Source: Pelagomonas calceolata | Taxonomy: Eukaryota | Assembly (NCBI GenBank): GCA_918797485.1 | Contig: CAKKNE010000002.1 | Span: forward strand, 1,984,001 to 2,048,000 | Length of the DNA stretch: 64,000 bases | Reading direction: 5' to 3' | Part shown: positions 1-64,000 of the stretch, in pieces | Layout: every line of letters begins with the position of its first letter | How positions within the stretch are numbered: the stretch's first letter is position 1 | Translations under genes and position numbers: made by a program | Notes under the pieces: model-generated | What the model was told of the DNA's origin: nothing | The model's input: only the letters and a program-made list of their open reading frames with translations | Database searches by the model: none

Positions 1-2192
1 CGACGAGCTCATTTGTGCGGGCAACATTTCAATACTAAGATATATGGTCGAGGCGGGAGGCGTCGTCGAGACCGTATCCCTAAAGGTTCCTGGGGAAGAT
101 CGCGCGGACACGACCTTTACTGGAGAATTTACGTTCGAACCGGCAGTCGTCGGCACTTGCGTCTTTACCCTGTATGAAGGCCGAAACCTAGCGAACATGG
201 ATTCCGTGGGCAAGCAGGACCCCTACGTGAAACTCACGCTAGGCGACACGACGAAACAGTCGAAAACTTGTGAAGATGGCGGCACGGATCCCTATTTTGA
301 AGAGGAGGAGCTCGTGCTGTGGATCGACGACACGGCCTGGACCGAGGACTTATTGGTGCAGGTCTACGACGAAGATGTGGGGCTGGATGATCTCATTGGC
401 CAGTCCCATGTGCCTCTGTTGCCCTACATGGCGGTGCCGCCGCAACACGCCAAGGAACAAGTTTTCGAGCTGTTTAACAAAGTCGACGCGAAGAAACACC
501 GCGGGGAGTTACTGATGAAATTGCAATTCCTACCAGCTGGTAAATTGACGATCAGATGTCTCAGCGCGAAGGGTTTGAGGAATCGAGACACCTTGGGAAG
601 GCAGGACCCCTACGTCATCTTCACGACGTCGGGGGAATGCCACCGCATCCAGGAACGAACGCATGTCGACCAGGACGGCGGCACGGAGCCGACGTGGGAC
701 TGCGACGTCGAGATGAGGGTCGTCGACCACCACGAGCTCTGGATCGAGTGCTACGACCACGACGCGATCGGGTCGGACGACCTCATCGGGAAGTGCAAAC
801 TGTCGTTATTGCCCGTATTTAAAAGAGGTTTAATTGATACCTGGGTGACGATCAAGGAGGAGACGGAGTGGGGCAAGCCGAAGCCCGCCGGCGACATCCA
901 CCTCATATTTGAATTTGAGGCGCCGCCGGGCATTCGGTATCCCCAGCACGCCCCGGGCATCGACTCCTTCGACGAGAAGGACCGTATTAGCAAGTTAGCT
1001 GAGGAGTTGAAGGCGAAACAAATTGCCGAGCTCGATGCGGGCCGCAAGGATAAAGCCGAATTAGCCGATCAAATCTTGGATCGCCAACGAGCCGCGAAAC
1101 GCGTACGCACGACGGAGTTCACGGACGGAGAGATCGAAGCAGCGTTCAAGTTTATAGATTTGGACCATAATGGGTATGTGGGAGCCGCGGAAATAAGGCA
1201 TGTACTCGTATGTATGGGCGAACTCATCACGGACGAGGAGGTGGACATGATGATCAAGATGGTCGACTCCGACGGCGACGGCCAAGTTTCGTTTACGGAG
1301 TTCTATAATGTGGTCACGGACCCCGACCCGGCGCACACGGACTTCGTGAAGATGGCGGCCCAGGAGGAAGAAGATCCGGCGCAATCGGGCGACCCGGGCC
1401 AGATGGACGCCAAGGCCCACGAGCGCCACAAGGAGATTACTCTCAGAAATAAGAAGCGCGAGATGATGGAGGCGTTTACCGTTTTTTGTCAGTGTGGCAA
1501 ACTTCAAGCTGTGCTTCAATTTGACGCGTGTCGCGGTTCGCGTGAGGTGTTGCTCTCTGAATATGGATCTCTTGGAGATCGTGTCCGAGTTTGGGCCGCT
1601 CCGAGGGCCGCGGAGTACTCACCGGTCGATGTCCCCACAGGTCGAGAACGGCGTCGGCCCCGCGGAGGTGCTGCACTGCTACTCGAAGTTCCTGCAACTC
1701 CCGCAAGAACGGAGGGTGGACTGCAAGGTCGACTTCGAGACGTACTGCGAGATTCTGAGTATAGAACCGACGGGCGAGACGCACATGTTGTTTTCGCTCT
1801 TTGACGAGGGCGGCGACGGCGACGTGGACATGAAGGAGTTCTTGCTGGGCATGTGCAACTTCACGGCCATGGACACGACGGAGCGCATCGACATGATCTT
1901 CGATCTTTTTGATGAAGACAAGTCGGGCTTCTTATCCACCAATGAATTGATTAAAATACTGCAGGCGAACCACATGCAGTCGTCGGGATCGGTCAAGAAG
2001 AAGGCCGAGACGATCATCCAGCAGGCCGACAAAGATAACAGTGGGACGCTATCTCGCTCCGAATTTGATATTGTGGCGCAGAAGTTCCCCTCGGTCTTAT
2101 TTCCGAAGCTGCGGAAGGAGGACAAGGAGGCGGCACAAACGCGGAACATCCAGATGACGGGGAAGACCGAGCTTGCCTTGCCTGCCGGCTGA
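1..2192 (+). CDS. Multi-C2-domain plus EF-hand Ca2+-binding protein (5' partial; intron 1481-1640)
   Basis: Two C2 domains (QDPYV motifs) and EF-hands (DLDHNGYV, DSDGDGQV, DEDKSGFL, DKDNSGTL). The frame is open from base 2. A GT..AG intron at 1481-1640 joins ORFs 44.. and ..2192 in phase 0. Confidence 0.85.
1481..1640 (+). mobile_element. Introner-type intron (older copy; reverse-orientation homolog of 22497-22654)
   Basis: Degenerate TIRs cagtgtggcaa..gatgtccccacag; the interior matches the reverse complement of the 22.5-kb element. Confidence 0.75.
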
Positions 2193-2333
2193 GTAATGTT
2201 TATGAAAACTAATATTTGTAGCACTCTGCGGCGATGGCGTGTGGGCGGGGGTCTACTACGCGTGCCATGATAGGATTTACTATGTACAAGGGGGAGCGGT
2301 GGCCGCGCGAGGCGCCACCGCTGCTCGGCGACC

Positions 2334-4252
2334 TCACGCCGGCACGGACGCCAGCGACGACGGAGTCAGCGCGGACGCCGTATGGAACGACTCGTCGTCG
2401 TCTTCGCCGCGCGCGCGGCGTTCGATGGTCGAGTCCATGTCGTTGCGGAAGAGCGACCCGGCGCCCCGGATGTTGATGCCGAGCGTGAGGAATGCACTCA
2501 ATATGATAATGATGCCAAGGTGACGGTAGCCTTGCGGACCGGAGCTCCCAAACATGAACATGAGGCCCCACCTGCGCACGATGCGTGTGACGCGGGCACC
2601 GGAACGACGTCGCGCCGATGGCGTGGAGCCTCGACGCCGTCAACGTGATCGAGGAGAACGCCGGCCGCGCACGCAACCGCTCCCACATTGCCGCCTGCGC
2701 CGACGACGCCGGCGACCGCGCCTAGCGCGTTCGGCGCGACGAAAGGAACTATCGCGAACGTCGTGCCCTCGGCGGCCTGCGCGCGGGAACAAGTTTTGGG
2801 CCGCTTCGGCGGCGTCGAGCGCCACGCCATCGATGCGACGTGTTTTGGCGCGGCTCGCGACCTGCGTCAGGATCGAGAAGACCACCAATGTAAAAATCGC
2901 CATCCCTAGCCCCGAGACGTAGGAGAAGCATACGAGCACGAGACCTTCGGCCAGCAACGACACGCCGTGGACCGCGAGCCGCCCGCGCATGCCGCAGTTC
3001 GTGTTCGCCAGGTCCGAGCAGTAGCCCCCCAGCCCGCGCGCAAATAAATTCATCCACCCGAAGAGCGACGCGACGAGGCCCGCCGTGCCGATGGAGAGCC
3101 CGTACTCATCATAAAAGTACATGGCCATGGCGTTGTTGACGTGGAGCTCGACGCCGAAGCACGCCGCGTACTGCGCGAATAAGATCCAGGAGTTTAGATT
3201 CTTGAGGCCGTCCCTTGCGGACTTGCGCATCGTCTGGCGTTGCCGCGTGCCGGCACGAATCGCGTCCCTTAACGTGCCCTGGGGGCACTCGTCGCTGTAC
3301 GCGTATAACGCGGCGGCGACGACGAGCACTATACATCCAGGAAAGTAGAAGGCGTTGCGCCAGGCCTGGTTCCGGGACAGGCCCGCGCTCCGCAACCTGT
3401 GTGGAATCCCCGTAACTGACGCCATCGACGCGAGTTTGATTTCCACGCAGTCCGCGACCCCTCATACACATAGCCCATGATCAGGATCGTGAACCCGCCG
3501 CCGCAGTTCCCCCAGCCCGCCGTCAGGGCGTTGGCCAACCCCACGACGTTCTTGGCGAACATCTCGCTCGTCCAGAGCTGCGTGATGACGAACGTCGCGC
3601 CCGCCACGCCGATGAAGAAGCGCAGCACGCAGAGCTCCGCCAGGTTTTTGGGGAGACCACTAAATAACGTACAAACGCCGACGAACGTGAGGAGACCGGC
3701 CTGGACACCTGTGTGTGGAAATCAACCGGTGAATCCGGGTCGACCGCGAAAGTTTAATTTCCACACAAATAAAATACGAACGGCGCCGTGCTTGTCGCCC
3801 AGCGGCCCCACCACGAAGCGCGCGACGACGCACGCCGCCACGTTGCAGACGTTACTGAGCCAGATCCCGCGCGTCGAGATGTCGAGGTCCTGGCGGATAA
3901 TAACCAGGAGCGGCGCGTAGGCGAACCACGCCATGAAGGCCACGAAGAAACTGAGCCACTGGAAGTGAAACGCGCGCATGTGCGGCCGCGCGAAGGTTAG
4001 TTTGGTCCCGAAGAGCGGCCAGAGCTGGAGCTCCGTCGCCTTGTTGTGCTGGCCCAGGTCGACGGCCACATAGCCGACGCGCGCGACGCCGGCCTCGTCG
4101 ACGGCGTAGGGATACTTCGGCGCCGGCGGCTCGGACTTGGTCATTTGATGCTCCGCGTCGTCGTCGAGCGACCTCGTCGGCGTGATGCGCGACGGCGAAG
4201 ACGGCGTCTTGAGGTCCGGGGCCTCCTGCCCGATTCGCGCCGGATTGCTCAT
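2334..4252 (-). CDS. NRT2: High-affinity nitrate transporter NRT2 (MFS); introns 3709-3777, 3397-3458, 2777-2861, 2572-2672
   Basis: Motifs FARPHMRAFH, ANALTAGWGNCGGG, FGWMNLFARGLGG and GAGGNVGAV. Removing four GT..AG introns gives a continuous frame. Confidence 0.93.
3397..3458 (-). mobile_element. Introner intron in NRT2 (54-nt element plus 8-bp TSD)
   Basis: TIR ctgtgtggaat../gatttccacgcag; TSD tccgcaac (3389-96) / tccgcgac (3451-58). Confidence 0.88.
3709..3777 (-). mobile_element. Introner intron in NRT2 (short, almost TIR-only)
   Basis: ctgtgtgtggaaatcaa..ttaatttccacacaa; splicing restores GAVRVQAGLL. Confidence 0.8.
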
Positions 4253-4460
4253 TTCTCGCTCCCAGCGGTCGTCTCTCGCGCGGCGCAGCACGGGCGCTGG
4301 GCTGGCCTGATTTGAGAAATCTCTCTCTCGAAGATCTCGACGGTTTTTCTACGTCCCGTGAGTATGGTGGTAACGAAGGTATCTCAGAGATTTCACCTTG
4401 CCTAAAATTGATGCAAACGGCGGTCGTAAGGCGGCCGTTCAAGGTCAGAGCTCTTGCTTG

Positions 4461-4482
4461 CTAGTGTCTTACCGACCGCTAG
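4461..4482 (+). promoter_or_regulatory. Recurrent upstream motif CTAGTGTSTTAC..CGCTAG (also 8322, 10113, 13916, 26640, 41955, 43252, 56953, 63635)
   Basis: Nine copies seen, all in 5' intergenic regions. Confidence 0.65.
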
Positions 4483-4689
4483 CCTCAGGTCTGGTCGCAA
4501 AGTTGAATGCTCAGCGTCTAGGCAAGCCTGGCAGCGCACAGCTCGGCAGCGCACGCTGGACTTCGCTCCTGAAGCGTGCACTGCGTTCTCCGACGTCTCA
4601 TCACGCCTGTCGCCAGCACAAGAGCTGTTTGCAGTAAGTGCGTGTACGGCCGTGGCGCGCGCATAGGTGCAGCACTGATGAGGAGGAGG

Positions 4690-7506
4690 ATGACGCTCGT
4701 CGCCCTGGCGAGCGGCCGCGCGGTGCGGGCGCTCCGGCCGCTGGCGCGCGCGCGGCAGCCGCTCCGGGCCGCGACCGCGCTGCGGAGCACGGCGACGCGG
4801 CCGGCCTTCCTCGACGCCAAGGAGCCGCTGCCGGCGTCCTACGACTTCGGCGTCGAGGGCCCGTTATATGAATGGTGGGAGGCCAGCGGCAAGTTTAAAC
4901 CTAAGGAGGAGGAGCACGAGCGCGGCGCGTACACGTGCCCCATGCCGCCTCCCAATGTCACCGGAAGGTTACATTTAGGACATGCGATGTTCGTGGCGTT
5001 GCAGGATATTCTGGCGCGGTTCCACCGGATGCGGGGGCGGCCGACGCTGTGGTTGCCGGGTACCGACCACGCCGGAATAGCCACCCAATTACTTGTGGAG
5101 AGGGCCATCACGGCGGAAGGACTGAACAGAGTGGAGATGGGCCGCGAGAAGTTCCTGGATCGAGTCTGGCAGTGGAAGGAGGACAACGGTGGGGCCATCT
5201 GCTCGCAGATGCGTAGATTAGGAGCGTCGGCCGATTGGTCTAGGGAGAAGTTCACGTTGGACGACGACATGTCGACGGCCGTCACGGAGGCCTTCGTGCG
5301 GCTCCACGAGAAAGGTTTAGTTTATCGAGGTTCCCGCATGGTCAACTGGAGTCCCAATCTCGGCACCGCCGTCTCTGATCTCGAAGTAGAATTCGTGGAG
5401 AGAGAAGGATTGTTATATTACTTCAAGTACGAGGTCGAAGGCGGCGGCTACCTGCCCGTCGCGACGTCGCGACCAGAAACCATACTAGGAGATACCGCGG
5501 TCTGTGTCAACCCCGACGACGATAGATACAAAGACTATGTGGGCAAGCAATGTATCGTGCCCATGAGTGGTGGGAGGACGATCCCCATCTTGGCGGACGA
5601 CTACGTCGACGTCGAGTTCGGTACGGGAGCTCTCAAAGTGACGCCCGGCCACGACGCGAACGATTATGCTATTGGTCAAAGAAATAACCTGCCCATCATC
5701 AACATCATGGACGAGAAGGGGGCGTTGAACGAGAACGGCGGTGATTATGCCGGGATGGATCGGTTTAAGTGTAGGAAGCAGTTGTGGAAGGACATGGAGG
5801 CCGCGGGATTGGTCCTGAAGACCGAACCGCACGTCTCGCGCGTCCCGATCTCTCAACGGGGCGGGGAAGTCGTCGAGCCGCTCGTCTCCACCCAATGGTT
5901 CGTGAAGATGGACAATATGGCTTCGAGAGGTGTCGACGCCGTGCGACAGGGAGACATTCAGATCGTCCCGAAACGCTTCGAGAAGGAGTGGTACAATTGG
6001 CTCGAGAACATCCAGGACTGGTGCGTGTCGCGCCAGTTGTGGTGGGGCCACCAGATACCCGTGTATTACGCGGAGGGGTATGACGGGTACTTTTGTGCGA
6101 GATCGGAGGAAGATGCGAGGAAGCAAGCGACCGAGGCCGGCGTAGCTACGACGACACCATTAACGAGAGACTCTGATGTATTAGATACCTGGTTCTCGTC
6201 CGGTTTGTGGCCCTTTGCCACTGTAGGGTGGCCCGAGAACACGCCTGACTTCAAGAAGTTCTACCCCGCGACCTGCCTGGAGACGGGCTACGACATCCTC
6301 TTCTTCTGGGTCGCGCGCATGGTCATGATGGGTCTGGAGTTTACGGATGAGGTACCGTTCGATACGATATACATGCATGGGTTAGTGAGGGACGAGAAGA
6401 ACGAAAAGATGTCAAAGACGAAGGGCAACGTCGTGGACCCGCTCGACGTCGTGGATGAATACGGTGCTGATGCGTTGCGGTTCTCGCTGGTGACCGGAGT
6501 CACGCCGGGCCAAGACGTCCCGCTGTCGATGGAACGAGTGAAAGTGAACCGGAACTTCTGTAATAAATTATGGAACGCCGCGCGCTTCCTGGAGCCCAAA
6601 ATGGTCACTTCGGGTGGTGTCATCGACCAGCAAGAATTATCTGAGATGCCTCTGTTCGAACGGTATATCGTGTCCGAGGCACACGCTTGTGCCGAGGCCT
6701 CGGCATCAGCCTTGGAAGACTACTCGATAGGCGACGCGGGCACGCGGGCCTACCGCTTCTTCTACGACGAGTTCGCCGACTGGTACGTCGAGGTCAGCAA
6801 GACGCGAAGTGCGGAAGATCAAGAGGCGTCGCAGCGGGCCTTGTCGTATTCCTTCGAGGTGTGTCTCAAATTACTACATCCCTTCGTGCCGCACGTGACT
6901 GAGTACTTGTGGCAGAAGCTCTTTAATTCTGATGGTGCTGATAAGGCGCTCATGACCGAATCTTATCCATCATTGGAAGGTCAAAGCTTAGCGCAGGACG
7001 CGGAAGCCGTGGCCTTGTTCAACGACTGGAAGGAACTTGTTAGGGCTATGAGGAACATCAGGGCCGAGTACAACATCGAACCCGCGATAAAAACGGGGCC
7101 GACGATAATATGTAGTGACGACGCGTTGGCAGATGTTATAAGGAGGGAGACGAAGGCTCTGGCGTTGTTAGCGAAAGTAGATCCGGAGCGAGTGACGGTG
7201 GTCAAGAGCAAGAGTGACGCTGTTATAGAGGACGACGCCGTGCAATTAGTCGTGTCCGATGGTTTGGAAGTCTTCCTGCCCCAACAAGACCTAGCTAAAG
7301 ATGTCAAGAAGGAGTTGGATAGACTATCCACGCAACTAAAAAAGCTCGTCAAGGACATCGGCGGCCTGGAGGGGCGCCTCGGCAACCCGGGTTTTGCGGA
7401 TAAGGCGCCCGCGGACGTCGTCGCGGCGACGCGCGCGTCCCTCGAAGAGAAGCTCGAGCAGAAGGCGACGCTCGACGCGTCGATCGCGGAGCTGGAGAAG
7501 CAGTAA
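4690..7506 (+). CDS. valS: Valyl-tRNA synthetase, probably organellar
   Basis: PPPNVTGRLHLGH (HIGH), KMSKT (KMSKS), WCVSRQLWWGH, C-terminal coiled-coil arm and an Ala/Arg-rich leader. Start codon uncertain. Confidence 0.95.
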   Translation: MTLVALASGRAVRALRPLARARQPLRAATALRSTATRPAFLDAKEPLPASYDFGVEGPLYEWWEASGKFKPKEEEHERGAYTCPMPPPNVTGRLHLGHAMFVALQDILARFHRMRGRPTLWLPGTDHAGIATQLLVERAITAEGLNRVEMGREKFLDRVWQWKEDNGGAICSQMRRLGASADWSREKFTLDDDMSTAVTEAFVRLHEKGLVYRGSRMVNWSPNLGTAVSDLEVEFVEREGLLYYFKYEVEGGGYLPVATSRPETILGDTAVCVNPDDDRYKDYVGKQCIVPMSGGRTIPILADDYVDVEFGTGALKVTPGHDANDYAIGQRNNLPIINIMDEKGALNENGGDYAGMDRFKCRKQLWKDMEAAGLVLKTEPHVSRVPISQRGGEVVEPLVSTQWFVKMDNMASRGVDAVRQGDIQIVPKRFEKEWYNWLENIQDWCVSRQLWWGHQIPVYYAEGYDGYFCARSEEDARKQATEAGVATTTPLTRDSDVLDTWFSSGLWPFATVGWPENTPDFKKFYPATCLETGYDILFFWVARMVMMGLEFTDEVPFDTIYMHGLVRDEKNEKMSKTKGNVVDPLDVVDEYGADALRFSLVTGVTPGQDVPLSMERVKVNRNFCNKLWNAARFLEPKMVTSGGVIDQQELSEMPLFERYIVSEAHACAEASASALEDYSIGDAGTRAYRFFYDEFADWYVEVSKTRSAEDQEASQRALSYSFEVCLKLLHPFVPHVTEYLWQKLFNSDGADKALMTESYPSLEGQSLAQDAEAVALFNDWKELVRAMRNIRAEYNIEPAIKTGPTIICSDDALADVIRRETKALALLAKVDPERVTVVKSKSDAVIEDDAVQLVVSDGLEVFLPQQDLAKDVKKELDRLSTQLKKLVKDIGGLEGRLGNPGFADKAPADVVAATRASLEEKLEQKATLDASIAELEKQ

Positions 7507-7524
7507 GTTCACATTATTACACGA

Positions 7525-8192
7525 CTAGAGGCTCGCGATGATCGCCTTGAGCTTGTTTTTCGCGACGGCGATCTGGTCCTTGGGCTCTTTAGTCTTGACC
7601 TGCGTGGGAACGGAGGAGTCGCGCGTCGATGGCGTGGAGCCTGACGCCATCGACGACACTGCAGCGCACCTTTCCGTTCCCAGGCTGGAAGTAGATGAAG
7701 TTGTTGTCGTAGACGTACCTGCCGGGAACCGCGCGTCGTCGCGGCGACGGAGTCGAAGCGTCGAAGGCAGTGTGTCGCGGCGATGGCGTCGCGGCGGCGT
7801 TTTTTGCCAGACGCGGCCTCGCACTGGTCCGTCAACTGGAGCGCCGACGACAGGTCCTCGGAGAGCTCAATTAATTCCGGGTCGCCGGCGCTGAGCGCCG
7901 CGGCGCGGATCCAGTTCTTGGAGTTGCCCGTTTTCCAGAGCTCGACTACTGGCGATTGCGCGAGCACCGTGCGCACGGCGTCCCACTTGCCGTCGTCGAC
8001 GAAGCCGCTCAGCGGCTGGAGCGCCTCGAGGACCTTCTCGGCGTCGGTCTTGGTCGAGGCGAGCGCCGGCGTCGGCACGAGCACAGGCACGACCGCGGCG
8101 AGCGACCCGCGCTGCAGCGTCTGCCGGCGCGAGAGCGCCATCGATGCCGTTTCGCGCATCACTGCTGCTGCAAGGATGGCAAGTCTAGCCAT
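7525..8192 (-). CDS. Plastid/thylakoid-lumen-type protein, possibly PsbQ-like; introns 7719-7824 and 7600-7669
   Basis: Bipartite leader with a twin-Arg (SRRQTL..PALA). The spliced C-terminus reads LTDQYVYDNNFIYFQPGNGKVKTKEP. Confidence 0.65.
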
Positions 8193-8451
8193 CACTGCAG
8201 TCTGGATGCAAAACTGCAACGATCAAGGTTGCACGATGCAGCAAGATAATAAACGCGACAGCTGCGCTCCGGGTGCTGGTTGTAAAGCCTGTTTTGCTCT
8301 CTGACCAAGGGCTTGAGCTCACTAGTGTGTTACACGCCGCTAGCCGGATCGCGTTGGACCGGCGGTTCACGTGGCCCGTCGTCGTCGTGGGAGCCCCTGT
8401 AGTTTTTTTACAAAATAAACACTTCTATGTACACGTGCGGGAGCCCAGATC

Positions 8452-9478
8452 TCAGGCGCCGTGAAGGACCGCCTCCCCCGCGAACTCGGCGCGGAAGAGC
8501 AGTCGCTGGTATTTGTCCGCATCGAATGGCGACGCCGCATGGAGTAGCTGGCGATTGTCCCATAGCACTAGGTCGCCCTTCTTCCAAGCGTGCGCGTAGA
8601 CGCCCGTCTCGATGACGCGCTCCGCGAGGCGGCGGACCATCGCGTCGCCCTCTTCGACCGTCCTGCCGGACCTGGCGGGCCACCCACTGCGCGGCAGTCT
8701 GCACACGCGCCGCGTGTTCTTCGGGTTCAGGTAGAGAGATAGGCGACCCGTGTCGGGGTGGCGTCGCACGAGCGGCCAGCAGACGTCCGGTTTTTTCGCC
8801 GCGTCGGCGGGCGTGATTTTCTGGCGCTTGGGATCCCGGCGCTCGAGGAGGTGCATGAAGCTCTCCCAGGAATGGACCGACGCGAGCGCTCCGAGCTCGG
8901 CGCGTTCGCTCTCCTCCAAGGCGTCGTAGCCGCGCGCGCACGACGCGAAGCGCGTCGCCGCGCCGACGGGCGGCAGCGCGTCGTCGAGCCAGGCCGGCGC
9001 GTACCTGCGGGGCGTCGTGACGATTTGCCGCGGACGAGGTGCGACGCCGGAGTCGGCACAGCGCGATGGCGCTCTTCGGAGCGGCGAGGAATGAGCCGTC
9101 CGTGTGCCACTCCTCGACGACGTTGAACGCGGGCTTGAATTCGCCGATCTGTTCGCCCTTCCGGCAGCCCTCGACTATTTCTCCGTCGCGCCTCGCGCGG
9201 TAATTTCCCAGGAGCGCCAGGTGCTGACAGCCTCGGACGCCTCGCGACTGGCCCGGCCAGCGGTCGTAGCGGATCAGGGCTCCGAAGTGCTTCGCGAAGC
9301 GTCCCAGCCCGCGCTCGAGCGCTTCCGGTGTCAGATCCTGGTCGCGCAGACATACCACGCCGCATCCATTATCACTCTCCATGGCGTCGTAGATGCGCCG
9401 GACGTCGTCGCCGGTCGCGTCGTCCAGGTCGCAGCCGATGACCTCGACGCCAAAGGGCCGCATGCTGCGAATCTCCAT
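8452..9478 (-). CDS. TauD/TfdA-family 2-oxoglutarate Fe(II) dioxygenase; intron 9005-9059
   Basis: WHTDGSF, PLVRRHPDTGR and WKKGDLVLWDNRQLLH motifs. Confidence 0.9.
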
Positions 9479-9801
9479 GTTCGAAAGCGTCGACGCAGGG
9501 AGGGAGGCGTGCTCGGGCAGCCCTCAGCTTGTGGGCAGCAGCTTGTGGGCAGCCTCAGCTTGTGGGCTGTCTGGAATGCCGGACAGATGCGCGCGCGTCG
9601 TCGCTGCAGGATCACGCGCGGCGATTAGCCGTGGGTTAGAGGCCCGGCAACGATGAATGTACCACGGTGCTTTGGCATCACGAATTGTGAGAGGCTCTGC
9701 TGTGGTCCTCTGAGATTACACCGAGCACCGAGCGCAGGAACGGAACCGGGCGGTGACACGAGTCCTCAGGATCGGTGCGCCCAGCAAGCACTTTATGGCC
9801 T

Positions 9802-10099
9802 TCCATGGCGTCGTAGATGCGCGGACGTCGTCGCCGTTCGCGTCGTCCAGGTCGCAGCCGATGACCTCGACGCCAAAGGGCCGCATGCTGCGAATCTCCA
9901 TGTTCGAAAGCGTCGACGGTCGGTAAGACTTGTGGGCTGTCTGGAATGCCGGACAGATGCGCGCGCGTCGTCGCTGCAGGATCACGCGCGGCGATTAGCC
10001 GTGGGTTAGAGGCCCGGCAACGATGAATGTACCACGGTGCTTTGGCATCAAGGCTCTGCTGTGGTCCTCTGAGCGAGCTGAACCAGCGCCCAGCAAGCA
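9802..10099 (-). pseudogene. Tandem partial duplicate of the TauD 5' end and upstream region
   Basis: Near-identical to 9378-9790, with a 1-nt deletion and truncation after about 35 codons. Confidence 0.8.
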
Positions 10100-10248
10100 G
10101 CGTTTCTCAGACCTAGCGGTCGGTAAGACACTAGCAAGCACCAAGCAAAGTGCAAAGCGCTGCAGAGCTGTCTGTCTCGCGCTTAAGCCAACCACACGCG
10201 TCTAGAACTCGAGTAGCAAGGCTGCGGTCTCGCGTATCAGTGCAAAAG

Positions 10249-11133
10249 ATGAGATCGCCGCAACTCGTCTTGCTCGCCGCGAGCGTCGCGCACTCCTGGG
10301 CCGTCCCACCGACGCTAACGAAGCGGAGCCCCACGCTGCGCAGCCGGCACCTCGCTGTTAATGGAGGCACGGTCGTCGAGCGGCCGCCCTACGCGCTGTC
10401 TGGCTTGGAACGACCGACGCACCGAGGGGCCGTCATGGGCTTTTTGCACAACACGGGCGCGTGGTACGCTCTGTCGGCGGCCTACGTCGCGGCGGCCTTG
10501 AAGCAGCTTCAACCATCATCGTTCTACCCGTCCTTCCTGAGGATAGCTTTAGTGGCGGCGTCGTCCTACTCCATTTATATATCGGACTGTTATCATAATG
10601 CCGACAAACGGAGGGAAGGCGTGTCCGAGGAAGGAGAGTTAGCTGTATTAAGGAAGGACTACCTCGGCATCTCCCTCATCCTGTCGACGAATACGTGGTT
10701 GTGGGCTCATAATTTAGGTGGTTCTCCCATCCTAAATAAGCTTTGTGTAGCAGCTACGGCGTGTACGGCGAACGTGGCCTTCCAGTCGTTCTGTGTGGTC
10801 AATAAATACATCGGTCACGTATTGATAAAACTGACCTTCGCGACGCAGTTCGTGGCCATCCTCGGGACCCTATGTTTGATCGCGGCGAAGTCACCGATCT
10901 CCGCGTGCGCCTGGATCTACGCGGCCTACGCGCCGGGCTTTGTGATTTACGCGACCAAGTTCCCGAAGAACAAAAAGTGGGGCTACCACGAGTGGTTCCA
11001 CGTTTCGGTGCTCATGGGCAACCTCGTGTCGATGGGCTTCGACCTCGGTATTCTTGGTTTGTTCAAGCCCTGCGCGGAGGGCGTCGCCTGCGCGTCGCTG
11101 GCGTCGCGGCTGACCTTCGGGCTGCTGCCCTGA
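10249..11133 (+). CDS. PAQR/hemolysin-III-like multi-pass membrane protein
   Basis: SDCYH, DYLGI and YHEWFH motifs; several TM helices; N-terminal signal. Confidence 0.75.
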   Translation: MRSPQLVLLAASVAHSWAVPPTLTKRSPTLRSRHLAVNGGTVVERPPYALSGLERPTHRGAVMGFLHNTGAWYALSAAYVAAALKQLQPSSFYPSFLRIALVAASSYSIYISDCYHNADKRREGVSEEGELAVLRKDYLGISLILSTNTWLWAHNLGGSPILNKLCVAATACTANVAFQSFCVVNKYIGHVLIKLTFATQFVAILGTLCLIAAKSPISACAWIYAAYAPGFVIYATKFPKNKKWGYHEWFHVSVLMGNLVSMGFDLGILGLFKPCAEGVACASLASRLTFGLLP

Positions 11134-11193
11134 CGCGGCGTGTCTCAACGCCATCGCCGCGAGGACAGATATGTTTAATTAATTTTACTACTA

Positions 11194-11841
11194 CTACTTC
11201 TTGACGACCCCGACCTGCGCCGCTCGAATGGTCCGGCCCTTCATCGTGAAGCCCGTCTTCACGACCTGGCCCACGGTCCCCGCCTCTTTGTCTTCGTCGG
11301 GGTACTCAAACAACGCTTCATGCAGCCCGGGGTCGAAGGCGTCACCAACCGCGCCAAACTCCTCGACGCCCTGCGCGCCGAAGGCCTTGACTAATTGGCC
11401 CCGCGTGAGTTCCACGCCCTCGATCAAGGATTCCAGCGACGCGTCGTCGCCCTTTGCTGCTTCTAAAGCATATCCCAGACTGTCGGAGACGTCCAACAGA
11501 CTCTTCGCGAAGCCCTGCGACGCAAAGTCCTTCGCGGCCTGGACGTCCCGCCTCGCAATCCTTCGCGTGTTCTCCTGCTCGGCGATAGCGCGCAGCAGCT
11601 GGTCTTTTAGGTCCTTCTTCTCGTTCTCGAGCTTCTCGAGCGCGGCCGCGGCCTCGTCAACTGGTTCCGCCTCGTCGGCGTCCGGCGCCGGCGCCGCGGC
11701 TTCTTCCTCCTTATCAGTATCGTCCTTCGTGCTCAGCGCGCGCCAGCATTGTCGCCTACTGCGTGGTGCCGCAAGGCAGGGTGACCGCACGCTGCGCTGC
11801 AAGGCGCGGCTCGCCGTGCGCGCGAGCAGCAAGGAGGCCAT
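11194..11841 (-). CDS. grpE: GrpE nucleotide-exchange factor (mitochondrial-type)
   Basis: LLRAIAEQENTRR, FDPGLHEA and GRTIRAAQVGV motifs. Confidence 0.93.
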   Translation of the reverse strand: MASLLLARTASRALQRSVRSPCLAAPRSRRQCWRALSTKDDTDKEEEAAAPAPDADEAEPVDEAAAALEKLENEKKDLKDQLLRAIAEQENTRRIARRDVQAAKDFASQGFAKSLLDVSDSLGYALEAAKGDDASLESLIEGVELTRGQLVKAFGAQGVEEFGAVGDAFDPGLHEALFEYPDEDKEAGTVGQVVKTGFTMKGRTIRAAQVGVVKK

Positions 11842-12207
11842 CGATGCGACGGCTGGCTTAAGCACGACGTATAATGACGCTCTTGCACGTCCTCAAGGGC
11901 AACTTTTTGTATCGTCGAGCAAGAATACCCGCACGACTTTTAGGCACTTTTCCACCCTCCCACCCGTGCCAGGCCTCGCCAGGCCTCGAATCAGGCCTCG
12001 ATAAGCCCCCTCCGAGAGCCAAACTCCTTCCTCATACTAGAATACCTCTCCCAAACTTTTTGCGCGCTGCTATCTCAGGCAGCCCCAAGCACCGCCGCGC
12101 CGCGCGACTACACGACAGCCCCCCGCACCACCGCCGCGCGCCCGCGCGCCCCTCAGCCAGCCACCACGGGGTTCTTCGGCAGCTCCAGGCCCAAGCCCAA
12201 GCCCAAC

Positions 12208-12957
12208 ATGCTCTTCGAGGAGACCGAGGCCGAGCCCACGGGCCCGGACCTCCGGCCCGATACCGAGTTCATGTGGTACTGGGAGGAGGACGGCCATCGG
12301 GTGAAGAACCATCACACCTGGGACAAGCAGGGCAACTTCATTGCCTATCCGCCGAAGGTGTCGACGTACCTCGAGCAGCAGTGGACGACGGGCCAAAGTG
12401 CGGACAACCTCCAGATCACTTACAAGCCCTTCCACTCGCACACGGGCTTCTCCTACAAGGTCTGCTTCCAGGACATGAACCAGATCAATAAAGGGACCGG
12501 GTATCGCAGAAAAATTATGCGGCGCCAGAACCCGAACTACGTCGCGCCCATCGCGTCGGCGGAACCGGTCATGGCCACAGCAGTACCTATTGAAGAAGGC
12601 ATGGGCGGGCTAGCCGTCAGCAACTTTGGGGGCCTACCGCAGCCTCCGGAGGATCTATTTTCCTATGCCTTGCAGTCCATCTCCCTGAAGGACTTCGAGG
12701 CCAAGACCAAGGGCACGAACCTGGACCACTCGTCCAAGGCCATGGGCGGCACGTTGTTGACGTGGGCCGCGGAGTTCCACCGGGTCGATTTGTGCCAGTC
12801 GCTCTTGGATAGAGGTGCCGATGCGAATTCTAGGGACTGGACGACGGACCAGTCCGCTTTAGGCTGGGCGACGTCGACGCCCGTGCACGGCGAGGAGATG
12901 CCGCCCTGCGACCGCGCGGCCACGCTCGCGCTATTGAAGGCGCGCGGGGCGCGCTAG
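12208..12957 (+). CDS. WWE-domain plus ankyrin-repeat protein
   Basis: WYWEE..YPPKVSTYLE..YKVCFQDMNQINKGTGYRRKIMR (WWE), and LLDRGADAN (ANK). Confidence 0.75.
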   Translation: MLFEETEAEPTGPDLRPDTEFMWYWEEDGHRVKNHHTWDKQGNFIAYPPKVSTYLEQQWTTGQSADNLQITYKPFHSHTGFSYKVCFQDMNQINKGTGYRRKIMRRQNPNYVAPIASAEPVMATAVPIEEGMGGLAVSNFGGLPQPPEDLFSYALQSISLKDFEAKTKGTNLDHSSKAMGGTLLTWAAEFHRVDLCQSLLDRGADANSRDWTTDQSALGWATSTPVHGEEMPPCDRAATLALLKARGAR

Positions 12958-13068
12958 ACCACATCCCTCCCCGTCATCGAGAAGACATCCCCGTTCCTTT
13001 TCCTAATTTCTTTTTGAGTCACTCTCGACGCCGCCGCCGCGCCCCCAGAAGTCTAGTAGGAGCACCTC

Positions 13069-13746
13069 TTACGCCGGCGTCGCCTCAGCCAGCACCACGG
13101 CCGGGTCGTCGTCGGGGATCACCGACGCCTGCATGAGGTCGAAGCACAGCAGGAGCGTATGGGGCGAGTCGCAGACCTCCAGCTTCCGATCGCGACACAA
13201 GTCGGCGCACCGCGCGACGAACCAGTGTTCCAATTCGAGCAGCGGCACGCGCATCGTCGAGTCCCTGCCCGCCTTCCGGAAGGCGTCGTCGGCGTGCTGC
13301 AGGACGTCCTCGTCCTGCGGCAGCGACCCGCGCCGCGTCGCGAGGCAGCAGCCCGCGAGCACGGTCAACAGCGCGACGACGACCTCGTCATACGACAGGG
13401 ACCCGACCTGATTAAAGTCGAAGAGCCGCAGCACGAAGTTCGCCTTGCCCTCCAAGGACCCCTGCGAGACGACCGCGAGGCCGCCGAGCACCTCGAGCGC
13501 GTTCACCTCTCCCCCAGAATCGTACTCCGCGAACCTAGGCCAAATCATGTCGCCGACGACGTCCTTCTTCGCGTCGGGGAAGATGGCCCGGACGATTTCT
13601 TTTATTTCTTTTCTGTGCAGCCCGAAGCCGTGGGCTCCAGCTTGATGTCTCCGCCACAAGGCTTCCACATGTTCCAAACTCCAGGTCGTCGGGTCGTTGT
13701 CTATGACTTGAATCGTGCGCTGGACGCCGGACTCGAGGTTGCCCAT
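13069..13746 (-). CDS. Myristoylated EF-hand protein (calcineurin-B/recoverin-like)
   Basis: MGNLES start; GSLEGKANFVLRLFDFNQVGSLSYDE. Confidence 0.7.
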   Translation of the reverse strand: MGNLESGVQRTIQVIDNDPTTWSLEHVEALWRRHQAGAHGFGLHRKEIKEIVRAIFPDAKKDVVGDMIWPRFAEYDSGGEVNALEVLGGLAVVSQGSLEGKANFVLRLFDFNQVGSLSYDEVVVALLTVLAGCCLATRRGSLPQDEDVLQHADDAFRKAGRDSTMRVPLLELEHWFVARCADLCRDRKLEVCDSPHTLLLCFDLMQASVIPDDDPAVVLAEATPA

Positions 13747-14043
13747 GGTTAGTAGGTGCTCTTGGTGGGATAGCTGGGCGTGTCGGTGGCGTGGAGGCAG
13801 CCCCAAAAGTTCTGCGCGCTTTGCGTGGGATACGTACGGCAGCTTCTGGTTCTCTGGTCGTCGAGAGGCTGCTCAGACGACACACAGCGGCCAACTTTGG
13901 CGCTGGCCGCTTTCCCTAGTGTGTCAATAGACGCTAGCTAGCTGCCAGTGCAAACCAGGCCCAGCGGCCATTCCAAGGCACTACGCGTTGTGCGCGGTCG
14001 CGGTACTGTTTTGGACAGCGCCTCCAAAACCCTCGGAGCAGTC

Positions 14044-14523
14044 ATGCGTCTCGTCAGCACGCTAGCACTGCTGAGGGCAGCGCCAGCCAGTGCTCTGGCG
14101 CCCATCGAGCGCCGCACCCTCCTCAAGGGCGCCGCCGCGGCATCCACCATCAGCGCAGCACCCGCGCTGGCCAAAGGCAGCGTGGGCGGCCCAAGCGTCA
14201 AGCTCTGCGACGGCACGCAGTTTCCCGTGGCCAGCTTCGGCCTCCAGGTCTACGACGACGAGGCGGCCTACAAGTACACGACGCTCGCATTAGAGTGCGG
14301 CTACCGGAACTTCTTCGCCAGCGTGCTCGCGGGCAACCAGAAGGGCTTCGGGAAGGCTGTAAGGAATTCGGGCATTCCCCGGGACGAGTTATATATATGC
14401 GGCTCCGTGCTCTCGAATCGAGCGCGGGGCGAGGAGGCCGCCTTCCAATCGACCAAGCGAGGCTGCGACGCGAACTTTAGGGATTTGAATATCGGAAAGC
14501 TCGACATGATCATGCTCGACTAC
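14044..14523 (+). pseudogene. 5' half of an aldo-keto reductase gene, interrupted by an insert
   Basis: Matches the N-terminal half of the 15757-16713 protein up to LDMIMLDY, then diverges. Confidence 0.85.
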
Positions 14524-17500
14524 TCTGGAGCGGGACCGCCGACGCGGTCCGTTCGTGCTTTGGGAGGGTCGTCCGAGGTCGTTTCCTAGAATGATGGCGC
14601 TGGGTGGTTTCTTTTTGATTTTTGAGCCGGTTCCGGCGGGGTCGGAGATCCCGAGAGGGCCTCGGTGGGTTCGGGGCGAAGGGCGGTGCTGGGGCGGTCC
14701 GGAGCGGTGGCGGGACCGCTCTCGACGCCGTCGGCGCGGCGCCGGTGCCTTGGATGCTCTGGAGGTCTTTAGGGGTGCACGGGCGCCGTCCGCGGCGCCG
14801 GCGGGGTCGCGAGGGCCCTTCGGGCAGCCTACGGTGAAGAACGGCGCCGGAACGGGCACGGCGGTGTGTGATCGAGGGCCCTGTACGCCTGTCGACGCGG
14901 CGGCGCCCTGGATGTGGTCTGGAGCCCTGGCGTGCCGCCGGCCGGTTCATGACGTGGACTGTGGAGCGTAGCTTTGTCAGAATCCGTTGACAACGATCAC
15001 TTTTATAGGGATCGGGCCGAGGTCGAAATGTCCTCAAGCCCAACTCCGCTTAAACGAGCTATCGAAGAGGTGTGCAATGGTCGCGCGGCCGTCAAGCTGT
15101 CCCAGGCGAGGCGTATACGTACGGCTCGTGGCGCGGCGTTTTCGACTGCCTGAGGCCCCGGCGGGACGTCGTCGATGCCGTCGACGCGGACGAAGCCATT
15201 GATGGGTGCTCGGAGCCGTGCCTCTGGCGGCTACAGCTACACATTACGTCTCGCGGCGAGGTCCTACGCCAGCGAAGGCGGCGGCCCGGACGACTAGTTT
15301 TTGCTAATAATTGCTGTGTGTCTCGACTGCGAACTCCTTATGAGCGCTGGGGGAAAGAGGAAACGACACGCGGAGGATGTCGGCCATGCCCCAGGCCCGG
15401 CCTTCGCTGCTGGGCCCCCGCTCCACCCGGAAGGTGCAGCCGGTCCAGTCGTCGCGCGCCTCGTTCTTGTGGTTGTTCTCGTCCGTCGCCATGGTCCTCT
15501 GCGCCGCGCTGGCGCCGTAGACGGCCGCCGCCCCAGATCGTTCTGCGCTCTGCGATTTTTTTGATTCGCAAAGGGGCCTCGCGCCCCCCGGCCGGGTCCG
15601 CGGCGCGGGCGCGGCCCGGGAGGGCTCGGGGGCCTTGGGGGAGGTACTACTACGGAATTACTAGTCGCTGGAGGCGTCGGGGACTGTTGCCGCGCGGGCC
15701 GGCACCCCGTTTAGATGTTGCCATGCTGGATGATGGACGACCAATAGTTCATTAATTTACAGAACTAAGTTCTCGCCGTCCAGGAACGCGAGGTCCTTCG
15801 CCGACAGCTCGAAGTCGAAGACGTCGATGTCCTCCTGAAAATGCTGGCGGGACGTCGTCTGGCACGTGTACGTCGCGCCCTTGGCCAGGATCCACTTCAG
15901 GGCGATTTGTTGGGGCGTCTTGCCGTACTGCTTCCCCACCGCGGCGCACGCGCTCAAGGCGCCCGAGTTCAGCACTCTGAGAGGAGACCAGGCCTGCACC
16001 AATACGTTGCGCTTCTTGTTCTCCCGGAGTAACTCCGCGTTCTGTTTCGTCTTGTAGCCGACGCCCAGCGGTAATTGATTGACCGTCGGCCGGCCACCAC
16101 CACTCTTCAGCACGACATCCAGCTGCGCGGGCGAGAAATTCGACACCGCGAGGGACGTGACGCCGCCGTCCTTCCGCATCGCTTCCAAGCCGCGCCATTG
16201 GCCCTGGATGGACTCGGCGTCCGGCCCTGGGTAATCCAACATAATCATATCCAACTTGCCGACGTTCAGATCCCTAAAGTTCGCGTCGCAGCCTCGCCCC
16301 GTCGACTGGAAGGCGGCTTCCTCGCCCCTAGCTCTGTTCGATAGTACGGAGCCGCATATATATAACTCGTCCCGGGGAATGCCCGAGGCTCGCACGGCCT
16401 TCCCGAAGCCCTTCTGGTTGCCGGCTAGAACGCTGGCGAAGAAGTTCCGGTAGCCGCACTCCAGCGCTAGTGTGGTGTACTTGTAGGCCGCCTCGTCGTC
16501 GTAGACCTGGAGGCCGAAGGACACGACAGGGAACTGCGTGCCGTCGCAGAGCTTGACGCTTGGGCCGCCCGCGCTGCCTTTGGCCAGCGCGGGTGCGGCA
16601 CTGATGGTGGACGCGGCGGCGGCGCCCTTGAGGAGGGTGCGGCGCTCGACGGGTGCCAGCGCGGTGGCTGGCAGCGCTGCACTGAGCAGTGCTAGCGTGC
16701 TGAGGAGACGCATGACTGCTCCGAGGGGTTGTAGGCGCCGGCCAGAGATGCGCCGCGCCGCGACCGCGTCACGAAGCCTGGCTGCCTTGAATGGCCGCTT
16801 GCCTTTGCTTCTCGTGCTATTTTTGTAAGCAAGATAGTGGCAAAAATACAGCGTTTCAGTCGTTTTGTTTGCGATGAGCTACTACTGGTGCTGGTGCTGC
16901 CAGAGCACGCGCAGCAGTCGTTGCTGCGGCGAGCGAGGCTACGAGGGAGCTTGCAAACGAACGCCTTGAACGCTTGAACGTCCTCCCGGTCAAGAGTCCG
17001 ACGAACGTCGCAGACCAGGCCTCCCTGGCTGGGAGAGCATCAGCAGCCTCACAGCCCTCGAGCTCAACCGAGCCGCATTGATCACCAAAGGGCGCAGCGG
17101 TGCCTCAGGATCACGCATCGATGCCAGCCGGCGACCATTGGCCTCTCGTTTGATCAGTGCCGCGCCGCACACACACTGCATTGCCTCAGGGGCTCTGCAG
17201 TAGTACCTGAAAGGCGTGGCGTTACGTCGCGCGTCGCGTCGAGGCGTAAGGGTGGACGAGTCACAGTCTCTCGACGGATACTGAGAGCTGCGCACCGCCA
17301 CGACGTCGACCGGTCCTGTCCGCGGGACGCGCCCGGCTCCGCCCGAGCTGCTCTAGGCGCCCGGGACCGCCGTCACGCCGTCGACGCATCGGCTGGCGTA
17401 CCACGACCGCGCCGCACCGGCGCACGGCCCGCGACGGCGCCGTTCTCGAAGCTTCACCAGTAGCTCCGGAACCCGACGACGTCGCGCCCGAAATGGCCTC

Positions 17501-17628
17501 AAATTCGAAAAAGAAACCGCCCCCGGCCATCATTCCTGGAGACGACGCGCCTCGACCCCCCGAAACCTTCGCTACGCGACGGGAGGCCGAGATACGACGG
17601 GGCCCTTCCGGTCGTCGGTAAGTTGGAT
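14524..17628. mobile_element. ~3.1-kb insert with degenerate inverted ends carrying an intact AKR copy (Pack-element-like)
   Basis: Flanked by an exact 18-bp direct repeat at 14506-14523 / 17629-17646; imperfect inverted repeat at ~14558-14630 / ~17495-17567; no transposase seen. Confidence 0.6.
15757..16713 (-). CDS. Aldo-keto reductase (intact copy; possibly plastid-targeted)
   Basis: AKR motifs: FGLQVY, GIPRDELYI, LAVSNF, VQAWSPL, YGKTPQQIALKW, DVFDFELS. Confidence 0.9.
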   Translation of the reverse strand: MRLLSTLALLSAALPATALAPVERRTLLKGAAAASTISAAPALAKGSAGGPSVKLCDGTQFPVVSFGLQVYDDEAAYKYTTLALECGYRNFFASVLAGNQKGFGKAVRASGIPRDELYICGSVLSNRARGEEAAFQSTGRGCDANFRDLNVGKLDMIMLDYPGPDAESIQGQWRGLEAMRKDGGVTSLAVSNFSPAQLDVVLKSGGGRPTVNQLPLGVGYKTKQNAELLRENKKRNVLVQAWSPLRVLNSGALSACAAVGKQYGKTPQQIALKWILAKGATYTCQTTSRQHFQEDIDVFDFELSAKDLAFLDGENLVL

Positions 17629-18117
17629 ATGATCATGCTCGACTACCCGGGACCGGACGCCGAGTCCATCCAGGGCCAGTGGCGCGGCCTCGAGAATATG
17701 CGGAAAGATGGTGGGGTGACCTCTCTCGCGGTGTCGAACTTCTCTCCCCAACAGTTAGACGTCGTGCTGAAGAGTCCTGGACGTTGTACGGTGAATCAAC
17801 TGCCGCTCGGCGTCGGCTACAAGACCAAGCAAAACGCGGAGTTGCTCCGCGAGAACAAGAAGCGTAGTGTCTTGGTGCAGGCCTGGTCGCCGCTAAGGGT
17901 GCTGTCGTCGGGCGCGCTCAGCGCTTGTGCGGCCGTGGGGAAGCAGTACGGCAAGACGCCCCAGCAAATCGCCCTGAAGTGGATTCTCGCCAAGGGCGCG
18001 ACGTACACCTGCCAGACGACGTCCCGCCAACACTTCCAGGAGGACATCGACGTCTTCGACTTTGAGCTGTCCGCGAAGGACCTCGCGTTTCTGGATGGAG
18101 AGAACCTAGTTCTGTAA
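17613..18117 (+). pseudogene. 3' half of the interrupted aldo-keto reductase gene
   Basis: VGKLDMIMLDYPGPDAES..FLDGENLVL*, nearly identical in protein to the intact copy. Confidence 0.85.
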
Positions 18118-18124
18118 CACACGT

Positions 18125-19318
18125 TTAGTTATTTTGGGGCCGCCGGTCGTCGAGCATCGCCACGTCTAAACCGGGCGCCGGCCGCGCCGCGCGGTCGGCC
18201 TCGGCCGCGCGTAGAGCCCGGGCACCGGCGTCCCCTATTTTGTTGCCGCCGACCTCGACGGTCTCGACGGCCGACCTCGCGAGCGCCGCCGCGAGCGCGA
18301 TCGCGCCGGTATCTGTCATGCCCGTCTTGCTAATTCCTAATGTACGCAGGTTCGACTCGTCGGGAGGAGGTTTGCGCAGGTCGACATCGGCAAGGAAGGG
18401 CGCCTCTATGCACTCCGCAATGGCCGTCACGCCGTCGTCGCCGAACGCGTTATCATTGATGAAGATCGACGCCGCGCCGCCCCCGATCAGAGCAATGGCG
18501 CCTCTCGATGAAATCCCCGTGCCCGACGCGTCGATGACATCCAAGGGCGCGTCCGACGCGGCGACGGCTTCGGCACCGGCGTCGCCCGCTTCCTCATTGT
18601 TCGCGTACCGCAGCTCTACCAATGAAGACGCTTTTTCTGCTATCGCTTTGATCGATGCGGCGTCTAAGCCGCAGTTCGACACGTCGAGCCGAAAGAGCTT
18701 CCGGCCCGGCGCGAAATCAATACAGTCGAAGGCGCCCGGTGCTAAGTCCGCGCACCTTAAACTCACGACGTTCGCGGCGAGCACGGGGACCCGTCGCGCC
18801 TGGAGGCAGCCGGACACGTCGAGGTGGCGCAGCGGCCTTTCTCTCGCCTGGAGTGCTTTGCCGAGCGCCACGATGCCCGGCTCGCCGACGTCGTTGCGCG
18901 CCAGGTCGAGGCGGTCCAACCCCTCGGAGAGCGCCGCCGCGAGCGAAACGACGCCGGCGTCGCCAATACCCTTGGCCTCGAGGTGCAGCTGTTTAAAGGA
19001 AGGGCAGCGAAAGCACAGCGCCAGGGCTTGGGCGCCGTCGTCGCCGAGCGTCGCGTCGCCCGCATCTAGGATCTCGAGCGTCGTCGACGCGCCGGCGGCG
19101 CGGCCGAGCGCGGCCGCGCCGACGGCACTGATGGAGTGGCCGCTGCACCGTAGTTCCTTGAGTTTGGCCGTCGGCGACCGCATCGCGGTCGCGAGCTTTA
19201 CGGCCGCGGCGTCATCGAAAACGCGGCCGGCGAGCACGACGACGCACGCGAGGCGGCCGCTCTCGACGCCTTCTACTAAGTCATCGATGCTGCGCTTCTG
19301 CGCGCCCCAGGCGCTCAT
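18125..19318 (-). CDS. Leucine-rich-repeat protein (RNI-like)
   Basis: Repeated LxLxxNxIGDxGAxAL units. Confidence 0.85.
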   Translation of the reverse strand: MSAWGAQKRSIDDLVEGVESGRLACVVVLAGRVFDDAAAVKLATAMRSPTAKLKELRCSGHSISAVGAAALGRAAGASTTLEILDAGDATLGDDGAQALALCFRCPSFKQLHLEAKGIGDAGVVSLAAALSEGLDRLDLARNDVGEPGIVALGKALQARERPLRHLDVSGCLQARRVPVLAANVVSLRCADLAPGAFDCIDFAPGRKLFRLDVSNCGLDAASIKAIAEKASSLVELRYANNEEAGDAGAEAVAASDAPLDVIDASGTGISSRGAIALIGGGAASIFINDNAFGDDGVTAIAECIEAPFLADVDLRKPPPDESNLRTLGISKTGMTDTGAIALAAALARSAVETVEVGGNKIGDAGARALRAAEADRAARPAPGLDVAMLDDRRPQNN

Positions 19319-19712
19319 CGCTGGGGGAGGGTGGAGTCTTTTTGATCTATGCGGCAGCCGTACGTTCTACCGTTGTGTGCTGAGGTGCGTGACGGCTCTG
19401 ATTTTGATCACTGCGACTACTCGGACCGGCGTTTTGTCCATTCGGTGCCACACGGGCGAAGCCAGCTCTCGCAGCCTGGCCACCAGCCACGGAGAGGCAA
19501 AAGCCAAATCGGTGACTGCTCCCGCGGGAAAGCCGTCCGTCGGCAACAGCGTTTTTAAAGAGAAGCGAAGGCGTCGTCGAGGCCGCTGCGTGACGTTTTC
19601 CGCGCCGCCGCGTAACCGCAGCAACAAGCCTGAAATCCAGGGACAAGCAATCGCTTGCGAACGCAAGTAGCCGCGACGCGCCGCACCGGAAAAGCCGACC
19701 AAGAAGCAGACC

Positions 19713-20987
19713 ATGGCCGCCGCCGACGTGACATGCGGCCTCGCCGAAGTGCTCGTCTTCATCGGCGCGCTCGTCGCCGGCACGGCCTGCTCGCTCTGCT
19801 CCAAAGTCCTGCTGTCGATGCGCAGCGTCGGCGCGAGCGGCGAGGAGCAGAGCTTCCAGAACCCGCTCTTCCAGACCTGGGGCATGTTTTTGGGCATGGT
19901 CTTCGCGCTGCCCGTCCACTTTGCGAGGGAAGCGTTGGAGCGGAGGCGGTCGAGGCGGGGCTACGACGCCATCGGTATTGAGAGAAGGCCGTCGTTCAAG
20001 GAGATGCCCCGGTCGACCTATTTGTTGCTGGCGGCGCCGGCGCTTTTTGATCTCGCGGCGACGGCGCTGTGCATGTTCGGCCTGACGCGCGTCGCGGTCT
20101 CCGTCTATCAGATGCTACGCGGCGCGGCGATCGTTTTTGTCGCTATCCTCAAGCATTTTGTGTTGAAGGACAAGCTCGCCAAGTACATGTGGGTCGGCGT
20201 GGGCCTGAACGTGGTGTCGATCGTCTTGGTGGGCGCGACGGCGCAGTCGTCCGACAGCGGACAGGGAGACCCGTTGGTCGGCGTCGCGCTCATCCTCGCG
20301 GGGGCCTTCGTGCAATCTTTACAATACGCCTTCGAGGAGAAGGTCATGTCCTCGGACGTAGGGGCACCGCCTTTGCTGGTTATAGGTATGGAGGGATTTT
20401 GGGGTTTGTTTGTCTGCACCTTCGTGCTGTACCCGGCGGCCTACGCGGCGGGCGTCGAGGACCCCTACGACACGTACGTCATGTTCCGCAATAGCCAGGA
20501 TATCCAGCGCATGTTCCTTTTGTACTTTGTCGCTATATTTTCGTACAACCTCTTGGCCGTGCTGGTGACGTACATGCTCGACAGCGTCTGGCACGCCATC
20601 CTCGACAACTTCCGGCCCATCTCGGTCTGGGGCGTCGATTTGGCCCTGTTCTACGTCGTGACGAGCGGGGCCTTCGGCGAGGCGTGGGCGTACCCGGGCA
20701 GCTACGTCCAGGTGGCCGCCCTCGGCGTCCTGCTCTACGGCACGGCGGTCTACAACGGCTCGGTCAAGGTGCCCGGCTGCTCGTACCCGCCCGACGCTCA
20801 ACAGCCGCAGCTCCTCTCGCCGATGGTCGTGCGCGCGTCGCCGGCGCTGGCCTCGTCCCAGGTCATGAAGTCGCCGCTCATCCACGGCACGCCGCTGTCC
20901 CGCCGGAACACGATGGAGCGGGCGACGCTGCCGCGCGTCCAGGAGCTACCGCGGGGCCTGCCGCGGCCGCGGAGCGGGAGCCTCTGA
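19713..20987 (+). CDS. SLC35F6-like DMT/nucleotide-sugar transporter
   Basis: FQNPLFQTWGMFLG, SVYQMLRG, QYAFEEK and GMEGFWG motifs. Confidence 0.85.
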   Translation: MAAADVTCGLAEVLVFIGALVAGTACSLCSKVLLSMRSVGASGEEQSFQNPLFQTWGMFLGMVFALPVHFAREALERRRSRRGYDAIGIERRPSFKEMPRSTYLLLAAPALFDLAATALCMFGLTRVAVSVYQMLRGAAIVFVAILKHFVLKDKLAKYMWVGVGLNVVSIVLVGATAQSSDSGQGDPLVGVALILAGAFVQSLQYAFEEKVMSSDVGAPPLLVIGMEGFWGLFVCTFVLYPAAYAAGVEDPYDTYVMFRNSQDIQRMFLLYFVAIFSYNLLAVLVTYMLDSVWHAILDNFRPISVWGVDLALFYVVTSGAFGEAWAYPGSYVQVAALGVLLYGTAVYNGSVKVPGCSYPPDAQQPQLLSPMVVRASPALASSQVMKSPLIHGTPLSRRNTMERATLPRVQELPRGLPRPRSGSL

Positions 20988-21070
20988 GTACATAGTTAGT
21001 GTGTAATATCGCGATTCGTCGACGACCTGACCATATATTATTCATACAACTTAAGCGCCCGCGCGTACGG

Positions 21071-21430
21071 CTAGTGGTGGAAGTCCGGGTCGCGCACGAA
21101 ACGGAGGCCGCAGTACTTGCAGTCCGTCGGGATGGTGGGGTCCACCGTGTTGAGCGTGATGTACTCGATCGGGTGGCCGAGCGCGCCGCCGCCGCCGTTG
21201 CAGGTGGCGACGTTGCCCTTCACCTTGATGACGGGCACCGCGGCGATGAGCGCCTCGGCGTCGCTCCGGTGGGGGTTCACGTACTCCACCGGGTTGCCGC
21301 CGCTCGTGCCGAGGGCGCGCACGGCCGCCGGGGCCCGCGCGCGCGCCGCCGCGAGCTTCGGGGCCTGGCCGCGGCACGCGCGGCACCACGCGCCGGACCA
21401 GCGGCCCACGGCCTTCGGCAGCGACGCCAT
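21071..21430 (-). CDS. NDUFS6: Complex I subunit NDUFS6 (zf-CHCC)
   Basis: CNGGGGALGHPIEYI..CKYCGLRF. Confidence 0.9.
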   Translation of the reverse strand: MASLPKAVGRWSGAWCRACRGQAPKLAAARARAPAAVRALGTSGGNPVEYVNPHRSDAEALIAAVPVIKVKGNVATCNGGGGALGHPIEYITLNTVDPTIPTDCKYCGLRFVRDPDFHH

Positions 21431-21722
21431 GGTTTCGCGCGAGCGCTTCCTTGAGTTGCTGGCAGCAAGTGCTGGAGAGGCGGTTTTAGCCCAGCTCCGA
21501 CCGCCGCTCGCTCCAGCCTGGCTGGCGACGGCAGCGACTGAGTCCGAAGAGCTTTTGTAGGGGGTCAAGCTCACCTTAGGGTCCCCGCTTGGCCGGTCGC
21601 GGCGCCGTGCGGCTGGGGGCAAATAATGAGCTAGCGTAAACCCTCTAGACGACACGCCAAAAATAATTGCTCACGGCCATCGCACGTCGCGTCGTCGCAT
21701 AAATGCAAGGGCTGCCTTAAGA

Positions 21723-23340
21723 ATGCGTCAAGTACGTCCGCGCCGCCACGCGGCGGCAGCCCGCGCCGGCAGCGGCCGTGCGACGCGCCGGAAGAGCGGC
21801 GGGGCAGCTGTGCCCATCCTCCCACTCCTGCTGCTGCTCGGCACGAGCCCCGTCGTCTACGTCATGTTGCGCTACGAGACACCGGACGACGCGGTCGCGC
21901 CACCGCCGGCGCCGGCGCCGAAGCGACCGCATCTGCGGCCGCGCGCCCCGCCGCCGCCCCGGCCGGACCCGAGGCCGAACAAGCAGATCGCCGGCCTCGC
22001 CGAGCGGGCGCGCCTCGAGCGAGAAAAGGCCAAGGCCGAGCCCGTCGCCGACATCGGGCTCCCGCCCATGTACGGCGGCCCCGCCACGAAGCCGAAGACG
22101 CTCGGCCTGGACCGGTGCGCCGCGTTCCGTTCAGCTCAGGGGCCGCGGGGCCGGCCGGCCGTGGCGGGCCTCTTCAACACGGGCACGAATTTTCTGATGA
22201 AGCTGCTGAGGCTGAACTGCGATTTTCCGGACGCGTGCCCCGCGCAACCGCACATAAAAGTAGATAAGGACAACCCCTACGAGGCGGAGATCCGCATCAT
22301 GGCCGAGATGCAGATGGCGCGGCGCAACAATTGTAGTCCGTTTTTGCTGCAGGTGCCGTGGGGGAAGCACAACCCCGTGGACTGGCGCGGGCAGCACGCG
22401 GCGCAGGGCCTGGAGGGCGTCGATGTCGACGGTGTCCTGCCCGTGGTCGTGGTCAAGGACCCGTTCACGTGGATGCGGAGCATGTGCCGCATGGATCTGT
22501 GTGGAAATCAAGTCATGCTCCGCGGCCCTGGTTTCGGCTCAAACTCGGACACGATCTCCGAGAGATACACGCGACCAACTGGCCCGAGCGGCACCTCCCG
22601 CAACCCACGACACGCCTCACATTGAAGGGCGCTTGAACTTTGGTTGCCTCACAGGTATGGAGTACGCCGCGAAGTTCCGGCACGGCCAGGCCCAGTGCTG
22701 CCCGCACCCCGTCATGAAGACGAGGACAGTGGTTAGGTTTCGTCGTGAAAGGCCTCCCAGAAACTACACGTCCATCGTCGACATGTGGCGCGAGTGGAAC
22801 CAGGCCTACGTGGACGTCGAGTTCCCCCGGCTGATGGTGCGGTACGAGGACTTGCTCTTTAACAGCCAGGAAACCACCAAAGAAGTGTGCGAATGTGCGG
22901 GCGGGAAGATGAAAGCCGTGTTTGATCCCATTGCGGAGGGCGCGAAAGGCGGCGCCGGGCATGGGTATCATGAGACCGGGCATAATGTGGCTGCTCTCAA
23001 ATTCTCGAACGAGAGTCTGAGGTACGCGCATCTGACGGACGCCGACGTGGCGTACGTGTTGGACCACGCCGGGCCGTTGCAAGACAAGTTCCACTACCCC
23101 GCGTCGATTAGTCGGAGGAGATTGTTCGGCGAGAAACGGATCTGCCAGCCGGACCGGGAGAAGTGGCTGAACTCGGTCGGTTTAAAGACGTCACGGGACG
23201 GCCCCGTGCCCATCGACGACGAGTCGGACGGGGTGGTGGTCAACGGCTTCTTCTTCCGGAACCCGAAGAAGCCGCGGCGGCCGGGCCAGATCTTCCAGGC
23301 CATCCAGAAGGCGAACCGGGCGCACCGGGGGCACCGGTGA
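21723..23340 (+). CDS. Type II membrane sulfotransferase-like protein; GC-AG intron 22489-22654
   Basis: N-terminal TM, GLFNTGTN, VPWGKH, KDPFTW and VRYEDLL. Splicing restores SMCRMEY. Confidence 0.75.
22489..22654 (+). mobile_element. Introner intron with GC donor taken from the TSD
   Basis: TSD gcatggat / gtatggag; TIR ctgtgtggaaatc..gttgcctcacag. Confidence 0.85.
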
Positions 23341-24067
23341 GGATCTTAAATTTAATTAGTCTAGGCGTTGGGCGTCTCGTGCGCGGCTTGCAATTCGACT
23401 TCTATCGTTCCGCGCGGCGTGTCGGGAGAGGCTCAGGCTAATTGCGTCGCGGATCTACCGCCCCTCCCGATATGAGACAGAATGACAAAACGGGTTTTGC
23501 AGCTAACTTTGACTTGAGTTCACGCGCTCGGAGTGCTTTTGTGACTTGGAACGCGCGACGTGGTTGCATTCGTCGCACGCTCAAAACACGCGGAGTCCTG
23601 CGATACAACGACGCGAAACTGCGATGCGCCGCCAAAGCTCGACCGGCCGCCTCGAGATGTCGTTGGCGGACGCGCCGGGCCGGAAGAACTCAAGAAGGAA
23701 GTACGCCAACGAGACGCGGCGCTACGGTCATCTGAAAGGTGGGGATCTGGAGGCCATTCGACGCGATATTGATCCAAGATTATTGGACGCGTTCCGCTAC
23801 GCGTTTTCGGATGCGCGGCGGCGCGAGGTCGTCGGCGGCGACGCGGCGTGTTCGGCGGCGTCGTCGTCGCGGTGGCGCGGTCACTAGGTTAACTTTCTTA
23901 TCATCTCCTCCACCTCGGAGCTTGCGGAGACACACTAGACTCACAAAAGCCTCTCTCGTCCTCCATAGCCCGCTCTCGCTCTCACACGGGATCGACGCGG
24001 CATCACTGCACGAAACGTGCACAGGACAGCGCACTTGTGACAGCGCGCAAGAACTTTGACAGCAATA

Positions 24068-25078
24068 ATGGCCGAAGCGGTGGGTAGAGACCTGGCGGAA
24101 GCAAAAGCTTTACTGGCGCGGGCCACGCGGCCGAACGTGAAGCAGGTCCTCGCGTCGTTCATCAAGACGCAGACCGCGCGCGAGCTCGAGCTGCTCACTG
24201 GTTCAGCGCAGGAGGGCGAGGACCCCTCCCTCAGCACCGAGTTCCCGCCCGACGGGCCTCCGAACCCGTGCCCGCCGGAGCCCAAGAAGAACGCCTCCGA
24301 TCCGGGCGACGCTTTACCGGTGGCGCCGCGCTTCAAGGTCGCGCCGTCGCAGCTGCCCAAGGACGTCGCGAGTCCCGCGCCGACGAAGCTCGTGAGGGCC
24401 GGCTCGGCCGCGCCCTCCACCGCAAAGACGACGTGGGTCGCGCCGGCCTACGGCTGGGAGCAGGGCGAGTACAACTCGCCCTGGGTCAACGTCCTCATAA
24501 GCTTGGAGGGCGTCGGCGCTGCGAAGGAGCGGTGCCACTGCGACTTCGGCATCGATTCGTTCGATTTGAGGGTGACGGACGTGCAAGGCACGAACTACCG
24601 ATTGGTCGTCGAAGCCCTGGACAAGGACATCGTGCCCGAAGAATCAAGACTCATAGTGAAGAAGAATAGGATCACCCTGAAGCTGAAGAAGGTTAAAGGA
24701 GAATACTCGTACGACCACTGGACGGACCTGAAGAAGAAGGGCGGCAAGGCGGCCAAGGACAAGTCGAGGAACAAAGATCCGAGCGCGGGCATCATGGACA
24801 TGATGAAGGACTTGTATGATAATGGGGACGACAACATGAGAAAAATCATCGGGGAGTCGATGATGAAGTCGCGGAACGGCGAGAAGCAGGACCCGAACGA
24901 CATTGAATTACCGCAGTCCCCTGGTATAGATGACGACGACGCGACGGAACCGGACAAGGGGGGCTTCGATCTGGACGATACCAAGACAAAAATGCCGCCG
25001 ATGCCGGAGGGCCGCCTGCCGGACCTGTCGAGCATCCCGGGCATGGAGGACTTCAAGATGGACCCGACGAGCGAGTAG
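24068..25078 (+). CDS. CACYBP: Calcyclin-binding protein (Siah-interacting; CS + SGS domains)
   Basis: ATRPNVKQVL, YGWEQ and DPSAGIMDMMKDLYDNGDDNMRKII. Confidence 0.88.
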   Translation: MAEAVGRDLAEAKALLARATRPNVKQVLASFIKTQTARELELLTGSAQEGEDPSLSTEFPPDGPPNPCPPEPKKNASDPGDALPVAPRFKVAPSQLPKDVASPAPTKLVRAGSAAPSTAKTTWVAPAYGWEQGEYNSPWVNVLISLEGVGAAKERCHCDFGIDSFDLRVTDVQGTNYRLVVEALDKDIVPEESRLIVKKNRITLKLKKVKGEYSYDHWTDLKKKGGKAAKDKSRNKDPSAGIMDMMKDLYDNGDDNMRKIIGESMMKSRNGEKQDPNDIELPQSPGIDDDDATEPDKGGFDLDDTKTKMPPMPEGRLPDLSSIPGMEDFKMDPTSE

Positions 25079-25177
25079 GCGATTCGTGGGGGTCTAAGAA
25101 ATTACACAGTCTCACAGACGATCTTCCCGACGGACTGGCCGCCCTGGATCAGCGCGTGCGCCGCCGCCAGCAACTTC

Positions 25178-26485
25178 TTAGGTAGCGGTCTCGCAGACGA
25201 TCTTTCCCACGGACTGGCCGCCCTGGATCAGCGCGTGCGCCGCCGGTAACATATCGAAGGCGAAGGTCTCGACGCGCGCGACGCGGAGCTGGCCCGCGGA
25301 CACCCACGCGAGGAGCTGCGCCATGTACGCGTCGACCAAATCCGTCTCGTCGGCGAAGAACGAGAGGTTGAAGCCGTGGATCGATTTCGAGGACAGCACG
25401 AGGTCCATGGGCTCGAACGTCGGCATCGACGCCATGCCCTTCGCCATGCGGAGCCAGTGCCACGGGCTCAACGTCGACGAGACTGTGGGCAAGTTCGTAT
25501 GGAAGCCGAAGATCACGAGTCTTCCGGTCTGCGCGAGGGCGTCGTACGAGTTCCGGAGGGTAGAAACGCCGTTCGCGTCGAAGATCGCAGCGTAGCCTTC
25601 TGGCGACGCCGCGGCGACGTCGTCCCACCAATCTTGACGCCCTGCTTTGCAGACGACGGTGTCCGCGCCGCACGCCTTGCAGGCCTCGACCTTGTGCAGC
25701 GCGCCGACGACGCCGACAACAGGAGAACAGCCCAGCGTCTTCGCCATCTGGACCAGCATGGACCCCACGCCGCCGGCCGCGGAGTGCACGAGCACGGCGC
25801 GGTTCCGCGTCGGCGGCGCCGCGGGCCAGAACTGCGCCAGCGCCATCGCGTGGAGGGCCGTGCCAGCCACCGACGGCAGTGCAGCGGCCTCGGCGGCCGT
25901 GAGCGCTTTCGGGGTTTTGCGGCACTGGCTCGCGGGCACGAGCAGCCGCGACGAGTACGCGCCAAAGAATGTGATGCCGAAGACCGCGTCGCCGGCGCGT
26001 AGGTTGTCGACGCCGTCGCCGACGGCCTCGACGACGCCGCTGAAGTCAAATCCCGGCACAATAGGATAACCCACGAATTTGATTGCGCTCTCGTACAGGC
26101 CCCACCGGATCGTCACGTCCGCATAGTTGACCGAGAAGTGCGTTATTCGCACAACAACGAGTCCAGGCGGCGGCGGCGTGGCCACGCGCGTCAGCGACCG
26201 CGACCGCGGGTCCCGCGGCGCGATCGCTTCGGACACGTTGTAGCCGACCGTCGCCAGGTCGTCGTCGAGCGGCCAGAACTCGAGCCGCTCCGGCCCGCCC
26301 GGCGAGAGCACGACGATGCAGCGCGCCTTGCTGTCGCAGTCTGCCAATTGCAGCCGCGGCTTCCTGATCTTGAGCGTGACGAGCAGCCACGACCAGACGT
26401 TGGCTCGAATGGCCATCAGCTGGTGCTGCACAACCTCCAGAGTTTGGCCCGTGAGGCGCAGGCAGAGGGCGTCGAGTGAAGGCAT
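25178..26485 (-). CDS. MDR-family quinone oxidoreductase (VAT-1-like)
   Basis: SVNYAD, VPGFDFSGVV, VLVHSAAGGVG and GQSVGKIV. Confidence 0.88.
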   Translation of the reverse strand: MPSLDALCLRLTGQTLEVVQHQLMAIRANVWSWLLVTLKIRKPRLQLADCDSKARCIVVLSPGGPERLEFWPLDDDLATVGYNVSEAIAPRDPRSRSLTRVATPPPPGLVVVRITHFSVNYADVTIRWGLYESAIKFVGYPIVPGFDFSGVVEAVGDGVDNLRAGDAVFGITFFGAYSSRLLVPASQCRKTPKALTAAEAAALPSVAGTALHAMALAQFWPAAPPTRNRAVLVHSAAGGVGSMLVQMAKTLGCSPVVGVVGALHKVEACKACGADTVVCKAGRQDWWDDVAAASPEGYAAIFDANGVSTLRNSYDALAQTGRLVIFGFHTNLPTVSSTLSPWHWLRMAKGMASMPTFEPMDLVLSSKSIHGFNLSFFADETDLVDAYMAQLLAWVSAGQLRVARVETFAFDMLPAAHALIQGGQSVGKIVCETAT

Positions 26486-26848
26486 CTCTCAGGGAGTGGT
26501 GTCTTATGGGCCTTAGGAGTGGAAATTAGGCAGTGCGTCCGCAGTTGCAGCGTTAGCAGCGTCGAAATGGATCACCGATGCGTTTCAACAGTCCCAGGAT
26601 TGCATACAACTCGCAAAAACTTGCTTGCATGCTTCATTCCTAGTGTCTTACACGACGCTAGCGCGGAGCAGCACGCCAACAACACGTGACGATTCGCGAG
26701 CCAATCGTCGCCAAAACAGAGCTACATTCAGCATTCGTGCATGCGCACTGCGCCAGGCCGATCCGCGTGAGCCCCCGCTGCAAGAGCAGCAGCCACAGCA
26801 CAGCACCACAGAGCAGCACCGCAGCCGAGCTCAAATATGCACGCATCG

Positions 26849-27703
26849 ATGCGCGCAGCCCTCCTCCTAGCGACGGCGGCCGCCGACTTTCCCCTGCTAC
26901 CCATCGCGCCACCATTAACAACACTAACAAATCTGAAGACGGACCCGACCGACGTCTTCGTCTGCTCCTGGCCCAAGAGCGGCACGACGTGGATGCAGGC
27001 CATCGTCGCGCATCTCGTCGCGCCGGACCGGTCCAGTTGGAAGCACGTCTCCGAGGTCACGCCGTTCTACGACGTCGCGGCGTCGTGGGACGGATCTGAG
27101 CCGTCGCAAGCGCTCGCCCAACACTTTGCGAAGCGCGGCCGGCGCTGCTGGAACACGCACCTGCTCTGGTCCCTCATACCTAAAGGTGGGCGCTACATTT
27201 ATGTTGTGCGCGACCCGGCCGACGCCGTCGTGTCCTTCTGGCATCATTTGAGGAACCAGCGCGGCGCCGCGGGCACCTACGAGGGCACCCTCTCGGAATT
27301 CGCGGCGGAGATCAGCGAAGGGACGCAGCCGTACGGCGCCTGGGCGGCGCACGTCTCGGACTGGGCGGCGGCGGCCCGCGACCCTTCTGTGTTAATTGTG
27401 CGCTACGCGGACATGAAGCGCGACGCCGCGGCGGTCGTGCGGCGCGTCGCGACGCACCTCGGCGTGGCCAACGTCGACGCGGACGCGATCGCGCGGCTCA
27501 CGTCGTTTGAGGAGATGAAGACCGACGCGAAACGCTACGCGCCCGTGTCCGTGGAGTGGGCGCCGGGCTTCGAGTTCATCCGCGCGGGCCGCGTCGGCGA
27601 CGGGGCTGTCCTTGATGAGGACGCGCGGCGGGCGTTGGTGGAGGGGCTGACGGAATCTGGGCGGGCGGTGGCTTTCGGCGACGGCGGTTTTGGGGAGTTG
27701 TGA
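26849..27703 (+). CDS. SULT-type sulfotransferase
   Basis: WPKSGTTW (5'-PSB), RDPADAVVSFWH (3'-PB) and FIRAGRVGD. Confidence 0.9.
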   Translation: MRAALLLATAAADFPLLPIAPPLTTLTNLKTDPTDVFVCSWPKSGTTWMQAIVAHLVAPDRSSWKHVSEVTPFYDVAASWDGSEPSQALAQHFAKRGRRCWNTHLLWSLIPKGGRYIYVVRDPADAVVSFWHHLRNQRGAAGTYEGTLSEFAAEISEGTQPYGAWAAHVSDWAAAARDPSVLIVRYADMKRDAAAVVRRVATHLGVANVDADAIARLTSFEEMKTDAKRYAPVSVEWAPGFEFIRAGRVGDGAVLDEDARRALVEGLTESGRAVAFGDGGFGEL

Positions 27704-27704
27704 G

Positions 27705-28244
27705 CTAAGTATTGTTAGAAAAATGGAGCCGGTGCAGGGCGAGGGCGACCTCTCGAAGGTCTTCCTTGTTCTGGGCCCGCCGGAGGAAGCGCTCGAGCAT
27801 CGCCCCCGCGTACCTCGCGAACGGCGTGCGCTCGGTCTCGGACAGCCCGAAGTAGAAGCGCGGGAACATGAGCCAGAAGTACTCGCCCAGCTCCGGGGGC
27901 GTGTCGCCCTGGGGGCACAACGCGAAGGCAGCGACGTAGAGCGACCTCGAGGGCGGGGCGGCCCGCCTCTGCAAGGACTGGAAAGCGTGCGCGACCCGCA
28001 CCCCGAGACGATCGAGGACGGGGAACACCTGCCAAAAGTGGGCGAGCCGAGCGAGCTGCGCGATCTCCCTCAGCGACTCCAGTTGCACCCCGCAGACTTG
28101 GAGCCCCATGACGAACGTGACGTTGCAGGCGATGGCCGTGGCGTGCATCACGTACTCGCTCCAGTGGCCGTGCGTGTTGCCGACGGGCTCCTTGGCAAAC
28201 CAAGCCCAGTAATTACGATTGCGGAGCTTAACTTGGCGGACCAT
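27705..28244 (-). CDS. Hypothetical protein
   Basis: Open frame with coding-like composition, converging on SULT; no recognised motif. Confidence 0.5.
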   Translation of the reverse strand: MVRQVKLRNRNYWAWFAKEPVGNTHGHWSEYVMHATAIACNVTFVMGLQVCGVQLESLREIAQLARLAHFWQVFPVLDRLGVRVAHAFQSLQRRAAPPSRSLYVAAFALCPQGDTPPELGEYFWLMFPRFYFGLSETERTPFARYAGAMLERFLRRAQNKEDLREVALALHRLHFSNNT

Positions 28245-28516
28245 GTCTCTGCCCTCAGGTGCTGTTTGGCGTCGATTGGTAGATTTGTTTGGCCACCCCG
28301 CGGCGCGCCGTTTAAGTGCGAATTGCGCCGCTGGCTCACGCGCCACGTGGGGCTTAAACAACCCCGCTATCAAGAAGGTTTGTGCTCGCAAGCGCAGCCG
28401 GAAAACCCGTTTTATCGTTCGCGGAAGCCTGATCGAGCCCGAACACGCGTGTTTTTATCACATCATTACAAAACGGATTCCGCGCGGGTCCCCTCCGCGT
28501 GCGCTGGACGTCGGAC

Positions 28517-30507
28517 CTACAGCTCGCGCGCCCGCTCGCGCAGGACGAACTTCTGGATCTTCCCTGTCGATGTCCGAGGCAGCTCTCCAAAAACCACGGT
28601 CTTCGGCGCCGCGAACTTGGGCAGCCGCGCCTTCGCGAAGGCGAGGAGCTCGGCCGCGTCGACGTCCTCCGTCGTTTCGACGAAGGCGCAGGGCGTCTCG
28701 CCCCACTTCTCGTCGGGCCGCGCGACGACGGCGCACAACGCGACGGCGTCGTGCTCCATGAGCGCCGCCTCGACGCTGAGTGAGGACACGTTCTCGCCGC
28801 CCGAGATAATCAGGTCCTTGGACCGGTCGCGGATCGCGACGTAGCCGTCCTCGTCCTTCACGGCGAGGTCGCCCGACGCCAGCGCGCCCAGCTTAAATGC
28901 GGCAGCCGTCGCCGCCTCGTCCTTGAGGTAGCCCTTCATCACGACGTTGCCGCCGAAGACGACCTCGCCCATCGTTTGCCCATCGCGCGGCACCGGCGCG
29001 CCCGTGTCAGGATCGACGACGTCCAATCGTCCGCCCGCGGCGTGCGCGACGCCCTGGCGCGCCGTCTTCGCCGGGATGTCAGAAGCGGGCCACGTCGACC
29101 GCTTTTCACAAACCGCGGCCGGGCCGAACGTCTCGGTCATGCCGTAGACGTGCGTGACGTCTAACCCCGCGGCGGCCGCGCGCCGCAGCGTCGCCGCCGC
29201 GGGCGCCGCGCCCGCGGTCATCATCCTTATTCTACGCCCCGGCGCCGCCCGCTCCATGGCCTGGATCGCGAGGTTCACGACGATCGGCGCGCCGCAGAGG
29301 TGCGTCACGCCCTGCTCGGCGAAGGCGTGCGCGATGCCGTCGACCGTCACGTCGCGGAGGCAGACGTTCGTGCCGCCGACGGCCGCGAGCGTGCTCGGGA
29401 AGCCCCAGCCGTTGCCTGTGCGTTGTACGCCATTAGCACGCCATCGCCGCGATTCTTTCGCACACGGGCACAGTACAGTGGAACATGGGCAGCGTCCAGA
29501 GGTAGCGCGTGCCGCCGTCGGCCGGCAGGCCCCCAAAGTCGATCGCGTTCGAGAGGGCCTGGACGTAGGCGCCCCGGTGGTGCACGACGACGCCCTTTGG
29601 TCTTCCGGTCGTCCCCGACCTGTGTGGAAATCAACCAGTGTATTGGGTGCACGATGACATGGCCGCGCTGGCTCCGTCGCGCGGTGAGGAACCGACGTCG
29701 CCACGCCATCGAGCAGGCGTCGCGTCGATGGCGTGAAGCGTAAATTTGATTTCCACACAGTCCCCGACGTGTAGTTGAGCGCGAGCGCGTCCCACTCGTC
29801 CTCGGGTGGCGTCCACGGCGCCGCCGCGTCGCCGCTCGCGACGAGCGCCTCGTAGCCGTCGGCGCGGCCGCCGACGACGACCAGGGGCGGCGGGTTCTCG
29901 AGCGTCGCGAGCGCCTCGCGGCACGTCGCCTCGTAGCGCTCGTCGGCTATAAATAAGCGCGCGTCGCTGTGCTCGAGGACGTACGCGACCGTCGCGGCGT
30001 CGAGGCGCGTGTTCACGCTGCCGAGCGTCGCGCCCGACATCGCGACGCCTTGTTGGGCCTCGACCATCTCGGCCGTGTTGTCGAGCATGCACTGCACGAC
30101 GTCGCCGCGCCCGCAGCCCTGCTTGCGGAGGGCGTCGCCGAGCCGCGCGCAGCGGTCGTAGAGCTCCGCCCACGTCCGCGTGCGGTCGCCGTCGACGACC
30201 TGTGTTGAAATCAAACTTTACGGCGCGTTCGCGCTGAATCATCGCGTCGTCCTCCACGCCATCGACGCGACGCCTGCTCGATGGCGGCGATGCCGGTTCC
30301 TCACCGCTCGACCGAGCCAGGACGGCCGCATCATCGCCGGCACCCGACGCACTGGTTGATTTCCACACAGTGGACGACCGCGGGGCCGTCGGCGAAGACA
30401 TGCCTAGCGCGGTCGATGAACGCCAACGGCGTGAGCGGGATGAAGTTCGCGCCGGGGCGTTTGGGGAAGGCGTTGACGGAGAGTCGTCTCACAGCGAGGC
30501 GGTGCAT
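28517..30507 (-). CDS. Acyl-CoA synthetase / acyl-activating enzyme; introns 30200-30378, 29620-29768, 29416-29476
   Basis: Splicing restores YTSGTTGRPKG and PMFHCNGWG; also HVYGMTE, DRSKDLIISGGEN and LPRTSTGKIQK. Confidence 0.93.
29620..29768 (-). mobile_element. Young introner intron (perfect 15-bp TIR, perfect 8-bp TSD)
   Basis: ctgtgtggaaatcaa..ttgatttccacacag; TSD tccccgac at 29612-19 and 29761-68. Confidence 0.95.
30200..30378 (-). mobile_element. Introner intron
   Basis: TIR ctgtgttgaaatcaa..ttgatttccacacag; TSD tcgacgac / tggacgac. Confidence 0.92.
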
Positions 30508-30944
30508 TTTTGCGGGATGCTGTTCTGGCGTCGGTGTTGACGACAGAGGTCTGCGTCGCACGAAAGAGAGCGCGAGGCCGGCGTCGCGCCGGTCGCGTAA
30601 GGAGGCTTGCCGCGCGCTGTGCCACGCGTTTGTAGGTGTCAGCGCTGCGTGCCGCGCTCGCTTTTGTTGCGTTTTGGCAGCAAGAGGTTTTTTGCCTTTT
30701 ACTGCGCGTGACGGCCCTCGTTTTGCAGGCGGCTTCGCGAGGCGTGGCTGTGGGATGCCTGGTTTGGGTTTTTGCGAGTTTCGGGTGCGAATACAGAGAT
30801 TTGCTGCCGGCTGCACGGGTCAAATCGGGAAATTCTCGGGTCACCGGAGGAAAAAAGGGTTTTGCGATTGAACGATTTAGAAACCCAAATTTTTACTATT
30901 TCAGCTTTCCCAGAGCTGGCAGACATCGGTCGCCGCTCAAATAC

Positions 30945-31049
30945 GCATCTGTGGCCGCACGCACTAACACGCGTGCCACTAGTGGTCTAAGGCGCTGCAT
31001 TCAAGTCGCAGTTCTTTCGGGAGCGTGAGTTCGAACCTCACCAGATGCA
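30945..31049 (+). tRNA. tRNA-Leu(CAA) with a 23-nt non-canonical intron (30958-30980, position 13/14)
   Basis: Acceptor stem GCATCTG/CAGATGC, anticodon loop TTCAAGT, long variable arm, T arm with GTTCGAAC and a T5 terminator. The cloverleaf forms once the insert is removed. Confidence 0.9.
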
Positions 31050-31054
31050 TTTTT

Positions 31055-31125
31055 ACACTAATGATGTAGTGGCAACATCTAAGATTCCCATTCTTAGTCC
31101 CCGGGTTCGATTCCCGGTTGGTGTA
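31055..31125 (+). tRNA. tRNA-Gly(CCC), intronless
   Basis: ACACTAA/TTGGTGT acceptor, TAAGA-TTCCCAT-TCTTA anticodon arm, CCGGG-TTCGATT-CCCGG T arm and an oligo-T terminator. Confidence 0.92.
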
Positions 31126-31540
31126 TTTTTTTTGCCCCCTGTGCCCCTACACCCCCCCTTGCCCCCCTGGGCCGAAACGAGGTCCCACGAGTACCCGAGG
31201 TTGGCGGGAGACGCAACCGACTTTGGTTGCGGTCACCGTTCTGATCTGGGTCGCGTGTGCGACTTCTGGTGCTGGAATGACCTAGAATGGACAGGATGCA
31301 GCCGAGTTACGGGCCACCGAACCGAGACGACGGTAATTTTTTTTTTGGAGCTAGGAGCCGTTCCGATGCGGGGATCGCGTCGATGGCGTCAGAACGGCCT
31401 CTATTGCAAAGCATACCGGCCTTGGCCCGCACGCGAAGATTCCTCGACTCGAGAGCTTGCAAGCCCAAAGTTGGGCTCCGCACCGCTCACACACAGCAGT
31501 GCTATTGCGCTGTGAATTAGCAATCAACGAGTCGAAGAAG

Positions 31541-32758
31541 ATGGCTGCCCTCGCGCGCAGAGAGCAATTGGCTGCCCTCGCGCGCAGCGAGCACGAGCGT
31601 GCTGCCAGGAGCCTGCCGGCCGCAGCGCTGCCCCAACGAGCGTTCAGTGAGAACACGACCAAACGCGGTATCGCCGCGTTCGTCCGCACGCGCATCCGCG
31701 AGTTCGAGGCGGCGCGCGAGTGCGTCGTAATTCTGGCCGCGTGTCTCGGCGTCCTCTTCTTCGAGTCGCGGCGATGGCGTTCTGCTCGATGGCGTGGCGA
31801 ATGAGCGGGATCTCACGAAACACACAAGAAAATCACAAAAACAAAAAAAACAGGCCGAGAAGTCGTCGCACACGATGCGCGTCGCGAACGCCGACTCGGA
31901 CTGGGACATCCACTGCTTCTACCTACCGCGCGACCCGGCGGCGGCCTGGTGCGGGGTGAGCGAACGGCATAACTTCGAGAAGCAGGTGTACGGCCCGCGG
32001 CGCACGGGCGCGCCCGCGGACGAGCCCGACGTCGAGCTCGGGTTCCACGACGCGCTGCGCGTGGCGAGGCTGGTCGCGAAGGGCGACCAGATGACGTTGG
32101 AAATCTTGCTGTCGCGCCCCGTGTACGCCATCGCTGAAGAAAACGTCGCGTCGATGGCGTGAAAACACACAGGTCGCCCCTGGCGTACGTCGAGGAGGCG
32201 CCGTGCGTCGCCGAGCTCCGGTACCTCGCGGTGCGGCGCACGTTCGGCTGGCGGGGCGCGGCGGCGGCGTACGCGAAGAGCGCCGGCGGCTTCCTGAACA
32301 GCGCCGCGAAGAGCGCCGAGAAGCTCGGCTTGGCGTCGGGCAAGGCCGGCAAGCAGCTGGGCTACGCGCTCCACCGCACGCTGTCGGCGGAGTGGCTGCT
32401 CCGCGAGCGCGACGTCGTCGGCCTGCCCCAGGGCCTCCCGGAGCTGCTCGACGGCGCGATCAGGGCAAGCGCGTTGCGCGACCTGCCCGCCGTGCCGGCG
32501 CCGCTCGTGGCGCTCGCGCGGCGCCTCGCCGACGGCCTCCGCGGCGACGCGGCCGTGGGGTCGAAGGATGAGTTCGCGGCGCACCTCGCGGCCCTCCGGT
32601 CGCGCCTCGACGTGCTCGTCCCCCTTTCCCGGGACCTCGCGCGCGACGCGCCCGGCCCCGAGGGCGGCGAGAAGTCCGTCGCGCTAGACGTCGTGCGGGA
32701 GCTCGACGCGTGGACGCGCGCGCGCCTCGTCGAGGGCCTTCGTGCTGTCCCTGTGTAA
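31541..32758 (+). CDS. YcgL-like nucleotidyltransferase; introns ~31739-31853 and 32111-32172
   Basis: Spliced ILAAEKSSHTMRVANADSDWDI resembles the GS..DSDxD nucleotidyltransferase motif; EILLSPLAY. The first donor is uncertain. Confidence 0.6.
32111..32172 (+). mobile_element. Introner intron
   Basis: TSD gtcgcgcc / gtcgcccc; ends ccgtgt..acacag; internal acgccatcg..cgatggcgt inverted pair. Confidence 0.8.
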
Positions 32759-33109
32759 GCTTCGGTTTTGACCTCGCGTCGATGGCGTCGGGCGACGCAG
32801 CCATCGTACGCTGTCACGTAGAAACCCAGCAGCTCTGGTCGCAAAACCCGATTTGTCAAGCCAAAAATTCTCGGTGCGGCTGCAAGAGCGGCGGTTACGC
32901 GGCAGAACAAGCAACCCTCACGCCAGTAAACGCAGCGCTCGCCCCACACGCTATCGACGCGGAGCGCCAGCGGCAGAAGTTCCGGCGAGCAGCCAGCGCT
33001 CTCCTTGGGTGCAGCGACCCCAGGAAAGAGCACACCCCGCGTTGGCGGAAGAGCCGCAACGCCACCGCCGCGTGGATAAAAGCACGCTCTGCAGCGGCCA
33101 CGGGAAAAA

Positions 33110-34418
33110 ATGCTGAAGACGCGCATCGAGCACGCCCAGAGCCAGGTGCGGCGGCGGCGGCGGCGCGGCCTGTCGCGCGACTGGCGGAAGTTCGGCGAGA
33201 AGTGGCGCGGCTCCAAGGCCGCGGCGCTCGGCGCGAACCTCGTCGGCGCGATCGGCTGCATTTTGGGGAACAAGCACGTCATGACGCACGGCGCGCGCGC
33301 GCCGCTGTTCCTGACGTTTATGGGGTACTTGCTGATCGTGCTCTATCACCAGCTCCAGCGCACGCGGAATATAGGGATTGCGCCCGTGTTCGACGTGGAG
33401 GGCGCGCAGCTGCCGCCGTATCGACCGCCCACAAAAGTCGTGGTCGCTCTGGTACTGCTGACGGCGACGGCGCCGTCGCTCGCGAACGCGTCGCTCATGT
33501 TCAACAGCGTGGGATTCACGCAGCTGAGCAAGGTGCTGACGACGCCGTCGATCGCCTTCATCGAGCGCGCGCGGGGCCACGGCCACCCGCTCGACGCGCC
33601 CCGTTTGTTGTCCATGGTCTTCATCCACGTCGGCGTCTACGTCGCGTCGGTCGCCGACGTGACGCTGAACCGGACGGGCTGCCTCGTGGCGCTCGCGAAC
33701 GTCTGCGTCACGGCGCGCTACAAGACGGCCTGGTCGTCGGCGTCGCGCGACGCGATTGCGCGGCGGCGCGCGACGCGCGCGGCGCACGAGGCCGCGCAGA
33801 CGCTCGCGCTCGACGAGCGCGCGGCCGTGCGGGAGCTCGTCGAGCACACGCTCCCGTGGGCCGCCGCCGCGCTCATTCCGTTTATCGTATTCTTCGAGGC
33901 GGCCGCGCTGCGGAACATGGTCGCGACGTACGACGCGCTGGCCTACGCGCGGCTCTTCTGCATCGCGGTGCGCGGCCGCGTTCTACGCCATCGCCGCGAC
34001 GCCATCACCGCGATACGCTACGCAGGTGCTCGGCGCGTGGACGTCGGCGACGGGCTACATGGTCATCGGCCGCCTGAGCGCGCTGACGCACCAGGTCCTC
34101 GGCCAGTTCAAGATGGCCTGCCTGCTGCTCGGGTCCTACGTCGTGCTCGGCGCGGACTTGAATCGGCAGCAGCTCGGCGGCGCGTCGCTCACGATGGCCT
34201 CGATCGTGCTCTACACGCGGTGCACGCTCGCGCAGCGGCGGCGCCTCGAGGCGCGGCGCCGCGGCGACGAGCCTTTGGGGCGTTCGCCGTCCGAGGACCC
34301 GCTCCTCTCGCCGGGGCGGCGGCGGAAGGTCGCGAACGGGCACTCGTCGTCGTCGCGGCGGATGCCGGGGGTGCTGAGCGCGTCGCGGTCCTCGAGGGCT
34401 GGGGTGGCGGTGGTGTAG
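33110..34418 (+). CDS. SLC35E3/TPT-family nucleotide-sugar transporter; intron 33968-34025
   Basis: NASLMFNSVGFTQLSKVLTTP and SALTHQVLGQFK; the intron has TSD gtgcgcgg / gtgctcgg. Confidence 0.85.
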
Positions 34419-34844
34419 TAGGGATGTTTAGTGGTTTATCTATCTCGTACGGCGGCGTCGCGCCGCGAGGACTTGGGGGTAAAACAGGTTTTCAATCGCG
34501 ATACGCGAGTTGCGTGGCGAGCTCGGTACGGCCGCGTAAGAGCCCAAAAGGAGGCGCCGCGCGCAACGCTCTCGCACAAAGCGATGGCCGAGCGGCCCAT
34601 CGCCGGCCCCTGGACCAAAGCTGGCGAGCGACCATAACGCGGCCGACGCGGCAACGCTGGGAAGTGGGCGCCAGCGCCGCTCGAGGCTGCTGGTGGCGCG
34701 CCGCCGCCAAAAAAAGACCTTCGAAGACGCGTGTGTGGAGGAAGACATAACAAGCACCGCCCCAAGCGGACGAAGAAATGAGCCGGTCTACAGCTTGCGG
34801 CGGCGGTGAGAAACTGGAGCGGCGGCTAGCAATACATGTACATA

Positions 34845-36368
34845 TTATTCGCGCCGGAGGAGCGCTACAATCGCCAGAGCGATAGCGAGCGGCGCGACGA
34901 ATGATTGCGTCGTCGCTGTTGCGCTGTCCACGGCCGTGCCGTGACTGCTGTCCGCCGTCGCGAGTTCCCACGCGAACCCGTCGCCCGGTACCGCCTGCAG
35001 GAGTGGGTCCCAGTAGAAGGAACCACATGACTCCGGTGCGTCTGAGGCGTTCGCTGTGATGCTGAAAACGGAGCCGTGCGGTCGGTACGAAATCCCGCCC
35101 TCGACACACCGCCCGCCGGCTCCTAGATAATTGACGCCCACGCCGGTAAAGTACGGCGTCGGGTTCGCGGCGTCCGTACTCAATTCGTCGAGCGCGTACT
35201 CCCGGTACACGTCGTCGTAGAACTTCACGGAGGCCGCCACGCTCTCGCCGGTGGCTTTGCACACGAACGTCGAGGCGAAGCGCAGGAGTTCCTTGTATCC
35301 GTCGGAGTCGCACGTCGACAGGAACGACGCCTCCTTGAGCGCCCGGCGCTTCACGACGACCACGACCTCCTCGCCCGTATACCAGACGTGTATGGCGTTT
35401 CGTAGACCCGCCTCCGTCTCGCAGGTCGTCGCGTCGATGGGGACGGTGAGCTCCAGGTCGATGCCTCCACCGGCCTTCGGCTCGATCTCCCACACAACCT
35501 CCGTATCACACCCGTTCTCGCCCGTGAAGGTTTTGGCGTACTGGAGGCCCTCGTTCCGGCCGTCCTGCTTGGCAAGCTCGCGGTCGGCATCGCTCTTGAA
35601 GATATACGACCGCGTCGTGGCCGGGCCCCTCGTCTTCTCAATCAGGACGCCACCGTCGTAAAAGGCTCGTTCATACGTGACCTCGCCGTTGTTGTACTCG
35701 GAATCGTCGCAGACCGTACCTTCGACGCCGTAGGGGAGCGAGTGCCTAAACGATTCCCCGGCGGCCCAGCTCTCGTGGTTGAGGTGCGGATCGACATGGT
35801 TTACGTTTCCCATGTCCATCAGCAACCCGGGCCAGTGGTTAAGGCTCTGTCCGGTGTGGGGCAGCGTCGTGAGCCCCGCCGGCGGGTCCGGGTACTCGCA
35901 CGACTCGTTCGAGGGCTCGGCGCAGTCCGTGAGGCGCCTATCTTCGTGGGTGGAGTTGGTAGAGTTGGTAGAGTTGCGAAGGTCCACCGGTTGTAGCGGC
36001 CCAGGCGGAGGCCCGACTTGCTCCTCGAGAAACTTGCACGGTTTCTGAGAATGAAATTCGCTGGTTGCGCCTATCATCGTGTATTGCGCGACGGGGTCGA
36101 GCGCGAGCGTGGACCCCTGGCCGTCGGGGCCTTTGGTGGCGCAGGCGAACGAGTACTTCGGCGAGTAAGCGCCGACGACGTCACAATCGTTGCCGTCGCA
36201 GACGTACGACTGCGAGAACATGGTGATGGCCCGCTCGCCGGCGGCGAAGCCGTCGGTCCATTTCTGCCATTTATCTACGCACTTTGGGGCGCCGGCCGGG
36301 CCATTCCACTGCTCCTTTGGTTCGGCCGATGCGACAGCCAGGAGTGCGAGGAGCCGAGGCCCCAGCAT
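34845..36368 (-). CDS. Secreted Cys-containing protein with hydrophobic C-terminus (possible GPI/TM anchor)
   Basis: Signal peptide MLGPRLLALLAVASA, S/T-rich stretch and hydrophobic tail. Confidence 0.75.
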   Translation of the reverse strand: MLGPRLLALLAVASAEPKEQWNGPAGAPKCVDKWQKWTDGFAAGERAITMFSQSYVCDGNDCDVVGAYSPKYSFACATKGPDGQGSTLALDPVAQYTMIGATSEFHSQKPCKFLEEQVGPPPGPLQPVDLRNSTNSTNSTHEDRRLTDCAEPSNESCEYPDPPAGLTTLPHTGQSLNHWPGLLMDMGNVNHVDPHLNHESWAAGESFRHSLPYGVEGTVCDDSEYNNGEVTYERAFYDGGVLIEKTRGPATTRSYIFKSDADRELAKQDGRNEGLQYAKTFTGENGCDTEVVWEIEPKAGGGIDLELTVPIDATTCETEAGLRNAIHVWYTGEEVVVVVKRRALKEASFLSTCDSDGYKELLRFASTFVCKATGESVAASVKFYDDVYREYALDELSTDAANPTPYFTGVGVNYLGAGGRCVEGGISYRPHGSVFSITANASDAPESCGSFYWDPLLQAVPGDGFAWELATADSSHGTAVDSATATTQSFVAPLAIALAIVALLRRE

Positions 36369-36836
36369 TTGTTTCGATTCGTGTGTCGCTGCCCCAATCG
36401 CAGTCCTGCGGCCGCACGCAAGAGGACAAAAATTGAGATGGGCAGTGGGGCCAGAGGCTGTGATCCTAGTGTCTTGCGTCGGAGTGCTGAGGACTAGCTA
36501 GCCGGGTTAGAAGTTTTATAAAAGAGTGCTGAGGACTAGCTGGCCACCTTACGCCATCGACGCGAAGCAACATACTAGAAACGTTCGGCAGCCGCCCGGC
36601 GCCACGATCGACGAGGAAGACGCACTGCGACCACCCGCACGCCATCGACGCGGCGTCGTCCTGGTCGAGACCCGCCACACCCGACAGCCGACCACGGAGA
36701 GCGGCCGAGTTGCAATAGCTTCCGAAGCTCCCCTAGTCAAGGCGGTTTGGGTTCGGCAAGAGGGCAGCTGCGTGGTCCGGTCGCGATGCGTGAGTCCAAA
36801 AATGCAAAAAAAGAAGGAGCACGACGTGTGCTAATA

Positions 36837-36937
36837 TGCGAATTACCCGGATCGAACGGGTGACCTACAGATCTTCAGTCTGGCGCTCTCCCAACTGAGC
36901 TATCGATACCCAAGTGGAATACAGGGGTCAAATCCGC
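36837..36937 (-). tRNA. tRNA-Phe(GAA) with a 28-nt non-canonical intron (36902-36929, position 8/9)
   Basis: The spliced product GCGGATTT|AGCTCAGTTGGGAGAGCGCCAGACTGAAGATCTG..GTTCGATCC..AATTCGCA is a 73-nt typical Phe tRNA; a T-run follows downstream. Confidence 0.92.
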
Positions 36938-37169
36938 GAGCGTTGAGTGATCACCATTTGTGAGCTCCTGACTGGAGAAATGAATTCGCCAGCGAAACCC
37001 CGATCTGAAATGCGTTGCCGAAAAACCCGGTTCCATCCGGGGCCGCAAACGACTCTCAAAAATCAAACAAACGAGGGCCTCGCGAACGCGGCCGACGCGG
37101 CAACGCTGGGAAGTGGGCGCCAGCGCCGCTCGAGGCTGCCGGTGGCGCGCCGCCGCCCGGGAAGCAGCC

Positions 37170-40100
37170 ATGGGCCGCAAAACCCCAGAACCCGTAAAAC
37201 AGCCGAAGCCGAAAAAAACGCCGGACGACAAGCGGCTCATCTCCTTCCGCATCGCCCACGCCGTGGCGGACCCGGACGCGCGGCCCCCGCCGCGGTCGCC
37301 CCAGGCCGCGTCGCCCAAGACGCGGCGGTCGCCGTCCGCGTCGCCCGCGCGGCTGCCCATCTCGGCCTCGTCTGAGTCCAAGGCGGCGCGCCGCGGCGCC
37401 GTGCCGCGGTCGCCGCCTCCTTTGCCGCCCGTGCGTTTTTCCGCGTCCTTCCACGCCTTCGGAGTCCCCACGTCGCGAGGACGATACTTTCTGTCCAAGA
37501 TCTGAGAGAGAAAGAAGACAGAAGCGCAGCGTCGATGGCGTGGAGGTGGACGTACAAAGTCATCCGTGGCGTCGATGGCGTTGGAGAGAGACGGAGCCAA
37601 GACGCGTAGACCTACGATGGCGCGAAAAGTACACGAGGACGTGGAGAGAGACAGAGAGAAGCTACGCGTCGATGGCGTTGGACAGACACGGAGACAAGAC
37701 GCGAGAGACACACGTAGAGACAAAGACAAAAAACAAACACAGGTCACGGCCCTCAGCCAAGTAGTCGCCTTCGAGGTCGACGCATCGGGCAGCGACGCCG
37801 CGCCGCCTAGAAGAAGGCGCTCCGCCTCCACCACTTCCGCGGCGTCGTCGACGGGCATCCCGCCGTCGAATTCCCAGACGTCGCTCGCGTCGTCGGCGTC
37901 GTCGACGCCCGGCAAAAAACCCTTAGCGGACGGCGGCCGCGCGTCGCCGCGGACGATCGCCGCGCGCAACGCCGCGACGCAGTCGACGCCCCAGGACGAC
38001 AAGGAGAACCCCGTCCGCGTCGTCGAGAAGCGCCTCGAGGCCGAGCGCCGCCTCACGGAAGCGTTACGAAGGGAGGTCGCCCTCCTCAAGGAGCAGGAGC
38101 GCGACGCGCGGCGCGACGCCGACGCCTGGCGCAAGGAAGCCGAGAAACTGCGGGACGAGGCCGCGCGGCACGCGGCTTCCGCGGCGGACGCGAGCCAAGG
38201 CTTAGAACGCGAGGCGGAGATGGCCTGGCGCGAGGCCGAGACCTGGGTCGAGCGCGAGGAGGCCCTGGAACGGCGCGAGGCCTACGCGCACGAGAGCGCG
38301 CTCGGCGACGCTGAACAAATCGCCGCGCCGTCGCCGCGGTCCTGGCCCTCGTCGGCGTCGTCGTCGAAAGGCCGGCGCCGGACGCACTTCGCGCCGGCGA
38401 GCCCGCCGCGCGGCCGCGACGATGATGATGATGACGAATCCTGGGCCGTGGCCTTACATCGCAACGCGGGCAAGGCCGAGGAGCCGCCAAAACAAAAGAA
38501 GAAGCCCATGTCGCTGCACGAGAAGCTCTCGAGCCCGCGCGTTTTGCGGCGTCCTTTGCTGATCGCGTCGACGGCGTGGGGAGAGACACGGCGTCGACGG
38601 CGAAAAAACAATACTAAACGCAGGCACCGCCAGCCGCCGTCGCCCGCGGAACAGAAGCGCAAGCAGGAAGCCAGACAAGAAAGCGCCCGCCGGAACCGCG
38701 GCCGCCTCGAGCGCGAGCAGGCCGCGAGATTGAGAGAAGCGGCGGATAGAGTGAGGGACGTCCGCGCCACCAAAAACCTCTCGAAATTTGAACGAGAAGC
38801 CGCGGCAGCCAAGCGCCACGGCGAGGCCGCTAGAAGACACGCGGCGCACCTCGAAGAGGTTCGGAGGCGCGCCACGAAGGAGTCGGACAAGGTCGGCGAG
38901 GCGGCGTTCGTCCACGAGCTCGGGCTGCGGGGCCACGCGGCAGACCTCAAAAGGCGATTGGAGGCCATGGAGGCGAGGATCGACGAAGCGCGCGACCGGC
39001 GGCGCGACTTACTCGCGGACAAAGAGTCGAAAAGACGCGATAGAGAGCGGGCGCACCGCGAGCACGTGGGCACGCAGCGCATCGAACGGGCCGAGCTGGC
39101 AGCCGCGCGCTGGGACAAGCTCCAGTCGCGGTTGGAAGCGGTGGAAAGGAGACGCGCGGCGCGCATGGACGCGTTGGGCGACGCGGCGCGGCGCCGCGAC
39201 CAGCGCGCCGCGGCGGCGGCGTCGCGCGTGGCGGCGGCGGCCGCGCGGCCCAAGGCCGGGCCGCCTCCATTGGCACGCGCGGCCGAGGCCGCGGCCGCCG
39301 CCGACGCCGCCGACGCGGCCGCGGCGGCCAAGGCCGCGCTGGCCCGCGACGAGCCGCCGCCGCCGCCGCCCGTCGTCGTGGCGCCGAAGCCCGCGGCCGC
39401 GGCGCCGCCGCCGCAGCAGCCGCCGAAGCGCCGCCGCCGCCGGCGCACGCGGAGCGGCGGCGCCGAGATGGCCAAGCCGCTGGACGCGGGCCCGGGCGCG
39501 GCCGCTGCCGCCGCGGCGCGCCTGCTGGCGGACGCCTGGGCCGGCGACCGCGACCACGACGGCGACGGTAGTCCAGAAGCGATCTTCGCGAAGCGCGTCG
39601 CCGCGGCGGCGAACGCGGCGAACGGCGGCAAGCCCCTCGATGCGGATTTCAAAGACCGCGTCGCGGGCGCCGCGAACGACGCCGCGGCCTGGGCCCTCGC
39701 CAAGTACGTGCGCGAGGACGCGTCCCCGTCATCAAAAGAGTGCTGCCTGCCGGCCTGCGTCTGCCTCGCGGCCGCTTTAGGTGACGACCCTTCAAGATTA
39801 TCGGCGTTGGACGATGCCGTCCTGGACTTAGCAAGAGACGTCTGCCTCAAGTCGGCCTGCAAGCAGCACAACGACGTCGCGACGGCGGCGCTGGCTTGCG
39901 TGGCCGCCGCGTGCACGGCGGGGCCCGCGCCGGGTTTTGTCGAGCGGGGCGCGGGCGGCGCCGTCGTCGCGTCCTTGGTCGAGGCGTGCCTCGCGCCGGA
40001 CGGCTCTCTCCTAACACCGTCGGCGGCGGCCGTGGCCGGCGAAGGTTTGAAAGCCCTGAACGCGATGGCGAGGACGGATCGCGAGGCGGTCTGCGAGGCG

Positions 40101-40568
40101 GTCTTCGCGGCGCAGGAACTGAGACCCCAGTTATTGCACCTCTGCGACGTGCTCTTCTCATGTTTACACGTGGGCGGGCCCTTCCAGCGGACGGCGTCGG
40201 ATGGTTTAGATGCCTTGGTCGAGTTGGTGGGTCATCTCGCAAGGCACGACCAGGAGTGCCTGCTCTGGGCGTCTCCATCCAGACCGGCGCTCATGGAGCG
40301 GTTGGTCAAATTGCCGATCCGCTACTTTTCTTCATCTTCTGGAATGAACGCGCTCTTCCCGACGCTGGCCGCGGCGTGCGTGGGCAACGACCGCGTCTCG
40401 GCCAAGGCCGCGGAAGATGTCGGTTTAGGTGCGGTCGCGGACTACGTCCGCGGCGCGTCCTCAAATAAGACGGCGGCGGAGGCGCTGCGCGGCCGCCTGC
40501 CCGAGGCGGAGTGGGCCGCGGCGGCTGCTTATCTGGATAGGGTCGGCGACGCGGGGTCGCTAGACTAA
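37170..40568 (+). CDS. SCAPER: SCAPER-like protein; introns 37431-37742 and probably 38537-38623
   Basis: SLHEKLSSP, a long E/R coiled coil and C-terminal LVKLPIRYFS..LFPTLAAAC..N, as in SCAPER. Confidence 0.75.
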
Positions 40569-40594
40569 AAGTTTTGAAAAGCAAACATTTACTA

Positions 40595-41581
40595 CTACGG
40601 AGTTCCGGGCTCGAGGTCCGAGTCAGACTCGTCTGAGCCCGAGTCTGATTCCGAGTCCAAGCCGGATGACTCGGAGGAGGACGATGACTCCGCCGGCGCG
40701 GCCGTCGCCACGACTCGGTCGGGTGCGAGGAGATTGACCAGGACGTCGATCTGGGCAGCGAAGGGCCCGCCGCGCCGCGCGAGGCCCTGGTCCCGCAGCC
40801 CCTGGACGATGCAGGCCACAGGGTCGGGGACGTCGTAGACCCCGTCGTGGCCGACCTCCGCGACGAGGTCGCGGCAGGCCTCCCAAGCGTCCGCGCCGCA
40901 CTCAAGCAGGTAAATAGCCACCGCCGCGCACACCTCTTCCGCCCATCGCTGCCCGAAAATGGGCCCAAGAGATAGCCCGCCGAACGGGTCAAGCATGAGC
41001 GACGCCAACGCCCACGCCAGCGGCGTATGCCGCGGCTGATATGACGGCCCCGCGCCGATATTCTTGACTTTGGCGTGGATATCGGCGCCCCCCGCGACGA
41101 GCGCTCGCGCGACCGCGAGGCCGTTGTCGTGGCCGAAGCGCGCGGCCCAATGCAATGGCGTCGCCATCCAATGCCCATTTGAACCCGCCACGACGGCGCG
41201 TACGCGCTCGTTGGGACTCGCGCCGTAGGCGAGGAGCCGTTCGACGAGCTCCGTCGTGCATCCGCCCATGTGCGGCGCATACTGCACGCTCGTGGCCAGG
41301 TGACGGCCCGCCGCTCGCCGCGTCTGCCAGTTCACGTCTGGTGCCAGTACTGCGTCGAGCAGCTGCGCGGCCTCGCGCACGGTCAGGCCCGGCCGCCCGC
41401 CGAAGCGCGCCCGCTCGAAGTCGTCGACGCCTCTCCGCAGCGCCAGCCGCTGGTCGGCCGCGCCGCGGCTCGCGCAGGCCACGACGACCGCGGACGCCCC
41501 GGAACATGTAGCGATGCGGCGCAAGACGTCGTCCGGGAGAGCGGTGAAGACCAGCGTCGGTGGCGGCTCGTCTTCTGCCAT
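40595..41581 (-). CDS. F-box-like plus ankyrin-repeat protein
   Basis: FTALPDDVLRRI; TPLHWAA..LVAGGAD; HTPLAWA. Confidence 0.7.
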   Translation of the reverse strand: MAEDEPPPTLVFTALPDDVLRRIATCSGASAVVVACASRGAADQRLALRRGVDDFERARFGGRPGLTVREAAQLLDAVLAPDVNWQTRRAAGRHLATSVQYAPHMGGCTTELVERLLAYGASPNERVRAVVAGSNGHWMATPLHWAARFGHDNGLAVARALVAGGADIHAKVKNIGAGPSYQPRHTPLAWALASLMLDPFGGLSLGPIFGQRWAEEVCAAVAIYLLECGADAWEACRDLVAEVGHDGVYDVPDPVACIVQGLRDQGLARRGGPFAAQIDVLVNLLAPDRVVATAAPAESSSSSESSGLDSESDSGSDESDSDLEPGTP

Positions 41582-41585
41582 GCCG

Positions 41586-41837
41586 TCACCGCTGCGCCGG
41601 CGCGCCGTAGCCCTTGGCCTTGAGCGTGCGGTACTTCTTGAGCTGGATCAGCGCGCGCATCTCGCGCAGCATGTAGCGCCCGTAGCCGACGGCCTTGCGG
41701 ATGTCCGCTTCGGTCCGCAGGTCCGCGCGCTCGCGGAACTCGCGCTTGGCGCGGTCGCGCACGGCGTCGAGGCCCGCGGGGTAGGCGCGGCCGACGACGA
41801 GGATTTGCTTGTAGAGGTCTCGGACCACCGGGCGCAT
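41586..41837 (-). CDS. LYRM5: LYR-motif protein (LYRM5/ETFRF1-like)
   Basis: RDLYKQILVVGRAYP..LKKYRTLK. Confidence 0.8.
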   Translation of the reverse strand: MRPVVRDLYKQILVVGRAYPAGLDAVRDRAKREFRERADLRTEADIRKAVGYGRYMLREMRALIQLKKYRTLKAKGYGAPAQR

Positions 41838-42184
41838 GCGCTCTCTATGCAGAGGCTCGAGTGGTGTGATTGGTGATCGATGCGGGTGCTTGCCGCTCAC
41901 AGAGGTGTGTATCACCGCTGTTCGCAGCGTTTTTTGCGCCTGTACTGCTTGTTGCTAGTGTCTTACGTGCCGCTAGCTGCCTGTGTCGACGGCGCGCGCT
42001 CCCCCACTGCTTTGTAGGCGTTCTGCGAGCTGCCAGCTGTTGCCGTGAACGGCCGCAACCAGCGAACGGCTGCCAGCGCTACGCCAGCGCCGAGGTGCTC
42101 TCCAAAGCTTCAAAAAGCCAGGCAGTCGACCGCCGCGCCGTCGCCGCGCGCGCGACAGATCAAGAGATAGTTAAAAAAGCAGCC

Positions 42185-43192
42185 ATGCTCGCCGACGCCT
42201 ACGACTGTGTGGTATTCGACTGCGACGGCGTGCTGTGGTCCGGCGGCGAGACCGTCGCGCAAGCCAAGGCGACGCTCGACGCCTTGAAGGCGCAAAACAA
42301 GAAGGTCTACTTCATGTCGAACAACTCCTCGCGGGGCCCGGACGTCTTCCGCCAAGTCTTTGAATCGCACGGGTTAGGAGAACACGTAAAAGACGAGCGC
42401 TTCATGTGGAACAGCGTGACGGCCGCGCAGCGCTGGTTCAAGGGGCGCAAGACGAAGAAGGCCTATGTGGTCGGCTGCGCGGCGCTCAAGGACGCAATCA
42501 GAGGTGCTGGTGTGACTGTGGTCGAACCTTGGAAACAGATGGGCGCGACACCAGAAAAACTTGCGGAGGAGGCGATCGATCCGGCGATAGACGCCGTCGT
42601 TTTAGCTTTCGACAAGGACTACGGGTACTTTGAGATCTGCTACGCGACCCGGTGTTTGCTGGAGAACAACGCAGAATTGGTGGCGACCAATAGAGACTTC
42701 CAGTTCCCGGCGCAGAAGAATAGAAAACTACCGGGCAACGGCGCCTTCGTCGCGGCGGTCTGCGCCGCGTCGCGCCGGGAGCCGGACGTCGTCGTGGGCA
42801 AGCCTAGTCGCTTTGCATTGGACGCGATCGTCGCGGACGCCGGGGTTTCGGCACGAAGGACGCTGATGGTCGGCGACATGTGGTCCGACGTGGAATTCGC
42901 GCACAACGCCGGCTGCGACGCTTTACTTGTGTTGTCGGGCGTCGCGTCCCTCGATGACGCGCGGCGGTGGTCTGGTATCACGCGGCCGGACTTCGTCGCT
43001 CCCGATTTGACGGCGCTGCTCCGGCCCGTTGAGCGGTTCCCACCGGCGCCGTCGTCGTCATCGCGGCGGTGGCTTTTGCCTTCTATCGTCGCGGCGGCGG
43101 CGGTCGCCTTTCTTGTTTCGCGGCGGCGGGGGGGCGCGCCCCCGGACCGGTCCGACCTCGACGACGCGACGCGCTGGCTGACGGCGAAGTAA
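42185..43192 (+). CDS. HAD IIA phosphatase (phosphoglycolate/pNPP-type)
   Basis: FDCDGVLW, SNNS, VGKP and MVGDMWSD. Confidence 0.9.
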   Translation: MLADAYDCVVFDCDGVLWSGGETVAQAKATLDALKAQNKKVYFMSNNSSRGPDVFRQVFESHGLGEHVKDERFMWNSVTAAQRWFKGRKTKKAYVVGCAALKDAIRGAGVTVVEPWKQMGATPEKLAEEAIDPAIDAVVLAFDKDYGYFEICYATRCLLENNAELVATNRDFQFPAQKNRKLPGNGAFVAAVCAASRREPDVVVGKPSRFALDAIVADAGVSARRTLMVGDMWSDVEFAHNAGCDALLVLSGVASLDDARRWSGITRPDFVAPDLTALLRPVERFPPAPSSSSRRWLLPSIVAAAAVAFLVSRRRGGAPPDRSDLDDATRWLTAK

Positions 43193-43340
43193 ATTTCTCA
43201 ATGCAGTCGTCAATTGTTACGGTGCTGGACTCATCAGGCAGTCGTTGCCAGCTAGCGGTATCACACTAGCTCCGAGGAGCTCCCACCAATTTTCAGCACC
43301 AGAATTCAGCCACAGGCGTGACACAGGAGGCTCAAAACTC

Positions 43341-44276
43341 ATGCTGATGCAGCGCGTGGCATTCCTGCTCGCGGTGGCGCACGCCGCTGCGCGGCCGGCC
43401 GGCCCAAAGGCGCGGGCCCTGCCGCGGCAGCAAGCGGCCCAGCGGCGGAAGGGCTGGACGGCCAAGCTCAAGTTCCTGCGGGACGACTGGCAGGAAGCGG
43501 TTCTACGGCCGCGCGGTGGCGCGTCGTCGACGCAAGCCGCCCTCAGACCGCGCGGCGGCGCGTCGAGCCTCACGACGCTGACGCACGCGGCGCTCGGCGC
43601 GGTTTTTGAGGCCGGTGCCCTCCTCGGCGTCGTCAAGGCCGCGCGCGCGTTGCCGCCGGGCGCCTCGTCAGCCATCGCGAAGCTCAAGATCCTGCCGAGT
43701 GACACCATCAAAGGGCTGCCGGCCGCCGAGTGGTTCGCGTGGTGCGTCATAATCTTCGGGTCGTCGGCGGTCGGCTCGGCGGTGGACGGGTCGCTGCGCG
43801 CGGCCACGAACCAGATCTTGATGCCCACGCGCGTGGCGGGCGAGCAGGGCTGGTACGCTTCTTTAGACAAGCCGCGCTGGGAGCCGCCGGGCTTCGTCTT
43901 TCCCGTCATGTGGTTGCTCGTGTCCAAGCCGACGCAGCTGCTGGCCGTGGCCAAGGTCTGCTCGTCTGGTACAAGCGAGGGCGAGGAGGCGGCAGCTTTA
44001 CCGTGGGTGCCGCAGCTCGCGGCGTACTGTCTGCACCTCGCGCTCGGCGACGCGTGGAACAAGGTCTTCTTCGGCCAGCAGAAGGTCGCAGCGGGCGCGC
44101 TGATGATCACGGTCTTTTATGGCGCGCTCCTCGCGTCGGCGTATTTATTTGCCCAGGTCGACGCGACGGCGGGCCTATTGATGGTCCCGACGTGCCTCTG
44201 GGTAACGGTGGCCGCTGCGCTCAACTGGTCCATCTACTTCCGGCTGGGCGGCGCGGCGTCGAGCGACTCGGATTAA
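43341..44276 (+). CDS. TSPO: TspO/MBR family membrane protein
   Basis: WYASLDKPRWEPPGFVFPVMW..WNKVFF..LMVPTCLWVTVAAALN. Confidence 0.9.
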   Translation: MLMQRVAFLLAVAHAAARPAGPKARALPRQQAAQRRKGWTAKLKFLRDDWQEAVLRPRGGASSTQAALRPRGGASSLTTLTHAALGAVFEAGALLGVVKAARALPPGASSAIAKLKILPSDTIKGLPAAEWFAWCVIIFGSSAVGSAVDGSLRAATNQILMPTRVAGEQGWYASLDKPRWEPPGFVFPVMWLLVSKPTQLLAVAKVCSSGTSEGEEAAALPWVPQLAAYCLHLALGDAWNKVFFGQQKVAAGALMITVFYGALLASAYLFAQVDATAGLLMVPTCLWVTVAAALNWSIYFRLGGAASSDSD

Positions 44277-44326
44277 GAGTATTATAGTTAGGAAGACGGG
44301 GGGATCACGGGGGTTCGTATGAACGT

Positions 44327-45361
44327 TCAGGGGCCGAACGCGGCGCCCAGGAGCCACTCGAACGCGGCTTCGGCCTGCCACACCTGGCCGCCCGGCGCGA
44401 AGAAGCCCTGGAGCGGGTTAGTGGTGATCGAGACGTGGTAAGTCTGCCCGGGCACCAACGCGATGTCCCCGGCCGGCACGACGTAGTAGCCGGCGCCGGA
44501 GCTCTGGATGCAGTCGACCTTTTTGCCCTCGCCCTCGCAAAAGTCCGAGTAGAGCTGCTGCAGCTGAAAGACCGGCAACGACGCGGCCTCGTCCGTGGAT
44601 GGATTCCCGAACCGCTCGTCCTGCTCCGAGATGACCGAGAAGCGCTTCTCCGGGGGCAGAATGACGTCCATGAACATGCCAAGCGGGGGCGGAGCCGACG
44701 GACCGAGCGGCGCGCCATTCACGAAGACGGGATGGTAGTATTGCGGGAGATCGACCCCCAGCGCGCCCGCGCCGAAGAGGGGCGCCCAGGCGAGGGTGAG
44801 CTGCGCCGTGATCGGGAGCGCGGGGATCGTGCCCAAGCTTAGAACCGGCAGGGTGCTCAACATCGTCGCTATTCCCGCTCCCCCGGAAAACCCGGCCACC
44901 GCGATCTTCGAGCAGTCGACGCCGTCGATCTGACAAAACCCATCTTTGATTGCGTCGTAGGCGGCGACGGCCACCTCGGTCCAGTTCCCAAGAACAGCGG
45001 CGGCTGCTGCCGGAAAGTTGGGCACGGGAACTGCCGGCGGGATGAACGGCAAGCCCGCTCTGTCCGGATAATCGTAGTAGTCGGGACCGATCAGCGCCAC
45101 GCTGTAGCCCTGCTCGGCGATCTTGTCCATCGTCGGCTTGAGGATCCCGAGCGTCACGTCGAACTGGGTCTCCGAGTACGGCAGGAGGACGACGGCCGGC
45201 GCCGGACCGGGCTTCTTGGACCCGACGATCCTTTGGCAGGGCCCGATATCACCGCAGAACTCCTGGTCGATGGTCTCGAGGGTCGGGCCGGTGTACGGCG
45301 CGAACGCCGCCGCGCCGGTCGTAGCGGCGGCGAGTAAAAAGGCGCGCAGTGTTGGCGACAT
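44327..45361 (-). CDS. Secreted alpha/beta-hydrolase-fold protein
   Basis: Signal peptide; KIAVAGFSGGA nucleophile elbow. Confidence 0.7.
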   Translation of the reverse strand: MSPTLRAFLLAAATTGAAAFAPYTGPTLETIDQEFCGDIGPCQRIVGSKKPGPAPAVVLLPYSETQFDVTLGILKPTMDKIAEQGYSVALIGPDYYDYPDRAGLPFIPPAVPVPNFPAAAAAVLGNWTEVAVAAYDAIKDGFCQIDGVDCSKIAVAGFSGGAGIATMLSTLPVLSLGTIPALPITAQLTLAWAPLFGAGALGVDLPQYYHPVFVNGAPLGPSAPPPLGMFMDVILPPEKRFSVISEQDERFGNPSTDEAASLPVFQLQQLYSDFCEGEGKKVDCIQSSGAGYYVVPAGDIALVPGQTYHVSITTNPLQGFFAPGGQVWQAEAAFEWLLGAAFGP

Positions 45362-45624
45362 GGAGAGAGTAGTTAAGCGGTCAGCGGTCACGGACGCAGC
45401 CTACTCTGGTCTTGAGCAGCTGAATGGAAATTCCTAAATATGGGAGGCCTATACAATCGACTCGGTTGCGGCCGACTGTATACACCTTGACGATGATTTC
45501 TGGTACTCTGGTCGTGGCAACAGGCCCGCGCCGAGCTTGCCGAGCAAGGACACACGAGACAAAACCCGCCAGGACTCGGACAGAGACGCTACAGAGTACT
45601 AGCGCACCGCATCGGAAAAGAAGA

Positions 45625-48600
45625 TTACCCATCCGAGTCCCCAGCAGCCTTAGCAACGGCGTCCAGGTCGATCGCCCGCGCCACGGGCACCACCTTGGAA
45701 GAGGACCCGAGGACCCACGCGTCGCGCAGGAACTCGAGCGCCGCGGTCCAGCCCGCAACCGGTACCAAATCGGCGTCGAGCTCCTCCTCCACACACCTCC
45801 CTTCGGACAGTTGCCGCGCGACGTGGGCCGCCTGCGCGCTCCGCAGCGCGTGGACCGCGTCGAAGGCGTCCCGCGCGCGGCCCCAGGCCCCGTTCATGAC
45901 CTGGAACAACGCCACCGTCGTGCCGCTCATCCAGTCCTCCTTCCGGAGCTTGTCGAGGGCCATGTTCGCTTCGTAGACAAAGCCCCGCGTCTTTTCGACC
46001 TCGCCCTCATACCCCTCCATGAAGGACACTTCAAATTCGTCCAGGAAGTCCGCCATGACCTGCTGGTAGGCGTCCCACGCTTGTAATAGCTGTGTGGCAG
46101 CACTTTGAGCGTCGAAGAACAGCTGCCCAGTGGCAGGGGCACTTCGGGTCCGCACCCACGCGCCGGACATGTCGCCGCGCGCCGTCTTTTCGAGAGCGGC
46201 GGCGCAGGCGGCCTCCTCGCTGAGCTTTTCCTTGACCGCGCCGCCGCCCTCGATGGCGATCAAAGCCTGACCATACGCACGGGCGTTCGCGAAGCGCTGC
46301 CTCTCGACTGCGAGGGCATCCTCGGAATCCTCCGCCACGCCCAAGATGACGCGCGTCCGCGCGAAGCCCTCGGTGGACCGTAACGCCTCGGCCGCGCCCA
46401 CCGACACCGTTTGTGCACTGTCGTCCTCCTCCTTTGGTTGAGGCGGCTTCACGGCCTCCGCGGCCTTCTCGACGCGATCCTCGACGGCCGTGGCCCAGTG
46501 CCTTAACAACATATGCAGGAACGCGTCGACGTCGCCCTGGTCGTCGTATTGTCGCAGTAATTCCATCTCGCCCACAATAATATCCATCTCCCTTGAATTT
46601 TCTCCTAGCCTCGCATCTAACAACTGGTGCGCCGTCTTCTCCAGCAGCTCCAAGGGCGCGAGCCAGAAGCCGCACCTGTTGGCGTCCGTGCCCGAGGCGT
46701 GCGTCTCGGGGAAGAGGGGCCCGTCCGGGTCCAGGTCGCAGTTCTTTCTTATCAACAGTATAGCGTTGACGTAGAACTCGAGGGCGTCTCCGCTTCGCCG
46801 TTGGATGGTGTTCTCCTGCCGCGCCTTCGCGTCGGCGAGGAGATCGAGCGTGCTGCCCAGCGAGCCGGGCTGCAAGAACGAGACGGCGGGCAGATCACCC
46901 TGGCGCACACCGGCCAACAGGCAGAAGATGCGCAAACGCGGTAATAGACCGCTACGCTCGCGGCAGTTCAGGAACAGGTCGTGCAGTTCTCTTTCTGCCA
47001 GTGACGCGACCCCGAAGCGCTGGAGGTGGTACCCGTGCACCACGTCGACAAAATTCGTCTGGAGCATGAACCACCACTCGTATATGAGTCCAACCCGTCC
47101 CAAGATGTCCGACGAAGGCCGCCGGATCTCCCGCTCCTTAATAGAACCACGTCCACTCATGTAGCCCTTGCGCATCCTTAGTCTAATCGACTGCGGCGCG
47201 CCGTTTTCCCGCTCCTGCCTCCGCTTCCAGCTCTTGTTCACCCGACTAACTGCCAAAGTGGTTTGCAAACGCTGGACCATGGTCCACGCTTGGGGTTCCT
47301 TGAAATCCACTAAAACCAACTCCATAGATCGCAATTCTTGCAGAATATTCATCACAAAATCACCGGGCGTCATCTGGTTCGTGTAGAGCCGCTTCGCGAA
47401 GCCGCCGCAGCCCGAACCCTCCGGGTAGTCGCTTCCTAACTCATAAGATCGCAATCGGTGATCAATGCATAACTGCAATAACCGCCGGTAGGCCGCGAGC
47501 GGCTGCATCCCGTCGACGTCGCCCACGGCATTATCGGAAGCGACTTCCAACGCGGTGTCGAATTGAGCCCTTAAGAATTTGAAGCGCGACCGCGCGTGGT
47601 CCGCCAGCGTCCCTTCGACGCGGTCCATGAGATTAGACATCATGCGCGCGCGCATCTGGACGAGGCCTCCCAATTGTCTGCGAGCTTCCAACGGCAGCGG
47701 GAAGTCTCTCGGACTCCTCGCATGGTGCGGTAGAGCCAGCGCCCGCGCGAAGAAGCGCTGCTTCTCGCACGTATCTAAAAATACTTCATAGTCCACGTTG
47801 CCCTTGGAGGCCTCGTGGGCCTCTCGGTATAAGGCAGCAGCGTAGGTCGTCGACGCGTCTGGAAGTAACGTACGGACGATCGCCACGAACTGTGGTAAAT
47901 CGACGCAGGGCGGCGGCGCCTTCGGGTCGTCGTTGCGCTCCGGTGCTTCTGGAGTACGACCCGTGCCGTAGTCCGGCGCGTGGACCGCTATGGTCCCTGC
48001 TAACGCGGTTTCGAACATCAACCTCACCGCGGCCCTCCGATGGGCCTGCTCCTCCCGATACAGATGCGTAAGCACTCTGAGCCAGAGCGCCATGTCCACG
48101 CATTCTAACTGCTTGGCGCCCCACTTGCTGCTACGCCCTTCCGCCTCCACGGCGATATCTCGAGTGGCTTTGAGAGCGCCCTCCCGTAGCCGAGGGTTGC
48201 CCTTCTGGAGCACCTTCTCCGTGGCCTCGAGCGCGTCCACCAGCGGCAGCCAGACGCACTGCTGGCCTCCTAAAGCCAAAGCGTCGGCGTCGGAAATGGC
48301 CGCGAGGCGGTCCCACGGCGGGTCCGCGGGGTTCGCCCCGACCTTTTTACGCATCTTCGCGTGCGCTTCGAACTCCTTGACTTTCTCCTTGAGTTCATAA
48401 TATGTGTTCGCGAAGACGCAGCCCTGGGCATTTAGGACCACTCCGGCGGTGGTCTGGATGAGTTCGTTACAGTAGAGATAAAACGCGAGGAAGTCCCCAC
48501 CGTGCGACTCATCAAGTAAACTCCAGAATAACTTGGCTTCGTCCGATTCTCTGCTTAACATCTTCGCGCCGTAGTAGAGGCCCCACCGGTCGTCATCGGC

Positions 48601-50319
48601 CACTTTGATCGCTTCGCGCCTCTCAGTGCTATGTAGACTATCAAGATATTTCCGAGGCGGCTCGAAGAAGGCATACGCAAATTCGGGAAACCTCGCGCGT
48701 CCCTCCTGCTGGGGACCGTGCGAGGCATGATCCCTCAGCAAAGCACCGATGATGGCCCGCATACACCGCCGCACCCACGTGATCGACCTAGGTGGTCTTT
48801 CACCACCAAGAGGAGGTAGGAGCAGTCGATACCCATGGCACACCAAACGAGGCGGCTCCGGCTCCGGTCCTACTATAGCCTCCCGTATATTGGCCATATC
48901 AGATAAAGATTTCCCACATTTAATGCATAGGACATTGGCCAGCGGATCTTCTTCCGCATCGTCGAGCTCTTCCTCGGGCTCCTTTTCTAAATGCCCGTCT
49001 CGTTCCAGAGCGGCCAATTCGCCTTCCTTCTGCGCCTGGCGCTCTTTCGCAAGTTCCTCCTCGCGCAACTTAGCGGCCTCCTTCTCCTGGTACATGGCCA
49101 CGATCGCTTCCCGATCCTTGAGTTTGGCCTCCAGCGCTTCTTGGGCGCGGTGCATGGACTGGATCGTCTTCTCGAGGACCGGTACTCTCATACTATCCTT
49201 CTTGCAATGGCGTAGCTCCTCGACCTCCTCCCGCAATGCAGCTAGTTCTTCCTTCTGGCCCCGCATGACGTTCCTCATATCACCCTTGTTCACCAGGTCC
49301 TTGTCGCGCTGCATGTCCTGAAAGATGCCGTTCAGACTTTTGACGGTCTCCTTCAGCTTCCGGTTGGCCTGTCGTTGCTCGTTGTCTTTTTTATTAAGTT
49401 CTAGTAGTTGATCAGAGTGGTTGTTGTTCGCGTCCTGGAGGGCCTCCCGCTTTTCTCTCTCAAGGTTGACCTTGTCGTCTCGTCGTAATTGCTCTAATTC
49501 TTCAATTCTATCCTTCGAAGAAGAGATCTCGCCGCACGCTTTATCAAGTTGCCACAAGGCATCCGAATGCAACCTACAGACGCGATCGAAGACGCTGCCG
49601 AACCGCTCTCTCAGAGAATCGACCAATCTGCCGTGCTCCAGGCAACCGACCGTGACTTGAGCCACTAGTTCAGAACAGACCTGGTCGGCCCACTTCTGCT
49701 CGAACACGCAGGCGCCGAGGTCGTCTCTGGCATTTTTCCATAAGTGTGAGGTGACGCCCATCGATTGTGCTGAAGCGGCGTCCGCCTCTGCTTCGGCGGA
49801 GAGCTTCTTCCGTTCAGCAAAGGCATTAGCGACAGCGGAGCAGCACTCGAGGTAGTCGCGCGCCGCCTCGGGGGCGTCGCGGTTCTGCCGCGCCAATCGC
49901 CCGAGCGTCTCGCCGATACTCTTGTCTCTCGGATCTCTCTGGTCGGCGATGCTCATGGCGTCCTCGAACTTGCGGGAGAGGGCCTTGCCCGCCCCCCGCG
50001 CATTGCTCGCCTCGCTCGCGACGCTTCCGATCGTTAATTGAGTCTGGGCCGGCCGCCTCGTCTTCTTCTTCTTCTTGAGCGAGCGCTGCAGGGCTCGTCC
50101 CGTATTTTTCGGATCGACGTCGGGGAAGATGGTCGCGGCGAACTTGCCGTAGGCGTCGCTCCTACTTTCTTCGTTCCCGTCGTACGTGAGCAGCGTGGAC
50201 GGGATCGCCGCGGGCTCGACTACCGTCGGGCGCCGCTCGCCGAGGGGCGCGCTCGTCGAGCGCGGCTCCAGGTCCGCGAGCGTGACGGCGCGGCCCGCGT
50301 AGCCCGCGAGCTGGGACAT
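45625..50319 (-). CDS. Large coiled-coil protein with an axonemal dynein light-chain-like domain
   Basis: ELVAQVTVGCLEHGRLVDSLR resembles the axonemal dynein light domain; ~1560-aa uninterrupted ORF. Confidence 0.7.
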   Translation of the reverse strand: MSQLAGYAGRAVTLADLEPRSTSAPLGERRPTVVEPAAIPSTLLTYDGNEESRSDAYGKFAATIFPDVDPKNTGRALQRSLKKKKKTRRPAQTQLTIGSVASEASNARGAGKALSRKFEDAMSIADQRDPRDKSIGETLGRLARQNRDAPEAARDYLECCSAVANAFAERKKLSAEAEADAASAQSMGVTSHLWKNARDDLGACVFEQKWADQVCSELVAQVTVGCLEHGRLVDSLRERFGSVFDRVCRLHSDALWQLDKACGEISSSKDRIEELEQLRRDDKVNLEREKREALQDANNNHSDQLLELNKKDNEQRQANRKLKETVKSLNGIFQDMQRDKDLVNKGDMRNVMRGQKEELAALREEVEELRHCKKDSMRVPVLEKTIQSMHRAQEALEAKLKDREAIVAMYQEKEAAKLREEELAKERQAQKEGELAALERDGHLEKEPEEELDDAEEDPLANVLCIKCGKSLSDMANIREAIVGPEPEPPRLVCHGYRLLLPPLGGERPPRSITWVRRCMRAIIGALLRDHASHGPQQEGRARFPEFAYAFFEPPRKYLDSLHSTERREAIKVADDDRWGLYYGAKMLSRESDEAKLFWSLLDESHGGDFLAFYLYCNELIQTTAGVVLNAQGCVFANTYYELKEKVKEFEAHAKMRKKVGANPADPPWDRLAAISDADALALGGQQCVWLPLVDALEATEKVLQKGNPRLREGALKATRDIAVEAEGRSSKWGAKQLECVDMALWLRVLTHLYREEQAHRRAAVRLMFETALAGTIAVHAPDYGTGRTPEAPERNDDPKAPPPCVDLPQFVAIVRTLLPDASTTYAAALYREAHEASKGNVDYEVFLDTCEKQRFFARALALPHHARSPRDFPLPLEARRQLGGLVQMRARMMSNLMDRVEGTLADHARSRFKFLRAQFDTALEVASDNAVGDVDGMQPLAAYRRLLQLCIDHRLRSYELGSDYPEGSGCGGFAKRLYTNQMTPGDFVMNILQELRSMELVLVDFKEPQAWTMVQRLQTTLAVSRVNKSWKRRQERENGAPQSIRLRMRKGYMSGRGSIKEREIRRPSSDILGRVGLIYEWWFMLQTNFVDVVHGYHLQRFGVASLAERELHDLFLNCRERSGLLPRLRIFCLLAGVRQGDLPAVSFLQPGSLGSTLDLLADAKARQENTIQRRSGDALEFYVNAILLIRKNCDLDPDGPLFPETHASGTDANRCGFWLAPLELLEKTAHQLLDARLGENSREMDIIVGEMELLRQYDDQGDVDAFLHMLLRHWATAVEDRVEKAAEAVKPPQPKEEDDSAQTVSVGAAEALRSTEGFARTRVILGVAEDSEDALAVERQRFANARAYGQALIAIEGGGAVKEKLSEEAACAAALEKTARGDMSGAWVRTRSAPATGQLFFDAQSAATQLLQAWDAYQQVMADFLDEFEVSFMEGYEGEVEKTRGFVYEANMALDKLRKEDWMSGTTVALFQVMNGAWGRARDAFDAVHALRSAQAAHVARQLSEGRCVEEELDADLVPVAGWTAALEFLRDAWVLGSSSKVVPVARAIDLDAVAKAAGDSDG

Positions 50320-50599
50320 GGTCTGGGAGGCTGCCCCTCTGGGTGTGCTGCCCAAGCAAATAGCAGCGGGCTCACGCTAGGTCGTGGCTGTCCACCCGCT
50401 TTCGCACGCCCACGCGCGTCTTTGGTACGGCTGGCCCGGCGCCGCGCTCGTCCAGGCCGCACCGTTTTGTGGCGCTGCCGGCCGAGTTTCAGGCTCGTGA
50501 CCCCCTACCACCGAGGTACAGAGGTATAAGGTAACTTACCGATACCAGCCTCGGCTCACAATGGCGGCGGCGTGTTAGCACGAACCAGACGTTGCAAGC

Positions 50600-52648
50600 A
50601 TGCAACGCTGGGCGGCATTGCTGCTCCTTGTCCTAAACGCGACAGCTTTGCAGCTGCCGTGGCTCGCGTGGCGTGCACTCACGCCTAGACTGCCCGGCGG
50701 CCGGATCGATGAATGCCTCAAAAACGCCGCAGCGGTGCAGGTGCCGTCCGCCGCGGCGACGGGCACAGCTATCAAGTCTTTGTGCTTTGACACGGACATG
50801 GGAGGGCACGTTGTTGCCGTCGTGCGAGCTACTGACGGTGTCGACGCTGCGCGATTAGCGTCCGCCATCGGTGCGCAGACCGCGAAGTTATCTCGGCCGG
50901 ACGCAGTCGAGGCGGCGACGGGATTCGGCGTCGGCTGCGTGCCGCCGGTGGGCGTCGCGACCCCAGTCGTCGTCGACGAGGCCGTCGCGGCCCTGCGCGG
51001 CCGCGTCGTCGGCGGTGCTGGCGACGAGGCGCGGCAACTCGTTATTCGCGACGGCGCGGAGCTGCTGCGCCTCTCGGCTGGAATCCGGGCGGACATCCGG
51101 GGCTCGGGGCGCCCAACGCCGTCGGCGCCGACATACAGAGCGCAGGGCTTCGACGCAACCGGAAGAAACGTGACAATCGTGGGCCGCATCGCGTCGAAAC
51201 GCCAGATGGCGAAGAAGCTCTGCTTCGTGTCGCTGACGCCGCCAGGTGGTGGCCGCTGGCGGCCGCTCGGGCGATTGCTCCCGTACCCGGACGTCGAGCT
51301 CCAGGTCATCCTGGGCGCGACACTGGCCCGACAGCGCGGCAACGACGCTGCAGCAAACGTGATCCGGCGGCTCCGCGTCGGGCAGGTCGTCGTGTGCGAC
51401 TGCGTGCCAACCTGGCGCGACCGGCCCTCGGTGATGGGTCGATTCATCGAGCGGTGGCGCCAGGTTCATAAGAGGCGCCAGATAGACCTCCGCTGTTCGG
51501 ACGTCGGGACGGTCCGCGGCTTCGGCGGCGCCGGCGACAAGCCGAGAACCAGACGGAAGGAGCCGGCGCCGCTCCAGTACCTGGAACTCCCGCGAGACGT
51601 CGCCCTTCACTACGTGACTGACGCGAGCGAGGCGCCGGCCGCCATTACCGCAATCGCCGACGCTGCCATCGTCGGCCTCGACGCCGAGTGGGAGCCCGAC
51701 TCCTCCAGCGACACGCCGGCGGCGACGGTGCAGCTCGCAACCAAAGACGCGTGCGTCGTCCTCGACCTCGTCGCGCTCGCTACGAACGAAGGAGGCCTCG
51801 CGGCCGCCGACGCCGTCGTCGCCGCGGCGCTGGCGAACGCGGTGCTCGTCGGATTCGGTCTGGAGACGGACCTCGCGCGGTGTCGACCCTTGCTGACGAG
51901 CCTCGACGCGCCGGAGACGCGCGAGCTCCAAGGCACGGCGAGCTCACTCGCCGCCCTCGTCCGCAGGACGCTGGGCCGCGACCTCGACAAGCGCCTGCAG
52001 AGGAGCGCGTGGGGCGCGATGCCGCGGCCGCTGCCCGACGACTGCGTCACGTACGCGGCACTCGACGCCTACGCGTGCGTGATGGCCTACGACGCGCTCG
52101 ACGGTGAGCCTGTGGCGCCGGCCACGGCCGCGCGCGACCTGCGCGTGACCGAGGATGTCGTGGAGCGGTGTTTGGGGAGAGGCCGCGACCGGAAGCGCGG
52201 CGAACATCCCAAAGACGCGGCGTTGTCGTTTTTATCGGGCGAGGAGGCGGTCGGCGGCTACGACAAAAGAGGCGGCGCGGCGCGCATAGCCGACGGCTCG
52301 GTGCTCTTCGTCAACTGGCAAGGACGCGGCGAAAATATCCGCACGACCTACTTCGACCGCAAGTACCCGAATGCGATAGCCGACGGCTCCGTGACGTGGT
52401 GGCCTCCGAAGAACTTCGACGAGGAACGGCTGTCGGAGCCGCTCCACCTATTTGGCCGACGAGGCAAGAGCAGTTTCCTGTACCTCGGGCGCTTGTTATA
52501 CGTCGGACCGATGGCGCAAGCCGGCACCGCGCCCGGAGGTTTAGTATTGAAGCTCCTCGACGCGGAAGAGCTCGAGCGGCGCGCCGACGACGGCGACGCG
52601 CAGCCCGGGCTGCGGGCGCTGCTCGACTCCGCGGCCGCTGTTGTTTAA
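50600..52648 (+). CDS. YbaK/proofreading domain + OB-like + DEDDy 3'-5' exonuclease fusion protein
   Basis: IKSL..TGFGVGCVPPVG (YbaK); GLDAEW..VQLA..DKRLQRSAW..YAALDA (WRN/EXD-type exonuclease). Confidence 0.75.
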   Translation: MQRWAALLLLVLNATALQLPWLAWRALTPRLPGGRIDECLKNAAAVQVPSAAATGTAIKSLCFDTDMGGHVVAVVRATDGVDAARLASAIGAQTAKLSRPDAVEAATGFGVGCVPPVGVATPVVVDEAVAALRGRVVGGAGDEARQLVIRDGAELLRLSAGIRADIRGSGRPTPSAPTYRAQGFDATGRNVTIVGRIASKRQMAKKLCFVSLTPPGGGRWRPLGRLLPYPDVELQVILGATLARQRGNDAAANVIRRLRVGQVVVCDCVPTWRDRPSVMGRFIERWRQVHKRRQIDLRCSDVGTVRGFGGAGDKPRTRRKEPAPLQYLELPRDVALHYVTDASEAPAAITAIADAAIVGLDAEWEPDSSSDTPAATVQLATKDACVVLDLVALATNEGGLAAADAVVAAALANAVLVGFGLETDLARCRPLLTSLDAPETRELQGTASSLAALVRRTLGRDLDKRLQRSAWGAMPRPLPDDCVTYAALDAYACVMAYDALDGEPVAPATAARDLRVTEDVVERCLGRGRDRKRGEHPKDAALSFLSGEEAVGGYDKRGGAARIADGSVLFVNWQGRGENIRTTYFDRKYPNAIADGSVTWWPPKNFDEERLSEPLHLFGRRGKSSFLYLGRLLYVGPMAQAGTAPGGLVLKLLDAEELERRADDGDAQPGLRALLDSAAAVV

Positions 52649-52772
52649 GAAGCTAGTGTTGGGGCAATCTGACGTTGTCTGGGAAATATAAGTGGGAACA
52701 AAATACAATTAAGCTGGGCGGTCGCGAGGCGGGTGCGTCGCGGTCGGGAGGCGGTAGGAATTGGGCGCGATG

Positions 52773-53276
52773 TCACTGGGTGACGGCCGCGCGCGTGTGC
52801 GAGAACCAGTAGGAGTCCTGCTCCTCGGCCGGGTCGAGGTCGAGGAAGTGGCCCCAGTAGTCGTCGTCGGCCTTCGTGGGCGGTTCGGGCGGGAGGAAGA
52901 GCGGCGGCGGCAGTTCCAGAGCGGGCGGCGGCGCCTTGGGCGGGCTCGCCGGCGGCGTCACGGGGTGGACGACGTTCCGAGACGGCGCGTCGTCGTACGT
53001 CGACGGCTTGGCCTTGCGGCGCCACGTCGTCCGGCGCGTCGGCGTCACCGGCACCGCCGCGGGCGGCGGCGGCGCCTTGACGACGCGGTGCGCGGCGTCG
53101 CCCCGATGCGACCGGCGCCGCGCCGCGGAGGCCGCGGCGCGGAACCGCGCGGCGACGTCCGCGTCGGGTTTGATACTCGTCGGGGGCGCCGCGTCGGGCC
53201 GCGGGGACTTGTACTTGGGCGCGTCCATGTCGCCGCTGTCGGACATGGAGACGACGGTCACGGCGGACGACATGGT
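52773..53276 (-). CDS. Pro-rich hypothetical protein
   Basis: Open frame ending DDDYWGHFLDL; weak support. Confidence 0.4.
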   Translation of the reverse strand, partial: TMSSAVTVVSMSDSGDMDAPKYKSPRPDAAPPTSIKPDADVAARFRAAASAARRRSHRGDAAHRVVKAPPPPAAVPVTPTRRTTWRRKAKPSTYDDAPSRNVVHPVTPPASPPKAPPPALELPPPLFLPPEPPTKADDDYWGHFLDLDPAEEQDSYWFSHTRAAVTQ

Positions 53277-53908
53277 CACTTGACGCCCTTGCAGCGGGCT
53301 GCCTCTGGGCTGCCTTGCGCGCGCGCGGCAAGGGTCTCCGGGGTACCGTGACAAGGTCAGGTACCTGGGCGTCCCCCGCGACAGCGACGAGGTCCCCGCG
53401 CGGCGGCGGTGAGCGGATCAGGCCCTTGATAGGCTGCCTTCTCTCCCTGATTGCAAGTTCTCGCGAGCGAGCCACTACAACCTGGTTGGGCGAAGGGCAA
53501 CTTACCCTTGGGGCCTCTCTGTCAGGGCCCTCGAGGCGTCGGCGGGCCGCCGCGAGCTTTGCCGAGCGGCATATTGGCATGTGCGCGCGTACGGACACTG
53601 TATCGCAAGAAGCCTGTGCAAATGCTGGTGCGGGTGGCGACTAGCTGATCCGATAAACATATCCTTCGGCTTTGGCCCTCCCATTAGACACTTTGCTCGA
53701 AGTCGAATAAAACCCGAACACCATGCAAAGCTGAGTCGCGACCCCTGCGCGCGTCCTAGTACCTCATTTCACCAGTAGCGCGTCGTCGCGACACATTGAT
53801 ACATTACCGGACGGCTGCTGCATCAATTCCTAAGGCTCGCCGCTTCAGGACAGTGCAGTGGGTGCTGCACTGCCAGCAGGTTGCAAAGAGTAAATAGGAG
53901 TCGCAGCG

Positions 53909-54511
53909 ATGCGCACATTGACGGCGTCGGCGCGCGTCTTGCGAAGACTGAAACCGCGGAGGCTTCTGGCGTCGCTGCCGCACGTCGTCGAGCACGACGG
54001 CACGCGGGCCGAAAGGAGCCTCATCCTGCTGAAGCCGGACGCGGTGGAGCGGCGCCTCGTGGGCCGCATCCTGAGCCGCTTCGAGGACCGCGGCCTCGCG
54101 ATCGTCGCGCTGCGGCAGCGAATCTGCGACCGCGCGCTGGCCGAGGCGCACTATGAGGAACATCGCGACAAGCACTTCTTCGGGCGCGCCTGCGCGTTCC
54201 TCTGCGCCGGGCCGCTCGTGAGCGCCTGCCTCGAGGGCCGCGGCGCCGTCGCCGCCGCACGCAAGCTGGTCGGGCCGACGGACCCACGCGACGCCGCACC
54301 CGGCACGATCCGCGGCGACCTGGCGACGCACTGGCGGCGGAACCTGGTGCACGCGTCGGCGAGCGCCGACGACGCGGAGCGGGAGATTGGGCTGTGGTTC
54401 GACAGCACCGATCTTTGTCCGCCGGCGGCCGCGCTCGACGCGTGGCTGTACGAGATGCCAGGGGCGAGGATTGGGTTCGACGACGATGATGACGAGCAGG
54501 GGGTGTCCTAA
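53909..54511 (+). CDS. ndk: Nucleoside diphosphate kinase
   Basis: ERSLILLKPDAV, APGTIRGD and RNLVHAS (catalytic His). Confidence 0.92.
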   Translation: MRTLTASARVLRRLKPRRLLASLPHVVEHDGTRAERSLILLKPDAVERRLVGRILSRFEDRGLAIVALRQRICDRALAEAHYEEHRDKHFFGRACAFLCAGPLVSACLEGRGAVAAARKLVGPTDPRDAAPGTIRGDLATHWRRNLVHASASADDAEREIGLWFDSTDLCPPAAALDAWLYEMPGARIGFDDDDDEQGVS

Positions 54512-54785
54512 GATCTGGAGTAGTCCTTGTCGGCTTGTCCGCGCACAGCCAAAATTTTACGTGGCCTGATAGACGAGCCGCCGAAGCCGAGGCGGCGCGG
54601 CTGGCGGCGGAGGCCCTGCGCGAGGAGATGGCGGTGCGGCTGGCGGCGGAGGCCCTGCGCGAGGAGACGGCGGTGCGGCGGGACGTGATCGAGGCGCTGC
54701 ATCGGCGCGTCGAGGAGTTGGAACGGGAGCTGGCTATGCGCGCGGTCCAGGAGGTGTGAATCGCGGCGGCCTAATTCTGCTAAAA

Positions 54786-56798
54786 TTACTCACCATTATT
54801 ACTCCCGCCATTCGCCGCCGCGCCGGTCACCCGCTCCGCCGCCTCCTCCAGAAACTCCATGACGCCCCGCTCGACGCCCCGCAGTCGATCGTCGCGCACG
54901 TACCGCGGCAGCACGGCGTGGAGCCGCCGGCCGTCCCGCTCGAGCTGCGCGTACTCGTCGCGCGACAGAGAGCGCGTCCGGACGGACGCGGCGAGCGCGG
55001 CCGCGAAGCGTGACAGCAGCGCCGCCGCGAGGCCGACGCCCGTCGTCACGTCGTCGGCAACGCTCTCGCCCGCGGTCGCCTCCTTGGCAAATAACTTCTC
55101 GACGTCCATTTCGACGCCCGACCGCGCGGCCGCGCCGGACGCGCGCGGCGTTCTTAATGAACGCGCGCGCCGGTCGACGGCGTCGTCGCTTATCTCGATT
55201 TCCGCCACGTGAGTCTTGCTCCGCAGGGCGGCGTCGACGCGTTTTGAGGCGGCCGCGATCATGGAGACGCAGGCGTCTATGTATGAAGCGGGACCGTCAT
55301 TCACAGATATGGTGGCGATGGCGTCTTGCGCCTTCTGATCTAAATCTTCGCCGACGACCGCGACGTGCCGCTCCAGGAGGTCAGTGGACAACGCGTCGTC
55401 GCCGCGCAACCGGCACAGCGCCGCGAGCGCCACGATCGTCGACGGTTGCAAGCCGCCGCGCGCCTCGATCATAGATCGGAGCCACGCCTCGGATTTCGCG
55501 GTTCTCTTAGAAACGGAGTCCTCCTTCGATAGGAACGGCTCGAGCGGCGCGGCGCGCTCGCGCAGGGACCGCGCCGCTCGTCTCAAAGCCACGTCCGCGT
55601 TCGTCGGCGCGCTCCTCAAGGCTTGGGCGTCGTCCGATTCTGTAGAAGCGGCGAGGTCGTCGAGGGCCTTGGTCGAGGCGCTCTCGAGCTCCCTTTCCGA
55701 AGCGTCGTGCGCCTTCGCCGCAATTGTAGCAGCGACCGCAGAAACGCGTTCCGGGTCGACGGCGACCGCAGCTCTTAACGCGAGGGCAACGTCGCCGTAG
55801 TCCGTTGAATTTGAGACCATTTTCTGCACCTGGTCCACGAATTTGGCCGTGGGCCCGGAGGGCAGCTCCACGACGCCGTCCAATTGACCTACAATAGCGT
55901 CGCGCGGCCCGCAGAATTTATCAGAGAGCATTGTAACCCTCCTTTCCAACGAAAGGGACGCGTCGTCGTTTCGTAAAGCGTCGTCCAACACACCACACAA
56001 ATAACGATCGGCGCAGTCCGCCGCCGCGGCCCGAGCCTTCGAAGCGTCCTCCGCGTCGCCGACCTTTGTGAGCAGCCGCACGCGCGCCGCGAGATGGCCC
56101 GAAGCCGCCAATGTGTCGTCAAAGACCTGCAGGTCGCCCTTGAGAGAAGTGACGATGCGCCGCGCATCGTCATGGATGTCCCGCAGCGACGCCACGTGTC
56201 CATGGGAAGATAATACCGCGTCCGCGGCCTCATACATCGAGACGGCGTCCTCGTGGCGCCCTTCGCTCACCGCAACCTCCAGCTTCTTCGGGAGTTCGAA
56301 GAGGAACTCCAGCCGCTTCAGCAAGCGACGCGAGCGCACGAGCGTGTCTATTTGCGAACGCTTGTCCGCCAGCGAGCCGTTGACTTGCTTCGCGAGAGCG
56401 TCGACGTCACACAGCGTCGCATCTAAGCACGCGACGCCGGCCTCCATGGCGCCTACATTACTATTCATTTCTTGGATCGTCTCCGTGGCCGCGATGAACT
56501 TGGAGTAGTTTTCGTAGACCAGTGCCTGCAAATCGGAACCGAGCGTCCGCGTTTCTCGTCTTAGAGCAGCGTCCCGTTCTAACAAGCGATCCAGGGGCTG
56601 CCTCCTTAGCAATTCTTCGACATAAGTTTTGGCTTCGAAATCAGTTCTATCTAGGGGCTCGGCGGGCTCGGCGTCGTCGTCGTCGTCTTTTACTGGTGTT
56701 TTTTCGATGCCGTAGAAGCTCGCGAGCAGGTTCTGCGACGTCGGCGCGCCTTCATCGTCGCTGCCGCCTAATGAGTCGTCGCTCGAGTCGTCGGACAT
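54786..56798 (-). CDS. VPS51: GARP/EARP subunit VPS51
   Basis: LLASFYG, LVYENYSKFIAATETI and LKRLEFLFELP. Confidence 0.88.
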   Translation of the reverse strand: MSDDSSDDSLGGSDDEGAPTSQNLLASFYGIEKTPVKDDDDDAEPAEPLDRTDFEAKTYVEELLRRQPLDRLLERDAALRRETRTLGSDLQALVYENYSKFIAATETIQEMNSNVGAMEAGVACLDATLCDVDALAKQVNGSLADKRSQIDTLVRSRRLLKRLEFLFELPKKLEVAVSEGRHEDAVSMYEAADAVLSSHGHVASLRDIHDDARRIVTSLKGDLQVFDDTLAASGHLAARVRLLTKVGDAEDASKARAAAADCADRYLCGVLDDALRNDDASLSLERRVTMLSDKFCGPRDAIVGQLDGVVELPSGPTAKFVDQVQKMVSNSTDYGDVALALRAAVAVDPERVSAVAATIAAKAHDASERELESASTKALDDLAASTESDDAQALRSAPTNADVALRRAARSLRERAAPLEPFLSKEDSVSKRTAKSEAWLRSMIEARGGLQPSTIVALAALCRLRGDDALSTDLLERHVAVVGEDLDQKAQDAIATISVNDGPASYIDACVSMIAAASKRVDAALRSKTHVAEIEISDDAVDRRARSLRTPRASGAAARSGVEMDVEKLFAKEATAGESVADDVTTGVGLAAALLSRFAAALAASVRTRSLSRDEYAQLERDGRRLHAVLPRYVRDDRLRGVERGVMEFLEEAAERVTGAAANGGSNNGE

Positions 56799-57162
56799 TT
56801 GCTGCGCGTGGGCGCCTGGGCAGGGCTGTGTAGCGAGTATCTCAACGCGGTTTCGCGATCGCTGCTGCAATAGTGAGTCTGAGGGCTACCAAATGAGAAA
56901 ACGGAGCAGTCTGCGCGCCTTTCTGGCGTCTCTATGCCAAAAAAAGTGCTTGCTAGTGTCTTTACGCGACGCTAGCCCCGGTTTTGTGCAGCAATTTGAG
57001 GCAAAACACACGCGCGCCGCAGCCGCGGTTGCGTGCGTAGAGCAGTTTCGGGCGCAGACACCACCGCTGTCCAGCGCAGCGCCGACCGACCGGTCATAAC
57101 TACGTGCTTTTGGCCTTTTGGCAAGGTCTCACATCACCGCTGCAGAGCGGTGCCAAACTCAC

Positions 57163-59553
57163 ATGGCCGAGCCCCACCCCTGGCAGCCCGACGCGGCGCC
57201 CTTCGTCGCGCAGCTCCTCAAACATCTGGACGCGGGCACGCTGCCGAGCGAGGTGAATCCATTACCGCACGTCGCGCGGGGCCGCGGCCACGGCGCGGCG
57301 AGGGACGCATCAACATTATACGCGCCGCACGTTTTGGAGGAGTGCCTCGCCGGCGCGCGCGAGGAGCGCCAACGACGTGAAAGGCGGCGCGTCAAGGTGA
57401 TTGTGGTGGAAACGACGCCGATCGGCGACCACAATTTGCGGTTCGCGCTCCTCAAGAAGAAGGGGTCTGATGGAGACGAGCTCTTCAGCGACCGCGTCGC
57501 GTTACTGGGAAGGAGCAATCGAAATGAAGCGCACTGCGTCGTCGTGCCGACAAGGGAGGCTTCGAGTCTCCATTCCACCAAGAGTTCGGGCAAGACATGT
57601 AGGGTGGCGTTCCTGGGGAACGGCGTGTTTATCAGAGGCGCGACGTTAGATGTAGAGTTACGCCTCGACGCTCTACCGGCATTCAGGGAGAACTCGGCCC
57701 TGCAGACGCTCGAGAACATCAATCAAAGCCTGCTCGCTCCGTTATTAGCTCATACCACGGAAACGCCAAAAGCTGCGCCGCGCACGCCAGCTCCCCTCTG
57801 GCAGGCCCTGCGGTCTTCTTCAAACGCGTCGCAGTTCGCGGCCATCGCTGCTGGTGCTGATGCTACACCCTTCGCGCTCGTGCAAGGGCCGCCGGGCACG
57901 GGCAAGACGCGCACGATCCTGGGGGTCTGCGCCGCTTTATTACATGGTGATCTCGCGGAGCCGCCGCCTCCACAAAGAAGTCGGCGGGGCCCGGGCATGC
58001 TCTCATCACAAACGTCGATGCGCGCGACGACGCGGATTAACGCCCCTGGTGGTTTACTTCAAGCCGCAGAACGGTCGCGGCGCATTCTGGTGACGGCGCC
58101 GTCGAACGCGGCCGTCGACGAGGTCGCGGCGCGGTTCGTAAGGGAGGGCGTGCCGGGGCCCGACGGGCGCATTAGGCGTGTTCGGTTATGTAGGGTGGGT
58201 ACCGTGGGCGGGAGCCATCGCACCGAAGCGACGCCGCACGAGGCGTTGTTAAGGGGCTACACGTTGGACGTGCTGGCGGAGCGGCAGGCGGGACGAAGAG
58301 CGGAAAGAGTCACGTCGGCTTTATTACAGGCCGACATTGTAGTTGCCACTTTATCAGGGTGCGCGCATTCTTCGCTAGCCGAGGCGCAACAATCCATCGC
58401 GCCGGAGCCGTTGTTTGATGCCGTTGTGGTGGACGAGGCGGCGCAAGCCGTCGAACCTTCTACATACATACCGCTGCGCTACGGCCCGAAGCGTGTCGTG
58501 TTAGTGGGCGACCCGGCGCAGCTCGCCGCGACACTACTGTCGCCGGCGACGGAGCGCGCGGGCTACGGGCAGTCGCTGTTTGAAAGACTGTGGCGCGGCG
58601 GCCACCCTACTTCTTTATTACGCACGCAATACCGCATGCAGCGGGACCTCTGCGATCTTGTTTCAAGGCGCTTCTACTCCGGGTTGCTGACGAGCGCGGA
58701 CCGCGTCACGAGCCAGTCTCATTCATTACCGCCCGCCTTGACGGCGCTCGGTAGGACACATAGTGCGCCGCTCGCCTTCCACGACGTCACGAGCGGTGAA
58801 TCAAGAAGGCCAGACGGCCGTTCCTGGGCGAACGCGGCGGAAGCGCGCGTATGTGCGAGATTGGCAGGGGACATCGTGCGGACGACGTCACTCTCCGTGG
58901 GCGTCGTCGCGCCCTACCGCGCTCAATTAACCGAGCTCCGCAACGCGTTGAGAGGTATTAATGGAGACGTCGAGGTCTCGACGGTCGACGCGTTCCAGGG
59001 GCGCGAGAAGGATGTCGTGATTGTGTCGTGCGTTCGGGCGCCGTCCCACGGACGCGACGTCGAGTCGATCGGGTTCCTCGCGGACCGGCACCGGCTCAAT
59101 GTATTACTGTCGCGAGCTAGATTGGCGTGCTGGGTCGTCGGCCACGCGTCGACATTGAGGCGCAACGACGACTGGAGGGCGTTGGTCGAGGCCGCCGAGC
59201 GCGCCGGGGCGCTGTTTTCCGAAGACCGGCCCCGCAAGAAGAAACGGCGGTCGCCGCCGCCGGCGTCGCCTCCCGCTAAGTCGCCCACAAAGCGGTCGAC
59301 GCCCTGCCGCGCCGCGCGCGCCGCGCTGCCGTCGAACGTCGTCGCCGCCGTCGCGCCGCCGCCGCGCTCGTCCGAGCGCACGGCCGCGATCCGCCGGGCG
59401 CGCGAGGCCGAAGCTAGAGGCGAAGTCATCGACGTCGACGCCCCGCCGGAGGTCATCGTCATCCAGGACTCGGACCCGGAGAGCGAGGCCGAGCTGATCT
59501 GCCGGCCGCGGAAGGTGGGGAAGAAGAAAAAGAAGCGACGGCGGACTCGCTAG
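57163..59553 (+). CDS. SEN1/UPF1-like superfamily-1 helicase
   Basis: QGPPGTGKT, APSNAAVD, DEAAQ, GDPAQL, QYRM, TVDAFQGRE and RLNVLLSRA. Confidence 0.92.
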   Translation: MAEPHPWQPDAAPFVAQLLKHLDAGTLPSEVNPLPHVARGRGHGAARDASTLYAPHVLEECLAGAREERQRRERRRVKVIVVETTPIGDHNLRFALLKKKGSDGDELFSDRVALLGRSNRNEAHCVVVPTREASSLHSTKSSGKTCRVAFLGNGVFIRGATLDVELRLDALPAFRENSALQTLENINQSLLAPLLAHTTETPKAAPRTPAPLWQALRSSSNASQFAAIAAGADATPFALVQGPPGTGKTRTILGVCAALLHGDLAEPPPPQRSRRGPGMLSSQTSMRATTRINAPGGLLQAAERSRRILVTAPSNAAVDEVAARFVREGVPGPDGRIRRVRLCRVGTVGGSHRTEATPHEALLRGYTLDVLAERQAGRRAERVTSALLQADIVVATLSGCAHSSLAEAQQSIAPEPLFDAVVVDEAAQAVEPSTYIPLRYGPKRVVLVGDPAQLAATLLSPATERAGYGQSLFERLWRGGHPTSLLRTQYRMQRDLCDLVSRRFYSGLLTSADRVTSQSHSLPPALTALGRTHSAPLAFHDVTSGESRRPDGRSWANAAEARVCARLAGDIVRTTSLSVGVVAPYRAQLTELRNALRGINGDVEVSTVDAFQGREKDVVIVSCVRAPSHGRDVESIGFLADRHRLNVLLSRARLACWVVGHASTLRRNDDWRALVEAAERAGALFSEDRPRKKKRRSPPPASPPAKSPTKRSTPCRAARAALPSNVVAAVAPPPRSSERTAAIRRAREAEARGEVIDVDAPPEVIVIQDSDPESEAELICRPRKVGKKKKKRRRTR

Positions 59554-59645
59554 CCTTGTTGTAATGTGTTTGGTATCAGAGTCACACAGTCAATACTTAG
59601 CGAAACGAAAGCGCGCGACAGGGTTATACTCGGAACGAGTCCCGC

Positions 59646-60674
59646 TCAGCGCCCAGGTTGAGGTGGAGGAGGCGGCCGCGGCGGAAAAGCGCGGCCGCCC
59701 AGGCCGCACTGCCGCGCGTGCGCCACCCACGCGAGCGCCGGTGGGCTTCCGCGCGGCCCGAAGCCGAACGCCTTGCCACAAGGGCATGCCCACGGTAAGG
59801 CTACCGTTGGCGCGAAGAGGGGCAGGCCGGGCAGCGACCCCGCGCGCGGCCGTGGCAGGAGCGGCAGGCCGGGCGGCGACATTGAGTTCGCGCGCGGGCG
59901 TTGGAAAAGGAGGCCCGGCGACGGCGTCGCGACCGGCAGCGGCATCGGCGACGTACTCGCGGCGCGCGGCCGCTTGGCGACGGGCAGCGGCGTCCGCGAC
60001 ACGACGACGCGCGGCGGCGGCGGCGTCGGCACCCGCGGCGGCGTCGGCACGGGAGACTTCGCCTTTGGCACGGGTCGCGCCCGCGCCGGCGTCCAGGCGC
60101 GCACGGTTAGTACTTTGTCGCCCGCTTTTTTCACGTCCTTGGGCTCGAGGCCCACGGTCTGCCCGGCGACGCTCCGCTCGTAGCGCTGCGCGCCCTTGCA
60201 GACGTGGTTCGCCTTGGGCTCGCCGCAGCGCGAGCAGCGGTAGCGGCCGCGTGGGCGCGCCGGGTCCGGCGTCACGATGGCGACGGGCGGCGGCGGCGGC
60301 GGCGGCGTTTCCTTGCGTTTCGGGTCGAGCGCGTTGAGCGCCGCCAGGGCGCGCGACGCCGCGTTGTCGTCGCGCGGCGGCGGCGCCTCGGAGACGCCCG
60401 CGAGGACGGCCGCTGCGTCCACGAGCGACGGCGTGCGCTGGTGGCGCTTGCGCTTGACCACTTGCGGCGGCGAGTCCTCGGCGGCCAGCGACTGCGCGGC
60501 GCGCCCGAGCACCGTGGCCGCCTCCCTCATCAGGGCGTCGACGCCGTCTTCCTCCACCGGTATCGTTTCTACGGCGTTCGGTGACTCCTCGGAGCGGCTG
60601 CGGCTGCGGCCGGCCTCGCAGATGGCCGAAGCGATGGCGTCGACGCGCGCGTGGGTTGGGGGCTCGATGTCCAT
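59646..60674 (-). CDS. Pro-rich protein with Cys/His zinc-binding motifs
   Basis: YRCSRCGEPKANHVC and CPCGKAF..HARQC. Confidence 0.6.
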   Translation of the reverse strand: MDIEPPTHARVDAIASAICEAGRSRSRSEESPNAVETIPVEEDGVDALMREAATVLGRAAQSLAAEDSPPQVVKRKRHQRTPSLVDAAAVLAGVSEAPPPRDDNAASRALAALNALDPKRKETPPPPPPPVAIVTPDPARPRGRYRCSRCGEPKANHVCKGAQRYERSVAGQTVGLEPKDVKKAGDKVLTVRAWTPARARPVPKAKSPVPTPPRVPTPPPPRVVVSRTPLPVAKRPRAASTSPMPLPVATPSPGLLFQRPRANSMSPPGLPLLPRPRAGSLPGLPLFAPTVALPWACPCGKAFGFGPRGSPPALAWVAHARQCGLGGRAFPPRPPPPPQPGR

Positions 60675-61165
60675 GGTTCTGGTGGTTTCGCGTGCCGGCT
60701 GCCCCTTGTCCCGGCGGTGTCCGCTGCGGCCCAAAGTCTCCGCGCGCGGTCAGCTCACTCAGGGGACCACGCTGCAGCGTTTTCCCGCCCTAGTTCGGGC
60801 CACGGCGTGAGCACGAGGGGCCTTCGCACAGCGAAAATTTATCGGGTGCTCTGCCTCGGACCGGTTGTGGTAAAGTTGCCTTTTTGAACCGGTTCAAGTT
60901 CGCGCAGCACCTCTAAGAACGGGGTTCTCGCAAGGGCGAGCCCCCGCTGGAGTCCTGAGACCAAACCCGACCCAAAACGCAGAAGCCGCGCGGTGGCGCA
61001 TGAGCAGGCTGCCAAAATCCTAGTCGCCGAGCGATTCCCCTCACGACGAAGCTCAAGCACGCGCAAGGCAGCTGTCGGAGGTCGATGCACCGAAAATCCA
61101 GTCCAACAAGGCCCTCTCAACGACGTGGCGCGCGGCCCTCGCGTCCCTTAGTTACCACATCGTTA

Positions 61166-63046
61166 CTATTCCTCTAAAAAGCGCAGGTCCACGAGTTCCC
61201 CCGAGCCGTCGAAGCGACGCTCCACAGCTTTTGACCGATGCGCAATGCGCACGGCACCATTCTCGAAGCGGAGCCCGACGTCCGCCGGGAACAAGCGCAT
61301 GCCATTCTCCTCGCGCGCGCCGGCCCAGGCGTCGGTCGCCCAGCGCGGCGGCGTCGGCTGCGAGCGCCGGAGCCGGAGCCCGAACGCGCCGAGCCGTATT
61401 ACTTGAAAGCCAAGCATGCACGTCCAAGCAGCGCCAATACCGAGACCAACACGCTCAATGACGGAGAACGCTGTGACCATCGCCGCGGCATTTATCGCGT
61501 AGAACGTCGATAAAAATCCAAGATCGCGCTTGGCGAGGAGGGCTCCTTCCATCGCACACATGGGCGCGAGGCACGCGACGCACGCCGCCGCGAGCGGGGC
61601 CAGTCCGCGCAGCCGCTGCACGACAGCCGCGTCGGCCGTGAATATCGCACCCGAAGAATAGAGCGCCGCCGTCGCCGCGAGCGCCGACCCCACGCCGACG
61701 CCGACGCCTACTTTGAGTAATCGTCGCGTGAGGGGCCACTTCTGCCGCGCGCCGGGCAAAAAAGCCTGCCCGATTTGGGAGCCAACTTCCGCGAACGGCC
61801 AAAAGGCCCAGTACAATCCCATGAGGATCCTATGCGCGGCCGTGGCGGCGACGCCGTCGGCCGTGGCGACGTGTGCTAACGTTGAGTACGCGGCGATTTT
61901 GCCTAAAAGCGTCACCACGAGTGGCCTCGCGTAGCGCGCGAACGTCTTCACTTCATTGCGCGATGGCAGCAGGCGCCTGGCCGCCTTTGATATCGTCGGC
62001 AGGCGCCGCCGCGCGGACGTGAGGAGCGCAGCGGCGACGAGCGCCTCCGAGACGACCGTGGCCGCGGCCGCGCCGGCGACACCGCGGCCCAGGCCGCACA
62101 CCAGTAGGATGTCGAGGCCGAGATTCAGAGCGCCCCCAGCGAGCAGTGCCAGGAGCGGAGTTATGGCATCCTTCGAGGCGAGGCAGAAGGCGACCGACAC
62201 CTTGCAGAGGAGCGCGAACGGCGCGCCGACGGCCCTCACGCGCGCGTAGGCGAACGCCGGCGCCACTATCGCGGCCGACTGCCGCGCGGTGTATCTCGCG
62301 AGCAGCTGCCTGCCGAAAACGAGCTGGGCGGACGCGGACGCGACGCCGCAGACGACCGCCAGGCGCACGGCGCTTGCGAACAGAGAAGCGACATCCTTAT
62401 CTTCGGCGAGCGCCGTCGCGATCAGGTTCGTCGTGGCCACCGAGAGGAAGCTGAAAAGATACGCAGCGTTGTCGCCGATCAAGGTACCGGGGCCCAGCGC
62501 TGCCAATTCGAGCGCCGTCGGGCTGCTGCGGCCGACCACGGCCGTGTCCACCAGCGTCAGCATGGGTGAAATGAGCCACGCGCCGAGCGTCGGGGCGGCG
62601 AACTTTGCCAGCGTCCGGGCGGACGGCAGGTCGCCGCGGGACTCGACGGCGATCCGGAGGCGCGGCTTCCGCGGCGAGACCTTGCGACCGTCGCGCGTCG
62701 TCCGCAGCGTCACGCGCACGCGAGATTCGTCGCTCTTAAACGTGGTGCGCAGATGCCATTCGTCCTTCGTCTGTCGGTCGTCGTCATCAAAGACGCAGGC
62801 GTCGTCGGACGCGACGAGCCGCCCCGCGTCCACGATTGATGTGGACCGCTCGACCGGCGTGACGAAGGTCCGCTCGAGGACGTCCCCGTCCAGGCGCTCG
62901 CGCGACGTGAGCTCGTAACCGGCGGGCGCCGTGCCGCCCTCTACGTCGAACTCGCGCTGCCAGCCGGCCCAGGTGCCACCAACGAGCGTCCGGCCCGGCG
63001 GCGCGAGCGCGCGCGCGCACGCACACGCGAGAAAAAGCCTCATCAT
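61166..63046 (-). CDS. MATE transporter (plant DTX/EDS5-like) with N-terminal extension
   Basis: PMLTLVDTAVVG, LAALGP, FLSVATTNLIA and AAHRI. Confidence 0.88.
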   Translation of the reverse strand: MMRLFLACACARALAPPGRTLVGGTWAGWQREFDVEGGTAPAGYELTSRERLDGDVLERTFVTPVERSTSIVDAGRLVASDDACVFDDDDRQTKDEWHLRTTFKSDESRVRVTLRTTRDGRKVSPRKPRLRIAVESRGDLPSARTLAKFAAPTLGAWLISPMLTLVDTAVVGRSSPTALELAALGPGTLIGDNAAYLFSFLSVATTNLIATALAEDKDVASLFASAVRLAVVCGVASASAQLVFGRQLLARYTARQSAAIVAPAFAYARVRAVGAPFALLCKVSVAFCLASKDAITPLLALLAGGALNLGLDILLVCGLGRGVAGAAAATVVSEALVAAALLTSARRRLPTISKAARRLLPSRNEVKTFARYARPLVVTLLGKIAAYSTLAHVATADGVAATAAHRILMGLYWAFWPFAEVGSQIGQAFLPGARQKWPLTRRLLKVGVGVGVGSALAATAALYSSGAIFTADAAVVQRLRGLAPLAAACVACLAPMCAMEGALLAKRDLGFLSTFYAINAAAMVTAFSVIERVGLGIGAAWTCMLGFQVIRLGAFGLRLRRSQPTPPRWATDAWAGAREENGMRLFPADVGLRFENGAVRIAHRSKAVERRFDGSGELVDLRFLEE

Positions 63047-63460
63047 CCCGACCGTCGCGGCGTCCCGCCGGCGGCCTCTTCCAGCTCCAGGTCGTTCCAG
63101 CGCTCCGGCTCCTTCTCCGTGAGGACGTCGCCCGAGTCGACCTCGCCTGTGTAGTAGTATTATGGTCAGAGGAGTATTGAGGGGTAGGAATGTGTGCGAT
63201 GTAGAGCGAGGGTCCTCGGCGATCTTGGTGATTGAAAAAGGTCGTCATCGCGACGCTCGAGAGTAGCAAATATGTTGTGTTCGTCAGCGGACCCAATTAT
63301 GATGCATGTGACGCTGGGGATAGGCACCTTCGTCGCCGAAGGTTTCGCCCGCGGGCAGCTCGACCTCGTCGTCACTCAAGCAGTCCTCGGCCCAGGCCTC
63401 GTCCACCACCTCGTGGACCTTCTTCCACTCGCAGAGCTTGCTGAAGTTGCTGTCGGACAT
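63043..63460 (-). CDS. APC13: Anaphase-promoting complex subunit 13 (two exons; intron 63147-63327)
   Basis: Spliced MSDS..VVDEAWAEDCLSDDEVELP..EPERWNDLEL matches the Apc13 DxW..D.L and WxDL motifs. Confidence 0.78.
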
Positions 63461-63964
63461 GGTCTTTGCTGTGCGCGGCGGCGGCGTGCAGGGGCTGTTA
63501 CACGCGGCGCGGCGGGCTAAGCGATCGCAGCGCTGCCCGTGCGATTGCTGCGGACCCCTTCGACACCTGCAAGCTCAGCGAGCGCGTCGACGCAGCGTTT
63601 TTAGCCTGCTTGCTTTGCTTGCCCGGCTTTGCGGCTAGTGTGTCACGGCGCTAGCGCACGGCGCGTCCACAGCCAGTTTCGGGCGCTCTGTCACGACTCG
63701 AGGCGGCTGACGACGTCTGAATTCAAACTTTTGCAGCCCGCCTCTCCAGCCAAGCCTCCGTCTTCGCAAACCCCATCTCAGCTCCGTGCTCACTCGCTGT
63801 CGCAGCGATTGCAGTTGACAGCTAGCTGAGTGCTACGTCGTCGCGTGCTTGCGCTGCAGCTTTGAAATCGTCGCTTGCATCGCTGCGCAACACGCCTTGC
63901 AAGCTTTGCTGCACAGCCTATTAACAAAAACCAGCCGCCCGCGGCCGCAGAACTCGCAAAAACC

Positions 63965-64000
63965 ATGTCGAACATGCTCGAGGACGAGCGCTTCGACGGC
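63965..64000 (+). CDS. Start of a gene, possibly NudC (partial)
   Basis: MSNMLEDERFDG resembles the NudC N-terminal ERFDG; only 12 codons are visible. Confidence 0.4.
   Translation, partial: MSNMLEDERFDG

Follow-up and report, generated by a model that had tools for sequence, protein, structure and literature searches.

Some prophages and integrative elements of bacteria bring with them a substitute for part of the gene that they enter, as e14 does in icd, and Helitrons are recognised by a 3' hairpin with a CTRR end and by insertion between A and T. Among eukaryotes, Pack-TYPE elements (Pack-MULE, Pack-CACTA) can capture host sequence, one route described in the available text of PMC13317346 being the formation of a hybrid of two neighbouring elements. 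Inverted triplications of the DUP-TRP/INV-DUP type are attributed to template switching in the available text of PMC11293582, and the introners of pelagophytes are presented, in the part of PMC9481584 at hand, as insertions of ~200 nt that are spliced out. We describe here a locus of the marine alga Pelagomonas calceolata, which is among the most abundant marine eukaryotes, in a window of 64,000 nt (the whole stretch of DNA that was analysed). In this locus, an aldo-keto reductase (AKR)-like gene (allele A) is split by a 3.09-kb insert in which two repeat pieces, X and Y, flank an inverted allele of the same gene (allele B). The analysis covers one locus in one strain.

Structure of the locus

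Allele A lies between an EF-hand gene (13069-13746, minus strand), the left neighbour in every wild locus extending that far, and an intact LRR gene (18125-19318, minus strand), the right neighbour in wild loci. Consistent with the original prediction, its coding sequence is in two plus-strand halves, 14044-14523 (160 codons) and 17614-18117 (167 codons, without stops); the frame of the 5' half continues for 21 codons inside the insert, up to a stop at 14589. The region upstream of A (13952-14043, plus strand) is homologous to 16714-16810. From left to right, the insert contains X, a 1.17-kb copy of a dispersed repeat without Pfam match (14524-15688), the captured 3' tip of the convergent LRR gene (~15689-15755, plus strand), B itself (15757-16713, minus strand), the captured upstream region of B (16714-16815, minus strand), and Y. 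The latter is composed of an inner part (16816-17203), of which a second, partial copy exists elsewhere in the genome, and an outer part (17204-17613, minus strand) inverted relative to X. The copy pattern is 2-3-2, with an inverted middle.

B is the complete inverted AKR copy that had been announced, with 318 aa and a PF00248 match. Its capture was expected to begin ~25 nt before the ATG; in fact ~90-100 nt of upstream sequence were taken (to ~16815), in which a conserved block located 110-140 nt before the ATG is missing. The predicted tip of the LRR gene was found as well, and the presence of both upstream DNA and a piece of a convergent gene supports the earlier proposal that the source was genomic DNA.

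The split-gene structure is real. DNA contigs cross all four junctions without differences (left outer junction, runs X1 and X3; right outer junction, X1, X3 and X14; X/B, X3 and X14; B/Y, X1, X3 and X14) and were obtained in three studies, among which the source itself may figure. These junction contigs have single-copy depth, and no empty allele was seen. Elsewhere in the window, a second insert with a 73-nt direct repeat is located at 34636-37157.

Junctions and inverted arms

The gene stretch duplicated at the two junctions is present in two allelic forms (14491-14523 and 17614-17646, plus strand). The earlier description of a mostly synonymous overlap of ~38 nt was right about its nature, with four synonymous changes among five, and wrong about its length, which is 33 nt. 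All five differences are confined to the first 15 nt; the remaining 18 nt are identical and form the exact 18-bp repeat noticed previously (14506-14523 and 17629-17646). The same 18 nt are carried by wild allele L001 and by the sister-species locus L003, and 23-26% of 18-nt windows are identical between alleles in two well-overlapping wild allele pairs, so that the repeat requires no special cause and is ordinary conserved coding sequence. Since, in addition, neither a recombinase nor an empty-site joint was found in this material (for the latter, contigs of X1, X3 and X14, which lose rare forms), its interpretation as an attL/attR core is not supported.

The left copy of the overlap is that of L001, which matches the last 35 nt of the 5' half (35/35) and, starting at the core, all but one of 56 nt (55/56); the 15 nt in between, in the right flank before the core, are B-like. 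The two halves therefore look like a single allele when their sequences are compared with this wild type. Over its first 20 nt the right flank agrees with B at 19 positions, then changes to the L001 type, an arrangement that fits the crossover idea. Decayed AKR sequence inside either junction was considered and rejected as not significant: the likeness beyond both junctions is weak or absent, 45-100 of 1000 random segments scoring as well at the left one and 144-508 of 1000 at the right one.

Degenerate inverted repeats had been expected just inside the junctions. Two arms were indeed found (14559-14636, plus strand, with a family-wide core from ~14579, and 17488-17565, in outer Y, where the core ends at ~17545), 71% alike and not equalled by any of 500 shuffles, but they are not flush with the junctions, beginning 35 and 48 nt inside them. 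The outermost pieces outside the arms are unrelated to each other (365 of 500 shuffles as good), and the patchy similarity suspected further in proved marginal, being reached by 1 of 200 shuffles and by 6 of 300 segments drawn at random from the window. Apart from the gene overlap, no direct repeat of at least 7 nt is flush with both insert ends. A Helitron was also considered; the insert ends fold no better than shuffles (z 0.7-1.2), for which reason this reading was dropped, and the junction bases are unfit.

The repeat family

On either side, B adjoins sequence of a dispersed repeat family that is apparently non-coding. Other copies of the insert ends, whose existence had been left to be verified, were sought, and a multi-copy family was found on both sides: the summed contig depth of X and outer Y reaches ~20x single-copy in DNA run X3, and many loose contig ends are found at 14579 and 17545. 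The wild material includes a contig of 493 nt that matches 14659-15129 at ~90%. The database ORFs found (15 + 13) all share a strongly conserved module of X (15373-15561), and the best-matching ones leave it at 15373. As longer family members have extra sequence at 15372/15373, X is internally deleted there. P0164, P0167, P0171 and P0174 continue from the module into different sequence; no member of the set of 15 matches Pfam, nor was any Pfam family found in the 28 family ORFs. Likewise, none of the 16 insert ORFs reached the Pfam cut-off (one weak Rossmann-like match, E 0.067), and no recombinase was seen among these or among 25 long ORFs of the window. The annotation of the species lists at least one Tc1-like DDE gene and at least two retroelement-like genes. 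Arm and module patterns were absent from the viral contigs and prokaryote genomes searched, and Rfam gave no match in 13500-18500. A possible connection of the arm core to the C-terminal part of P0161/P0165, obtained by back-translation with a 21-nt joint, was absent in tblastn and is not used here. In the literature, a search by text, without sequence matching, found no description of the repeat family; no description was found either of the locus or of an element capturing the disrupted gene's own allele.

Wild loci and allele divergence

Six wild loci were compared: L001-L003 and L005 span the site, L004 runs across it and L006 covers the 3' side only; the low-share wild runs X18 and X20 were left out. 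In the wild state, one intact AKR gene is flanked by the EF-hand and LRR genes. The gene is single and intact in L001-L005, and wild RNA contigs connect 14484 to 17615 and 14489 to 17613. X and Y are missing from the six loci, except for a 23-nt GC-rich match in three. Because the wild loci hold one intact gene between the same neighbours, we consider the insert to be derived.

B differs from the halves of A by 12-15% (85-88% identity), nearly all synonymous, and the suggested dN/dS check returned 0.089 and 0.047 for the two halves against B, neither half having a stop. The proportion of synonymous differences (pS) is 0.38-0.51 between A and B, 0.26-0.41 in three wild allele pairs and 0.33-0.53 between the window copies and wild alleles, the conspecific wild DNA contigs numbering three only and possibly being consensus mosaics. 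For pN, the sister species gives 0.09-0.13 versus 0.00-0.07 otherwise. A and B being about as distant as wild alleles are, B is another allele of the disrupted gene rather than an old paralog, and this distance points to a diploid stage, which the original prediction of a diverged copy had overlooked. The available text of PMC10087736 reports 51 SNPs/Mb in the species from filtered read mapping, far under the allele distances found here.

B is slightly beyond the wild protein range (mean of 11.1 differences versus at most 9.9 among 29 wild proteins) and its residues STGRG, KRNVL and VLNSG, found in none of 44 environmental proteins, are rare or private; the halves of A are typical of wild proteins. 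Its position beyond that range fits long isolation within the insert too. The border between B and Y is spanned by a wild contig (run X15, 16565-16870) that shows 2 differences over its 306 nt. No relative of the AKR was found among the viral contigs.

Transcription

The proposed expression check was run and all three AKR pieces are transcribed: B, which is intact, on the minus strand, the 5' half with read-through into X (itself transcribed on the plus strand), and the 3' half from within Y. The public protein P0035 likewise continues from the 5' half into X. RNA exits inner Y in both directions, and this region may be a bidirectional promoter. No read links the halves among the 3956 and 2934 reads placed (two runs of one sample, ~6% of each run). 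The idea that the insert replaces the gene it disrupts is supported, in that B is intact and transcribed and the halves have no joining read; B is likely kept because it would replace the broken gene.

Proposed origin and alternative explanations

We suggest, with a confidence somewhat short of even, that the insert arose in a two-allele cell, when a break associated with a repeat was repaired by DNA synthesis that used the locus on the homologous chromosome as template. The cell would have been an A/B heterozygote (a zygote, or a cell in meiosis) in which one repeat element, or else two related elements whose like ends faced outward, became inserted at a staggered break in A, with a duplication of 13-18 nt. 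Repair synthesis would then have moved over to the paired homolog, where it copied B in reverse for 1.13 kb; the 15-20 nt of B type now found at the right junction would stem from a second, short switch. As B would supply the protein, a lineage with a single chromosome set could tolerate the insertion. In its available part, PMC9481584 describes the published genome of the species as homozygous, with 18 of 23 meiosis genes, and infers meiosis from gene content and GC pattern. Weak points of the homolog-copy model are the need for at least four junctions, with no intermediate seen, arms that are neither terminal nor closely alike (71%), and the position of B slightly beyond the wild protein range. 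In addition, the 20-nt block has one mismatch to B and wild alleles have similar sequence (L005 resembles the B-like block at 12 of 15 nt), so that the block may derive from a third allele.

A less probable account is an older event in one lineage, modelled on maize composite insertions, in which element ends would have entered allele B and taken up the intact gene of the sister chromatid; later crosses would have swapped the broken halves, which are collinear, to the wild A type as far as the junctions, the inverted inner copy being shielded from exchange. The B-like residue solely beside the right junction (19/20 nt), the rare or private residues of B next to typical halves, the diverged arms and the wild X15 contig across the B/Y border all agree with this history. 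It requires, however, an initial 33-nt duplication and conversion to within 4 nt of the left junction, and if the halves had been replaced independently, one would expect less that both correspond across the site to a single wild haplotype. The original prediction had allowed for a circular element integrating by homology. A DNA circle that contained B with a short AKR fragment and entered A through a crossover in the 18-nt core would formally give the observed pattern (left copy A-type plus core, right copy other-type plus core), but we found no support for it and regard it as improbable: the core is conserved coding sequence present in L001 and L003, AKR likeness past it at the left junction is weak, the 16 insert ORFs have no recombinase or other Pfam domain above cut-off, and the DNA contigs of X1, X14 and X3, which lose rare forms, contain no empty-site joint. 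Moreover, with 1.1 kb of homology on the circle, recombination should rather have taken place within that stretch.

An inverted-triplication rearrangement between homologs (DUP-TRP/INV-DUP or ODIRA-like), with the repeats as filler or later gain and no element activity, would account directly for the 2-3-2 pattern and its inverted middle, and the second insert of the window, with its 73-nt repeat, suggests that this genome may habitually produce long duplications in repair. We nevertheless find it rather unlikely, since X and Y are not in wild loci but for the 23-nt match, and since filler would not predict the same family arm, inverted, at both outer ends. Allele A would still function if the insert were a long intron or were excised from the RNA or from the DNA, a reading that could be argued from the public gene model CAH0368016.1, which joins the halves, from the joined model P0137, and from the undecayed, transcribed state of both halves; the lack of a joint among the 3956 and 2934 RNA reads placed (two runs of one sample, ~6% of each) largely refutes it, as do the course of P0035 into X and the SGAGPPTRS that the joined model has in place of the conserved PGPDAE, and we give it hardly any credence. 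Finally, it is very improbable that the assembly mis-joined two haplotypes. No listed contig covers the entire insert, and the repeat-rich stretch 15240-15630 has no bridging unique contig among those listed, but all four junctions are crossed without differences, at single-copy depth, and the empty allele was not seen.

The locus joins two or three wild-type alleles in a genome described as homozygous, and preserves in its sequence the mark of a diploid stage of P. calceolata, or else of DNA uptake. It further indicates very high allele diversity of the AKR-like gene (26-53% of synonymous sites), brings to light an abundant, transcribed repeat family and suggests that capture from a paired homolog is a possible route to self-rescuing insertions. 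More speculatively, and we think this improbable, the family could be an undescribed eukaryotic element that normally enters conserved genes while carrying a working, synonymously different allele of the gene entered (a natural disrupt-and-rescue system). At mating, such an element might spread by copying into alleles that lack it, with a donor tract of 15-20 nt remaining next to the insert.

Comparison with known systems

The prediction of a non-autonomous Pack-type element was partly upheld: non-coding, multi-copy sequence lies on both sides, but non-terminal arms and the absence of a short target site duplication (TSD) do not support the canonical form. As with the Pack-TYPE elements of the available text of PMC13317346, non-coding repeat ends flank a captured genomic fragment and the family shows internal deletions; multi-copy ends, no own transposase and captured host genomic DNA are all found here. 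The locus departs from them by arms that are not terminal and only 71% alike, by the lack of a short TSD, and by a cargo that is a whole gene, allelic to the disrupted gene and at its own locus. The maize Ac/fAc composite insertions, as presented in the available text of bioRxiv 10.1101/2020.08.10.245175, also have element ends around nearby donor-locus DNA and alter the expression of a related gene; they show an 8-bp TSD and a same-chromosome copy, whereas the copy in our locus has diverged by 12-15% and its 33-nt overlap comes in two allelic forms. The DUP-TRP/INV-DUP structures share the 2-3-2 pattern with inverted middle but, judging from the available text of PMC11293582, differ in that the wild locus here has no pre-existing inverted repeats, foreign repeat DNA lies on both sides and the scale is 1 kb. 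The introners, known from the same species (PMC9481584, available part), are also inverted-end repeats inserted into coding sequence, but our insert measures 3.09 kb and RNA gave no sign of splicing. In contrast to e14-like elements, the insert has no integrase, carries a whole inverted gene instead of an in-frame replacement end, and showed no excision; as in those elements, it brings a synonymously diverged version of its target sequence, and the function would stay available.

Structure and reality of the insertion

In the window, whose G+C is about 64%, the locus contains, from left to right, an EF-hand gene (minus strand), the 5' half of an AKR-like gene (allele A, 14044-14523), a piece named X (14524-15688), a captured segment (15689-16815), a piece named Y (16816-17613), the 3' half of allele A (17614-18117) and an LRR gene (minus strand). 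The captured segment encloses the LRR tip, the intact minus-strand gene B and some 100 nt of DNA upstream of it. Among named proteins, the AKR pieces are closest to two of Pelagomonas calceolata: a UniRef entry that continues past the 5' half into the insert, and a gene model. The public model P0137 (CAH0368016.1) links both halves via an intron of which the RNA reads examined show no trace, and this joined model is probably a mis-annotation.

The gene split around an inverted intact copy, as originally predicted, is real. Indeed, difference-free DNA contigs of single-copy depth cross the left junction (runs X1 and X3), the right junction (X1, X3 and X14), the X/B border (X3 and X14) and the B/Y border (X1, X3 and X14). 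These three runs come from three studies, one possibly the source of the assembly, and 14 of the 24 runs listed contain at least half of the sampled words. No listed contig spans the entire insert and no empty-site joint was found among the contigs listed for the three runs; a mis-assembly is very improbable. The genome paper of the species (PMC9481584) describes its own strain as homozygous and the assembly as long-read with a Hi-C check.

A metagenome scan of at least 595 stretches confirmed at least six loci (L001-L006). L001 and L005 have 92-94% protein identity, and L002-L004, with 74-85%, likely belong to a sister species. L001-L005 carry a single AKR gene, unsplit at the insertion site, after the EF-hand gene, and the LRR gene lies behind it in L001-L004 and L006. 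Considering both these unsplit wild genes and two wild RNA contigs that link the halves directly, the insert is the derived state.

Junctions and repeat family

The two halves share an 11-codon overlap, in which the first 15 nt hold five differences and the final 18 nt are identical. This 18-mer, formerly proposed as an attachment core, codes for MIMLDY; L001 and the sister-species locus L003 have it unchanged (17/18 in L005), and it is therefore not evidence for one. The last 35 nt of the 5' half recur exactly in L001, which also agrees with the right flank, from the 18-mer onward, at 55/56 nt, whereas the first 20 nt of this flank match B at 19/20. Both halves thus seem to belong to a single allele in which 13-18 nt are duplicated and 15-20 nt at the right junction are of another allelic type. 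The inverted arms (14559-14636 and 17488-17565) are significant across 78 nt (0/500 shuffles as good). The likeness is absent from the outermost 35 and 48 nt, so that the repeats do not lie just inside the junctions, and the similarity claimed further in is marginal (matched by 1/200 shuffles and 6/300 random segments).

In X3, summed contig depth at 85% likeness reaches 2-22x single-copy for X and up to 18x for the right arm, and related copies are present in wild runs. Protein searches with two X frames retrieved 15 and 13 ORFs sharing a common module (identity up to 100%); neither X nor these ORFs contain a Pfam domain. The best-matching ORFs diverge from the window at 15373 and several resume matching later, which shows X to be a copy, with an internal deletion, from a family of longer repeats. 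The insert may be a single long-armed element or a pair of elements whose like ends face outward. The module at 15374-15551 is 99% identical in a high-depth wild RNA contig (X17), far closer than the coding alleles, which hints at a recent spread of the family.

Gene B and allele diversity

Between B and the two halves, 38% and 51% of synonymous sites differ (dS 0.48 and 0.87, dN 0.04, dN/dS 0.089 and 0.047), compared with 26-41% among wild pairs and 33-53% between window copies and wild alleles; it is through amino-acid change that the sister species is set apart. Twenty-nine full-length environmental proteins lie on average 7.0 residues from each other, 7.0 from the two halves combined, 11.1 from B (above the top wild mean, 9.9) and 33.7 from the sister species. 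Metagenome contigs and proteins may be mosaics, and all comparisons with them are the weaker for it. From these distances, B is best read as a conspecific allele that is uncommon. Stretches of 147 and 99 nt in wild RNA contigs are identical to B, and another contig covers the B/Y border over 306 nt with two differences; all of these may stem either from free B alleles or from this same insertion.

The apparent alleles, namely L001, L005, L006 and the window copies, show 26-53% synonymous-site difference and fine-scale mosaic patterns, which suggests very high diversity and recombination in P. calceolata. The N-terminal signal region is duplicated in tandem in some wild alleles (L001, about 919-1060; proteins P0002-P0005, 343-344 aa). 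AKR enzymes have an Asp-Tyr-Lys-His catalytic set; in B (15757-16713) aligned to solved AKRs, as in wild alleles, these positions read roughly F, A, S, D. By eye, its N-terminus resembles a signal peptide with a twin-arginine motif. The product may thus be AKR-like but non-canonical, and targeted to the plastid.

Transcription

RNA was read from two stranded runs of one sample (about 6% of each), flanking genes confirming the strand. Minus-strand reads cover B 21-64 deep across 15776-16477 (about 5 towards its 5' end). Depth is 4-16 on the 5' half, whose reads continue through X, and 30-70 on the 3' half, whose coverage starts within Y. At 16900-17100 RNA exits both ways, part of the reads coming from a second copy. 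The break, at residue 160 of 318, cuts through the middle of the fold to which solved AKRs align, and neither half would be expected to fold by itself.

Origin of the insertion

Two alleles at one locus would imply two chromosomes in one cell, or DNA uptake; the genome paper (PMC9481584) reports 18 of 23 meiosis genes. The cargo derives from the very locus in which it sits. A paired homolog accounts for this with no coincidence needed, and for this reason we tentatively favour break repair: a break associated with the repeat would be followed by repair synthesis switching template to the homolog, and the insertion would be retained because B supplies the product again. Capture from the sister chromatid followed by flank exchange is less probable. 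An inverted triplication independent of the repeats seems unlikely, and integration of a circle, as in the original prediction, slightly more so. Splicing of the insert from the RNA is hardly credible: no joint between the halves occurs among the 3956 and 2934 reads examined from about 6% of each of the two RNA runs. The data establish the structure, its derived state, the allelic distance of B, the repeat nature of X and Y, the expression of B and the absence of joined halves in these reads; a diploid stage, the sequence of steps and complementation by B are inferred.

Other features of the window

A 73-nt direct repeat with one mismatch (34636-34708 and 37085-37157) bounds another insert, about 2.4 kb long, with a 550-codon stop-to-stop frame (34845-36497, minus strand) without Pfam match and, by eye, a tRNA-like stretch near 36836-36910 that ARAGORN did not call. 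A TauD-family gene (8408-10073) has its 5' end and upstream region partly duplicated in tandem; the sister-species loci L002 and L003 do not match 8168-10258. Related short inserts occur in pairs (29606-29738 with 30252-30380; 1498-1615 with 22518-22642). The ends of the first pair are inverted, and this pair resembles the introners described for P. calceolata (PMC9481584).

Comparison with known systems

A literature search, covering few subscription papers, gave no published account of the locus or pattern. The locus resembles Pack-TYPE capture (PMC13317346) and maize Ac/fAc composite insertions (bioRxiv 10.1101/2020.08.10.245175) in its working, and shares its copy pattern with inverted triplications (PMC11293582), but departs from each in a defining feature and is therefore assigned to none. 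It is a real, derived and likely self-rescuing insertion, known from one locus, and is a variant of element-associated gene capture.

What the first reader, a model, noticed from the sequence alone, without database searches (positions are those of the whole stretch)
30945..31049. tRNA-Leu(CAA) with a BHB-like intron in the D arm (13/14)
Seen: a 23-nt insert cacgcactaacacgcgtgccact between G13 and A14. It forms a perfect 4-bp central helix U8G9G10C11/GCCA, a bulge CG|C, an inner helix ACGC/GCGU with an 8-nt loop, and a second site CU|A (outer helix unpaired, so a relaxed HBh'). Both predicted cuts fall exactly at the junction that restores the cloverleaf. Two of the three tRNAs in 64 kb have unrelated ectopic introns at different positions. 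Inference: this is a genome-wide phenomenon, and split or permuted tRNAs may also exist.
Basis: partly seen in the sequence, partly recalled or inferred. Interest (0 to 1): 0.85.

Follow-up and report, generated by a model that had tools for sequence, protein, structure and literature searches.

The report
Misplaced tRNA intron in pelagophyte alga
A marine pelagophyte alga carries a conserved leucine tRNA gene that ARAGORN and Rfam miss because a 23-base insert interrupts its D-arm; the insert can take the shape that archaeal-type enzymes cut, so it is likely spliced out, which would extend a trait reported in archaea and red algae to a stramenopile nucleus.

Summary
Confirmed. Window 30945-31049 is a tRNA-Leu(CAA) gene with a 23-nt insert between G13 and A14. 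Intronless homologues fix that junction exactly. It is the only one of 13 possible cuts with a full 4-bp central helix; a 4-bp inner helix is present and the outer helix is absent (HBh'; shuffle p 3.5e-5). Four metagenome contigs keep the insert, with conserved exons and one compensatory acceptor-stem change, so this is neither an assembly error nor an obvious pseudogene. ValRS homologues place the window in pelagophytes (stramenopiles). The kind is known: Cyanidioschyzon merolae has 13/14 introns, one with the same geometry. The lineage looks new: no stramenopile report in 10 literature searches. The neighbouring tRNA-Phe has an insert at 8/9, and an unplaced relative has one at 4/5. Against: no RNA read covers the gene, the BHB fold is a minor conformer (P 0.03), only two intron alleles exist so there is no covariation, and the enzyme and the genome-wide claim could not be tested. 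The scan noted similar introns before in C. merolae and giant viruses, none in pelagophytes.

The parts
30945..30957 (+). tRNA-Leu(CAA) 5' exon, positions 1-13 (acceptor 5' strand, U8-G9, D-stem 5' strand)
   Evidence: 1 of 13 columns variable among 5 copies
30958..30980 (+). 23-nt insert at 13/14, predicted ectopic intron; inner helix 30959-30962 with 30971-30974, 8-nt loop; 3' strand of the central helix at 30975-30978
   Evidence: present in 4 of 10 metagenome loci, absent from 6 of 10
30952..30955 (+). 5' strand of the 4-bp central helix (tRNA positions 8-11)
   Evidence: also paired in the consensus fold of 5 copies
30981..31049 (+). tRNA-Leu(CAA) 3' exon (D-loop, anticodon CAA, variable arm, T-arm, acceptor 3' strand, A73)
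   Evidence: 1 of 69 columns variable, the compensatory partner of position 6
31050..31054 (+). T5 run between the Leu and Gly genes; possible weak Pol III terminator or spacer of a dicistronic precursor
   Evidence: invariant in the aligned copies; role inferred
31055..31125 (+). intronless tRNA-Gly(CCC) with an A1-U72 first pair, followed by T8 (31126-31133)
   Evidence: A1-U72 also in the L007 homologue, 61 of 71 nt identical
30901..30938 (+). strongly conserved 38-nt element just upstream of the Leu gene; function unknown, candidate upstream promoter or structured leader
   Evidence: 1 of 38 columns variable against 90 of 267 in the far flank; binomial 3e-6 with post-hoc boundaries
36837..36937 (-). 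tRNA-Phe(GAA) with a 28-nt insert at 8/9 (36902-36929); 7/8 gives the same product but worse geometry

Best explanation
This is a conserved nuclear tRNA-Leu(CAA) gene of a pelagophyte alga, interrupted at position 13/14 by a 23-nt insert that is likely an intron removed by a structure-reading tRNA splicing endonuclease. Shown by sequence and comparison: the junction; the HBh' geometry the insert can form (positions 8-11 pair with the insert's GCCA, a 3-nt bulge holds the 5' cut, and the 3' cut lies in an unpaired CU|A beside the acceptor stem); exon conservation; the lineage. Inferred: Pol III transcribes the gene, probably helped by upstream sequence because the intragenic A box is split. The acceptor stem holds G7 and so limits the central helix to 4 bp. 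[quoted passage not shown] A tRNA ligase joins G13 to A14, after which the D-stem can form. The insert was probably gained in the Pelagomonas-like lineage, since all six other homologues found lack it.
For: Empty-site homologues: 6 of 10 loci lack the insert and read G13-A14 directly; L005 is 73 of 82 nt identical to the in-silico product. 13/14 is the only one of 13 cuts with central helix 4/4 and 0 mismatches to L005. Chance of the geometry 3.5e-5. Selection on the tRNA body: 2 of 154 exon columns (Leu plus Gly) vary against 90 of 267 and 32 of 174 in the flanks, and the two Leu changes are one compensatory pair, U6-A to C6-G. The insert varies more than the exons (3 of 23, Fisher p 0.016), but only in the loop (2 changes) or as C-G to U.G in the inner helix. 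The A31.C39 mismatch is shared by all 6 distinct homologues, so it is no sign of decay. Local BHB energy is -9.1 kcal/mol, within the -11.2 to +1.15 range given for C. merolae motifs shown spliced by RT-PCR (PMC3728597). Same position and helix layout in C. merolae tRNA-Tyr(GUA), by my count from Fig. S1. PMC10485636 section 6 proposes that non-Amorphea (alpha-beta)2 TSENs may splice such introns and that tRNAscan would miss them. Lineage: the best named full-coverage ValRS hits are Aureococcus (77%) and Pelagophyceae CCMP2097 (73%).
Against: No transcript evidence: 0 reads on the tRNA in about 42 million polyA records from 4 runs of one sample, and neither of 2 RNA contig sets covers it. These libraries are a poor test for tRNA, so this neither supports nor refutes. 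The exact BHB fold is rare in the predicted ensemble: P 0.03 for the window allele and 0.002 for the L004 allele. In the window allele a 6-bp hairpin buries G13 and the first intron base (P about 0.9). The 5-copy consensus keeps the central helix but not the bulge and has no covariation term. Only two intron alleles were found, because the scan needed an exact 26-nt match. The enzyme was not found or tested. A second, intronless Leu(CAA) gene elsewhere in the genome is not excluded (no genome held). The lineages of L005 and L007 are unknown.
Confidence: 0.8

Rival explanations
1. The gene is an insertion-inactivated copy, and an intronless tRNA-Leu(CAA) elsewhere in the genome does the decoding.
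For: Yoshihisa 2014 notes that short D- or T-arm insertions in eukaryotic tRNA genes are mostly taken as pseudogenes (PMC4090602). No genome-wide check was possible. Intronless L005 and L007 cannot be placed. No RNA reads.
Against: Exons are almost invariant while flanks vary at about one column in three, and there is a compensatory acceptor pair. The BHB geometry matches the exact junction. L005 and L007 have a different gene order and different variable and T arms, which fits other species.
Confidence: 0.08
2. The insert is removed, but not through the BHB fold: either at the 11/12 or 12/13 register (which gives U13 and a perfect U13-A22 pair) or by an enzyme reading the more stable extended hairpin.
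For: The extended 6-bp hairpin dominates the ensemble of the window allele. The 11/12 and 12/13 cuts differ from L005 at only one base. [quoted passage not shown]
Against: Those cuts give only 0 and 2 of 4 central pairs. All intronless homologues aligned have G13. The L004 allele weakens the extended hairpin and favours the central helix (P 0.85-0.87).
Confidence: 0.08
3. The RNA is used unspliced, as a tRNA with a hairpin looped out of the D-arm.
For: With the tRNA body fixed, the best fold forms the D-stem and extrudes the insert as a hairpin.
Against: By general tRNA structure (recalled), a 23-nt hairpin between 13 and 14 would disturb the U8-A14 core contact. It does not explain the exact 4-bp complement to positions 8-11 ending two bases before the junction. 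It cannot apply to the Phe inserts at 8/9 and 4/5, whose acceptor stems need excision.
Confidence: 0.04

Closest known systems
Ectopic BHB/BHL introns of nuclear tRNA genes in Cyanidioschyzon merolae (Soma et al. 2013, PMC3728597)
   Same: Nuclear tRNA gene; short intron outside 37/38; D-arm site; split A box. By my count from Fig. S1 text, Tyr(GUA) and Arg(CCG) have 13/14 introns, and Tyr has the same layout (positions 8-11 paired to the intron's 3' end, inner helix, no outer helix).
   Different: Red alga against stramenopile. The C. merolae genes have upstream TATA-like boxes; none was found within 100 nt upstream of Leu or Phe here. Its Leu(CAA) intron lies later in the D-loop. Its listed sites are D-stem, D-loop, variable arm and T-arm, not 8/9 or the acceptor stem. 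Splicing is shown there for other genes, not here.
Chondrus crispus D- and T-loop tRNA introns (PlantRNA 2.0, 10.1101/2021.12.21.473619)
   Same: Essential nuclear tRNA genes missed or called pseudogenes by standard tools because of ectopic introns; RT-PCR validated.
   Different: Fixed positions 20/21 and 58/59, whereas here the positions differ between genes and relatives (13/14, 8/9, 4/5).
Non-canonical tRNA introns of the Guillardia theta nucleomorph (Kawach et al. 2005, seen only through PMC4090602 and PMC3978253)
   Same: Short ectopic introns in D and T arms, multiple introns per gene.
   Different: Endosymbiont nucleus of red-algal origin, many introns without BHB; here a host nuclear chromosome and a clear central helix.
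Crenarchaeal (Thermoproteales) non-canonical introns with HBh' motifs cut by (alpha-beta)2 EndA (PMC4090602, PMC4033280)
   Same: HBh' geometry, free position including the acceptor stem (3/4), recent gains between related species.
   Different: Archaeal enzyme and promoters; no sequence link was tested or is implied.

Membership tests
Eukaryotic nuclear tRNA-Leu(CAA) gene | Cloverleaf with CAA anticodon, variable arm and A73 after excision | tested here: met
   ARAGORN call after excision; 93.7% of cells paired and 10 pairs with two-sided change across 6 distinct homologues
Eukaryotic nuclear tRNA-Leu(CAA) gene | Nuclear eukaryotic context, no encoded CCA, T-run after the gene | tested here: met
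   SNORD24 in the window; axonemal dynein light chain and Vps51 families; pelagophyte ValRS hits; T5 follows A73
Eukaryotic nuclear tRNA-Leu(CAA) gene | Under purifying selection | tested here: met
   2 of 82 Leu exon columns vary, as one compensatory pair; flanks 90 of 267 and 32 of 174
Ectopic BHB-type (HBh') tRNA intron | Insert outside 37/38 whose removal restores the homologous tRNA | tested here: met
   6 of 10 homologous loci lack it; junction unique against L005
Ectopic BHB-type (HBh') tRNA intron | 4-bp central helix, 3-nt bulge with the cut after its second base, inner helix | tested here: met
   4/4 Watson-Crick pairs, inner helix 4 bp, in all 5 copies; shuffle p 3.5e-5
Strict hBHBh' intron | Outer exon-exon helix closing the second bulge | tested here: not met
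   0 bp; the motif is the relaxed HBh' form
Ectopic BHB-type (HBh') tRNA intron | The motif is the favoured fold and is kept by covariation | tested here: inconclusive
   P(BHB) 0.03 and 0.002; two alleles only, one C-G to U.G change, no two-sided change in the intron
Ectopic BHB-type (HBh') tRNA intron | Spliced product exists in the cell | tested here: inconclusive
   No reads or contigs on the gene in 4 polyA raw runs and 2 RNA contig sets; libraries unsuited to tRNA
Ectopic BHB-type (HBh') tRNA intron | Cleavage by a TSEN/EndA of broad specificity | not testable with these tools
   No genome held; the enzyme was not identified
Permuted or split tRNA | 3' half upstream of the 5' half, or halves at separate loci | tested here: not met
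   All three T-arm motifs in the window belong to collinear genes; the rest of the genome was not tested
Group I, group II or spliceosomal intron | Large ribozyme core, or GT/GC...AG ends | tested here: not met
   23 nt, ends CA...CT; no intron family hit in Rfam

The most novel reading that the evidence does not exclude
Pelagophyte algae have an archaeal-like, position-independent tRNA splicing endonuclease and upstream-driven tRNA transcription. They are actively gaining BHB introns at free positions, including 8/9 and the acceptor stem (4/5), sites I did not find listed for eukaryotic nuclei. A large share of their tRNA genes is therefore unannotated, and such hosts could also process the ectopic tRNA introns this scan noted in giant viruses.
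Probability: 0.35. Interest if true: 0.75.

Novelty: new member of a known kind. Interest (0 to 1): 0.55.

Why it matters
Ectopic tRNA introns in eukaryotes are described for red algae and nucleomorphs; the two stramenopiles in PlantRNA 2.0 are not reported to have them. A 2023 review leaves open whether the probable (alpha-beta)2 TSENs of non-Amorphea eukaryotes splice introns at free positions, and warns that tRNAscan would hide such genes. A cultured marine alga with a 13/14 intron makes that question testable with one RT-PCR and one cleavage assay. The finding also means that tRNA sets of pelagophyte genomes are probably undercounted, and it argues that the trait arose repeatedly rather than being a red-algal relic, because close homologues lack the insert.

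Tried and rejected
RNA evidence: four polyA raw runs gave 1 read in the 451-nt stretch, upstream of the gene. RNA contig sets X10 and X20 do not cover the tRNA, and no run showed a joint. Neither is a real test. Genome census: no genome held. L003-L007 are not held as searchable records, and the flanks of L005 and L007 show no convincing coding synteny with the window, so their lineage is open. Viral contigs: no exact 13/14 Leu insert; a looser pattern gave 5 hits, none a tRNA before or after excision; no Phe match. Substitute upstream A box: a 7-of-8 match at -28 occurs, but 24% of random 60-nt windows score as well; the Leu and Phe upstream regions share no significant motif (117 of 1000 shuffles) and have no TATA. 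The upstream element as part of a permuted tRNA: it has a 5-bp stem with a 7-nt loop by eye, but no T-arm. An alternative 5' acceptor strand for Phe at 36989 (perfect 7-mer, 80-nt insert) has poor BHB geometry and was set aside. The first protein used for taxonomy was uninformative (haptophyte names at 57-62%). ARAGORN excision scans gave no usable scores. The L005 Phe test and the Gly comparison were off by one base and were redone. The bacterial promoter scan is not applicable. The protein atlas did not answer. Maruyama et al. 2010 and Marck and Grosjean 2003 were not held.

Full report
Observation. ARAGORN reports only the Gly gene. Rfam reports Gly, part of a Phe gene and SNORD24, but not the Leu gene, even at E<=5. 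After in-script excision ARAGORN calls tRNA-Leu(CAA), and likewise tRNA-Phe(GAA) at 36837-36937 after removal of 28 nt. A T-arm scan finds only these three genes in 64 kb, all collinear.

Junction. An exact 26-nt scan of metagenome contigs gave 10 loci. Four (L001, L003, L004, L006) match the window's flanks and carry the insert; six lack it. Of those six, L005 and L007 are 61% GC, with Phe directly upstream of Leu and, in L007, Gly(CCC) as well, the same three isotypes as in the window. L005 is 73 of 82 nt identical to the in-silico product. Among 13 cuts of 23 nt, only 13/14 gives no mismatch to L005 over positions 8-23 and a 4/4 central helix; 11/12 and 12/13 would give U13 and have 0 and 2 central pairs. 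The insert is also in contigs of DNA run X11, in both alleles, so it is not an assembly error.

Motif. The geometry is HBh': central helix 4 Watson-Crick pairs, inner helix 4 bp, outer helix 0, in all five copies. Shuffled inserts reach this in 3.5e-5 of 200,000 trials. The local energy is -9.1 kcal/mol, or -6.9 for the second allele. Against this, the exact BHB fold has ensemble probability 0.03 and 0.002 in the two alleles. In the window allele an extended 6-bp hairpin dominates. In the other allele the central helix dominates (P 0.85-0.87) but the bulge is paired. The five-copy consensus keeps the central helix, with no covariation. The second allele has three intron changes: two in the loop and one C-G to U.G. 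This is consistent with the motif but is weak evidence.

Selection. Variable columns among the five copies: Leu exons 2 of 82 (one compensatory acceptor pair), Gly 0 of 72, insert 3 of 23, flanks 90 of 267 and 32 of 174, and a 38-nt upstream element 1 of 38. Across 6 distinct homologues the cloverleaf has 10 pairs with two-sided changes, and the A31.C39 mismatch is shared by all.

Lineage. SNORD24 and eukaryotic protein families mark a nuclear eukaryotic sequence. For ValRS residues 90-500 the best named full-coverage hits are Aureococcus anophagefferens (77%) and Pelagophyceae sp. CCMP2097 (73%), ahead of diatoms at 66-69%; a Closterium hit scores similarly but covers only 64%. Window proteins lie on a 6.14-Mb contig, window GC runs 56-73%, and the DNA occurs in runs of one cultured organism and in marine metagenomes. 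This fits a pelagophyte, probably Pelagomonas (32.4 Mb, six chromosomes, 63.6% GC). The genus is inferred, not proven, and no tree was built.

Other inserts. The window's Phe insert (36902-36929) must be removed for the acceptor stem to form. The 8/9 register has central helix 3 of 4, inner 4, outer 2 (shuffle p 0.006), but this fold is rare in the ensemble. L007's Phe has no insert. L005's Phe has a 12-nt acceptor-stem insert whose 4/5 register gives a 4/4 central helix with the 5' leader and 7 Watson-Crick acceptor pairs (shuffle p 0.017), plus a 37/38 intron. So related genes carry inserts at different places, which suggests repeated recent gain. L005 and L007 could not be placed taxonomically.

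Mechanism. Inferred steps: Pol III transcription; folding into the HBh' conformer with the acceptor stem bounding the central helix; two cuts by TSEN; ligation. The Leu insert splits the A box. In Phe the insert's last T restores a full A box 28 nt downstream (8 of 8), which under A-box-directed start selection (general knowledge) would start transcription inside the insert; upstream control is therefore likely. The conserved upstream element is a candidate, but no TATA, no significant A-box substitute and no motif shared with Phe was found. It also lies near the apparent 5' end of a divergent transcript at about 30830 (one read and one contig). No RNA evidence for splicing was obtained.

Comparison. 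C. merolae has 42 introns in 27 nuclear tRNA genes, five in the D-stem and 14 in the D-loop, with splicing shown by RT-PCR for selected genes (PMC3728597; main text parts 1-4 of 6 and the supplement text read). Counting in Fig. S1, Tyr(GUA) and Arg(CCG) have 13/14 introns; I identified them by anticodon because the PDF labels are out of order. Chondrus crispus has validated 20/21 and 58/59 introns (PlantRNA 2.0 preprint, whole main text). The Guillardia nucleomorph and archaeal cases I saw only as passages in reviews (PMC4090602, PMC3978253, PMC4033280). A 2026 review lists red algae, the G. theta nucleomorph and prasinophyte or chlorarachniophyte permuted genes; its supplement includes Ectocarpus and Phaeodactylum but neither Aureococcus nor Pelagomonas (PMC13578239, passages and supplement). 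PMC10485636 (passages and section 6) poses the (alpha-beta)2 TSEN question, and PMC13728533 (passages) models that architecture in Arabidopsis. tRNAscan-SE 2.0 describes its non-canonical intron search for the archaeal mode (PMC8450103 passages). Ten searches (listings only, except for the papers named) showed no report for pelagophytes or other stramenopile nuclei. The Pelagomonas genome paper has no occurrence of 'tRNA' in its main text, and an Aureococcus announcement gives only a tRNAscan count of 123. Maruyama et al. 2010 and Marck and Grosjean 2003 could not be read, and subscription journals are largely missing, so absence from print is not established.

Earlier notes of the scan describe ectopic BHB introns in C. 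merolae and in giant viruses, none for this genome, this sequence or pelagophytes. They are unchecked leads; my viral scans found no 13/14 Leu case.

Verdict. A real, conserved and very probably spliced ectopic HBh' intron; a known kind at a known position, in a lineage where I found no report of it. New member of a known kind, interest 0.55; higher if a genome census and RT-PCR confirm the wider pattern.

Noticed in passing
window 36837-36937 (-): tRNA-Phe(GAA) with a 28-nt insert at 8/9; the insert's last T rebuilds a full A box 28 nt downstream of its normal place. C27.U43 mismatch shared with L005 and L007.
   Followed up: yes
L005 532-543 (-), within a tRNA-Phe gene: 12-nt acceptor-stem insert at 4/5 whose central helix uses the 5' leader, plus a canonical 37/38 intron; organism unplaced.
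   Followed up: partly
window 30901-30938 (+): 38-nt element upstream of the Leu gene, almost invariant among five copies while flanks vary; can form hairpins; function unexplained. A second conserved patch lies at about 30869-30894.
   Followed up: partly
window 31055-31125 (+): tRNA-Gly(CCC) starts with A1-U72 rather than the G1-C72 I recall as usual for glycine tRNAs; the L007 homologue has it too. Only T5 separates it from the Leu gene, so a dicistronic precursor is possible.
   Followed up: partly
window 36983-36989 (-): A second 7-mer perfectly complementary to the Phe acceptor 3' strand lies 52 nt upstream of the gene start; chance, or a remnant of a duplicated 5' end.
   Followed up: partly
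L005 and L007 upstream of Phe and Gly genes: A short B-box-like CGGTTCGA motif sits about 15-25 nt upstream of three tRNA genes in these two loci; it is not seen upstream of the window's Leu or Phe.
   Followed up: no
L002, L008, L009, L010 (with L016, L017): AT-rich, giant-virus-like tRNA clusters carry an intronless Leu(CAA) whose D-loop and anticodon arm match the algal gene over at least 26 nt, including A31.C39.
   Followed up: partly
window 63212-63292 (-): SNORD24 (U24) C/D snoRNA homologue, 48 bits, apparently between coding segments of a host gene.
   Followed up: no
window 50600-52648 (+): 682-aa ORF joining an aminoacyl-tRNA editing domain (PF04073) to a 3'-5' exonuclease domain (PF01612).
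   Followed up: no

What the first reader, a model, noticed from the sequence alone, without database searches (positions are those of the whole stretch)
36837..36937. tRNA-Phe with an archaeal-style BHB intron at position 8/9, just after the acceptor stem
Seen: a classic tRNA-Phe(GAA) whose first 8 nt (GCGGATTT) are separated from the rest by 28 nt. The precursor folds as an outer helix G1C2/G10C11, a central helix GGAU/AUCG (one G.G mismatch) and an inner helix ACCC/GGGU, with 3-nt bulges UU|G and AU|A. Cutting after the second bulge nucleotide, as the splicing endonuclease does, gives exactly the 73-nt tRNA. Known: eukaryotic tRNA introns normally lie at 37/38; ectopic BHB introns are typical of archaea and Cyanidioschyzon. 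Inference: this alga has a structure-guided, position-independent tRNA splicing system. Standard scanners would probably miss or truncate this gene. I cannot confirm whether it has been reported.
Basis: partly seen in the sequence, partly recalled or inferred. Interest (0 to 1): 0.88.

Follow-up and report, generated by a model that had tools for sequence, protein, structure and literature searches.

The report
Archaeal-style tRNA introns in pelagophyte alga
A marine pelagophyte alga's phenylalanine tRNA gene, apparently its only one, is interrupted after its eighth base by a short insert shaped like the archaeal intron-cutting signal, close relatives carry different inserts at the same spot, and a nearby leucine tRNA gene is split the same way, so this algal group likely removes tRNA introns by shape rather than position.

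Summary
Confirmed, on the minus strand. The host is a pelagophyte. Removing 28 nt after base 8 gives a 73-nt tRNA-Phe(GAA) that ARAGORN misses unspliced; only the 8/9 register gives bulge-helix-bulge (BHB) geometry. The orthologous locus L031 has identical exons but an unalignable 26-nt insert that fixes 8/9 and keeps the register; a third allele appears in run X15. Two genome runs of the organism show no intronless copy. A second hidden gene, tRNA-Leu(CAA) at 30945-31049, has a 13/14 insert with a perfect central helix. Not shown: splicing (contigs only, no joints) and the enzyme. Against: the Phe BHB is imperfect and 7-8 kcal/mol above the cloverleaf fold. Such nuclear introns are published for red algae and a cryptophyte nucleomorph; nine searches found no pelagophyte or stramenopile case, and no paper read lists 8/9. 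The scan had no look-alike of this DNA but noted similar introns in archaea and a giant virus. New variant of a known kind.

The parts
36930..36937 (-). tRNA-Phe(GAA) exon 1, mature positions 1-8 (5' strand of acceptor stem plus U8)
   Evidence: 8 of 8 identical in L031 inside otherwise unalignable DNA
36902..36929 (-). 28-nt insert at 8/9; BHB-type: 1 bulge base, 4-bp inner helix, 4 nt facing exon positions 3-6 (3 pair), 2 bulge bases
   Evidence: replaced by a 26-nt insert in L031 and by a third 26-nt allele in run X15
36837..36901 (-). tRNA-Phe(GAA) exon 2, mature positions 9-73 (D, anticodon, T arms, 3' acceptor strand, A73)
   Evidence: Rfam RF00005 38.8 bits; 65 of 65 identical in L031
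36806..36812 (-). T7 run, likely RNA polymerase III terminator of the Phe gene
   Evidence: sequence; kept in L031; function inferred
36943..36945 (-). CAA motif at -8..-6, possible transcription start
   Evidence: sequence; CAA motifs upstream of tRNA genes are mentioned in 10.1101/2021.12.21.473619; role here untested
30945..30957 (+). tRNA-Leu(CAA) exon 1, positions 1-13
30958..30980 (+). 23-nt insert at 13/14 in the D arm; central helix 4 of 4, inner helix 4 bp, no outer helix
   Evidence: 5e-5 of shuffles; cutting at 13/14 gives 38 of 38 identity over positions 8-45 to an intronless viral Leu(CAA) gene, the three neighbouring cuts 37 of 38
30981..31049 (+). tRNA-Leu(CAA) exon 2
   Evidence: Rfam only 16.8 bits unspliced
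31054..31126 (+). intronless tRNA-Gly(CCC) directly behind the Leu gene's T5 run

Best explanation
This is a single-copy nuclear tRNA-Phe(GAA) gene of a pelagophyte alga, interrupted between bases 8 and 9 by a 28-base insert with bulge-helix-bulge geometry, which is likely cut out by the alga's own tRNA splicing endonuclease reading the local fold rather than measuring from the tRNA body, and then likely ligated to give the normal 73-base tRNA. Shown: gene anatomy, site, register, conservation of both exons, turnover of the insert, and a second such gene (Leu, 13/14). Inferred: (1) RNA polymerase III starts upstream of exon 1 although the A box lies 28 bases further downstream than usual, so initiation cannot follow the usual A-box spacing; (2) the precursor transiently swaps the weak inner half of the acceptor stem (G4.U69, A5-U68, U6-A67) for pairs with the intron's conserved AUC, possibly helped by the 5' leader; (3) cuts fall after the second base of each bulge; (4) the insert's interior is free to drift or be exchanged so long as the register survives.
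For: Clean 73-nt product, top score of 1369 excisions. Only the 8/9 register gives the motif; 0.6% of shuffles match. Orthologous locus L031: flanks 95% and 98% identical, exon 2 65/65, exon 1 8/8, but insert 13/30 and upstream block 69/129, no better than shuffles; the search pattern did not ask for exon 1. L031's insert keeps ATC at -6..-4 and an inner helix from base 2 (0.6% of shuffles). A third allele keeps the same last six bases as L031 with a relaxed inner side (30 letters seen). In genome run X3 1 contig was laid and spans the locus; in X4 10 were laid, and among the 8 pieces listed only one, an unbranched contig, touches the tRNA; Phe codons are 140 of 4934 codons in 8 Pfam-supported frames, so the cell needs this tRNA. 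Leu(CAA) insert: 4/4 central pairs, 5e-5 of shuffles; an allele in X8 changes one loop base and one inner pair to a wobble. Precedent with RT-PCR proof in red algae: PMC3728597, 10.1101/2021.12.21.473619.
Against: The Phe motif is imperfect: position 3 is mismatched in both full alleles and the outer helix is 2 bp in the window. The BHB fold is 8.0 (window) and 7.3 (L031) kcal/mol above the cloverleaf at 37 C without leader, with pair probability 0.0; leader help appears only at some leader lengths (0.26-0.28 for L031 with 6 nt, 0.14-0.21 for the window with 20 nt, at most 0.03 in the other four leader cases). The pattern pre-selected two of the three ATC letters loosely (not-G, pyrimidine), so L031's central match is worth about 1 in 24, not 1 in 64. 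The third allele is related to L031's, not independent. Single copy rests on filtered contigs of runs that may be this DNA's source; a Phe gene sharing no stretch at 85% would be missed. No spliced molecule was seen.
Confidence: 0.78

Rival explanations
1. The insert is a true intron but is not read as a strict BHB: the enzyme cuts a relaxed structure (3' bulge only, acceptor stem partly or wholly formed), or a different nuclease does it.
For: The cloverleaf with the insert as a side hairpin is the predicted ground state, and a hybrid fold that keeps acceptor pairs 1-3 is only about 3 kcal/mol above it. Position 3 never pairs with the insert. The third allele has two mismatches next to the central helix. 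C. merolae introns with no central helix are spliced (PMC3728597); many G. theta nucleomorph introns form no defined BHB (PMC3978253).
Against: ATC sits at exactly -6..-4 in all 3 alleles seen, and the Leu insert has textbook spacing with 4/4 pairs.
Confidence: 0.12
2. The gene is an insertion pseudogene and an unseen gene supplies tRNA-Phe.
For: No spliced product seen; no whole genome could be searched. Short D- or T-arm insertions in eukaryotic tRNA genes are usually taken for pseudogenes when other copies exist (PMC4090602).
Against: Both exons are 100% conserved between alleles whose adjacent insert and upstream DNA are unalignable; no other Phe-like contig was listed in the organism's two runs; two unrelated inserts at one site both keep the motif.
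Confidence: 0.06
3. Transcription starts inside the insert at the usual distance from the A box, and the missing 5' bases are rebuilt by a Thg1-like 3'-to-5' polymerase on the acceptor's 3' strand (enzyme family recalled, not from a call).
For: The only perfect A box begins at the insert's last base, gene position 36, so ordinary spacing would start transcription within the insert.
Against: It would not explain why exon 1 is conserved 8/8 in unalignable DNA; base 8 cannot be templated by the acceptor strand and L031 has G there; it does not account for the Leu gene.
Confidence: 0.03
4. Assembly or sequencing artefact.
For: None found.
Against: The same insert is in L049 and in contigs of runs X3, X4, X5 and X15.
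Confidence: 0.01

Closest known systems
Ectopic BHB introns of Cyanidioschyzon merolae nuclear tRNA genes (Soma et al. 2013, PMC3728597; parts 1-3 of 6 read)
   Same: Nuclear tRNA genes with short inserts outside 37/38, strict and relaxed BHB types, D-stem sites (12/13 in tRNA-Ile, PMC9602550), A box interrupted or displaced, genes missed by standard scans.
   Different: Red alga versus stramenopile. Its listed sites are D-stem, D-loop, variable arm, T-stem and T-loop; none is described between acceptor stem and D arm, and none is said to need acceptor-strand bases for its central helix. It has TATA-like upstream elements; none is evident in the 60 nt upstream of the genes here. Its Fig. 2 with exact positions was not viewable.
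Chondrus crispus non-canonical tRNA introns (PlantRNA 2.0, 10.1101/2021.12.21.473619; whole text read)
   Same: Essential tRNA genes called pseudogenes by tRNAscan-SE, then shown spliced by RT-PCR.
   Different: Fixed sites 20/21 and 58/59 only; red alga.
Guillardia theta nucleomorph tRNA introns (Kawach et al. 2005, seen only through reviews PMC4090602 and PMC3978253)
   Same: Non-canonical positions in a eukaryotic nucleus, including tRNA-Phe(GAA).
   Different: Relict red-algal nucleus; D, T and anticodon arms; many lack a defined BHB.
Archaeal non-canonical BHB introns (Thermoproteales and others; reviews PMC4090602, PMC4033280, PMC10485636, passages)
   Same: 4-bp central helix between two 3-nt bulges, cut independent of tRNA body; introns shared between different tRNA genes, as hinted here for Leu.
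   Different: Archaeal enzyme and promoters. Listed sites run 20/21 to 59/60 with 3/4 as the extreme; one review says the acceptor-stem region is the exception. 8/9 is not listed in what was read, but those lists end in 'etc.'.

Membership tests
eukaryotic cytosolic tRNA-Phe(GAA) gene | cloverleaf with 7-bp acceptor stem, U8, GAA at 34-36, conserved D and T loops after removing the insert | tested here: met
   ARAGORN 114.0, 73 nt, anticodon at 34; Rfam RF00005 on exon 2; one C27.U43 mismatch in the anticodon stem
eukaryotic cytosolic tRNA-Phe(GAA) gene | nuclear setting with Pol III terminator, no encoded CCA | tested here: met
   eukaryotic genes around it; T7 run 24 nt downstream
BHB-type (endonuclease-spliced) tRNA intron | splice sites after the second base of two 3-nt bulges separated by a 4-position central helix | tested here: met
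   register fits only at 8/9 for Phe and 13/14 for Leu; L031 fixes 8/9 independently
BHB-type (endonuclease-spliced) tRNA intron | strict 4-bp central helix flanked by outer and inner helices (hBHBh') | tested here: not met
   Phe: 3 of 4 central pairs in both full alleles; Leu: 4 of 4 but no outer helix. Both are relaxed forms; relaxed forms are spliced in C. merolae
BHB-type (endonuclease-spliced) tRNA intron | motif conserved while intron sequence varies | tested here: met
   window and L031 inserts unalignable, same register; third allele; few alleles, pattern partly pre-selected
BHB-type (endonuclease-spliced) tRNA intron | motif is thermodynamically accessible in the precursor | tested here: inconclusive
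   7-8 kcal/mol above cloverleaf; leader-dependent rescue not robust
BHB-type (endonuclease-spliced) tRNA intron | excision in vivo with exon ligation | tested here: inconclusive
   no joints in contig-only runs; no raw small-RNA reads offered
BHB-type (endonuclease-spliced) tRNA intron | cleavage by the tRNA splicing endonuclease; subunit make-up | not testable with these tools
   no genome held; no endonuclease domain among the 30 of 162 window frames scanned
canonical eukaryotic tRNA intron | position 37/38, mature domain folded around it | tested here: not met
   sites are 8/9 and 13/14
spliceosomal intron | GT...AG ends | tested here: not met
   inserts begin/end GA..AT, CA..CG and CA..CT

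The most novel reading that the evidence does not exclude
Pelagophytes, among the most abundant ocean picoalgae, run an archaeal-style, ruler-free tRNA splicing system genome-wide, with BHB introns that are actively exchanged between alleles and between isoacceptor genes in wild populations, and a Pol III initiation mode that ignores A-box spacing. It would be the first such system in a nucleus outside the red-algal line, with a site (8/9) where the acceptor stem must open for splicing.
Probability: 0.4. Interest if true: 0.82.

Novelty: new variant of a known kind. Interest (0 to 1): 0.68.

Why it matters
Reviews up to 2026 place nuclear tRNA introns at non-canonical sites only in red algae and a red-algal nucleomorph, and call their origin (ancient, convergent or transferred) unresolved (PMC13578239). 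A case in a stramenopile nucleus makes that testable: transfer from the red-algal endosymbiont versus independent relaxation of the endonuclease. Site 8/9 is a sharp test of the ruler model, because human TSEN grips the folded acceptor stem (PMC10485636) and this motif needs that stem open. Three inserts at one site among near-identical genomes offer a rare view of tRNA-intron turnover in living populations. Practically, 2 of the 3 tRNA genes found in this window are invisible to ARAGORN, so pelagophyte tRNA sets are probably under-annotated.

Tried and rejected
No whole genome is held, so no genome-wide tRNA or endonuclease survey. Viral-contig scan for the Phe core: 0 hits; for the Leu core: 2 giant-virus loci, both intronless, used only as a natural reference. 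Genome-contig scan with exon 1 + gap + D arm: 65 prokaryote loci; 60 are intact tRNAs with a chance upstream match and the other 5 show an intact-looking 5' end but are cut off or disrupted downstream: no archaeal or bacterial 8/9 Phe. Metagenome scan: 49 loci, 2 with an 8/9 insert (L049, L031); an automatic check flagged 5 of 54 copies without an adjacent acceptor strand, the other three being L030 (contig end), L038 (degenerate copy) and L009 (unresolved). Spliced form: no joints in X3, X4, X5, X15 or X3, X8, X15, X17 (X17 laid nothing); all are contigs, an 8-nt exon is a poor anchor, and X15 holds unspliced intergenic DNA, so this is no evidence either way. Leader-guided refolding (idea taken from note e1-8567454): seen at 2 of 6 leader settings only, kept as a possibility. 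Relaxed ARAGORN with introns gave 56 low-scoring calls, noise except Gly. Registers 7/8, 9/10 (Phe) and 12/13 (Leu) rejected. Species name not established. Marck and Grosjean 2003 not held; Sugahara 2008, Maruyama 2010 and Kawach 2005 not read; supplements of PlantRNA 2.0 and tRNAscan-SE 2.0 (intron position tables) and GtRNAdb entries not seen, and any of them could list 8/9 or a pelagophyte.

Full report
Observation. The coordinates hold a tRNA-Phe(GAA) on the minus strand. ARAGORN reports only a tRNA-Gly in the whole window and Rfam matches model positions 8-63 only. A script that cut every block of 10-44 nt from the 5' part (1369 excisions) gave its top score, 114.0, for keeping 8 nt and cutting 28: 73 nt, anticodon at 34. 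Four other cuts tie, so I tested BHB geometry in three registers: at 8/9 the central helix has 3 of 4 pairs, the inner helix 4 and the outer 2; at 7/8 and 9/10 there is no motif. Shuffled inserts equal both scores in 0.6% of 200,000 trials.

Host. The surrounding frames are eukaryotic housekeeping genes (30 of 162 long frames scanned). The valyl-tRNA synthetase is 72% identical to a named Aureococcus protein, 76% to the representative of the cluster holding two more, 63% to two other pelagophytes and under 60% to named diatom and brown-algal proteins; 87-97% matches are unnamed environmental proteins. The host is therefore a pelagophyte stramenopile; a Pelagomonas-like species is my inference, not a result.

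Relatives. One metagenome scan with the D-arm/anticodon core, written to exclude ordinary 5' ends and not asking for exon 1, gave 49 loci. Two have an insert at 8/9. L049 repeats the window's allele. L031 is the orthologous locus: 3' flank 645/682, exon 2 65/65, exon 1 8/8, far 5' flank 402/410, but insert 13/30 and the 100-nt upstream block 69/129, neither better than shuffles (38.5% and 16.4% of shuffles score as well). Its insert is 26 nt and ends in G, so 8/9 is the single best of 1330 excisions. It keeps ATC at -6..-4 and an inner helix starting at base 2. The pattern had loosely pre-selected two of those letters, so I count that match as about 1 in 24. Laying runs on 36700-37100 showed a third allele as a loose end in X15: 30 letters giving the last four bases of exon 1 and a 26-nt insert that ends like L031's, with a hairpin but two mismatches beside the central helix.

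Copy number. In genome run X3 one contig was laid and spans the stretch; in X4 ten were laid and, of the eight pieces listed, one unbranched contig covers the tRNA. Neither shows loose ends or other Phe-like pieces, whereas the mixed runs X5 and X15 do show foreign Phe genes. These runs may be the window's source and contigs are filtered, so this is good but not final evidence that the gene is the only nuclear tRNA-Phe. Phe codons are 140 of 4934 in eight Pfam-supported frames.

A second gene. A T-arm scan of the window found a tRNA-Leu(CAA) at 30945-31049, unseen by ARAGORN and at 16.8 bits in Rfam. A 23-nt insert sits in its D arm. ARAGORN slightly prefers cuts after 11 or 12 (113.7 against 111.8 for 13), but only 13/14 gives the motif (4/4 central pairs, 4 inner, no outer; 5e-5 of shuffles) and 38/38 identity over positions 8-45 to an intronless giant-virus Leu(CAA) (37/38 for the three other cuts). 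X3 again gives one contig. In X8 an allele changes one loop base and turns one inner pair into a wobble; contigs in X8 and X15 carry the same insert but continue into a different anticodon arm that I read as Leu(AAG), and one X8 piece has it behind a different acceptor strand. These are short pieces, but they suggest the insert is shared among Leu genes.

How it likely works. Inferred: Pol III transcribes from upstream of G1 to the T7 run. The only perfect A box begins at the insert's last base, and in Leu the A box is split, so usual A-box spacing cannot set the start; C. merolae has the same problem and is proposed to use upstream signals (PMC3728597), though no TATA-like box is evident here. 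The Phe motif needs positions 1-6, which also form the acceptor stem. ViennaRNA puts the BHB fold 8.0 (window) and 7.3 (L031) kcal/mol above the cloverleaf at 37 C, and a hybrid that keeps acceptor pairs 1-3 about 3 above; leader pairing raises the central pairs to 0.14-0.28 at two of six leader settings. So the motif is a minor or enzyme-captured state. C. merolae splices motifs of positive energy and without a central helix, and Xenopus TSEN cuts a BHB placed in an mRNA (PMC10485636), so a eukaryotic enzyme can do this. I put endonuclease cleavage at the BHB register at 0.78, a relaxed variant of it at 0.12, pseudogene 0.06, 5' repair 0.03. No spliced RNA was seen: all runs laid were contigs.

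Comparison with print. Seen: PMC3728597 parts 1-3 of 6; PlantRNA 2.0 preprint whole text; PMC13578239 section 9 and passages; PMC10485636 section 7 and passages; passages only of PMC3978253, PMC4090602, PMC8450103, PMC4033280, PMC9602550, PMC3218864, PMC13728533, PMC11237714, PMC9481584. Ectopic nuclear introns are reported for C. merolae, C. crispus and the G. theta nucleomorph, in D, variable, T and anticodon arms. Nine searches found no pelagophyte or stramenopile case; the listing for the Pelagomonas genome paper shows 0 occurrences of 'tRNA'. Archaeal lists read include 3/4 but not 8/9. Subscription papers, figures, supplements and tRNA databases were not seen, so absence from print is probable, not proven. 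The scan's own notes had no look-alike sequence and no pelagophyte entry, but listed archaeal introns at 4/5 and 9/10 and a giant-virus case, unchecked here.

Verdict. Real, selected, very likely spliced. It works like the C. merolae and archaeal BHB introns and meets the geometric test in relaxed form; the strict motif is not met and splicing is untested. New lineage, new site, visible turnover: new variant of a known kind, interest 0.68.

Noticed in passing
window 30945-31049 (+): Hidden tRNA-Leu(CAA) with a 23-nt BHB-type insert at 13/14; in runs X8 and X15 the same flank and insert run into a different anticodon arm, read as Leu(AAG), and one piece has a different acceptor strand.
   Followed up: yes
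window 31049-31126 (+): tRNA-Gly(CCC) starts right behind the Leu gene's T5 run, so its upstream region is the Leu gene itself; possibly a two-tRNA transcript.
   Followed up: no
window 36902-37040 versus L031 743-895: A block of about 140 nt (insert plus upstream DNA) is unalignable between genomes that are 95-98% identical on both sides: an exchanged or hyper-divergent haplotype at the tRNA promoter.
   Followed up: partly
L028 3119-3225 (+), also L030, L040: Another eukaryote's tRNA-Phe(GAA) with a 30-nt T-loop insert; of six tied cuts the one after base 59 gives 4/4 central pairs and the T stem as outer helix, no inner helix. A neighbouring frame looks like coatomer epsilon by eye (recalled, untested). 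Lineage not determined.
   Followed up: partly
L009 2329-2504 (-): Phe(GAA) gene with a canonical intron on a fungal-looking contig whose 8 bases before position 9 do not pair with the 3' acceptor strand; a strong hairpin lies upstream and the missing bases could be pieced from two upstream spots, but no single excision gives 7/7 pairs. Pseudogene or multiply split gene, unresolved.
   Followed up: partly
window 34446-36591: L049 matches the window on both sides of this stretch but holds about 1.06 kb of unrelated DNA instead; a 73-nt near-perfect direct repeat lies at 34636-34708 and 37085-37157. Polymorphic insertion next to the tRNA.
   Followed up: no
window 63212-63292 (-): Rfam SNORD24 C/D-box snoRNA match, 48 bits.
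   Followed up: no
L050, L051: Giant-virus tRNA clusters (10 genes called in 2 kb) whose Leu(CAA) D and anticodon arms are identical to the alga's spliced Leu.
   Followed up: partly
L019, L038: Degenerate Phe-like copies with T-arm-side insertions, several per contig; probably tRNA-derived repeats.
   Followed up: no
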